Part shown: positions 1 to 32,000 of the stretch, piece by piece
Layout of the letters: every line of letters begins with the position of its first letter
Numbering within the stretch: the first letter of the stretch is position 1
Origin: Sinorhizobium meliloti
GTDB lineage: Bacteria > Pseudomonadota > Alphaproteobacteria > Rhizobiales > Rhizobiaceae
Assembly (NCBI RefSeq): GCF_017876815.1
Contig: NZ_JAGIOS010000003.1
Location: 570,001-602,000, forward strand
Reading direction: 5' to 3'
DNA: 32,000 nt
Position numbers and translations under genes: made by a program
The notes under the pieces: model-generated
What the model was told of the DNA's origin: nothing
The model's database searches: none
What the model saw: only the letters and a program-made list of their open reading frames with translations

Positions 1-619
1 TCTGCATATCGGGGCTCTTTGCTGCTATGCAGTAGTCCCGTTTTTCTTGTCGACTGCATTGCTCCGCCGACGCCTGATGCCTTAATTGGAAATGCGGCGC
101 CACGTTACGGGGTCATCAATCGGAAACATCGATCGATCTGGCATGGCCGAGGCAAGCCAGCATTGCTCGAATATCTCACGCTTGGAAACAGCGATGAGAA
201 GGCCCTCCCGCCACGGCGATCGTAACCAGCCAAGTGTTACGGCGTTACGGTTGAGATTCGCCTTTACGCGCGCGACGAGTTCTTCGCCATCTGCGAAGCA
301 GTGAAGAAAGTCGATCCAGGCTTAAGCGAACGGCGCGCATTTGAGAGTATGTCGCTAAGCTCATCGATGCCATGGCCGGTAGTGCGGTGATCATCGGCAC
401 TGGTTACGACGCTGATGATACTTCCATTGGCCCGATTGTTGGAGTTTCGGACGAACGCCTCGAGGAATTCCAGGTCTTCGCTGAGCATTCGGCCCCATCG
501 TTGATGGTGAAGACGTTGATGACGGTGGCCATCAGGCTGACTCAGCCTCGGTGCAGGTAGTGGTCGCGGGGACCAATGCCAAGGAAGGTAGCCATCCGAG
601 CAGGGCGGCGGGATTTTGG

Positions 620-1418
620 GTGCCGCGCGTGGCAGGAGCGCGGCCGTTCCATACCCGACCCGGTCGGCCAGCGTCGAGGTCGAAAGCTCGAGGCCCTCGC
701 ATTTGAACCGGGTGCTCTGGCGGGTGAGCGGCCTATGCATCCCATACTTGTCGAAGAGGGATGGTCGCGAGCAGATGAGGACCGATGAAGCCGCGCGGCG
801 TTGCATGGAACGGCGCCGGCGGCTGGCTGATCGCCTCGCAGTCACGGCAGGTAAATTTCTCCCGCACCGTCTCGATCACTTTGAACCGACGCGGAATCTC
901 TTTCAGCTTTCAGCGTCTCGGTGACGTCTTCGCCCAGCTTGGAAAGCCGCGATCCGCCGCAGCATGCACAGGTGACGGGGGATCGATCACCACGCGCTCG
1001 CGCTCAATATCCTCCGGCCACGGCTTTCGGACCGGCCGTTTTCGCGTGAACGAACGTACGCTCGAGGTCTTGGCGGCGGCCGCTTGCACTGCGACTTCAT
1101 CCTCCGTCGCCGCCATCACCAGTTCTTCGAGCTGCAATTCCATCTGGTCGATCAGGAGCGCCGTGCGCTCGGATCGAAGGCCGCGCAGCTCGCGCTTCAG
1201 CTTTTCGATCGCCAGCTCCAGACTGGCAATCAAGGCCTCACTGTCCGACAGCATGGCCTGCGCATTGGCGGCTTGCGCCACCGCAATGTCCCGCTCGGCG
1301 ACGACGGTATCGCGCTCGGCAACAACGACATCACGTTCAGCCTGTAACATCTCACGCTCGGAAGCGCCAGATAGGCGCTCGCAAGGTCCGCAGGAAGATC
1401 CACAGGCTTTGAAGTCAT
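620..1418 (-). pseudogene. IS66-family transposase (TnpC-type) remnant, frameshifted and 3'-truncated
   Basis: Three minus-strand ORF pieces in different frames (1230..1418, 910..1350, 264..845) read collinearly like IS66 transposases: MTSKPVDLP..., LIASLELAIEKLKRELRGLRSERTALLIDQMELQLEEL, RKPWPEDIERERVV, LFDKYGMHRPLTRQSTRFKCEGLELSTSTLADRVG. There is no tnpA/tnpB upstream, and similarity is lost below about 620. Confidence 0.75.
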
Positions 1419-1651
1419 GAAGCTATTCGATCAGATTTACCCAATATGTTCAATGCAACCGTCGACATCGCGTCCCACGATCACACGGGCGACCATTGGC
1501 GCTGACAACCTCCATAAGCCCACTTTTTGCCGTTAAAGAATTGGTCGGCGCAACAAGCGGAATGGCTAGCTCCGGGACCATATAGACAGAACATCCAGTT
1601 CGCCTCACTTCTCAGCAAGGCGGCCCTCCTCGGATGCGTACCCGTCCGTCT

Positions 1652-3577
1652 CTATGTTGGGCGTTGAAGCGGCGTCATTTGTCCTCCAATCCTGCAGTCA
1701 AGGAATTCCTCGATCGCGAGCGCCAGGTCGGTCGGTTGACGGCCGACGGTGCGTATATGGAGTTCCGGATTTTCCGGGGCCTCATAGCACGAGGATACGC
1801 CGGTGAAGTTCGCGATCTTGCCGGCGAGCGCCTTCTCGTAGAGACCCTTCGGATCGCGGCGCGCACACTCGTCGAGCGGCGTGTCGACGAATATCTCGAT
1901 GAACTCGCCCTCCTCCATCAGTTCCCGCGCCATCCGCCGCTCGTCGCGGAACGGCGAGATGAAGGAGACGAGAACGATCAGACCGGCATCGGCCATGAGC
2001 TTGGCCACCTCCGCCACGCGGCGGATGTTCTCTACCCGGTCCTCCTCGGTAAAGCCGAGGTCCCGGTTGAGGCCGTGACGCACATTGTCGCCGTCGAGCA
2101 GGTAGGTATGCTTGCCCTGAGCGTGGAGGATCCTGTCGAGCTCGTTAGCGATGGTCGATTTTCCGGAGCCGGAAAGCCCGGTGAACCAGAGAACGGCAGG
2201 GAGTTGATTTTTCATGGCGCTGCGCGCGCTCTTGTTCACCTCGAGCGCATGCCAGTGGACGTTGTCTGCGCGCCGGAGCGGAAAATCGATCAACCCCGCA
2301 CCAACCGTGGCATTCGTCACCCGGTCGACGATGATGAAATTGCCCGTCGCCCGGTTGTCCTTGTAGGCGTCGAAGGCGATCGGCGCCTGTGTCGAGATGT
2401 TGCAGACACCCACTTCGTTCATCTGCAGCGACTTCGCCGCCTCACGGATGAAGCTGTTGATGTTGACCTGGTGCTTGAGCGTGGTGACCGTCGCGCTGAC
2501 GCTGTCGGTCTCCGTGCGCAGGATATAGCTTCGTCCCGGCATCATCGGGTTCGCATCGAACCAGATCACATGCGCCTGGAACTGGTCCGCCACGAAGGGC
2601 CGGGCACCTGGGGCGACGAGCATATTGCCGCGGGACGCATCCACCTCGTCAGACAGGACCAGCGTCACCGCTTCGCCTTCCCCTGCCGTCGCAAGCTCCC
2701 CGTCATAGGTCACAATCGCCTTGACCGATGTCCGCTGCCCAGTCTTCGCGACGACGACCGGATCGCCCACGGAAATCCTCCCGCAGGAGATCTGCCCGGC
2801 ATAGCCGCGAAAATCCGCGTTCGGCCGCATGACCATCTGAACCGGGAAGCGGAAAGGCTTTGCCTGGTCCGTCGGATCGAGTTCGACCGTTTCCAGATAT
2901 TCGAGCAGCGCCGCCCCTCTGTACCAGGGGGTATTGGCGGAAGCCGAGATGACGTTGTCGCCGTCTCGCGCCGAGATCGGGATTGGCCGTATGCTGGCGA
3001 AACCGAGCTCTTTGGCGAAAGCCATGTAGTCGGCGACGATTTCCTCGTACACCTGTTGTTGAAAATCGACGAGATCGATCTTGTTGACGGCCAGCACGAC
3101 ATGGCGGATGCCGAGGAGTGAGGCGATATAGGAGTGGCGCCGGGTCTGCTGGAGAATGCCCTGCCGGCTGTCGATGAGGATGATGGCGAGATCCGCCGTC
3201 GAAGCGCCGGTCACCATGTTGCGCGTATATTCCTCGTGGCCAGGCGTATCGGCGACGATGAACTTGCGTTTGGACGTGGCGAAATAGCGATAGGCGACGT
3301 CGATGGTGATGCCCTGCTCGCGCTCGGCCTCAAGCCCGTCGAGAAGCAAGGCGAGATCGATCTCCTTGCCGTTGGCGGCGCCGGGAGAGCCGACACGCCC
3401 GAGGTTTGCGAGCTGGTCTTCGAAGACCAGCTTCGCATCGTAAAGCAGTCGCCCGATCAGGGTCGATTTGCCGTCGTCCACCGAGCCGCAAGTGATGAAT
3501 CTCAGGATCGACTTGTTGTCGTGCTCGGCCAGATGCGCTTCAATGTCATGCGGCGGTATAGATTGAACATACGACAT
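1652..3577 (-). CDS. nodQ: Bifunctional sulfate adenylyltransferase subunit 1 / APS kinase (NodQ, CysNC-like)
   Basis: 641-aa ORF. The N-terminal part is GTPase-like ([32 protein letters not shown]). The C-terminal part is an APS kinase with P-loop [13 protein letters not shown]. The start overlaps the nodP stop (TGATG). It lies in a nod gene context. Confidence 0.95.
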
Positions 3578-4476
3578 CAGAAGTAGCCCTCCCGCTTCTT
3601 TTTCTCCATCGCCCCGACTTCATCCGTGTCGATCAGCCGGCTCTGCCGTTCGGACGTGCGCACCGTCAGCATTTCCCGCAATATCTCGGGAACGGTGACA
3701 GCGTCGGACTCGACCGCCCCGGTCAGCGGATAGCAGCCAAGCGTGCGGAAACGCACGAGCTGTTCGGTAACCTCCTCTTCGGGTTGGATGGGCATGCGGT
3801 CGTCGTCGACCATGATCAGCATACCCTCTCGCTTGACGACCGGGCGCCTGGCCGCGAAATAAAGCGGCACGATCGGAATTTCCTCGCGCAGGATGTATTG
3901 CCAGATGTCGAATTCGGTCCAGTTGGAGAGCGGAAAGACCCGCATCGTCTCGCCTTGCCCGACCCGCGTATTGTAAGTCTTCCACATCTCGGGCCGCTGG
4001 CGCTGCGGATCCCAGCCGTGCTGGGCACTGCGGATCGAGAAGATGCGTTCCTTGGCGCGCGACTTCTCCTCGTCGCGCCGCGCGCCCGCGAGCGCCGCGT
4101 CGAAACCGTATTTCTCGAGCGCCTGCCGGAGCCCCATCGTCTTCATGACATGGGTGTGCACGTTGGAGCCGTGCGTGAAAGGGCCGATGCCCTGATCGAT
4201 CCCGTCCTGATTGACGTGGACGAGGAGATCGAAGCCGAGCTCTCGCGCCATCCGGTCGCGAAACTCGATCATCTCCCGGAACTTCCATTTGGTATCTACA
4301 TGCAGGAATGGAAATGGCCGCTTGGCGGGGTAGAACGCCTTCATCGCCAGATGCAGCAGTACCGAGGAGTCCTTGCCGATCGAGTAAAGCGCGACCGGGT
4401 TGGAGAATGTTGCAACAACTTCTCGAATGACATGGATCGCTTCGGCTTCAAGCCGCCGAAGATGGGGAAGAGACAT
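3577..4476 (-). CDS. nodP: Sulfate adenylyltransferase subunit 2 (NodP, CysD-like)
   Basis: 299-aa ORF with the PAPS-reductase/ATP-sulfurylase small-subunit motif [13 protein letters not shown]. It is translationally coupled to nodQ. Confidence 0.95.
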
Positions 4477-4889
4477 TTGTGGCCTTGTTCTATGTTCAGG
4501 AAACCTATCCGGGTTACGCCTCGGCAGCTCAGCTCGCTCAAGGCATCCCCAATGCGTGGGATCACCGCAGCAAGACGGTGGCGCGACGTAATGGCGCTAA
4601 GCAACGCCGCACTAAAGCGTTTGCGCTATCTGACGTTCCGCGCTGATGCGCCGGCGCCGAGCGAGATAGCGTCTTCATATGGGGCCGAGCTATTGCTGCT
4701 GGGACCGGAGCGCTCAATCGCAGGCTATTCCGTTGAGACCGTTCAGTATTGCTGACAGGTGCACTATCCATAATGGCTTGCTTCCTCAGCTTTCGGAAAG
4801 TGCAATGGCCTTTATGCCGTTATCATCATTGCGCTGATAGGCTGGCGTATGCAAAATGCAAGCCCACTCATCCGTAGGCCCGACCGCCC

Positions 4890-5627
4890 TCAAATCATTG
4901 CCATACCGCCGTTCACGTGAATGGTCTGTCCGGTGACATAGGCGGCGTGATCGGAAGCGAGATACGCAACGGCGGACGCGACTTCGGTACCGGTGCCCAT
5001 GCGGTGGATCGGGATCGCCACCATGATTTTCTCCTTCTGTTTGTGATTGAGCTTATCGGTCATTGCCGATTCGATGAAGCCCGGGGCGACGCAGTTGACA
5101 GTGATGTTTCGCGTAGCGATCTCCTGCGCCAGCGACTTGGAAAAGCCGATCATACCGGCCTTGGAGGCGCAGTAATTGGTCTGGCCTGGATTGCCGATGG
5201 CGCCGGCGACCGAAGTGACATTGATGATGCGGCCATTTCGACGGCGTATCATCTGCTGGGTGATCTCGCGGGTCAGTCGGAACATGGCGGTGAGGTTGAC
5301 CTCCAGCACAATGTCCCAGTCGGGGTCTGCCATGTGCAAGAACAATCCATCCTTGGTGATGCCAGCATTGTTGACCAGGATGTCGACGCCTTCAAGATCG
5401 GCTTCCGCTCTCTGACCAAGCGCCTTGACTTCGTCTCGATTGGCCAGATTAGCCGGGAACAGCTTGACCCGGTCTCCAAGCTCAGTTGCCAGTGTCTCCA
5501 GTTTTTCAATTTGGGTGCCGTGCAGTCCGACGATAGCGCCCTGAGCATGCAGCACGCGGGCGATAGCCCCTCCTATGGCTCCTGATGCGCCCGTGACGAG
5601 CGCCTTGCGCCCGGTCAATTCGAACAT
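4890..5627 (-). CDS. nodG: 3-oxoacyl-ACP reductase homologue (NodG, FabG-like SDR)
   Basis: 245-aa short-chain dehydrogenase with Rossmann motif TGASGAIGGAIA, NNAG, and catalytic Y-x3-K (YCASK). It lies downstream of nodFE. The ATG is preceded by GAGAAGAGG. Confidence 0.9.
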   Translation of the reverse strand: MFELTGRKALVTGASGAIGGAIARVLHAQGAIVGLHGTQIEKLETLATELGDRVKLFPANLANRDEVKALGQRAEADLEGVDILVNNAGITKDGLFLHMADPDWDIVLEVNLTAMFRLTREITQQMIRRRNGRIINVTSVAGAIGNPGQTNYCASKAGMIGFSKSLAQEIATRNITVNCVAPGFIESAMTDKLNHKQKEKIMVAIPIHRMGTGTEVASAVAYLASDHAAYVTGQTIHVNGGMAMI

Positions 5628-6120
5628 TGTCTTAACCTCTTCTCATATCGTGTAGGCTGGTGATGGTGTCTTTTAACGTCACCGCGCCAGCCGTCTTCGT
5701 GTTCATCGTGGCTTCCTTGCCGCGGCTGATCGTCGCCTTGCGCCGCAGCTCCGCCTTAATATTGCACAGCGGCGAGCCCGGCTTCGCGGCTGATACACGG
5801 CGCTAGGTCAGACAGCACCTTGCAAGCTCCGACTTGCTTGCTGCGATCCATTCACGCTGATGCCGGTACACGCCGGCAATGCCGCAAGAACAACCAGCAT
5901 TACTTCATCGCGCCACCAGAAAAACTGCCTTACATGAACGCCGGCCAATCACGCGATCTCGAAGCGCTGGCCTAGGGTCAAACGCTGCCCAGACCAGTCG
6001 CTCCTTCTCCTGACGAGAGCCATGCCCGATCCCGCTTGACGGACTTCATTGATGCAACGGCACAGGGGGCGTCTCATGCCGCCCTGCAAGTGGTGATCAT
6101 CGAGGAAGCAACTGACAGGC

Positions 6121-7329
6121 TCATACCTGCTTGAATGCCAGAACTGCGTTCGTGCCACCCATGGCGAAGGCGTTGCTCATGGCAACGCGCACCTTACGCT
6201 CACGCGGCACGTTTGGCGTCACGTCTAGATCGCAATCGGGATCTGGCTCACGATAGTTGGCGGTCGGCGGCACGACTCCTTCTTGGATCGCCATCACACA
6301 GGCGATCATTTCAAGCGCACTCGCTGCGCCGATACAGTGCGCGTGGGTGGACTTGGTGGAAGATATGGACATCGAATAAGCATGGTCTCCGAAGACGCGC
6401 TTGATAGCCGTAGTTTCGTTTTGATCGTTGGCCTTGGTGCCGGTGCCGTGCGCGTTGAGGTAGTCGACGTCCTCGGCATTCAGTCCTGCATCGGCAAGGC
6501 AAGCGCGCATCGCCGACTCCGGCCCATGGACAGCCGGCGCTGTGATATGGAACGCATCGGCGGAAAGGCCGACGCCGGCGACCTCCGCGAGTATTGTTGC
6601 ACCGCGAGCGGTGGCATGTTCATAGCTTTCCAGCACGGCCATGCCTGCACCCTCGCCCAGTACCACGCCTTTCCTGCCGGCGGAGAAGGGTCGGCAAGTA
6701 TCCGGAGCGAGTGCGCGCATAGCTTCCCATGCCTTCAGCACAATCCAGACTAGTGGCGCGTCGCTGCCCCCCGCGAGCATGACGTCGGCCCGGCCGCACT
6801 TGATCTGGTCTACCGCCGAAGCGATCGCATGGTTGGCCGAGGAACAGGCGGAGGTGACGCCGAAGACTGGGCCCCGCAGGCCGAGGCTCATGCTGACCTG
6901 GCAGGCGGCGGCACTCGGCATAGCCTTTACACCAGTGAAGATTTCAGTACGGGTCCCCCCGTCGACAAGGAGGGTACGGTATGCTTTTTCGGTAGCGTCC
7001 CATCCTCCCAAGCCGACGCCCACGGTCGCGCCGAACCGAAGGGCATTTCCTTCATTGCAGGAAAGCCCGGCCTGGCGCATGGCTTCGTGCGCTGCAATCA
7101 CGGCAAGCACGCTAATGCGATCCATCGATACGAGCTGCTTGCGGTCGATGTTGTGGTCAGGCAGCGCCTTGATCTCAGCGCCCACTATGCCCTTCATGCC
7201 GTGAAGCTCTGTATTGAGAAGCGGCCCGATGGCGGAGCGGCCTTCGCGCATCCATTTCCAGATGGAGGTGGTGTCGGTGCCCAGTCCGCATAGGCCGCCC
7301 ATTCCGGTGATGACAACGCGCCTGTCCAT
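6121..7329 (-). CDS. nodE: Beta-ketoacyl synthase NodE
   Basis: 402-aa KAS-type condensing enzyme with active-site Cys context [11 protein letters not shown] and His motifs HGTGT and [12 protein letters not shown]. The start abuts the nodF stop (TGA ATG). Confidence 0.93.
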
Positions 7330-7611
7330 TCAAGCCCCCTTAGTGAGCAAGCCTCGGATGGCTCCCACTATGTCGCCGACGTTCTGGAGATCCGACCACG
7401 CCTCGGCCGTGTTCATCTCGATCCTGATACCGTAGGCCTGTTCCACGTCCCAGATGATGTCTGCCAATCCGAGAGAATCGACACCAAGCGCGGTCAATTC
7501 AGTGGCAGCCGTTAAATCGCCGACTATTAACGCGGTCTCTCCATCGCCGCCCTCCGATTCGACACGGTTCTTGATGATGCCAATGATTTCGCTTTCGAGT
7601 TGATCTACCAT
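7330..7611 (-). CDS. nodF: Nodulation acyl carrier protein NodF
   Basis: ACP-like protein with the phosphopantetheine-serine motif [12 protein letters not shown] chose the ATG at 7611 ([10 protein letters not shown]) because AGGGA lies 8 nt upstream. The track ORF extends 10 codons further, to 7641. Confidence 0.88.
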
Positions 7612-7814
7612 TCTGTTCCCTTTAGCTTGTGTTCGACGCACGGCGGCTCAAATTCCTGAGGCGGCCCGATACGAAAATTATCATCAGGCGTGCGCGACTG
7701 GCTTAGCCTAATGCCCGCAGAGCCGGACATCCGGCTGGTCTGTGCAGAAGCCTCCGATGACGAAGAACATCATTGGCCTCCCAATCGTGGGCAGCTTGTG
7801 CTACATATCAGTGG

Positions 7815-7861
7815 GATTGGTAAAATCGATTGTTTGGATGTCGGCCATCCGTGAAATGGAT
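7815..7861 (-). promoter_or_regulatory. nod box (NodD-binding promoter element) upstream of nodFE
   Basis: The minus strand reads ATCCATTTCACGGATGGCCGACATCCAAACAATCGATTTTACCAATC. ATC/GAT motifs sit at positions 1-3, 13-15, 23-25 and 35-37. The element is about 200 nt upstream of the nodF ATG. Confidence 0.92.
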
Positions 7862-8007
7862 GTCTGTGACTAGCGGACGGCTATCCAGTGCACCAAGCAC
7901 AACGACACATCTCTGCCGTAGATCACAACAATCAAATCGACTGCCGGCGCGAGTATGTTTCTCCCTGCTACATTGCGCTCATCCCCTCTGCGGCTCGGCG
8001 TTCTCAT

Positions 8008-8054
8008 ATTCACAGGCTGGATCCCTCTCATAAAAACAATCGATTTTACCAATC
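8008..8054 (+). promoter_or_regulatory. nod box upstream of nodH
   Basis: ATTCACAGGCTGGATCCCTCTCATAAAAACAATCGATTTTACCAATC. The 47-nt architecture is the same, and the distal half is identical to the nodF box (AAACAATCGATTTTACCAATC). It lies 235 nt upstream of the nodH ATG. Confidence 0.88.
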
Positions 8055-8288
8055 TGGGCGACTGCGATTAAAACGCTAAGCAGTCCGGATTGCGAGTGAG
8101 CAGCGCTGAGGTGTCGGCCGATAGAAGCACGAAACTAGCAAACGTCGAGCTCTGATCGAGTCATGAATGGAAGCTAACCATAGGTGATCAACGCTTAAGA
8201 GCAGCGCGCTCCCCAGACTAAGCAAGACGGCGGGCGAACATAATCCTCCGCTGAAACCACCACAACTGCTAAATGGAAACACGCCTGA

Positions 8289-9026
8289 ATGACCCATTCC
8301 ACGCTGCCGCCTCAGCCATTTGCAATCCTTGCAATGCCAAGGACCGGTACACACTACTTGGAAGAATTGGTGAACGAGCATCCGAATGTATTGAGTAACG
8401 GTGAATTGCTCAATACGTACGACACGAACTGGCCTGATAAAGAACGCCTGCTACTCAGCGATCGAGAGCTTCTTGAGCGTGCCTTCTTGCGCTATCCCCC
8501 ACAAAGCGACAAGAAGGTGACCCATGTGGGTTGCAAGATCAACGAGCCTCAGTTTCAGGAGCGTCCGAGCTTTTTTGCCGAGCTGACCGCTTGGCCTGGA
8601 CTTAAGGTTATCCTTGTGATTCGCAGAAACACATTAGAGTCGCTAAGATCGTTTGTGCAGGCAAGGCAAACCCGCCAGTGGCTCAAGTTCAAGTCGGACA
8701 GTTCAGCTCCTCCACCTCCGGTGATGTTGCCATTCGCCACCTGCGAAGCCTACTTCAAAGCTGCCGACGATTTCCACGCTCGAGTGGTGAACGCCTTTGA
8801 TTCAAGCAGGATACGTTTAATCGAGTACGAGAGGCTCCTTCGCGATCCCCTCCCTTGCGTGGCAAAGGCCTTAGATTTCCTCGGCGCTCCTGCCCTACAG
8901 CTTGCTGATCGCGGTATTCTTCGGCGTCAAGAGACGCGTCCGTTGGACCAAACGGTACGGAACTTTCATGAGTTGCGGGTTCACTTCGCGAATGGACCTT
9001 ACGCGAGGTTCTTTGAGCTTGCGTAA
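8289..9026 (+). CDS. nodH: Nod factor sulfotransferase NodH (last codons replaced by the IS end)
   Basis: 245-aa ORF with a PAPS-binding-loop-like MPRTGTHYLEEL and its own nod box. The stop TAA (9024..9026) lies inside the left inverted repeat of the inserted IS66-family element. Confidence 0.92.
   Translation: MTHSTLPPQPFAILAMPRTGTHYLEELVNEHPNVLSNGELLNTYDTNWPDKERLLLSDRELLERAFLRYPPQSDKKVTHVGCKINEPQFQERPSFFAELTAWPGLKVILVIRRNTLESLRSFVQARQTRQWLKFKSDSSAPPPPVMLPFATCEAYFKAADDFHARVVNAFDSSRIRLIEYERLLRDPLPCVAKALDFLGAPALQLADRGILRRQETRPLDQTVRNFHELRVHFANGPYARFFELA
9015..9022. repeat. 8-bp target-site duplication GAGCTTGC (left copy) of the outer IS66-family element
   Basis: An identical octamer abuts the other IS end at 17358..17365. 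Confidence 0.9.
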
Positions 9027-9093
9027 GCGCTCATTTCCATGCGCGTTGACGCGGCCCGTTTGACCGGGGTCGCTGTGCGACGGCTGCATTGGA

Positions 9094-9306
9094 TCAGGCA
9101 GCGACTGCTTTGGTGAAGTTGAAGGGCAAGAGATCGGTGATGTCAGTATCTGTTGCGCGCTGTGGCAATTCACTAAGCACGTGGCGCAAGTAGGCCAAGG
9201 GCTCGACGCCGCAGGCGCGACAGGTCAGCATGATGCTGTAGACGACAGCACTGGCCCTGGCTCCGTCCACGGTATCGCTGAACAGCCAGGATTTTCTTCC
9301 AGTGGC
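9094..9306 (-). pseudogene. Outer IS66 transposase tnpC, C-terminal fragment
   Basis: (A)TGRKSWLFSDTVDGARASAVVYSIMLTCRACGVEPLAYLRHVLSELP matches the conserved IS66 C-terminus (GRKNWLF...AKLNG.DP..YL). It continues the frame that ends at 11891 (...IDNNLLERDIRIFA). Confidence 0.85.
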
Positions 9307-9341
9307 CATTGCAAGGTCATTCTACCCATATCGGCGAATAT

Positions 9342-9791
9342 GTGACCATTCATTACCCACATCATCCGCTTTTTGGGAAGCGCGTGAGACGTCAGGGCGT
9401 CGATCATCGCAAAGGCGGGGCGGTCGCGCACATCGAGACGACGCCCGGTAATGTCATTGTCATTCCGACGTGGATGCTGGATCCGATTGCCTGTGCGGGC
9501 ATGGAGATTGGCGAGCCCCGTGCTTCCCTTGAAGCGCTCATTGAACTCGCCAGTCTATTGACCCCTCAAGGTGAGAGGGCACCCTCGTCAACTGCCAAAG
9601 CAGTTGACGAGGAGGTTCCAGATGAAACTGCCAACGCCAATTCCACCCGAGGGTCCGCGCCAGATGATCATGGCGTTCGACTCGGTGAAGACGCGTGGGA
9701 TGAGCCCGCGCCAAAGGGAAGCCGCACTGATGGCATTGGCCATGTTGTTGATGGAGGCGGCCTGTGTAGCGGAGAAGGAGGCGCCGCATGA
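9342..9791 (+). CDS. Hypothetical small protein (HYPHHPLFGKR motif), first gene of the recombinase element
   Basis: The ORF is in frame with track ORF 9309..9791, whose TTG start lies 3 nt inside the element end, so GTG 9342 is a more plausible start. The N-terminal ~95 aa look protein-like (VTIHYPHHPLFGKRV...VIVIPTWMLDP...LEALIELASLL). The stop overlaps the recombinase start as ATGA. The C-terminal half is low-complexity and overlaps an alternative ORF. Confidence 0.4.
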   Translation: MTIHYPHHPLFGKRVRRQGVDHRKGGAVAHIETTPGNVIVIPTWMLDPIACAGMEIGEPRASLEALIELASLLTPQGERAPSSTAKAVDEEVPDETANANSTRGSAPDDHGVRLGEDAWDEPAPKGSRTDGIGHVVDGGGLCSGEGGAA

Positions 9792-9801
9792 ACGCGTTTA
9801 G
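9622..9801 (+). CDS. Alternative small ORF (59 aa) upstream of the recombinase
   Basis: ATG preceded by GAGGAGG at -13..-7. The product is MKLPTPIPPEGPRQMIMAFDSVKTRGMSPRQREAALMALAMLLMEAA... It overlaps ORF 9342..9791 in another frame, so only one of the two is likely to be real in this stretch. Confidence 0.3.
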   Translation: MKLPTPIPPEGPRQMIMAFDSVKTRGMSPRQREAALMALAMLLMEAACVAEKEAPHERV

Positions 9802-11863
9802 CCCTCTGCCGCCAGCGCTTCTGAAGCGTAAAGCCGTCGTCTATGTGCGACAATCGAGCCAAAGCCAGGTCATGCAAAATCTCGAGAGCCAACGGCGCCA
9901 ATACGATCTTGTGGATGCTGCGCGCCAGCACGGTTTCCGACGGGTCGAGGTGATTGATGATGACCTCGGATTGTCGGCGAGCGGCGCGGTCGCCCGTCCG
10001 GGGTTCGAACGTCTTGTCGCCTGGCTCTGCGCCGGAGACGTCGGCGCCGTTTTGTGTTTCGATGCTTCGCGTCTCGCCCGAAACGGGCGTGACTGGCATC
10101 ATTTGCTCGAACTTTGCGGCCTCGTGGACGCCCGCGTCATCGACCAGGACGGCGTCTATAATCCGTGCTCTCCTAATGATCGTTTGCTTTTGGGCATGAA
10201 GGGCACGATCAGCGAGTTCGAGCTTGGCATTATTCGCGCGCGCATGCTCGACGCTGCGCGTGCCAAGGCCAGACGCGGAGAGCTGCGCATCAGCGTTCCT
10301 ATCGGTTATATCTGGTACCGCGATGCGGGCCTTGGTTTCGATCCGGATCTGCGCGTGCAGGAAGCCGTCCGTCTGATCTTCAGCCGGTTTCGAGAGCTGA
10401 GAAGCGGTCGCCAGGTACTGTTGTCGCTGACGGAAGACAAGCTTTGCTTCCCACGTCCGACGGACGGACGCAACACGACGACTTTCGACTGGACACCGAT
10501 CCGATATCGCAATGTCATCTCGGTGCTAAAGAATCCGTTTTACGCTGGCGTTTATGCTTACGGCAAAAGCGAGAAGCGCACCGAGATTATCGATGGCCGC
10601 GCCCGCAAGACCTATGGCCATGGCAAACCGAAGGAGGAGTGGGAAGTTTTTCTCAAAGATCACCACGACGGTTATATCGAATGGGACGAATATGAACGCA
10701 ACCAGGCGCTGCTCGCCGCCAACGCCTATGGGCAAAAGGGCGGTGCAAAATCGGGCCGCGGTGGGCGTGCGCTGCTTTCTGGGCTCCTTTCCTGCGGTCG
10801 TTGCGGGCGGCGCCTGTGCGTCGCCTATACCGGCAAAACGCCACGTCCGGTTTACCGCTGCGAACGCCCCAATTTGATGTTAGGACTCAATCGATGTCTT
10901 GGCTTCGGCGGCCCGCGAATTGACAAAGCGGTTGCCGCGGAGCTTCTGCGCGTAGTCCAGCCGATGGCGATAGAGGCGGCGATGCAAGCTGAACACATGC
11001 AGTCTGAGGCGCGAGCTGAACGCCGCCGCGCCGCTGAACTCGACCTGCAGAAGGCGCAATATGAAGCTGCGCTCGCAGAACGACGCTACGCCGCCTGCGA
11101 TCCCGACAATTGCCTGATCGCGGCAACGCTGGAGAAGAACTGGGAGGTCGCTTTAAAACGCCTGGAGGCCTGCAAGACACGCCTTGACGCCGAACAGCTC
11201 CCGGATACCCCGGCAAAGCTGCCTGATTTAGATGGCTTGGCGGAAGATCTGCAGGCCGCCTGGAATGCGCCGGGCGTCAGCACGCGGGCGCGGCAGCGCC
11301 TCGCGCGGGCGCTGATCAAGGACATCATCGCTGATGTCGACGAAGAAGCGCGCGACGTCGTCCTGACAATCCATTGGCAGGGTGGTCAGCACTCGCAACT
11401 GCGCGTCAGAAAGCCCAAGACCGGCGAACATGGTTGCAATACGTCCGAAGACGCTCTTGAGGTCATGCGTTCCATGGCTGGAAGATGGAGCGACAGCGAT
11501 ATCGCAGCCACTCTCAATCGCATGGGCATACGCACAGGCTTTGGCCACACCTGGACGGCTCACCGCGTCTCTTCGATCCGCCGTGTCAACGATATTCACG
11601 CATACTTTTCTGCCGAAAAGAGCGGCAAATGGCTGACGATGACGGAGGCGGCCACCAAACTCGGCGTGACAAACCACGTCATCCGCAACCTGATCAAGGC
11701 AAAAATCCTGCCGGCCGAACAAGTCGTGCCCAGAGCGCCTTATCAGATTAAAGCCGTTGATATCGAACGCGAAGATATCATTGAAGCGATTAACAATAGA
11801 CGACGGAAACGCCCATATCGCGACCCTCGGCAAATCGCCCTTCCAATAAATTCAATTACTTAG
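9788..11863 (+). CDS. Large serine recombinase (resolvase/invertase catalytic domain + recombinase domain + zinc ribbon + coiled coil + C-terminal HTH)
   Basis: 691 aa. Catalytic-serine motif VVYVRQSSQSQ...Q and DASRLARN. The recombinase domain contains NPFYAGVYAYG. Zinc ribbon: CGRCGRRL...YRC. A coiled-coil segment follows. The C-terminal part has an MerR/excisionase-like HTH (LTMTEAATKLGVTNHVIRNLIK). GGAGAAGGAGG lies upstream of the ATG. Confidence 0.9.
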   Translation: MNAFSPLPPALLKRKAVVYVRQSSQSQVMQNLESQRRQYDLVDAARQHGFRRVEVIDDDLGLSASGAVARPGFERLVAWLCAGDVGAVLCFDASRLARNGRDWHHLLELCGLVDARVIDQDGVYNPCSPNDRLLLGMKGTISEFELGIIRARMLDAARAKARRGELRISVPIGYIWYRDAGLGFDPDLRVQEAVRLIFSRFRELRSGRQVLLSLTEDKLCFPRPTDGRNTTTFDWTPIRYRNVISVLKNPFYAGVYAYGKSEKRTEIIDGRARKTYGHGKPKEEWEVFLKDHHDGYIEWDEYERNQALLAANAYGQKGGAKSGRGGRALLSGLLSCGRCGRRLCVAYTGKTPRPVYRCERPNLMLGLNRCLGFGGPRIDKAVAAELLRVVQPMAIEAAMQAEHMQSEARAERRRAAELDLQKAQYEAALAERRYAACDPDNCLIAATLEKNWEVALKRLEACKTRLDAEQLPDTPAKLPDLDGLAEDLQAAWNAPGVSTRARQRLARALIKDIIADVDEEARDVVLTIHWQGGQHSQLRVRKPKTGEHGCNTSEDALEVMRSMAGRWSDSDIAATLNRMGIRTGFGHTWTAHRVSSIRRVNDIHAYFSAEKSGKWLTMTEAATKLGVTNHVIRNLIKAKILPAEQVVPRAPYQIKAVDIEREDIIEAINNRRRKRPYRDPRQIALPINSIT

Positions 11864-11890
11864 AAAGGGGGTGCATAATGACTCATGTCC

Positions 11891-12254
11891 GGCAAAAATC
11901 CTGATATCGCGTTCGAGAAGGTTGTTGTCGATCGACATCCTGCCGTCTTCGGTGTAGCGCGTCAGGTATTCCCACTGGTTCAGGGTGTAGGATACGGCGT
12001 CACCGATCTTGCTATCGGGCAAGACCTTCGGCGCGATGTCATCGAGCCATGCTTGAGAGCGATCAGGATGGGGACGCTGTGTTGCTGGCGGAAACGGCGG
12101 ATGCAGTCGGCTTGCGTTTCGCCAACTTCCGGCTTTTCGTTCTTGGCTTGGCTTTCAATCCGGTAGAGCTGCTCGAAGAACTTCAGCGCCTGCTCCGGCG
12201 GTCCGCCGCCTTTCTTCCTTGTCTTCAGAGCATCGATGAAGCGACGCCTCGAAT
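11891..12254 (-). pseudogene. Outer IS66 transposase tnpC, middle fragment (with internal frameshift near 12050)
   Basis: SRRRFIDALK...ALKFFEQLYRIESQAK...RRFRQQHSVPILIALK, then a frameshift, then AWLDDIAPKVLPDSKIGDAVSYTLNQWEYLTRYTEDGRMSIDNNLLERDIRIFA. The fragment is bounded by the two nested insertions. Confidence 0.85.
12247..12254. repeat. 8-bp target-site duplication CCTCGAAT (left copy) of the inner IS66-family element
   Basis: An identical octamer lies at 15404..15411, directly outside the opposite inverted repeat. Confidence 0.9.
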
Positions 12255-12315
12255 GTGAGCGCGACGAGCATCCCACGGCTTTCGTCTGTTGACGGAGGAG
12301 GAGCCGTCCGCTGTT

Positions 12316-12879
12316 TTAGAACTTCTGCTTTGCGCGCTTTGGCATGAAGTAGCTTCGGATATTGACGAGCGCCTCGGCGACGGCAGCAGCATCCTTGTGG
12401 GTAGCTGGTCCTTTTGTCTCGCTGAGCTTGCGGATTGGCGCAATGATGTCGCCAGTGACGGCATGACCGCGAACGACGGGCCGCCACAGCTTCGGCGCGA
12501 ACCCGGTTCCCATCAGAAAGCAGACGTCCCAGTCCATGGCATCAAAGGTCTGATCATCGATCCTGGTGAACCTGGGCCGGTGGTCTTTCGGCGTTTCGGC
12601 GAGGCTCGCCGAGATGCGGTTGTATTCCGCAACGATGGTCTGCACGGCCCGATGCTCGGTTGTTTCCATTGGCAGGTTCAGGGCCTCCGGGCCGGTCAGC
12701 TCCGGGATCCATTGACGTGGGTCGATAAACTTCGGGCCGATGATGAGAGCCGTGAGATAGCCATCGAGACCGCTCATTGACCAGATTGGCGATGCCGGAC
12801 GACGTGCCCTGATGAAGGCTTCGAACGCCTCGTCATCGAGCTTCGGTCGTACCGTCGTCCCTTGGCTGTTCTGTGTCAT
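12316..12879 (-). CDS. UPF0149/YecA-like family protein, fourth ORF of the inner IS66 element
   Basis: The ATG at 12879 overlaps the tnpC stop as ATGA. The product MTQNSQGTT...LDGYLTALIIGPKFIDPRQWIPEL...DWDVCFLMGTGF resembles the UPF0149 family; this assignment is from memory and is not verified. Confidence 0.6.
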   Translation of the reverse strand: MTQNSQGTTVRPKLDDEAFEAFIRARRPASPIWSMSGLDGYLTALIIGPKFIDPRQWIPELTGPEALNLPMETTEHRAVQTIVAEYNRISASLAETPKDHRPRFTRIDDQTFDAMDWDVCFLMGTGFAPKLWRPVVRGHAVTGDIIAPIRKLSETKGPATHKDAAAVAEALVNIRSYFMPKRAKQKF

Positions 12880-14450
12880 GCCGCCCGTCGCTCCTGATCT
12901 GCAATGTCCTCGCGTTCGGCCTTCCAAGCCCACGGCAATAGGCTTTCCATCCGGTTGGCTTTCACTTTGCCGGAGATGATGCGTTCCAGCACATCGGCAA
13001 GCCAGACTTCAGGATCCACGCCGTTAAGCTTCGCCGTGTTGATCAGTGATGCGAGCACAGCGAAAGTCTCTCCGCCGCGCGCACTGCCCACGAACAAGGA
13101 ATTCTTCCTCGTCAGGGCCACCGATTTCATCGAACGCTCGACCACATTGGAGTCTACTTCGATCCGGCCATCCTCTAGGAAGGCTGCCAGTCCGTTCCAG
13201 TGGTTGAGCGTGTAGGTGACGGCCTTGCCAAGCGCCGATTTCGCCGACACCTCGTCGCTCAGTTCGGTGAGCTGGGCCTTCAGTTCGCTCATGATGGGCG
13301 CTGCCTCGCGACGCCGCACCCTCAGCCGGGTATCGGCACTTTCGCCTCGGATCTTCGCTTCGATGCGATAGATCTCGGCGATCCTGGCCAGGATCGACAG
13401 CGCCTCCGAGGAGCCGGTCAGCTTGACGACATCGACGAACTTGCGTCGTGCGTGAGCAAGGCAGAACGCCAGCCGCATGGGGGCGACATTGCTCTTCCCC
13501 CTGCGCTTGGCCAAGGTTTTATAGGCTTGATAGCCATCGACCTGAAGCACGCCGGCAAACGACGACAGTTGCCCCTCGACCTCGCGAGCGCTGCGGCTTT
13601 CGGCAAAAGTATAGGCCACCGCCGGCGGCGCGGGACCATTCCATGGCCGATCGTCGACCGCCTGCGCCCACAGTTGGCAAAGCTTGGTGCGTTTGCGCCT
13701 CGGATCGAGCCGCGGAAGCGGTGTCTCGTCACAGAACACCCTTGGCTGGGAGAGGATGAAGGCGGTAAGCGCATCGTAGAGAAGCTCGAGCCACCAGGCG
13801 ACCCGCGTCACCCAGGCGCCGAGCGTGCCGCGATCTATGACGACGCCGCAGGAGGCAAGCATCTGCGCCTGGCGATGCAGCGGCAAATGCCAGGCAAACT
13901 TCGAAACGGCGACATGGGCTGCAAACGCCGTGGTCACCATACCGCCGTCCATCACACGCGCCGGCGCGGGCGCTTGCACAACAACGCTTTCGCAGGCCCG
14001 GCATGCATAGCGCGGCCGGATCGTCCGCTTTACCCGGACAATTGCCGGCACGATATCGAGCGCCTCGCTGATATCCTCACCGATGCAATGCAGGTCGAAC
14101 GAACAGCAGGGGCAGACCTTGCTCTCCGGCTCGATGATCTCGTCATAACGGGGAAGGTGTTTGGGCAAGCGACCGATATTGCGCGACGGCGCTCGCCGAG
14201 CCTGTGACGCCTGGTCGACGATTGGCGCAACATCGTCATTGGCCGCCACCGGGATGTCACTGAGATCGCCGAGATCGAGCACCGCCTGCGTCGGATCGAT
14301 CGTCGTCATCTTCTCCGATTTCGGCCCAAACAGCTGGCCCTCGAGGAAGGCGACACGCGCTTTGAGGTCGGCATTCTCTGCATCGAGCGAGAGAATGATC
14401 CGGGTCAATTGCTTGGCATCCTGAGGCAAGGGATCGGGTCGAAGCGGCAT
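12876..14450 (-). CDS. tnpC: IS66-family transposase TnpC (inner element, apparently intact)
   Basis: The open frame runs 12876..14483, but the track start is a TTG, so I prefer ATG 14450 (MPLRPDPLPQD...). Conserved blocks: GPKSEK, LPRYDEIIEP, CPCC, RPRYACRACE, HLPLHRQ, CDETPLP, CLAHARRKF, VDSNVVERSMK..TRKNSLF, AKLNGVDPEVWL. Confidence 0.9.
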   Translation of the reverse strand: MPLRPDPLPQDAKQLTRIILSLDAENADLKARVAFLEGQLFGPKSEKMTTIDPTQAVLDLGDLSDIPVAANDDVAPIVDQASQARRAPSRNIGRLPKHLPRYDEIIEPESKVCPCCSFDLHCIGEDISEALDIVPAIVRVKRTIRPRYACRACESVVVQAPAPARVMDGGMVTTAFAAHVAVSKFAWHLPLHRQAQMLASCGVVIDRGTLGAWVTRVAWWLELLYDALTAFILSQPRVFCDETPLPRLDPRRKRTKLCQLWAQAVDDRPWNGPAPPAVAYTFAESRSAREVEGQLSSFAGVLQVDGYQAYKTLAKRRGKSNVAPMRLAFCLAHARRKFVDVVKLTGSSEALSILARIAEIYRIEAKIRGESADTRLRVRRREAAPIMSELKAQLTELSDEVSAKSALGKAVTYTLNHWNGLAAFLEDGRIEVDSNVVERSMKSVALTRKNSLFVGSARGGETFAVLASLINTAKLNGVDPEVWLADVLERIISGKVKANRMESLLPWAWKAEREDIADQERRAA

Positions 14451-14498
14451 GACAGACCCTACCACATGAGCCTGAATCTGCAAACAAATCCAATAGGA

Positions 14499-14855
14499 TC
14501 AGCCCGCTTTTGAAGGCCTCCTCACCGCGTTTCGTTTGACCCGCGTCCAGTCAATGCCGGCCAGCAAAAGCGAGAACTCTTGGCTACTCATCTGCATCGC
14601 GCCATCGCGGATCGGTGGCCAAACGAACTTGCCCGCCTCCAGCCATTTCGTCGCCAGGATCATGCCTGACCCGTCCCAGTAAATACAGCGCAGGCGATCG
14701 CAACGCTTGGCGCGGAACACGAACACGTCGCCACAATAAGGATCAGCCGCAAGCGCTGACGCCACCAATGCCACCAGACCATTCATGCCGCGCCGGAAGT
14801 CGACAGGCTGCGTCGCCACCATGATCTTTACGCCACTCGGCGAAAGACCGATCAC
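14499..14855 (-). CDS. tnpB: IS66 Orf2 (TnpB) of the inner element
   Basis: 118 aa: MIGLSPSGVKIMVATQPVDFRRGMNGL...FVFRAKRCDRLRCIYWDGSGM, typical of IS66 Orf2. The GTG start overlaps the tnpA stop (GTGA). Confidence 0.88.
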   Translation of the reverse strand: MIGLSPSGVKIMVATQPVDFRRGMNGLVALVASALAADPYCGDVFVFRAKRCDRLRCIYWDGSGMILATKWLEAGKFVWPPIRDGAMQMSSQEFSLLLAGIDWTRVKRNAVRRPSKAG

Positions 14856-15322
14856 CGGCGACCTCGCAACGCCGCTACTACCGCTTGCGCCAACTCGGGC
14901 GCCACCGAGCCGATCACGGTCAGGCGCGCGCCGGCAATCTCAATCTCAATTCGACCGGAGGCACCGGAAGCGATATCCGACGACGCGCTCTGGTGAAGCG
15001 TTCGTTCTCCAACCACTGTCACCGGCACGAACATCGCCTGCTGTGCGCAGGCTTGCTCGGATCGTCGAGAGGTCAGCCCGGCTTCGCGGCGCCAGACAGT
15101 CAGCAGCCCGCGATTGACGCCCCAGCGCCGGGCAACAGCCGAGATGTTCACTCCGGGTTCAGCGCTCTCCGCAAGGATCCGCGCCTTCTCCTCGTCGGTC
15201 CAATTCCGCCGCTGGCGTCGCCCGGTGATCAGCTCGATCCGCCGGTAGGCTCCATCATGCCTAGCTTCATCCATGGCTTCATCCATGACTCCAAGCATGG
15301 CACCAGCGCGATCTCCAACCAT
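14852..15322 (-). CDS. tnpA: IS66 Orf1 (TnpA) of the inner element, start uncertain
   Basis: RRNWTDEEKARILAESAEPGVNISAVARRWGVNRGLLTVWRRE is the typical IS66 Orf1 HTH region. Candidate ATG starts lie at 15322, 15298, 15286 and 15274. The track ORF starts with TTG at 15367. Confidence 0.8.
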   Translation of the reverse strand: MVGDRAGAMLGVMDEAMDEARHDGAYRRIELITGRRQRRNWTDEEKARILAESAEPGVNISAVARRWGVNRGLLTVWRREAGLTSRRSEQACAQQAMFVPVTVVGERTLHQSASSDIASGASGRIEIEIAGARLTVIGSVAPELAQAVVAALRGRR

Positions 15323-15403
15323 CCCGTTCCACTCCTGTCGATGACGGAGCTTATCTCGCGGTCTCAATCAGCAAAGGAAAGGTGGGCTGTTCGTAGCGCT
15401 CAC

Positions 15404-15411
15404 CCTCGAAT
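15404..15411. repeat. 8-bp target-site duplication CCTCGAAT (right copy) of the inner IS66-family element
   Basis: See 12247..12254. Confidence 0.9.
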
Positions 15412-16428
15412 GGGCCATACACCCAATATGGGTCGCTCCTGCCAGAGTGCGCCAGGCGGTGTAACCATCGCTCATCAATATGCCGCGGTAGTCGCCGAGG
15501 AAGGCCTGCGGATAAATCTGGCCGCGGCCGGGTTGATAATCGAGCAGCACGATCGGCTCGCCGCTGTCTTCACCGCTCCTGTATGCCCACATGAAGGATA
15601 TGCTGGTGGCCTCCCTGTCCTTTTCCTTCAGCACCTGGACCGTTGTCTCGTCACCATGGATCAGCGGTTGTGAACGAAGCCGGAGCTTCAGCGCGTCATA
15701 GATGCGAGAGAGATGCCTCTCGCTCGAGCCGATCACCCAGTGACCCAAAGCACCGCGGCTGACGGGAACGCCGGCGCGCTCGAAGGCCTGGGCGAGACGG
15801 TAGAGCGGCGTGCCGTCGATGTATTTGTGGACCAGTGCAAATGCCAGCGTCGAGGCCGTGGCGATGCTGCCCGGCAAGGGCTGCGCGGGCATTGGCGCGA
15901 GAACGACAGGCGTGTTGATGCCGGTCCGGTCGCAATGGCGGCAGGCGTACTTGAACCGCACATTCTGCAGGACCTTGGCCTTCACCTCGATATGGAGCTG
16001 CTCGGTGACGGCCTCACCCATGCGATGCATCTGATGACGGCAGCAAGGGCAGGCCTTCTGGTCGTCGGCAAGGTCATACTCGACACGCTCGCGCGGCAGG
16101 TGTTCCGGCAGGGGCTTGCGGCCACGCTTCTTGCCCTCCGGTTTCTCGATCGTCGCAAAACCGGTTTCCGGCAGGTCGACGACCTCGCCATCTTCTCCGC
16201 TGGCGTCGTCTTCATTGGCAACCTGCTCGGCTTCATCGAAGAGCCGGTCCACATGCTTTTCGCTCTTCGGCGCAAAACGATGCAGCCGCGCCAGCTCCAA
16301 CTCTTCCTCGAGCTTGACCACGCGGGCGCTGAGCGCTTCTTTCTCGGCTTTCAGCGCGGCATTTCGGCAGCATTTGCCGCCAACTGCGCCATCAGTTCTG
16401 CAACGCTTGGTTCGCCGGATCGAGTCAT
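15404..16428 (-). pseudogene. Outer IS66 transposase tnpC, N-terminal fragment (frameshift near 16350-16375)
   Basis: ATG 16428 gives MTRSGEPSVAELMAQLAANAAE, which then hits a stop. The sequence continues in another frame as NAALKAEKEALSARVVKLEEELELARLHRFAPKSEKH...CPCCRHQMHRMGE...YACRHCD...HGDETTVQVL...GCMAHSR. It ends at the inner IS junction. Confidence 0.85.
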
Positions 16429-16482
16429 CGTAGTTTTGAATCTGAACCGCACCACCGCGTCAACCGCAGAAGTTCAGAGCCG

Positions 16483-16836
16483 TCAGCCGGCGATCTGATA
16501 TTGCCGCACAGGGTGGCGCACCATGGCGTCGATATCGATGCCGTCGAGAATCCAGTGAAGCTGCTCAGTCGAAAGCGTCACCACCGCCGTCTCCCGGCGT
16601 GGCCATCTGAACCGATCTTCGGTCAATCGCTTCAGGACCATCACAAAACCGGACCGATCGAAGAACAGGAGCTTCATCCGGTCACGACGGCGATTGCAGA
16701 ACGCAGAAACGGCTGGAGCAAACGGGTCGAGCTCCATCGTCTCCTGCACCAGGACCGCAAGGCTGTTGATGCCGGCGCGGAAGTCGATCGGTTCGCGGTG
16801 CAGGTAGACCTTGAGATCAGCGCCCAGTCTGAACAT
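16483..16836 (-). CDS. tnpB: IS66 Orf2 (TnpB) of the outer element
   Basis: MFRLGADLKVYLHREPIDFRAGINSLAVLVQE...FCNRRRDRMKLLFFDRSGF. I prefer ATG 16836 to the track TTG at 16851. Confidence 0.85.
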   Translation of the reverse strand: MFRLGADLKVYLHREPIDFRAGINSLAVLVQETMELDPFAPAVSAFCNRRRDRMKLLFFDRSGFVMVLKRLTEDRFRWPRRETAVVTLSTEQLHWILDGIDIDAMVRHPVRQYQIAG

Positions 16837-17275
16837 GGCCCAATGCTCCAATGACAGCCGTCAACGCATCCACATCCCTGCATTCCAGCGAAAGCTTCAC
16901 GCCGTTTGGCAGCAACGCGCTGATTTTGGATAAACCTGACGGATGAACCGGCTTCTCCAGTGATGCTCGTTGTTCTTCATCACACGTGACCGACATATCC
17001 AGCGAGCAGGTCCCGACAGGCAGGCTGCCATCTGCTGCCACGACCGGGATAAACGCCGATCGTGGAGATACCGCCAGGGGGCCAGACTCCCTGGCCTCCT
17101 TGACCCACTTGCGCAGTAGGTTGGCATTGATCCCATGCGTAAGCGCAAGGCCGGATATCGACACACCAGGTTCAAGGCAGGCCGCAACAAGCCGCGCCTT
17201 TGATCCTGGATCGTAGCGGCGTCGACCATCGCGCCCCACATGCCGCACACGCAGTTTCTGCTCTTCGTCACTCAT
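16817..17275 (-). CDS. tnpA: IS66 Orf1 (TnpA) of the outer element
   Basis: 152 aa: RRRYDPGSKARLVAACLEPGVSISGLALTHGINANLLRKWVKE, the HTH region typical of IS66 Orf1. The ATG lies 82 nt inside the right inverted repeat. Confidence 0.85.
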   Translation of the reverse strand: MSDEEQKLRVRHVGRDGRRRYDPGSKARLVAACLEPGVSISGLALTHGINANLLRKWVKEARESGPLAVSPRSAFIPVVAADGSLPVGTCSLDMSVTCDEEQRASLEKPVHPSGLSKISALLPNGVKLSLECRDVDALTAVIGALGHVQTGR

Positions 17276-17357
17276 ATTTGGTGTCCACCTATTTTAAGTG
17301 GACACTTCATGCGGCAGAGGCATCAACGAGAAAAGGCGCATGGAAATGAGCGCTTAC

Positions 17358-17365
17358 GAGCTTGC
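17358..17365. repeat. 8-bp target-site duplication GAGCTTGC (right copy) of the outer IS66-family element
   Basis: See 9015..9022. It is followed by TAACAACTGA, which continues the nodH frame as ...ELANN-stop. Confidence 0.9.
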
Positions 17366-18169
17366 TAACAACTGATTTGACAGCACAAATTCTCGGCATA
17401 TTCCGATTCAGCATGCCGAAGCTGCCATTCGGAATTGCGTACGCCTAGGAATTTGCACCAAATAAACGCGATGGACGGAAAGGGACCGATGCCTGAAGTC
17501 ACTAGGGCATGCAACTTGCGACGATGGGTACGCTAAGCTCATGTCGATTCACGCCGGGTCGGACCGTATCGTTAGGCAGAAGCCAGGGAGCGTTATTGCG
17601 TTCTCGACGGTGCAGATCGTCCAAAGTATGGATGGCGCGCAGCAGAGAGAGCACCTCTGAAAAGACCGGTGCCTCCTAGGGCTCCTCATGGTTTTAGCAT
17701 CGTCAAGACTCTGCTGCGCGTGCAATTTCCCACACCGCGACGGAATGCGGCGGCTAAGCATAGTTCCGTCTCAGCGGATCGCAGTCCGCGCTGGCGACGT
17801 GGGGCGACTGACGGAACACCTACGTTCGGAGCAGGGTCGCGTATTGTCATCGGTAGTGATGAGAGGAGCATTTGACACAACGCCGCGAACCCGCCGGGAT
17901 TGGGGCGTGCACAGCCGCTATGACCGCTCGCTCATCGTTGCAACTCGATCCTCGCTCGTGCCCCCTTGCGACTTCGGCCGGTTGACGAAAACGGCGGTGT
18001 CTGGACCCAGCCGCATGTGGTAGGCGCGCTCGGACTCACCCCCTCCCGGGTGTGAGTCATCGGGCAAATCGCGCATCGACCGGGTCCTCCACCGCCCTGG
18101 GATAGTTCAATCATCAAACCGTCGTCATTCATTATGCTCACCCATCCTCGCCTATTCGCTAGTCTTCGT

Positions 18170-19150
18170 CTAACCGGCCGTGGACGCTGCGGCGGCGATT
18201 TCGCCACGCAGCCAGCGATGCTCTGGGTCTCGATGGCACCGCTCGTGCCAGATCAGCGCGACTTCGTATGGTCTCAGTTCCACAGGCGGGGGAATCACCG
18301 CGAGCGACAGCATGGCGGCGACACGGGTCGCCACGCGGCTTGGTACAACCAGCACTGAGTCAGTCGCCGCGATCAAGACCGCCGCGGTCAGTACGGTGGA
18401 AACCACCATCGGATCACCACGCTGCAGTCCGAGTTTGGTTAACCTGTCATAGATCTGCCCGAAAAGCTCGCCAGGTTCCGAGGCAATGGCGACGTGGCGC
18501 AAGGCCGCGAAAGCCTCGATCGTCCACTCCTGCGCCAAGGCCGGGTGATTGTGGCGTAGCACGCAGGTGAAGCTGTCGGCGTAGAGTCTGCGCCGCAAGT
18601 AGCCGAGCGGAGCGGCGCCCATCTGCCCGACGACCACGTCGATCTCACCTTGCTCAAGTAACCCCAGCGCGCCGCCCAAAAGCGGATCGGTCACAATGTC
18701 GAGATGAGGGGCGCGCTCGTGTAACCGCGGCAACAGATGTGGCAGCAGAACCACCGCTTGGTGATCGGGCATAGCCATTGTCACCTTCCATCGCCGTTGC
18801 GCCGGAGCCAAGCTGAGGTTCATCATCTGGCGAATCGCGTCTAGTACTGAAGGCAGCATCTGGGTCAAGCATTCAGCCAGAGGCGTCAGGACCAAGCCTC
18901 TAGAGCCGGCAACCAGAAGATCGTCCTTTAACATGCCGCGCAGCCTTGACAAGGCTCTGCTCATCGCCGGTTGGCTACGGCCCACGTGCTGGGCCGCTTG
19001 AGTAATGTGCCGATACTGCAGCAGAGCCTCAAGATCCACCAGTAGGTTTAGGTCGATGGACGCAAGGTTCGGCATTTGCCGTTGTTGTGCGGCGTCACTG
19101 ACACCGGTAAATTTGGCCCTATGCGGCCGCTTCCAAGTGGGCTGATCCAT
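18170..19150 (-). CDS. syrM: LysR-family symbiotic regulator SyrM
   Basis: 326-aa LysR-type regulator with HTH LNLLVDLEALLQYRHITQAAQHVGRSQPAMSRALSRLR. It lies between nodH and nodD3, as I recall for S. meliloti, and has a nod-box-like element upstream. Confidence 0.85.
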   Translation of the reverse strand: MDQPTWKRPHRAKFTGVSDAAQQRQMPNLASIDLNLLVDLEALLQYRHITQAAQHVGRSQPAMSRALSRLRGMLKDDLLVAGSRGLVLTPLAECLTQMLPSVLDAIRQMMNLSLAPAQRRWKVTMAMPDHQAVVLLPHLLPRLHERAPHLDIVTDPLLGGALGLLEQGEIDVVVGQMGAAPLGYLRRRLYADSFTCVLRHNHPALAQEWTIEAFAALRHVAIASEPGELFGQIYDRLTKLGLQRGDPMVVSTVLTAAVLIAATDSVLVVPSRVATRVAAMLSLAVIPPPVELRPYEVALIWHERCHRDPEHRWLRGEIAAAASTAG

Positions 19151-19590
19151 GGATCTATTCTCCTCGGCAGGTAATGTTCCCGCGCCACATCCCGGAGATC
19201 CAGGTCGTCACAATATGGGTGTGCGTGCCAAAGACTTTCCTGGCCCGCCGACAAATGGGAAGCGTCGTGATTTTCCGTTAATCAGAAGTACTTGGCTGTG
19301 ACGCCCCCCGGGCCTCGCAGGCCTAGCCTGATGGGTGTCGAAGACCCGCTGGTCCAGAATGCTTTCGAGGAACTGCCGGCTCACATCATATTTCAGTGCC
19401 AACGAGCAAGCCGCAAAATGATCTCGCCAAAGTGGCCCCGCCTGAAACTTACTGAAGAAAACTGCCTCAACACATCTGAGGCCCTGGTCGCAAATCATGC
19501 TTTCATTGCAAAGGAGTCTGTCGGAATTGATCTCGCTGCCCACTTCTGCCCTCCGGTTATATTCAACGTTCTTGTAATGGCATTCGGCGA

Positions 19591-19637
19591 GACAGGAGAA
19601 ATCGCGTTTTCGCATGACTGTCATCCACGTTTTGGAT
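19591..19637 (-). promoter_or_regulatory. Degenerate nod box upstream of syrM
   Basis: The minus strand reads ATCCAAAACGTGGATGACAGTCATGCGAAAACGCGATTTCTCCTGTC. ATC/GAT/ATG/GAT sit at positions 1-3, 13-15, 23-25 and 35-37, the same spacing as the nodF and nodH boxes. The proximal half matches the consensus at 15/25. It points toward syrM, about 440 nt upstream of its ATG. Confidence 0.7.
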
Positions 19638-19915
19638 ACATAGCCTCACTCAACGGCCGGTAAGCAGCCGCCCCTGCACTTCACTATCCATCATACAGGG
19701 TCTTCACCCGGCGCGAGCTCTGTTAAGGAGACTCTTGAAACGGGTTTCAAATGCCCATTGCATGCAGCGCTGATGGAAGACCGTCGAGACCGGCTTGCTG
19801 TCGAGGCCGCCGTCGGGCACGCGCCCGCCTCGGCAAGGCGGTCGGGGGACGCCCTGTCAAATTTTCAGGAGAGAGCGATCGCTAGAGGAGGTTGGCTCCG
19901 AATACGTGGCCTTTC

Positions 19916-21101
19916 GGACCTGCCACTGAACTTTTCATCCAGCGGCGATTAGAGCCTCGACCGTTTTCGATACACCAACTGGCTCGGTTGCGGCGATGAT
20001 CCCAGGATAGGCTGCCGGGGTGCGGTATCCGAGCGACGAGTGCGGCCGGAACGTATTGCAGTCGTCGACCATTTGGAAATGGCCCTGCTGGCATGGCTGA
20101 GACCGAAGAACAGACTCTCGTTCAGCAGCTCGTCGCGCATGCGGCCGTTGCACCTCTCGACATAGCCGTGTCTCACATCGGCTTTCCCGGTGCGATGTAG
20201 TGCCACTCGACTTTGTGCGCCTTCGATCAGGCAAGGATGGCTTCCGAGGTGAACTCCATGCCATGATCGGAGACGATCATGCCAGGTTTCCCGCCCGCGC
20301 CGTTCAAGGAGCGCCGTCACCTCCCGTGCTACACGACGCCGGGCGATCGAGGTGTCTGGGATCGCTGCCAGACATTCGCGCGTCACGTCATCGACGATGT
20401 AGAGCACACGGAACCTCCTTCCGCAGGCGAACTGGTCGTGTACGAAATCCAGCGACCAGCGGGCATTGGTTTTAGCCTTGACGAGGATCGGCGCACGCGT
20501 GCCGACGGCACGCCGTCTGGCTTCCGTTTGCGAACCGAAAGCGCTTCCTTGCGGTACAGCCGATAGACGCGGTTGACCCCGGACGGCTCTTCTCCCGCCT
20601 GAGCAGGACGAACAGCCGCCGATAGCCGAAGCGCCGTCGCTCGTTGGCGAGCTCTCGCAGTCTCGCTCGCAGTTCGACCTCCGGCGGTCGGCAAGACCGA
20701 TAGCGCACCATCTTCCGATCAGCGGATATGATCTGGCAGGCCCGCCGCTCCGAGAGGCCCATGACGGTCTTCAGATGGGCGACGGCTTCACGCCTGGCGG
20801 CAGGCCGTAACATTGAAGAAGCTCGCGGAGTGCGGCGGCACCCAGCATCTGCCCGGACAGCATCTTCTTCAGCTTGGCGTCCTCCTCTTCGAGCGCCTTC
20901 AGGCGCTTCGCCTCGGAAACCTCCATGCCGCCGTGTTTGGCTTTCCAGTTGTAAAAGGTCGCTTCCGAAACCCCGTGCTTGCGGCAGAGCTCAGCCACCT
21001 TCGCACGGCCTCCTGCTCCTTCAGCATGCAATAATCTGCTCTTCCGTAGATCTCTGCTTCTTCGATGCGTCCGTCCTGAGAAAATTACCGGTGGCAGATC
21101 A
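19916..21101 (-). mobile_element. Decayed IS3-family insertion sequence (IS407-like size, about 1.19 kb)
   Basis: The imperfect terminal inverted repeats are GGACCTGCCACTGAACTTTTC (left) and TGATCTGCCACCGGTAATTTTC (reverse complement of the right end). The internal orfA and orfB fragments are in several frames. Confidence 0.8.
19935..21060 (-). pseudogene. IS3-family orfA/orfB transposase, multiple frameshifts
   Basis: orfA-like: TEEQII..LKEQEAG..KVAELCRKHGVSEATFYNWKAKHGGMEVSEAKRLKALEEEDAKLKKML. orfB-like pieces: SERRACQIISADR..., RRRFGYRRLFVLLRRE, MLYIVDDVTRECLAAIPDTSI, YVERCNGRMRDELLNESLFF, NTFRPHSSLGYRTPAAY. These are spread over at least 4 frames or ORFs. Confidence 0.8.
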
Positions 21102-21880
21102 CGTCTTCCATGCGGTCGATTTGCATCTCGGGGCAATGAGTCTTCAACCATACCCAGCGCGCATGATGGGATACGCACTTTGCATGGCGTGGGCTGACCG
21201 GTGGCCACTAATATGGCCATCCTTTATCTGACTATCGGAGCGACGCGATTGATGTACTCAGGAAACTCCCGGAGAGAAGGCGCTGCCACGGCAGATGGTC
21301 TCGCTCCGAACGCCGCGCACAGGTTGACCGGGGCGTCCTCGTCCTCGGCCATGCCGTCGAAATTCGAGTGGTGCGCACCAGTGACTTCTGATTGGTATGC
21401 CCAAGAGGCTGCTGACCTTTAACGACAGGGAAAGGGCCAAGCGGGTCTGCATGAGGCGGCTCGGGCTGACTCATCGATGATTCGCAGCCGGTGGCCGCCT
21501 GGCACCCCTGGCGGAAGAAATGGGGCACTAGAAGGTGCGCTCTGCCCACCGCGCTCGCACGACAATTCCGTTCGCACGTGGAAGGCGATCGTAGGTAAAT
21601 GTCAGGAATGCTCCACGCAACGAAGTGACGCTTCGCTGGGTTTCGGCGGCCTTGAGCTCGGCCAGCTCTTCAGAAGGTCGTGTGCATTCGTCCGTCGGCC
21701 GACAAGCGTATGTGTTCCTTCGGTGCCTGACGCCTGAGACTAGCATGTCCGAGCGCCAGTTGGTCTTGCATCGAGTGCATTGAACAGAGCTGTCCTGCCG
21801 TGCTGACGACGTCCGGCGAAATGTTCGCCTTTACTGATTGGTCGGATGGTGACCTTTCAACTATGGATACAAACGAAGAC

Positions 21881-22822
21881 ATGCGTTTCAAAGGTCTTGA
21901 TCTAAATCTCCTCGTCGCACTCGATGCACTGATGACCAAACGAAGCGTTACCGCAGCGGCACGCAGCATCAACCTCAGTCAACCGGCAATGAGCTCGGCC
22001 ATCGCTCGCCTACGCTCCTATTTCCAGGACGAGCTTTTTAGGATGCAAGGCCGCGAACTTATCACAACACCGCGTGCGGAGGCACTCGCCCCTGCGATCC
22101 GGGACGCCCTGCTGCACATACAGTTCTCCATCATTTCCTGGGACATGTTCAACCCAGCCCAATCGGATCGATGTTTCAGGATCATTCTTTCCGACTTCAT
22201 GACACTCGTATTCTTTGAGAAGGTCGTGGAGCGCGTGGCTCGGGAGGCTCCCGGCGTCAGCTTCGAGTTGCTGCCTCCCGACGACAATCCCGACGAGCTT
22301 CTCCGGCGCGGTGAAGTCGATTTTCTGATTTTCCCGGACGTGTTCATGTCGAGCGTACATCCCAAAGCGAAACTGTTTGACCAGACACTGGTTTCCGTCG
22401 GCTGCCTCACGAACGAACAGCTGCTAGGGGATCTCTCGTTCGAGAGATATATGTCGATGGGGCATGTTGCAGCCCAGTTCGGACGTGCGCTGAAACCCTC
22501 CGTCGAACAATGGCTATTACTTGAACACGGATACAAGAGACGTATCGAACTCGTCGTGCCCGGTTTCAATTTGATTCCGCCGCTGCTTTCGGGAACCAAA
22601 CGTATAGCCATTATCCCATTGCGGCTGGCCAACCACTTTGCGAAAAGCATACCCTTGCGGATCGTCAAGCATCCGCTGCCACTCCTCTCGTTCACGGAGG
22701 CTGTCCAGTGGCCGGCTCTCCACAACAAGGATCAGGCAAGCATCTGGATGCGGGAAATTCTTTTGGATGAGGCCGCCCGAATTGCTGCTCCGCGCGAGAC
22801 CGCAGGGTGTCTTGGGCGTTAG
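21881..22822 (+). CDS. nodD3: LysR-family nodulation regulator NodD (NodD3 by position next to syrM)
   Basis: Canonical NodD N-terminus [45 protein letters not shown], starting at ATG 21881. The track ORF adds 27 non-conserved upstream codons, back to 21800. Confidence 0.9.
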
Positions 22823-23116
22823 ACATTGACGGATGCGGCATTGTTTCTCTTCGCTCTTTTCAGCAGATCGAGATAGACTAGGCCTTTCACGCCGACTTTC
22901 CGACTGGTGTCGCCGGAGCTACGCACCGGAGGCATAACCGGCTGGTCGGTGCGAAGCAGCGAACGCCAATGGCATCCACTCGAACTGGTGAAAGGCCGCC
23001 TGCACCCGCCTCCTCAGCCAGTTGACGTTCGAGTTGTGAGACGGACAGTTCAGAGTGGGAGTGGTACTCCGCCGTGCTGGGCCTCCTGATGCGCAGATCT
23101 GTCGACATTGAAGTCT

Positions 23117-23362
23117 TTACTTGGAGCTGTGATTGCGGTTCTCGCTGAAAATACCAAAAATGCGCAGCCGCGCGGATAGCTGCGCGATTGCAGCTAGACA
23201 GACCAGCAAGAGCACACTTCCGAAATAAGCTAGTTGGAAGAGCAGCAAGCAAGCCAGCGTCGTAACGATGAAGCCGGGGCAGGGCTGCAGGGCAAAGTAG
23301 ATTGCGAGAGAACTGGCGCACAGGAGCAGCCATAGGATTAGACAAACGAATCTGAAGGACAA
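23117..23362 (-). CDS. Hypothetical small membrane protein (81 aa, TTG start)
   Basis: Strongly hydrophobic, with 2-3 predicted TM stretches (FVCLILWLLLCASSLAIYF, IVTTLACLLLFQLAYFGSVLLLVCLAAIA). The TTG start is preceded by AAGGAG 8 nt upstream. The region has low GC. I recognise no family. Confidence 0.4.
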   Translation of the reverse strand: MSFRFVCLILWLLLCASSLAIYFALQPCPGFIVTTLACLLLFQLAYFGSVLLLVCLAAIAQLSARLRIFGIFSENRNHSSK

Positions 23363-23920
23363 TGACGTTCTCCTTGGTTTGCCATCGGATCATGCGGCAA
23401 CCTCGGCAGCGTCCAACTGAGCAATAGTGTCCAACATTTTTAGATAACTGCCGTGACCCAGGTATAATTTAGCGGATCTTCGGCGGATCATTTGAAGCTG
23501 AGCCGGTAATCGTCATACAGTCGTTTGGGCGTAAGTAGCATTCGCCCGAGTCCTACGGCTGATCGCGATCGGAGGGTTAACAGAAGGCTCGCGCGCTCCC
23601 TGGCTAGGAGGCCCGCCCTCCGCGTAGAGATATTGTGTCTCCACAGCAGAATCGATTCGGCGTCGCCGGCGGCGGGGTCAGAGCGGCGTCACGGCGAAGT
23701 TGGCTCATAAGCTCGGCGGGGCCTCCCCGCTTCCACGATCCGCAGAAATCTTGAGCTCGGGTCAGCGGCGATGCAGTTGATGAATGGCTCGTCATCACTG
23801 TCATCGGGGTCACCAGTCGGAACACTTAACGATATCATCAGTCACTCCTCGTCTACGAACCGGTCATGCTTTTCGCCGATGCGCTCCGGTGTACTGATAG
23901 TGGCTATCGGCCCGCCCCCA

Positions 23921-24310
23921 TCATGCAAAGCCGACATCCCGGTATGCTCCCGGTGTATAGTCATAAGCATGAGTTTTCAGCCCGCCCTGAAGACGCTCCA
24001 GCATGAAGTTCGAATACCACTCCCCGAAATTGCATGACGCCGCCCTCGTCTTCAGTCGAATAAGGGCCCGATTCGTAGGCCGGAGAGTGGATGCCAAAGG
24101 CAATTTCCTCGACAATCTGCCGGTCCCGGTCATTGGTTTCCGTCCAGACATGCGTGAGATCCTCGATCGTATAGTCGAGCAACCCTCGACCGGATCCTTG
24201 TTGATGAGCCACTTGGTCGTAACCTCAGTCAATTCGGGTAGCGCGCGGATCGCGTGATCGCCGAGGATATGGATTTGCTCCAAATCTATGGTGGTAGTCA
24301 GGGTCGACAT
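23921..24310 (-). pseudogene. Hypothetical gene downstream of fdxB, apparently broken by two frameshifts
   Basis: Protein-like translation runs through three successive frames: MSTLTTTIDLEQIHILGDHAIRALPELTEVTTKWLINKDPVEG, then LLDYTIEDLTHVWTETNDRDRQIVEEIAFGIHSPAYESGPYSTEDEGGV, then NFGEWYSNFMLERLQGGLKTHAYDYTPGAYRDVGFA. I do not recognise the family. Confidence 0.4.
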
Positions 24311-24413
24311 AGAAGGATCGCCGTCAACGCAATTCGGCCGTAGGGTGCACAGGAACGCCCATCGGTTCGAGAGTTTCGAATGACATCGCCGTTCTACCGG
24401 TTCTTCTGTCCGA

Positions 24414-24731
24414 TCACGCGGCAAGTATGTCAGCCGCGACATGAGTCTGGCAGTCCCTGGGGCAGACGCGGGCGCATGCTCCGCAGCCGATGCAACGGCC
24501 ACGGAAGTCGACGACCATGATCATACGATTGAGCTCACCACCGAAATCGTCCTCTTCGCCATCGAATGGGCCGAGAATTTCACCTACATCATCTATGCCG
24601 TGAAGGTGCATAACCTCGCGCGAGCAGACTTTAAAGCAGCGACCGCAGCCGATGCAGGTCGCACCGTCGATGGCGGATAGATATTTTGGCATCCATCTGG
24701 ATCCGTCGCGCGTCACGAATGAGCTTATCAT
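24414..24731 (-). CDS. fdxB: nif-cluster ferredoxin III (2x[4Fe-4S]-type)
   Basis: 105 aa with two cluster motifs, CIGCGRCFKVC and CIGCGACARVCP, separated by an acidic insert. It lies downstream of nifX, and its start overlaps the preceding small ORF stop (ATGA). Confidence 0.88.
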   Translation of the reverse strand: MISSFVTRDGSRWMPKYLSAIDGATCIGCGRCFKVCSREVMHLHGIDDVGEILGPFDGEEDDFGGELNRMIMVVDFRGRCIGCGACARVCPRDCQTHVAADILAA

Positions 24732-24931
24732 TGTGCATTCTCCGACTCAGCAAGTTCTCTTTTCACAGCGTCCAACTCAGCAAAAGCGCGAAACGCTTTT
24801 TCCGCGACTGCCATGATTTCGGTCCACTTACTTGGAAGATCCTCCGCGAGGTCGTGCAATTCCATCATTGCAGTTCCGGGCCCGCGACTGCAGTTTCCGC
24901 ATCCGTTTCCTCAGTTCTTCAGATCTGACAT
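24728..24931 (-). pseudogene. Small nif-cluster protein (DUF683/Rop-like type), disrupted by compensating frameshifts and an in-frame stop
   Basis: ATG 24931 (preceded by AAGGGGAAGAG) gives MSDLKN and then a stop. The next frame reads ELRKRMRKLQSRAR. The original frame then resumes as AMMELHDLAEDLPSKWTEIMAVAEKAFRAFAELDAVKRELAESENAQ. A 46-aa product from ATG 24868 remains possible. Confidence 0.55.
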
Positions 24932-25411
24932 GATCTCTTCCCCTTCATCCCAAATATGGATGAGTTCGCGCACTGCGACCGCATCGTTGACCAGCTTCGT
25001 ACTGCCTTGGCCGACCTTCAAAGCGTGTTAAAGGTGAATCGGTGCACGTCACAAAGGGCCTTCAGCACTCGACGAGCCGTTTGGTCGTAAATAGCACTCG
25101 CCCTAAACTCTCACTGGCGGAACGGCGGAACTCTCCGCCGGCGAGATCATTGAGATCTTTCCTTCCTCGATAGAGCGGTCGACGGCCCCTCCACAGCCAG
25201 CCGGATCAGGAACCCTCGATTACCCGGGATGGCGCGGCGCTGTTCTTCATGACGGGAAGTTCACCAGTAGCTCGGCACCGCACTTGCGCTCCGACGATGC
25301 TTAGGGATCCTGAGCATGGATCGGCCCAGGAGGCCGCCAGATGAGCGGAGCGGAAAGGGCCTTGCTATCATTGGCGGCAGGGGCGACCCGCGGGATCAGT
25401 AACGGGCTCAT
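24932..25411 (-). pseudogene. NifX-associated protein (DUF269-type) pseudogene
   Basis: The start ATG overlaps the nifX stop (TGATG). Family-like blocks are scattered over three frames and separated by stops: ALSAPLI..IHAQD, GAELLVNF, EEQRRAIPG, (V)PDPAG, LWR, SLGRVLFTTKRLVE, LKALCDVHRFTFNTL, TKLVNDAVAVRELIHIWDEGEE. Confidence 0.6.
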
Positions 25412-25911
25412 CATTCAGTCTCGTCCTCAAAGTCGGCTCTCTTTTTAGCTGCACCTGCATCCGCCAACATTTTGCGCAGCCAAGGTGGAGGAGCCGTCTG
25501 GAGCATTGTCTGGACGCTCGACAATACTTGGCTCATGGAGACAGCCTGCTGTGCTTTGATCGGATGAATCTTTGCGGAAATTACCTTGGCGGCCGAAGGA
25601 CCGCCGATGGCGAGACAAAATAAAAGCTGGCAGCCCTTCAACGCGGACACCCTCGACCGGATGCGGCCGTCACCTTCAGTGCGATGCCTTCCGCTCTCGT
25701 CCGAAGCGTCATCGAACTCAATGGCTTCCATGAACTGCGACTTGTGAGCTGTCACGTCGTAGATGGCAAAACGCTTGGCCGACCCGAAATGTGCGTTCAG
25801 CCCTTTCATATCTTCAGTAGCAATCGCAATGCGCAATGCGCCTACCGGCCGGTCCGAAATCTCTCTCTGGGACTGATCGCTGACGAGCGAGAGACGACGA
25901 ATGGAGATCAT
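25411..25911 (-). CDS. nifX: FeMo-cofactor biosynthesis protein NifX
   Basis: 166 aa. RIAIATEDMKGLNAHFGSAKRFAIYDV...ALKGCQLLFCLAIGGPSAAKV is typical of the NifX/NafY dinitrogenase-cofactor-binding fold. It lies between nifE and fdxB. Confidence 0.88.
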   Translation of the reverse strand: MISIRRLSLVSDQSQREISDRPVGALRIAIATEDMKGLNAHFGSAKRFAIYDVTAHKSQFMEAIEFDDASDESGRHRTEGDGRIRSRVSALKGCQLLFCLAIGGPSAAKVISAKIHPIKAQQAVSMSQVLSSVQTMLQTAPPPWLRKMLADAGAAKKRADFEDETE

Positions 25912-26096
25912 TTGGCAATTCCCCGACTACAGACTGCATTTAGTGGGTGTCGCGAGAGGAGTGCAAGAAGTTGGAAAGTTCGGAGTGAAGCCGGATGTAT
26001 CGCGCAGAAAACACGCTGCAGCGGGCAAACCTCTAACAAACCAGAAAAATAGGCGTTGGCGAGTAGCGGAGGCGCATTCGCGCCTCCGCTCTCTCA

Positions 26097-26130
26097 GAAC
26101 CGTGCGTGAACCTCTCAGTTCACACGGCTC
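26097..26130 (-). ncRNA. Group II intron domain V (catalytic hairpin)
   Basis: The minus strand reads GAGCCGUGUGAACUGAGAGGUUCACGCACGGUUC, a 34-nt hairpin with the consensus GAGCCGU...ACGGUUC flanks and an AGC-type triad context. It starts 3 nt after the IEP stop. Confidence 0.85.
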
Positions 26131-26133
26131 CCA

Positions 26134-27393
26134 TCAGGCAAACGTGCCGATCAGACCGAGTTGCCAGTGCACAAAGAGATCGGTGCGCTGCTCGACGAGC
26201 CGTTGTAAGAACCGACTTGCCCGAGCCTTACCCCTGCCAAAGCGCTTGAACTTCCGCCTTGCCCACGCAAGCATCGTCTGATTGACGTAGCGAAGTATGG
26301 GCTGCAGCCCCGTTGGCGCGTACCGTCCATAATAGCTGATCCACCCCCTGAGGAGCGGATTGATCAGCCGGGCGATGTCGTTCAACGAGAGCTGCGTCTG
26401 TCGGCGGATGTGCAAGTCCCTGATCTTTTCCCGCATCGCTTTCAGCGCCGAGGAACTGACCGCTGGTGTGAAGCCGCAAAACAGTCGCCCGCTTTGCGTT
26501 CCCCATACCGCGCGCGGTCGGAAGCAATATCCGAGGAAGTCGAACGTCACATTCGGATGTTGCCCTCTGCGTTTGGAGTCTCTGCAGTAAACGATCTTGG
26601 TTTTGGTGGGATGCATCTCCAGTTGGCACTCCGCCAGCCTCGCCTGAAGTGCGGCCTTGACGGCCTCCGCTTCCTGCTCGCTCCGGCAGTGCACCAAACC
26701 GTCATCCGCATACCGACACCATGGGAGGTCGGGATGTGTCCGGTCCATCCACAAGTCAAATGCGTAGTGCAGGAACAGATTTGAAAGAATCGGACTAATC
26801 ACGCCCCCTTGCGGGGTGCCGCAATCACGCTCTATTCTTTGTTCATCTTGTTCCATGGGCGCCGTCAGCCATCTTTCGATGTAGAGCAACGCCCATTTGC
26901 ACTTTACATGCTTGCGGACAGCCTTGAGCAATAGTTCGTGGGAGATGTTGTCGAACAGACCCTTGATGTCGAACTCTAAAACCCAATCATATTTCCAGCA
27001 CCGCTGACGCGTGATCCCCACGGCATCGAGCGCCGATTTGTTCGGCCTGTAGCCGTAGGAATCTTTCAGGAAGATCTGATCGAGTTCCGGTTCGATGAGC
27101 TGCTTGACCACCATCTGCGCGATCCTATCGCTCACGGTGGGCACACCCAAAATCCGCTGGCCCCCAGTCTTTTTGGGAATGGGGACGGCTCGCACCGGTG
27201 GCGGAAAGTAGCTTCCCGAACTCATCCTATTCCAGATCTTGTAGAGATTACCCTTCAAGTCGGCTTCGAACTGCTCGATCGTCTGCCCGTCCACACCGGC
27301 CGCACCACCATTGGATTTGACCGCTTTATAAGCTTCGTACACCAGCCGCTTATCGATCCTAAACGGCTTGTCTGTCGTATCCGCCGACGTCAT
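26134..27393 (-). CDS. Group II intron-encoded reverse transcriptase/maturase without endonuclease domain
   Basis: 419 aa. RT blocks include RILGVPTVSDRIAQ, DIKGLFDNI, GTPQGGVISPILSN and YADD at residues 228-231. The maturase X motif is LLRGWISYYGRY. There are no Cys pairs or HNH motif in the C-terminal 90 aa. Confidence 0.93.
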   Translation of the reverse strand: MTSADTTDKPFRIDKRLVYEAYKAVKSNGGAAGVDGQTIEQFEADLKGNLYKIWNRMSSGSYFPPPVRAVPIPKKTGGQRILGVPTVSDRIAQMVVKQLIEPELDQIFLKDSYGYRPNKSALDAVGITRQRCWKYDWVLEFDIKGLFDNISHELLLKAVRKHVKCKWALLYIERWLTAPMEQDEQRIERDCGTPQGGVISPILSNLFLHYAFDLWMDRTHPDLPWCRYADDGLVHCRSEQEAEAVKAALQARLAECQLEMHPTKTKIVYCRDSKRRGQHPNVTFDFLGYCFRPRAVWGTQSGRLFCGFTPAVSSSALKAMREKIRDLHIRRQTQLSLNDIARLINPLLRGWISYYGRYAPTGLQPILRYVNQTMLAWARRKFKRFGRGKARASRFLQRLVEQRTDLFVHWQLGLIGTFA

Positions 27394-28227
27394 CCTGTTT
27401 CCAGTTGTTTCGAAAATACGACCACCTGACCCGACCCCTTCGCTCCAGCCCCATTACAGGGCCTTCAACGCTAATACGGGTCGATCCGTCCCAGCTTCCT
27501 GCATCGGTACTCTCGCCTCGCGGTGATGTGCCGCTTGTGCTTCTCCCTTGGCATCAGAAAGCTGGTTCCTGCAGTTCCACGCAAAAGCCTGCATCCGTCT
27601 CATGCCCCCTATACGCCGTCCACTGTCCGCCCAGTCATCAGGCTCCCGACGGACTTGTCCCGAGAGATCCATACACCCTCGGTTTTAGTGGTGGTAAAGA
27701 GTTCTAACGACGCGTCATCGAAGGGTTTGCTTGCGCTCATCTTCCGGATGCCTACCTGCCCCGGATCATGTCCGCGGCTTTTGACCCAACGCTCACCACC
27801 ATGGCTCTTCTACCACAGCAGCTTGGGCTGGTTTGAGACCCGCTCCTGAAAGCCGATCCCGAGGGGCCTACCCTCATCTTTCACGCAGCTTCTCAGCATG
27901 TTGTCAGTTCGCCATCGAACCTCCTTCTGCTTGCTGCAGCACACTATGGACGGGCACTAGCGTAGTTCACGTCGCTTTATTTCCTAGATTGCTTCAAGTG
28001 CTTCCGCGACTGTCCAGCCTGGAGATACCGCCGCGCCCAGAAGCTTGGCCTCCTTTTCCTGCTCAAGTTTCATGCACAAAAACTCTAGTGCCTCCTGGAC
28101 CGTTGAATGTGATTCCCCGGACCTACGATATGGACGGATGAAATCGATGGCGATATGGCACAGACCTTCCTCCTTCAGGCGACGACAAGCTCACCGAAGT
28201 TGCGGGGGATCTTGCCGCTAAGCTAAA

Positions 28228-29655
28228 TCACAGTAGCGCTTCCTCCTCGGACATCTCCTCTCCTCGCGCAGGAGCCATCTCCCATGGCGCCGGTTCGCGC
28301 ACCTGCGCCCAGATCGGGTTGTGGATTGATAGGTCGATCTGGCGCGCGAGTTCCACTACGCCGTGGTAGCCGGCGTAGGAGTGCTGGCGCTCCTGGTTGA
28401 TATCGAGCCAGGGCATTTTGGCCTTGAGCGCTATAAATTGGGTGCGTCCGCCCGACAGCATGATATCAGCCTTATGATCCGATAGAGCCGAGTAAAGCTC
28501 GCGCGGCGTCGTCGCCCCACTCATACTATCGTTCGTGAGCATCTGCTTAAGACGCTCCTTATCATTGTCTGTCGATTTCTTAATTGACGTACCCGCGATT
28601 TCCAATCCGATCTCCATCAGCGCATGTGCGACGGACCAGGATTTTACCCCCCCGGTATTGAGAAGCACGCGCTTGCCTTGCAGCCGAGGTCGATAGACCT
28701 CAAGTCTCCTCCACGCCCTTGCCTCTTCTTCTACGATCAGTGCTTCGGTGCGACTGATTAGGTCCGGACCGGCTCCTTGCTTTACAAGCAGTCCAGCGAT
28801 CTGCCTGAGTGCTTCCGAAGTGTCGGTGATGCCATAGAAAGAGCCCTCGAAAAAGGGAATGTCCCAGCGCTCCTGCATCTTGCGTGCGAGATTGATGAGC
28901 GCCGTTGAGCACACCATCATAGCTGCGCGTGCTCGGTGCGCTGTGGCAATATCGAGATAGCGCGAGTCGCCTGGAATACAGGCGCGGACGCGAACACCAA
29001 GCTTGTCCAACAGCGGCCTTACCTGCCAGAATTCGCCGGAGAGGTTGAATTCGCCAAGGATATTGATGTCGCTAGACCGGGCATCATCGGGCTCTACGGT
29101 CCCGATGACATGATCGAGCAAGGCTTCCCCCGCCAGTTTGTTGCCCAGGTTCTTTGAGCCGGCGAAGCCCGGCGCATTGACCGGCACGACCGGCAAGCCG
29201 AACTTTTCCGCCGCACGCCTGCACACCGCGTCTATGTCGTCGCCAATCAGTGCCGTAACGCAGGTCGCATAGACGAAGACCGCCGCCGGGGCATACGCCT
29301 CGTTGATCTCGCGGATTGCTTTGAAGAGCTTTCGCTCGCTATGCCCCATCACCACGTCGAATTCGGTAACATCAGTGGTAAAGCTTGTGCGCCACAGCAT
29401 GTGACTCGAAGAAGCCGTGCCGCGATTGTCCCAGGAGTTGCCCTCACAGGCGAGCGGTGCATGGATCAGATGTGCGACGTTGGTGATCGGCTGCAGTGCC
29501 ACCTTTGCCCCGTCAAATGCGCAGCCGCCGGCTGCCGCGCCCGGCATCGGCGGCTGCGAACAACCCTTCTTTCGCACCTTAAAGTCCTTGCTGCGGTTTC
29601 TTTCGCAGGCAGGTTCGTTGAAGAAGTCCTGATTTTTAGCACTGAGCGAGGGCAT
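28228..29655 (-). CDS. nifE: Nitrogenase FeMo-cofactor scaffold protein NifE
   Basis: 475 aa. GCAFDGAKVALQPI, IHAPLACEGNSWDNRG and the overall NifD-like architecture. It lies downstream of nifK, and GGAGG precedes the ATG. Confidence 0.93.
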   Translation of the reverse strand: MPSLSAKNQDFFNEPACERNRSKDFKVRKKGCSQPPMPGAAAGGCAFDGAKVALQPITNVAHLIHAPLACEGNSWDNRGTASSSHMLWRTSFTTDVTEFDVVMGHSERKLFKAIREINEAYAPAAVFVYATCVTALIGDDIDAVCRRAAEKFGLPVVPVNAPGFAGSKNLGNKLAGEALLDHVIGTVEPDDARSSDINILGEFNLSGEFWQVRPLLDKLGVRVRACIPGDSRYLDIATAHRARAAMMVCSTALINLARKMQERWDIPFFEGSFYGITDTSEALRQIAGLLVKQGAGPDLISRTEALIVEEEARAWRRLEVYRPRLQGKRVLLNTGGVKSWSVAHALMEIGLEIAGTSIKKSTDNDKERLKQMLTNDSMSGATTPRELYSALSDHKADIMLSGGRTQFIALKAKMPWLDINQERQHSYAGYHGVVELARQIDLSIHNPIWAQVREPAPWEMAPARGEEMSEEEALL

Positions 29656-29708
29656 GGCGCTGGCCTCCGTGGCAATCAGAAGGTCGCCGGCTTTGGCCGT
29701 CCGCTGCT

Positions 29709-31250
29709 CTAGCGAGTAAGGTCATAAGAATAGTCCGTCACTCCCACCTGCATCGTCTCACGATCGAGTCGGTCGAAGATCTTATCGAGGATCGTCGTCA
29801 ACACACGCAGTCCACCTTGATAGCCCATCAGGGGAAAACGGTGATGGTGGTGCCGGTCGAAAATCGGAAACATCAGCCGGATCAGCGGCGTGCCGGTATC
29901 GCGCTCCAGATACTTGCCATAGGAATTGCCGATCAGCAGGTCCACCGGCTCGGTGAAAAGGAGTGAGCGCATTGCCCAGAGATCCTTGCTCGCCCAAACC
30001 TGTGCATCATTGCCCAGGGGCGAGGATGCGAGCAGCTTTTTCATCTCAGCTTCCCAGGCTGGGGTGCCGTTGGTTGCGAGGCAGTGGGTTGGCTCCCCTC
30101 CAGTCTCCATGATGAATCGCGCTACGGCGTATACGAAGTCGGGGTCGCCGTAGATCGCGTATTTCTTACCGTGCAGCCAAGACTGGCTGTCCGCCATCGC
30201 GTCGACAAGCCGGCCACGCTCCAGGCGGATTGCCTCGGGGATTTCCCTGCCGGAGATCTCCGATACTTTCACCAGGAACTCGTCTGTCGCCTTGACACCG
30301 AGAGGATAGTGAAAGGACACCGTCGACTGTCCGGCCGCTTTGCAATATTCCAGGGTTCTGCGAGTATTGTATTGCTGCAGTGACACTGTCGCCTCGGCAT
30401 TCAGTGCCGCTCTCACGTCCTCGATCTTGGTGCCTCCGTCATACATGCGGAACTCACCATCCGAGGGCGTATCAAATTGGTCGGAGGCATCTTGGATGAA
30501 CGTATAGGAAACTCCCATCAAATTGAGCAGGCGCTTCAACTCGCGATTGTTCCCGACGCAGAATCCATCGAAACCCGGGATGATGTTGATCGAGCCAGGG
30601 TTTACAGTGCGCTGCTCGCCCTTCCAGAAATTCTCCAGCACGCCTTTAACCATGCTGTCATAGCCATCGACATGGCTGCCGACGAATGCCGGTGTGTGCG
30701 CAAAAGGGACATCGAAATCATGGGGGACGGCGCCTTCGTCCTTGGCATTTTCAATGAAGCCGTGCAAGTCGTCACCAATGACCTCCGCCATGCACGTGGT
30801 CGACACGGCGATCATCTTCGGTTCGTAGAGCTTATAAGTATTGGCTAAGCCATCGACCATGTTCTTCAAGCCGCCAAATACCGCAGCGTCTTCTGTCATC
30901 GAAGATGAGACCGCCGACGACGGCTCCTTGAAATGGCGCGACAGGTGCGAACGGTAATAGGCAACGCACCCTTGACTGCCATGCACAAACGACATTGTTC
31001 GCTCAAACCCGGCCGCCGCAAAAACCGCGCCAAGCGGCTGACAGGCCTTGGCCGGGTTCACGACGAGCGCTTCGCGGGCAAGATTTATTTCGCGATAATG
31101 CCAGGTTTTGGTGAATTCGCGTTGATCAGTGACGGTCCGATCCGGGTATGGTCGTTCGAAGTTTCGCTTCTTTTCGGCCAACATTTTCCTATATTCCGGC
31201 TCGCGGAAAAGGGGAGCATGGTCGAGCACTTTCTCGGCGGATTGCGGCAT
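29709..31250 (-). CDS. nifK: Nitrogenase MoFe protein beta chain NifK
   Basis: 513 aa. [43 protein letters not shown] and [11 protein letters not shown] are typical of NifK. GGAAGAGG lies upstream of the ATG. Confidence 0.95.
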
Positions 31251-31310
31251 GTGGTAACCTCTTCCATATCGGCATCGTCTTGCGGCGGCACAGAGACGTT
31301 CGAGACGTTG

Positions 31311-31336
31311 CTGATCTCTCGCGGGGGAGAGATCAG
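31311..31336 (-). other. Perfect 10-bp stem / 6-nt loop hairpin in the nifD-nifK spacer
   Basis: CTGATCTCTC GCGGGG GAGAGATCAG, beginning 4 nt after the nifD stop on the transcript strand. No U-tract follows. Confidence 0.6.
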
Positions 31337-31340
31337 ACTC

Positions 31341-32000
31341 TCATTCAGCGGCACCTGATGCCGCAGGCATTGTCACCTTCTGCCAGGGCGCGTCGTAGAG
31401 GTCCCAGACCGGATTATTGACCGCAAGGTCCATGTCGCGGGCGAAGATCGCGAAGCCGTCATAGCCGTGATACGGTCCGGAATAATCCCAGGAGTGCATC
31501 TGGCGGAATGGGATGCCCATCTTTTGCACCGAGTATTTTTCTTTGATGCCGGAGCCGACGAGATCGGGGCGAATCCTCTCGATGAACTTTTCGAGTTCAT
31601 AGCCGGTGACATCGTCATAGATCAGCGTGCCCTCCTTCACGTAGTGGCCAGTGCGCTGATAATCGTCGTTGTGGGCGAATTCGTAACCGGTCCCTACGAT
31701 CTCCATGCCGAGGTCCTCATAGGCAGTAATAACGTGACGTGGTCGCAAGCCGCCGACGTAAAGCATTACCCTTTTGCCGTGAAGGCGCGGCCAGTACTTG
31801 TCGATCACAGCATCGGTCAAGCCACTGTACTTCCCGATTACCCTCTCCGCCCTTTCCTCGATTTCCGGTCCAAAATGTTTCGCTATCTGGCGCAACGAGG
31901 CTTCGATCTGGGATGGCCCGAAAAAATTGTACTCCATCCAAGGAACACCATACTTTTCCTCCATGTGCCGGCAGATGTAATTCATCGACCGGTAGCAGTG
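31341..32000 (-). CDS. nifD: Nitrogenase MoFe protein alpha chain NifD, C-terminal part (gene continues beyond the window)
   Basis: The open frame runs to the window edge. [74 protein letters not shown] are typical of NifD. Confidence 0.93.

Follow-up and report, generated by a model that had tools for sequence, protein, structure and literature searches.

Large serine recombinases (LSRs) are usually the integrases of large elements, and in Tn4451/Tn4453 (TnpX) and Tn5397 (TndX) such an enzyme serves as the transposase. The circle junction of Tn4451 is reported to create an expression signal for its recombinase (Lyras and Rood). Other mobile elements home into repeated sequences: IS4321/IS5075 (IS1111 group) into the terminal repeats of Tn21-type transposons, the group II intron RmInt1 into ISRm2011-2 of S. 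meliloti, and phiRv1, by means of a large serine recombinase, into the REP13E12 repeat of M. tuberculosis. To our knowledge, none of the latter is a cargo-less LSR element or targets the IS66 transposase gene tnpC. In a 32,000-nucleotide stretch of Sinorhizobium meliloti DNA (the window), positions 9307-11893 hold a 2587-bp LSR element inserted in an IS66-family tnpC. As a whole, the locus is very probably best explained as an autonomous IS-like element with an excised-circle cycle and circle-specific expression.

The LSR element carries no cargo. It consists of ORF1, ORF2 and a 691-amino-acid LSR, and none of the three ORFs has a Pfam or NCBIfam match to an accessory function. Its body (9307-11891) lies between an attL core at 9305-9306 and an attR core at 11892-11893. 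With 2587 bp and three ORFs, it meets the size and content definition of an insertion sequence (<~3 kb, own mobility only). It also meets the multicopy criterion, with three copies on pSmeSM11c of strain SM11 and three in GCA_028888155.1. Some isolate contigs start or stop exactly at the core (L028, L074, and L089), which we read as repeat-collapsed copies of the element. Relatives with 64-76% identity occur in 80 other species, and 68 of 69 such elements are 2575-2614 bp long.

The target is an outer IS66-family IS on the minus strand (about 9023..17357), which holds both the LSR element and a nested second IS66-family IS (12256-15403). On the minus strand, the host tnpC frame is split into ...IDNNLLERDIRIFA in the right flank and TGRKSWLF... 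in the left flank. Two intact copies (L099 and L100) align to window positions 9023-9306, 11891-12255, and 15404-17358 at 98.8-99.6% identity, and L099 is annotated as an IS66-like transposase with TnpB. Uninterrupted copies of the outer IS contain the empty site CTTCCAGTG-GC-AAAAATCCTG unbroken. They agree letter for letter with the reconstructed target CAGGATTTT-CTTCCAGTGGCA-AAAATCCTG, as seen for example in pRM41A of S. meliloti Rm41. Most IS66 copies are empty, with 57 plasmid records covering at least 80% of the reconstructed empty site. No strain was found in which the same IS adjoins nodH without the element, and the empty site is known only from paralogous IS copies. The possibility that the recombinase is an IS66 passenger gene was rejected: the element splits tnpC, six distinct IS66 lineages share the identical element, and intact IS copies lack it.

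The initial annotation had proposed a cargo-less, LSR-driven minimal integrative element that lands in a conserved codon block of IS66 tnpC, had placed the cut between the same two tnpC halves, and had reconstructed the target sequence; all three claims held. It had also proposed that removal of 9307..11890 (2584 bp) restores an in-frame sequence. This needed correction, as GGCGGC then remains and adds one Ala codon; the true excision unit is 2587 bp. Findings named in advance as able to overturn the proposal did not materialize. Intact copies of the outer IS show the empty site exactly as predicted, and other copies of the element always break IS66 tnpC within the same codons and share their end points. 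Given a length uniform in 68/69 relatives, the element is not a prophage or ICE fragment. The annotation recognized no named family, and we likewise found no named family or paper in the searchable literature.

The attachment site attB comprises ~60 bp of IS66-family tnpC encoding N-x-x-E-R-x-(I/L)-R-x-x-A-x-x-R-K-N-x-L-F, close to the C terminus of the DDE domain. Its left arm (B, 9275..9304) encodes ...TGRKSWLFS of tnpC on the minus strand, with the family consensus CCgGCGAAcAGCCAgttcTTtCtnCCgAgnGC for B plus core. Its right arm (B', 11894..11923) encodes ...NLLERDIRIF on the minus strand, with the consensus GCnAtGgcgCGcAtgGCgCGCTCGgCgGcgTT for core plus B'. Across the target peptide table, the crossover falls within one codon (N..ER..R..|A|..RKN.LF). 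The attL crossover dinucleotide GC (9305..9306) supplies, on the minus strand, bases 1 and 2 of the tnpC Ala codon, and the same dinucleotide recurs at attR (11892..11893). A GC core is found at 69 of 87 attL and 54 of 69 attR junctions, and the comparison of these junctions leaves only one 2-bp register common to both. Where the core is not GC, attL and attR covary: GT/GT in L034, TT/TT in L042, AC/AC in L064 and L088, CA/CA in L081, and GG/GG in L096. The core follows the target codon (A/T/K/V/C).

The empty site holds a single GC, and the criterion for serine integrases (only a 2-bp dinucleotide shared, no target duplication) is met. The GGC noted earlier at both junctions, as either a core or a 3-bp duplication, is neither; the core is the dinucleotide GC. 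A 9-bp inverted repeat, earlier thought to make the target dyad-symmetric, does exist at this site. We consider it incidental, because it is centred 3-4 bp away from the crossover and is absent from the other IS66 targets; a dyad-symmetric target is not supported. Insertions show an orientation bias, with ~63 flank-sides in which the LSR is antisense to tnpC vs ~8 opposite or hybrid. A palindromic GC core predicts equal orientations, and this bias counts against our best explanation.

The left end of the element (attP P' arm, 9307..9329, plus strand) comprises a 9-nt spacer, CATTGCAAG, and then the inverted-repeat arm GTCATTCTACCCAT. Across the family it reads N9-(G/T)TCATTCTGCCCAT, at constant distance from the core. 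The right end (attP P arm, 11864..11891, plus strand) comprises a Shine-Dalgarno (SD) sequence, AAAGGGGG (11864-11871), the inverted-repeat arm GGGTGCATAATGAC (11869-11882), which contains the ATG of ORF1 (11878-11880), and a 9-nt spacer, TCATGTCCG. Joining the ends yields a GC-centred dyad with exact 9+2+9 spacing (GGGTGCATAATGAC-N9-GC-N9-GTCATTCTACCC), and attP reads GTGCAnAATGAC-N9-GC-N9-GTCATTCTGCCC. The imperfect dyad inferred at the outset for the joined ends thus held, with its centre corrected from GGC to GC. A subterminal CATTC..TACCCA repeat, reported in the same annotation, is indeed present at 9346-9363, within coding sequence. The right-end ATG itself belongs to the inverted repeat AATGAC/GTCATT, and it may be conserved for binding of the recombinase and not for translation initiation.

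The 691-amino-acid protein (9788..11863, plus strand) belongs to the large serine recombinase superfamily, as first annotated. Its domains show this directly, while attP x attB catalysis is inferred. It comprises a catalytic domain, a recombinase domain, a zinc ribbon, a coiled coil and a C-terminal extension. PF00239 reaches 85 bits (cut-off 23.3), and PF07508 (63.2 bits) and PF13408 (29.1 bits) each exceed their cut-offs. Residues Y19, R21, Q22, and S23 are invariant across 12 family members, with the catalytic Ser in the Y-x-R-x-S context of the superfamily. The extension of ~220 amino acids is predicted to end in an excisionase-like winged helix: an HTH_17 match in this region (22.7 bits) falls under the cut-off, and an AF2 model reaches pLDDT 69-90 at residues 615-670 only. 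Solved LSRs and integrases give only distant matches (E ~1e-4) over the catalytic domain. The best NCBIfam match is the XisF excision recombinase, below threshold, and the IS607 model NF033518 reaches 16.9 bits (cut-off 110).

ORF2 (59 amino acids, 9622..9801, plus strand) is conserved, has an acidic tail, and overlaps the LSR start by 14 nt. It is called as a gene in distant loci and carries the conserved motif RQLxLxFDxxxLxGLSxxERxxVxxxLAxLLMEAAG..EE..DDER, with no Pfam or NCBIfam match. A hairpin with 13-bp arms (repeat I13; 9583..9612, plus strand) includes the ORF2 SD sequence in its 3' arm. Over 57 relatives its mean MFE z is -2.2. Paired cells amount to 73.9% vs 31-45% with slid partners, 62 cells are compensatory, and 0/500 shuffles attained the observed value. 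These folding and covariation statistics support the view that a covarying hairpin sequesters the ORF2 ribosome-binding site. The LSR has a strong SD of its own, GGAGAAGGAGG (9771-9781), and so need not depend on translational coupling. One or two small ORFs, one ATGA-coupled to the recombinase, had been noted initially; both exist, and the coupling held. Their suggested role as directionality factors is conjectural; no directionality factor was identified for the element, and the evidence points more to a circle-dependent expression circuit.

In integrated copies, ORF1 (body 9307..9791, plus strand; 160/166 codons, the first ~95 residues conserved) lacks its own start codon. A ribosome-binding site and an ATG in the conserved right end come into frame with ORF1 only across the joined ends. 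Junction-spanning ORFs of 164-179 amino acids exist in nearly all relatives, with the frame kept across the junction. ORF1 has 943 homologous cluster representatives at E<=0.001. Its codon-position entropies are 0.94/0.77/1.57, and this coding signature is in place by codon ~6, a few codons in from the left end. Of 57 distinct right ends, 52 carry an SD-like match (at least 4 nt) upstream of the ATG, ten of them with the full AGGAGG. Two sequences, L113 and NZ_CP085526.1, preserve a fossil right-end-GC-left-end junction with 9+2+9 spacing, and there the gene caller starts ORF1 at the junction ATG (MTHVQQLLGHS...). Joined ends of a complete, circular element were not observed, the attP pattern scan of metagenome contigs giving one chance match, and no promoter was identified in the element.

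These observations would fit the following cycle. The LSR would exchange strands at the 2-bp GC core between the joined ends (attP) and attB in tnpC; integration splits tnpC, and precise excision would restore it. The element is inferred to excise as a non-replicating circle, and end joining would bring the right-end SD and ATG into frame with ORF1 at the left end. Since these signals are in frame only once the ends are joined, ORF1 may be translated from the circle only. Ribosomes translating ORF1 would melt the hairpin that hides the ORF2 ribosome-binding site and terminate on the recombinase start codon. The resulting circle-specific burst of ORF1, ORF2, and recombinase could then drive reinsertion into another IS66 copy. 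Being multicopy and plasmid-borne, IS66 copies may provide both neutral places to land and access to new hosts.

The family is widespread, with at least 585 loci found in species-representative genomes. We find tnpC broken at residue ~455 on both sides in 44 loci and on one side only in 19 more. The IS66 tnpC site is targeted in Alpha-, Beta-, and Gammaproteobacteria, as well as in MAGs that carry labels of other phyla. In Sinorhizobium, at least six distinct IS66 tnpC sequences harbour an identical recombinase, each copy of the element being 2587 bp long and all junctions GC except the attR of L001 (GT). We read this as independent insertions and recent mobility. No description of the family was found in the searchable literature.

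One alternative is that the recombinase region is a piece of a larger prophage, ICE, or genomic island abutting IS66 debris. The usual role of LSRs as integrases of large elements speaks for this, as does a subgroup (P0009, 76% identical) that adjoins ICE-type genes such as RadC, antirestriction, AbiE, and VapC. However, the 2587-bp unit is flanked on both sides by halves of one tnpC, paralogues keep the empty site intact, and length is invariant in 68 relatives. Moreover, the P0009 ends enclose only ~2.58 kb, with the ICE genes outside. This reading is virtually ruled out. It is also highly improbable that the element is a domesticated switch, comparable to the recombinase-excised elements of cyanobacterial nif genes and retained for reversible silencing and restoration of tnpC rather than being selfish. 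Exact restoration of tnpC upon excision at the 2-bp core, an insertion codon that never varies, a prevailing orientation, and the sub-threshold match to XisF would be consistent with a switch. Against it, identical elements occupy six unrelated IS66 subfamilies in one species and near-identical recombinases occur across phyla, which implies horizontal spread independent of any IS lineage. In addition, some lineages target non-IS66 genes, and most IS66 copies are empty.

The remaining alternative cannot be dismissed: ORF1 might start internally or from flanking sequence when integrated, with the right-end ATG a by-product of the inverted repeat and no circle-specific expression. In its favour, AATGAC mirrors GTCATT, and the fixed 9+2+9 geometry maintains the frame automatically. 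Fortuitous in-frame starts (ATG, GTG, or TTG) lie somewhere upstream at 41 of 78 integrated junctions, and in the Sinorhizobium clade an in-frame GTG 12 codons into ORF1 is sometimes chosen by gene callers. On the other hand, the other 37 of 78 junctions lack any in-frame start. Most clades have none in the first ~30 ORF1 codons, yet the coding signature is established by codon ~6, and the purine-rich SD of most right ends (52/57) is not mirrored in the left arm. Circle-specific expression stays part of the preferred explanation.

A bolder reading of the autonomous-element model is that this multi-phylum family, of which we found no description, consists of obligate IS66 parasites combining core retuning, circle sensing, and an IS66 off-switch. 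Taken jointly, these propositions seem to us slightly more doubtful than credible. If true, members would home into the codon block just after the tnpC N-x-x-E-R motif, and lineages would retune the 2-bp core to the residue of the IS66 subfamily (Ala, Thr, Val, Lys, or Cys). Integration would part ORF1 from its ribosome-binding site and start codon, and the element would thereby sense whether it is integrated or free, its operon being on only as an excised circle. A side effect would be a reversible off-switch for the IS66 transposase.

The closest relatives by enzyme are the serine-integrase elements (phiC31, Bxb1, TP901-1, and the Streptococcus IMEs that integrate into ICE genes). They share the Resolvase, Recombinase, Zn ribbon, and coiled-coil architecture, an attP with an imperfect dyad, an attB within a conserved protein-coding gene, the absence of target duplication and, by inference, attP x attB exchange at a 2-bp core. 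Unlike them, the LSR element is only 2.6 kb in total, lacks cargo, and has a palindromic core (GC). Its attB lies in another transposable element and is hence multicopy, and its LSR has the ~220-amino-acid C-terminal extension with a predicted excisionase-like winged helix, with no identified directionality factor. Tn4451/Tn4453 and Tn5397 resemble it in using an LSR as transposase; they move via an excised non-replicating circle, and the same is only inferred here, where the sole trace is a fossil joined-ends junction. Those transposons carry resistance or conjugation genes and combine a GA core with relaxed target choice, whereas the LSR element has no cargo and a GC core within ~60 bp of one gene motif. 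Furthermore, joining its ends appears to create a translation start for an upstream ORF, not a promoter. IS607 is similarly small, encodes only its own mobility functions, and uses a serine recombinase without target duplication; its recombinase, however, is small (~200 amino acids), carries a MerR-like HTH at the N terminus and shows little target specificity, in contrast to a 691-amino-acid LSR with an N-terminal catalytic domain. With IS4321/IS5075, RmInt1, and phiRv1, the element shares the use of a conserved sequence in a repeated mobile element as a multicopy site where insertion does no harm, although the targets differ and the enzymes, phiRv1 excepted, are DEDD transposases or reverse transcriptases. 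The cyanobacterial XisF fdxN element is likewise a serine recombinase element inside a coding sequence that is restored by precise excision, but XisF-type elements are single-copy, vertically inherited, and developmentally controlled in heterocyst-forming cyanobacteria, while the LSR family is multicopy, spread across phyla, and located in a transposase gene.

The element is a site-specific unit whose core is 2 bp long. Its attL and attR junctions are defined, its attB is validated and its attP is inferred; family-wide, a single tnpC codon is targeted. It is also multicopy and recently active. At the empty site, the intact IS66-family insertion sequence (IS) reads ...TTCTTCCAGTGGCAAAAATCCTGATATC..., and where the site is occupied, the left junction is ...CTTCCAGTG-GC-CATTGCAAG... 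and the right junction ...TCATGTCCG-GC-AAAAATCCTG.... Comparison of the two therefore sets the excision unit at 2587 bp (e.g., 9307-11893), with one GC retained. Excision of this unit would restore the tnpC site as CTTCCAGTGGCAAAAATCCTG, and the inferred junction of the joined ends is ...AATGACTCATGTCCG-GC-CATTGCAAGGTCATTC.... The reconstructed empty site is common, with at least 80% of it covered in 57 plasmid records.

These boundaries revise the initial annotation in part. It had proposed a unit spanning 9307-11890, deletion of which would retain one surplus codon, and GGC as a possible core. Neither the GGC register nor a GG register is common to the attL and attR of other copies. The dyad that it described in the joined ends held: it reads GGGTGCATAATGAC-N9-GC-N9-GTCATTCTACCC, is centered on the GC, and has outer arms conserved across the family (consensus GCAGAATGAC). 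The perfect 9-bp inverted repeat that it noted in the target (9287-9295 and 11895-11903) exists, but fails as a recognition feature. We regard this repeat as incidental because its center lies 3-4 bp off the core and because it is confined to this IS lineage, being absent from every other target. The overall interpretation was essentially right, and the case is considerably stronger and broader than could be seen from sequence alone. Separately, the 13-nt string GGCAAAAATCCTG occurs twice, at 11698-11710 in the winged-helix coding region of the recombinase and at 11891-11903 across the attR core and B' arm; about 0.05 such repeats are estimated by chance in the stretch.

The large serine recombinase (LSR) belongs to an abundant family that targets one codon of tnpC. 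A protein search with the LSR returned 7997 matches at E<=1e-10. The best 120 are all ~690 amino acids long with 70-100% identity, and many lie on contigs of 2.2-3 kb. A scan of one genome per species found at least 585 loci, of which 80 were retained for family analysis. These derive from Alpha-, Beta- and Gammaproteobacteria, along with some metagenome-assembled genomes labeled Acidobacteriota, Gemmatimonadota, Verrucomicrobia or Planctomycetota. Using tblastn with IS66 TnpC queries, we found 44 loci at which the two ends of the element touch different parts of TnpC, the left end the C-terminal part (from residue ~455) and the right end the N-terminal part (to ~456). A further 19 loci show the same break on one side, the side with enough flanking sequence. 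Of the 69 elements measured, 68 are 2575-2614 bp long, so no sampled member carries cargo. Several isolate contigs (L028, L074 and L089) start or stop exactly at the core, as would be expected of a collapsed multicopy repeat.

The core dinucleotide co-varies between the two junctions of an element. Junctions were anchored on conserved end motifs, with attL as B-XX-N9-(G/T)TCATTCTGCCCAT and attR as GTGCAnAATGA(C/A)-N9-XX-B'. The core XX is GC in 69 of 87 attL and 54 of 69 attR junctions. Where it is not GC, the attL and attR of a given element carry the same dinucleotide (GT/GT, TT/TT, AC/AC twice, CA/CA and GG/GG), and a one-base shift of register abolishes the agreement. Such co-variation is the signature of a serine-recombinase 2-bp crossover. 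When the reconstructed targets are translated, the core forms the first two bases of the codon for X in N-x-x-E-R-x-(I/L)-R-x-x-X-x-x-R-K-N-x-L-F. GC cores correspond to Ala at X, and variant cores to Thr, Lys, Val or Cys. The crossover residue is ~461 in intact ISRm TnpC, within PF03050 (188-477) and 16 residues before the end of that domain. The E of N-x-x-E-R is taken to be the catalytic Glu of the DDE triad. The choice of IS66 might be explained by the target being among the most conserved DNA of a multicopy, often plasmid-borne element, so that new hosts would likely hold landing sites. Insertion there would also be cost-free for the host.

A few lineages have other targets. The subgroup of recombinase P0009 (76% identical) cuts an unannotated gene of ~214 amino acids between ...SVTEALRDLA and RWLYRQL.... 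In the loci of the P0009 and P0012 proteins (L005-L015 and L019), the target gene reads ...SVTEALRDLA followed by RWLYRQLEAEYD..., and the surroundings resemble integrative conjugative elements or plasmids (RadC, DUF6878, DUF6915, antirestriction, AbiE and VapC). In contig L009, one flank is an IS66 half and the other is the ~214-aa gene; this contig might be an assembly chimera.

Within Sinorhizobium, the same element occupies different IS66 targets. Copies were collected by searches with the element and with the exact protein; the LSR of the window itself has no exact record, and its cluster member P0121 yielded ten contexts. S. meliloti and S. medicae have an identical or near-identical recombinase inserted in no fewer than six distinct tnpC sequences of IS66 type. 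Around the crossover these read ERDIRIF-A-TGRKSWLF, ENAIRRP-A-MNRRNALF, ERAIRPQ-A/T-ITRKNSLF, ERAIRPQ-A-LNRKNALF, a fifth target, again of ERAIRPQ type (locus L103) and ERALRPI-A-IGRKNW... Since identical sequence sits in different targets, the element has been mobile recently. All ten full-length copies measured have the 2587-bp unit with GC at both junctions, except for the attR of L001, which is GT, and in all ten the recombinase is antisense to tnpC. Strain SM11 holds three copies. Deleted or truncated copies are common on Sinorhizobium plasmids; for example, L004 (CP050513.1) lacks ~113 bp of the recombinase 3' end and keeps both att ends. The L001 region of pSymB (CP140948.1) is crowded with mobile elements (ISRm16, IS66 and an intron), with group II intron reverse transcriptase/maturase genes at locus positions 1-2171, ~2 kb from the element copy.

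The copy in the window lies in an IS that carries two nested insertions. The window derives from the S. meliloti symbiosis megaplasmid and is 100% identical to pSmeSM11c of SM11 and to pSymA of RU11/001; the element's locus is at ~1,003,645-1,008,720 of CP001831.1 (our L105). Genes for nodE, nodF and a nodH-type sulfotransferase adjoin it on the upstream side. On the minus strand, each flank codes for one half of an IS66-family TnpC (right, ...IDNNLLERDIRIFA; left, TGRKSWLFSDTVDG...). Strain Rm41 has an intact copy of this outer IS on its plasmid pRM41A, where the annotation gives an IS66-like transposase and TnpB; the copy aligns in three blocks (9023-9306, 11891-12255 and 15404-17358). The outer IS thus extends over ~9023-17357 and is interrupted by the LSR element and by a second IS66-family IS at 12256-15403. 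We rejected the reading of the outer tnpC as a truncated gene, as it is interrupted by this second IS. The latter encodes tnpA (14852-15367), tnpB (14499-14855) and tnpC (12876-14483), and a 205-aa UPF0149 (PF03695) reading frame (12316-12933), a possible passenger gene, which overlaps its tnpC at the 3' end of tnpC. The LSR element is absent from the tnpC motif (ERSMKSVALTRKNSLF) of this second IS. Among plasmid records, the outer IS lies beside nodH only in SM11 and RU11/001, both occupied. With no nodH-adjacent IS lacking the element, the empty site is known only from paralogous IS copies.

The element encodes two small open reading frames ahead of the recombinase (9788-11863). ORF2 (9622-9801; 59 aa) extends 14 nt into the recombinase gene and is annotated as a gene in distant loci; its product carries a conserved motif, and its tail is acidic. 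Its Shine-Dalgarno (SD) sequence lies within the 3' arm of a hairpin with 13-bp arms (9583-9612). Over 57 relatives, the mean folding z of the 45 nt that precede the ORF2 ATG is -2.2, and z is below -1.5 in 41. De novo RNAalifold analysis of this leader gave no consensus structure; the hairpin itself was next assessed by counting pairs. In an ungapped alignment of 49 sequences, 73.9% of the cells of its 10-pair helix can pair, whereas slid controls reach 31-45%. Compensatory cells number 62, and the observed value was not attained in any of 500 shuffles. A scan for an operon promoter found none that was convincing; the only two matches, at the left end, face outward, and their count is near the shuffle expectation.

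ORF1 runs from the left end to the recombinase start codon (ATGA), in a frame other than that of ORF2. Conservation covers its first ~95 residues (consensus HSAHVGQEVEVHYRWHPLFGRRV...AAWMLDP..CAGMELGEPRVS..AL.EL), and its codon-position entropies (0.94/0.77/1.57) show third positions to be the most variable. A profile-free search of 1.84 billion representatives returned 943 homologous clusters at E<=0.001. For both ORF1 and ORF2, searches of Pfam, NCBIfam and PDB sequences gave nothing meaningful. We assign no function to ORF1 because its AF2 model is weak (pLDDT 61) and Foldseek matched only generic SH3/Tudor/KOW-like barrels at E > 0.1. For the ~220-aa C-terminal extension of the LSR, the AF2 model is confident only for an excisionase-like winged helix; a weaker HTH_17 match lies near the C-terminus.

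In the integrated element, ORF1 lacks its own start codon. Back to the upstream stop, 37 of 78 distinct left junctions lack any in-frame ATG, GTG or TTG, and the remainder have only fortuitous in-frame starts at varying distances. When the ends are joined, the conserved right-end motif AATGA(C/A) contributes an ATG that precedes the HSAH codons by exactly 24 nt (8 codons). This ATG is preceded by a purine-rich SD (AAAGGGGG at 11864-11871 in the window, overlapping the recombinase stop codon). SD-like matches of at least 4 nt are present in 52 of 57 distinct right ends, ten of them with the full AGGAGG. The junction-spanning ORF1 is 164-179 aa in nearly all members. Most relatives also have a 6-bp palindrome, CTGCCC-ATRTC-GGGCAG, just inside the left inverted-repeat arm and within the first ORF1 codons (e.g., 3519-3545 of locus L038); it is degenerate in the window copy (CTACCCATATCGGCGAA; equivalent to 9320-9336).

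A fossil junction shows that the right and left ends were once joined at the predicted core, as a circle or a tandem copy. In assembly GCA_000473425.1 (L113), and likewise on the S. meliloti plasmid NZ_CP085526.1, a decayed recombinase 3' end is followed by ...GGGGTGCATAATGAC-TCATGTCCA-GC-AATTGCTAG-GTCATTCTGCCCC... and then by the ORF1 start, which the gene caller places at the predicted ATG (MTHVQQLLGHS...). A scan of metagenome contigs for the attP pattern gave a single match, and assemblies provided no evidence of circles. We treated this match as chance rather than a circle, since tblastn found no recombinase homology on the contig. The dyad concerned, GGGCAGAATGA-N10-GC-N10-TCATTCCGCC, lies at 769-812 of the reverse complement of a 2.2-kb contig (JGI Ga0172363_10088073; L102); it may be a chance match or the site of a related element.

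We propose, with moderate confidence, that expression depends on integration state. The LSR would excise the element as a non-replicating circle, and only there would ORF1 gain a ribosome-binding site and start codon. Ribosomes translating ORF1 would open the ORF2 hairpin and stop on the recombinase ATG. The circle would in this way express all three proteins and reinsert into another IS66 copy. Junction-activated expression is known for Tn4451 tnpX and IS911-type junction promoters; the element would resemble these, but would act at translation.

The strong orientation bias, despite a palindromic core, is a puzzle in itself. In characterized serine integrases, polarity is set by the asymmetric core alone. 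A palindromic GC core should therefore yield both orientations equally often, but ~63 flank-sides of IS66-targeting copies are antisense against ~8 otherwise. The P0009 subgroup occurs in both orientations (L015 and L019 versus L005-L008 and L010). The opposite or hybrid IS66 cases all have a GC core (L093, L097, L023, L024, L040 and L046, the last being a complete Labrys okinawensis chromosome). L046, L023 and L040 have the C-terminal half of tnpC on both sides, the right one inverted. As homologous recombination between same-type insertions cannot yield such flanks, these represent opposite-orientation insertions or recombinase-mediated inversions. The bias could conceivably arise from selection against insertions whose orientation lets IS66 transcription read into ORF2 and the recombinase; an intrinsic orientation bias is the alternative.

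If confirmed, these elements would form a new class of insertion sequence: cargo-less, highly site-specific and driven by an LSR. The insertion-sequence catalogue currently has no LSR family, and thousands of protein clusters match this enzyme. The family offers a clear and abundant case of transposon-on-transposon parasitism, and could restrain or tune the activity of IS66, on symbiosis plasmids as well as elsewhere. In annotations, it accounts for many 'recombinase family protein' genes that had no explanation and for many split IS66 pseudogenes; in assemblies, it accounts for many 2.2-3 kb contigs bearing this LSR. An LSR with a natural ~60-bp target and natural core-dinucleotide variants is also a candidate tool, and the series of natural attB/attP pairs is available for work on LSR specificity and polarity. 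The split-gene layout provides a directly testable case of integration-state-dependent expression, which is itself inferred. We found no description of LSR elements in IS66 in the open full-text literature or in the main text and supplements of the largest LSR survey, that of Durrant et al. 2022. The family thus appears to be undescribed, provisionally, as ISfinder and subscription journals were outside the search.

The element meets the generic definition of an insertion sequence, but fits no known group that we considered. Membership of IS607 is rejected because the IS607 recombinase is small and the LSR scores 16.9 bits against a cut-off of 110. A Tn4451-type transposon is likewise rejected, as the GA core, cargo and relaxed targets of that type are all absent. 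We also reject the view that the element is a passenger gene of IS66. Homing into another mobile element has precedents in IS4321/IS5075 in Tn21 ends, phiRv1 in REP13E12 and, in S. meliloti itself, RmInt1 in ISRm2011-2; none of these combines the enzyme, target and minimal size seen here. In chemistry and site structure the element resembles serine-integrase elements, and in its inferred life cycle it resembles the TnpX/TndX serine transposons.

Follow-up and report, generated by a model that had tools for sequence, protein, structure and literature searches.

Which mobile element interrupts the nitrogenase operon of this Sinorhizobium meliloti replicon between nifE and nifX, and did it land there by accident or by recognizing a site that it normally uses? 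In the window analyzed here, a stretch of 32,000 nucleotides, nifD, nifK, nifE, a group II intron, nifX, and fdxB all lie on the minus strand. The nifE gene (28228..29655, 475 aa; Pfam Oxidored_nitro, E 1.2e-98) is upstream of the intron, nifX (25411..25911, 166 aa; Pfam Nitro_FeMo-Co, E 1e-18) is downstream, and a gene for an fdxB-type 2x[4Fe-4S] ferredoxin (24414..24731, 105 aa; Pfam Fer4 families) follows further downstream. An earlier note, made from the letters of this DNA, described a complete, endonuclease-less, RmInt1-related intron in sense orientation in the nifE-nifX spacer, which is borne out by Rfam, Pfam, and the strands of the genes. It took the element for either a related intron with a different EBS specificity or an intron at an ectopic site; the first part was right, as the intron matches RmInt2, and the second was not, as the target is ISRm17-like. 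Our best explanation, which we hold to be very probable as a whole, is that an intact, recently inserted RmInt2 homed into a fossil ISRm17-like end of the spacer; RmInt2 would lie between nifE and nifX because this old IS end matches its normal homing site.

The intron occupies positions 27944..26058 on the minus strand (1,887 nt) and is complete, with both ends set at single-base resolution by the intron-less SM11 allele, ...GCTAGTGCCCGTCCATA/AACGCCTATTT (the slash marks the junction), and with its full length supported by Rfam and by comparison with GR4. The first intron base is the G of GTGTG at 27944 and the last is 26058 (...CTACTCGCC), the element reading 5' GUGUG ... CUACUCGCC 3' and the 5' junction of the filled allele reading GTGAACTACGCTAGTGCCCGTCCATA/GTGTGCTGCAGC. 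Comparison with intron-less spacers, which the earlier note had suggested, also fixes the 3' junction at 26058/26057 and IBS3 as A. The extent first proposed, 26049-27960, does contain the intron but is slightly too wide; likewise, the 283 nt from the nifE stop to the intron are close to the proposed distance of about 280 nt, whereas the intron ends 146 nt, not about 137 nt, before the nifX ATG.

Both parts of the ribozyme are recognized above the Rfam gathering thresholds. The domain I-IV model RF01999 (group-II-D1D4-2) is matched over its full length by a domain I segment at 27875-27754(-) with 107.3 bits (E 1.9e-21), and the domain V/VI model RF00029 by 26132-26058(-) with 58 bits (E 4.4e-9). 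Domain V (26097..26130, minus strand) is 34 nt long, carries the AGC triad and a 2-nt bulge, and is predicted to fold as ((((((((((((((....)))))..))))))))) at -17.6 kcal/mol. Domain VI (26061..26095, minus strand) has a GAAU tetraloop, an RmInt2-specific feature (PMC4615759); its branch point, a bulged A at 26064, is 7 nt away from the 3' splice site. The GUGUG start at 27944, the AGC triad of domain V, and the bulged A of domain VI are the features expected of bacterial group II introns, and that this is a genuine group II intron is confirmed, far above chance.

The open reading frame in domain IV (26134..27393, minus strand) encodes an intron-encoded protein (IEP) of 419 aa with a reverse transcriptase domain (RVT_1, residues 72-289, E 7.9e-42), in which a YADD motif begins at residue 228, and a maturase X domain (GIIM, residues 317-391, E 2.2e-16). 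No HNH/En or other Pfam domain was found in the IEP beyond GIIM, which ends at residue 391 of 419, and the D/En domain is absent; the Pfam profiles thus match what had been read from the translation, a 419-aa RT/maturase with YADD, an X domain, and no En domain. The C terminus, L-QRL-V-EQR-T-D-LFVHW, keeps the LFVHW and the spacing of the class D motif LX3AX3PXLF[V/A]HW, with V and T at its A and P positions; the authors of RmInt2 count the motif as conserved in that intron (PMC4615759).

Judged by its sequence, the intron is RmInt2, a class D, endonuclease-less intron that is already named and experimentally characterized, and not a new element. Its length equals the published 1,887 nt of RmInt2 (Martinez-Rodriguez et al. 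2014, RNA Biol 11:1061; PMC4615759). It differs from the GR4 copies at 3 of 1,887 nt (99.84% identity; seven GR4-derived copies compared), with substitutions at intron positions 311, 755, and 1715, and no base separates it from 11 copies that occupy ISRm17 ends in other assemblies. Its IEP matches those encoded on GR4 pRmeGR4d (CP003937.2) at every residue. Alignment with RmInt1, a comparison also suggested at the outset, gave 75% nucleotide and 73% IEP identity.

The same insertion exists in GR4, and its flanks bear on how often the site was hit. Four RmInt2 copies have been published for pRmeGR4c and three for pRmeGR4d; by BLAST, pRmeGR4c has nine intron places, a number that equals five of RmInt1 plus four of RmInt2, and the insertion in its nif spacer evidently belongs to the four pSymA copies already published. 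Joined flanks covering at least 80% of the query occur in 57 PLSDB records, and flanks plus intron only in GR4; an exact search for the 5' junction among GTDB species representatives returned no matches, and the filled nif allele is absent from those genomes. The window flanks show no differences from the empty SM11 allele over 3,564 nt and 30 differences in 3,553 nt from the filled allele of GR4, which is itself closer to the empty allele of 2011 (7 differences in 1,222 nt). The GR4 spacer carries a 59-nt segment, and the window spacer is of the SM11 type, without it. Across the nif region, the window and GR4 are 99.3% identical; this, with the missing 59-nt segment, speaks against the window being GR4 DNA. 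The intron has diverged less (0.16%) than the flanks (0.83%; Fisher p = 0.001). Filled alleles thus occur on two spacer haplotypes, each nearer an empty allele than the other filled allele. This suggests recurrent retrohoming into the nif spacer, with insertions that, from these two haplotypes only, would have been independent in the window lineage and in GR4.

The alternative that survives best, although we consider it unlikely, is a single ancestral insertion that spread by homologous recombination or concerted evolution. S. meliloti megaplasmids recombine, and the RmInt2 copies within each genome are identical to one another, which could result from gene conversion. Against a single origin stands the greater closeness of each filled allele to an empty one. 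In addition, the differences between haplotypes nearest the junctions lie 46 nt upstream and about 72 nt downstream, so that the recombination tract would have to be almost exactly the size of the intron.

The pairing between intron and exon ties the element to its target. EBS1, UAUGGAU (27667..27673, minus strand), lies in the loop of the hairpin CCGAG...CUCGG (27682-27660) and pairs at 7 of 7 positions, one of them G-U, with IBS1 GUCCAUA (27951-27945); here, both the pairing and the 5' junction had been read correctly from the letters. EBS2 had been read as GGGCA pairing with an adjacent UGCCC, which alignment to RmInt1 and published selection data contradict. The EBS2 defined by selection experiments in RmInt2 is GAACU (PMC4615759); in the window copy it lies at 27700..27704 (minus strand), aligns with the RmInt1 EBS2 AUGAA with a 1-nt shift, and forms 4 of 5 pairs with IBS2 AGUGC, leaving exon position -11 unpaired. 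GGGCA is present twice upstream of the ORF, at intron positions 184 and 338, outside the EBS2 stem-loop, and four more times inside the IEP ORF, none of these in the RmInt1-aligned EBS2 stem-loop. Two of the five bases of the supposed IBS2, exon positions -9 and -8, are an unselected linker in the selection experiments (PMC4615759). The window copy therefore matches the recognition set of RmInt2, namely, EBS2 GAACU with its 2-nt linker, EBS1 against (G/A)TCCATA, IBS3 = A, and the GAAU loop, and its EBS3-IBS3 pair is U-A, as in GR4 RmInt2.

The exons themselves are the end of an insertion sequence. With the intron removed, the spacer (27960-27945 joined to 26057-26000) aligns with nt 1-76 of ISRm17 at 60 of 76 positions (79%, E 7e-14), and the similarity begins exactly at the IS tip. 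The 5' exon, which forms the outer 16 nt of this end (27945..27960, minus strand), comprises C-16, T-15, IBS2 AGTGC (27958-27954), the linker CC, and IBS1 GTCCATA (27951-27945); the 3' exon, its inner part (26000..26057, minus strand), supplies IBS3 A at 26057 and A+2 at 26056. The joined exons, CTAGTGCCCGTCCATA/AACGCCT, contain all the residues that RmInt2 needs in its target (C-16, T-15, IBS2 AGT(G/T)C, IBS1, A+1, and A+2; PMC4615759), and over the 23 bases from -16 to +7 they do not differ from the canonical RmInt2 target in ISRm17 in GR4 and other assemblies. Under homing, the target sequence CTAGTGCCCGTCCATAAAC would be expected in intron-less strains. The relic is indeed present and unoccupied in SM11 and 2011, and a diverged form, CTAGCGACCGCCCATA, occurs in Sinorhizobium medicae WSM419. 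The spacer thus holds an orphan ISRm17-like terminus and is neither unrelated nor ectopic as a target. The earlier note had allowed that its view of the site would fall if the flanking spacer were itself part of a known IS target, and this is essentially the case because the exon corresponds to an orphan ISRm17-like terminal repeat.

On this evidence, it is very improbable that the intron, whether by ectopic retrotransposition or as a novel element, reached a non-IS site through a fortuitous EBS-IBS match. Such a reading could appeal to the lack of any DDE transposase gene or complete IS between nifE and nifX and to the spacer being native nif DNA common to the 57 Sinorhizobium records. However, an ectopic target should differ from the homing site beyond a few IBS positions, and the identity from -16 to +7 and the 76 nt of homology from the IS terminus contradict this; the intron, moreover, is RmInt2 itself. 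A second GTCCATA in the same spacer (28135-28129), which offers IBS1 only, without IBS2, C-16/T-15, or A+1, is unoccupied. We give equally little credence to the window copy being a dead relic, incapable of both splicing and movement. RmInt2 does splice poorly with its own IEP, but the IEP here shows 100% identity with the one made by the mobile GR4 element, the single ribozyme base that departs from GR4 (position 311) recurs in 11 copies across ISRm17 ends, and domains V and VI are intact. The check for mutations in domain V or the IEP relative to active homologues accordingly turned up nothing to indicate decay. Splicing and retrohoming have been shown for GR4 RmInt2 (PMC4615759), and, judged by its sequence identity, the window copy is probably active in both.

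A 2014 study placed all GR4 RmInt2 copies in inverted repeats of ISRm17 copies (PMC4615759), and either its wording is loose or its Fig. S1 treats the nif-spacer site differently; literature searches turned up no paper that explicitly places an intron in the nifE-nifX spacer. The site here does not lie in the inverted repeat of a complete ISRm17 but in a single 76-nt end, which is a feature of the site and not of the intron, and no second IS end, MITE structure, or further ISRm17 fragment was found in the window. A history in which the intron first invaded an intact ISRm17, of which later decay or deletion spared one end, is scarcely credible: the 2014 placement and the frequency of introns in both ends of intact ISRm17 favor it, yet the intron-less SM11, 2011, and S. 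medicae alleles already have the diverged 76-nt end and no more of the IS, the relic differs from ISRm17 by 21% whereas the intron differs from active copies by 0-0.16%, the flanks equal the empty SM11 allele, and 0 of 58 plasmid records with the spacer have a full ISRm17-like element at the site.

Homing into the fossil end would then run as follows. In both S. meliloti and S. medicae, the DNA between nifE and nifX retains an old orphan end of about 76 nt from an ISRm17-like IS, and the S. meliloti fragment still has every base that RmInt2 reads (C-16 and T-15, which the IEP recognizes, plus IBS2, IBS1, IBS3 = A+1, and A+2). A ribonucleoprotein (RNP) from another RmInt2 copy would reverse-splice into this end, and the cDNA would presumably be primed at a replication fork, since the IEP lacks an endonuclease. 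On the 1.418-Mb replicon of GR4, repC is found at 2.3-3.5 kb and the intron, on the minus strand, at 1.007-1.010 Mb, and the relation of repC to the intron is the same in ABS7 pSymA. Assuming bidirectional replication from repC with a terminus roughly opposite, the sense strand of the intron would be the lagging-strand template of pSymA, the orientation preferred experimentally. That this template strand coincides with the nif sense strand would account for the sense orientation, and selection need not be invoked.

Any effect on the operon would act through transcription and RNA stability. The intron would be transcribed within the NifA-dependent nifHDKE(X) transcript, and nifX and fdxB plausibly depend on read-through. 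Simple consensus scans of the spacer and intron before nifX, whose negatives are weak, gave at best 6 of 11 matches to a sigma-54 site (TGGCAC-N5-TTGCW with up to 2 mismatches; GG-N10-GC) and no convincing sense-strand NifA upstream activator TGT-N10-ACA or sigma-70-like site, and no terminator-like site was found on the sense strand of 25912-28227. These scans, and the use of the operon name nifHDKEX in the literature, agree with the earlier remark that nifX has no obvious promoter of its own. The further suggestion that nifX might depend on splicing does not hold: because the intron sits in an intergenic spacer, splicing is unnecessary for nifX translation, and only transcriptional read-through and RNA stability matter. 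Translation of nifX and fdxB would use ribosome-binding sites of their own, with or without splicing of the intron.

Compared with the characterized RmInt2 of GR4 (PMC4615759), the window copy has the same length, IEP, EBS1, EBS2, EBS3-IBS3 pair, domain VI loop, and target from -16 to +7, and it shares the nifE-nifX insertion of pRmeGR4c; it differs in its three substitutions and in its SM11-type spacer without the 59-nt segment. Whereas the published targets are ISRm17 inverted repeats, this one is a solitary, diverged IS end in a nif operon. RmInt1, also a class D, En-less intron of S. meliloti, has the same 419-aa IEP architecture of RT and X without D/En, and both introns home into IS and prefer the lagging-strand template. 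However, RmInt1 targets ISRm2011-2 rather than ISRm17 ends, and EBS1, EBS2, and EBS3 differ, RmInt2 having an EBS2 displaced by 1 nt, a 2-nt linker, a domain VI loop of 4 nt instead of 6 nt, and compensatory changes in domain V. Ectopic RmInt1 copies (oxi1 and an NAD(P)-oxidoreductase gene, in GR4-type populations) resemble the nif insertion in lying outside a functional IS, at mimics of the homing site, and in recurring in natural populations. Those copies occupy coding genes with IBS similarity only, whereas the window site is intergenic and itself IS-derived, so the event here would be homing into a fossil target and not true ectopic transposition. Mesorhizobium and Rhizobium also have RmInt2-like introns (for example, Mesorhizobium amorphae CCNWGS0123 pM0123d, 92.5% identical), which share the 5' end and all follow the same IS-end 5' exon, (C)TAGTKYCCRTCCATA, beside a DDE transposase; they are at least 8% diverged and lie in complete IS, and none were seen in nif operons.

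Because RmInt2 sits in sense orientation inside a NifA/sigma-54-driven nifHDKE(X) unit, production of intron RNA, IEP, and RNP, and with it mobility, might be inducible by microoxia or symbiosis, and nifX-fdxB expression might depend on read-through of a 1.9-kb ribozyme. Recurrence might then come from the orphan end being a hot target, or even from selection to modulate nifX/fdxB dosage, and the orphan end might be a scar of the separation of nifN from nifE-nifX. We regard this extended scenario as speculative and rather improbable. Searches of the upstream spacer for remnants of nifN or other genes (Pfam, three-frame translations, E up to 1) found none, so the idea of a nifN scar is so far without support.

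Overall, the locus adds modest detail to a known element and no new kind of biology, since the work of the Toro laboratory has made RmInt2 a textbook case. What it does indicate is that a decayed, solitary IS end can remain a homing site long after the IS is lost and draw a mobile intron into an operon essential for symbiosis, and that the nif-spacer site was apparently hit at least twice. With flanks identical over 3,564 nt, the window and SM11 alleles would also form a natural, near-isogenic filled/empty pair for the effect of the intron on nifX and fdxB in a polycistronic mRNA.

The nif region of the window (24.4 to 32 kb) carries, all on the minus strand, a partial nifD, nifK (31250-29709), nifE (29655-28228), nifX (25911-25411), and fdxB, which encodes a 2x[4Fe-4S] ferredoxin (24731-24414). 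A complete group II intron, likewise on this strand, separates nifE from nifX. Rfam models matched its D1-D4 part at 27875-27754 (RF01999; 107 bits, E 1.9e-21) and domains V/VI at 26132-26058 (RF00029; 58 bits, E 4.4e-9), and both D5 (26130-26097) and D6 (26095-26061; GAAU loop, A bulged at 26064) adopt canonical folds. The 419-aa intron-encoded protein (IEP; 27393-26134) has YADD at residue 228 and matches to RVT_1 (E 7.9e-42) and the group II maturase domain GIIM (E 2.2e-16), downstream of which there was no further domain match. These results bear out the earlier note in calling the intron real, with its anatomy largely right. Intron-less versions of the same spacer occur in the PLSDB plasmid collection. 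Because the empty spacer of strain SM11 shows the insertion site between ...ACGCTAGTGCCCGTCCATA and AACGCCTATTTTTC..., the intron can be placed unambiguously at exactly 27944-26058 (1887 nt, GTGTG...CTACTCGCC), starting 283 nt past the nifE stop and ending 146 nt ahead of the nifX ATG. The span of 26049-27960 proposed earlier was in the right place but slightly too wide at both ends.

In BLAST searches against plasmids, pRmeGR4c of strain GR4 was the sole record holding flanks and intron together. The literature names a second intron of GR4, RmInt2; its length is 1887 nt, and pRmeGR4c has four copies of it and pRmeGR4d three. It belongs to the endonuclease-less class D introns, and its splicing and retrohoming have been demonstrated experimentally (PMC4615759). 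Using the exact IEP sequence, we recovered 20 copies, from GR4 and from further assemblies. The window intron is identical to 11 of the 20, one nucleotide away from the nif copy of GCA_028895005.1, and three away from every GR4 copy (positions 311, 755, and 1715). RmInt1 copies matched at about 77% in the BLAST search; compared with RmInt1, the intron has 75% nucleotide and 73% IEP identity. Given these near-identical copies, an IEP sequence that is the same in all of them, and the published hallmarks present here (a D6 loop of GAAU, compensatory changes in D5, and a one-base shift of EBS2), the element is RmInt2. RmInt2 and its occurrence on GR4 pSymA are already in the literature. The initial interpretation was right in part: the element had a name, and its EBS2 had been misassigned.

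The intron occupies a fossil insertion sequence end. Complete ISRm17 encodes a 444-aa DDE_Tnp_1 transposase and holds RmInt2 16 nt inside either terminus, between CTAGTGCCCGTCCATA and AACGCCTGTTTTTCAGG... or between CTAGTGCCCATCCATA and AACAGCAAG...; the nif spacer reads CTAGTGCCCGTCCATA and AACGCCTATTTTTCTGG... at the same point. Without the intron, the spacer matches ISRm17 nt 1-76 (60/76 identities, E 7e-14) in an alignment that begins precisely at IS nucleotide 1, and neither further ISRm17 sequence nor a transposase gene was found between nifE and nifX, so the spacer holds a solitary, diverged ISRm17-like end (27960-27945 and 26057-26000). SM11 and 2011 also have this end, in unoccupied form, and Sinorhizobium medicae WSM419 has a version of it that carries substitutions. 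RmInt2-like introns of ten Mesorhizobium/Rhizobium contigs and of M. amorphae all lie behind the same IS-end sequence. On contig JADZOE010000003.1 of GCA_028888165.1, several back-to-back ISRm17 copies carry RmInt2 in one or both ends of each, and one 5' exon (...GTTTATGGATGGGCACTAGA followed by CTAGTGCCCGTCCATA) consists of two abutting IS ends; IS elements and introns are thus densely nested in an array at this locus.

Selection experiments identified C-16, T-15, IBS2 AGT(G/T)C at -14 to -10, IBS1, A+1, and A+2 as RmInt2 target residues, with -9/-8 an unselected linker (PMC4615759). The nif target carries every residue shown to matter. EBS1 is UAUGGAU (27673-27667) in the loop of hairpin 27682-27660, pairing with GUCCAUA as first described, whereas the pairing GGGCA/UGCCC proposed for EBS2 gives way to GAACU (27704-27700), which pairs 4/5 with AGUGC. 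A second IBS1 heptamer, GTCCATA (28135-28129, minus strand), lies within CCGTCCATA (28137-28129), upstream of the occupied site by 185 nt. This copy is without IBS2, C-16/T-15, and A+1 and holds no intron; as an internal control, it indicates that IBS1 alone is insufficient.

The relic has diverged from ISRm17 by 21% and the intron from active copies by 0-0.16%, pointing to an old relic and a recent insertion. The window does not come from GR4, to whose nif region its own is 99.3% identical. Minus its intron, the window shows 0/3564 differences from the empty SM11 allele, and GR4 differs from empty 2011 at 7/1222 positions; window and GR4 differ at 30/3553 positions plus a 59-nt indel. Each filled allele is thus nearer an empty allele than the other filled one. 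Contig JAJJBI010000002.1 of GCA_028895005.1 differs from the window by one base, inside the intron. The intron is significantly less diverged than its flanks (3/1887 versus 41/4951, Fisher p = 0.001), and the GR4 nif copy shares its three variants with other copies of its genome. Two independent retrohoming events are the simplest reading; import of the intron by a recombination tract of almost intron size is less likely. The 59-nt presence/absence polymorphism lies between relic and nifX (window 25985/25984): the extra segment, TCTTCGACCGCCT..ATGTTCTG, is present in GR4, 2011, and S. medicae WSM419 and absent from the window and SM11, and the longer form occurs in roughly half of the pSymA records in PLSDB.

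RmInt2, lacking an endonuclease, experimentally favors targets in which the sense strand serves as template for lagging-strand synthesis (PMC4615759). On GR4 pRmeGR4c (1.418 Mb), repC lies at 2.3-3.5 kb, and the minus strand carries the intron at 1.007-1.010 Mb; in ABS7, which has repABC at 1.420-1.423 Mb, the plus strand is sense for nif at 0.576 Mb. If replication is bidirectional, the sense strand of nif is the one that templates lagging-strand synthesis. The homing mechanism, together with the way the relic faces, predicts an intron in sense orientation, and a selective explanation is unnecessary.

On the sense strand of the nifE-nifX spacer, the best sigma-54 match was at most 6/11, and no NifA UAS, sigma-70-like site, or terminator-like hairpin was found. 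Because of these negative results, and because one paper names a NifA-regulated "nifHDKEX" operon, co-transcription of nifX/fdxB through the intron is plausible. RmInt2 excision with its own IEP is poor (PMC4615759). Since the intron lies between genes, unspliced RNA could serve for nifX translation, and splicing, implied earlier to be needed, would not be required. The best sigma-54-like match of the region, TGGCACAGACCTTCCT (28156-28171, plus strand, 1 mismatch), is antisense to nif; the window holds 17 sigma-54-like matches in total, equal to the 16.7 expected by chance.

Other features accompany the locus. A 46-aa ORF (24728-24868, minus strand) ending at the fdxB start matches the Rop-like family PF05082 (E 4.9e-16), spanning profile positions 22-63 of 64 only, and other ORFs in the 680-nt nifX-fdxB gap (24732-25410) had no Pfam match; this interval may hold what decay has left of the genes usually associated with nifX. 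Window positions 1-23000 are the pSymA nod region, with a nodQ-like APS kinase/GTPase (3577-1652), a nodP-like PAPS reductase-family protein (4476-3577), a nodG-like SDR (5627-4890), a nodE-like ketoacyl synthase (7329-6121), a nodH-like sulfotransferase (8289-9026), and two LysR regulators (19150-18170 and 21800-22822). Scattered among these are a large serine recombinase (9788-11863), two IS66 transposases, of which one is intact (14483-12876) and the other truncated (16321-15368), and IS fragments around 19900-21200. Elsewhere, the 161-kb S. meliloti plasmid CP050560.1 carries an RmInt2 copy (120413-124089, 99.5% identity) in two pieces over 3677 bp, the copy having either an interruption of about 1.7 kb or a partly tandem arrangement; head-to-tail double insertions of RmInt2 were reported in 2014 (PMC4615759).

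The literature accessible here makes no explicit statement of an RmInt2 copy in the nif operon within a fossil IS end. This location and its apparent recurrence are small additions to a known element.
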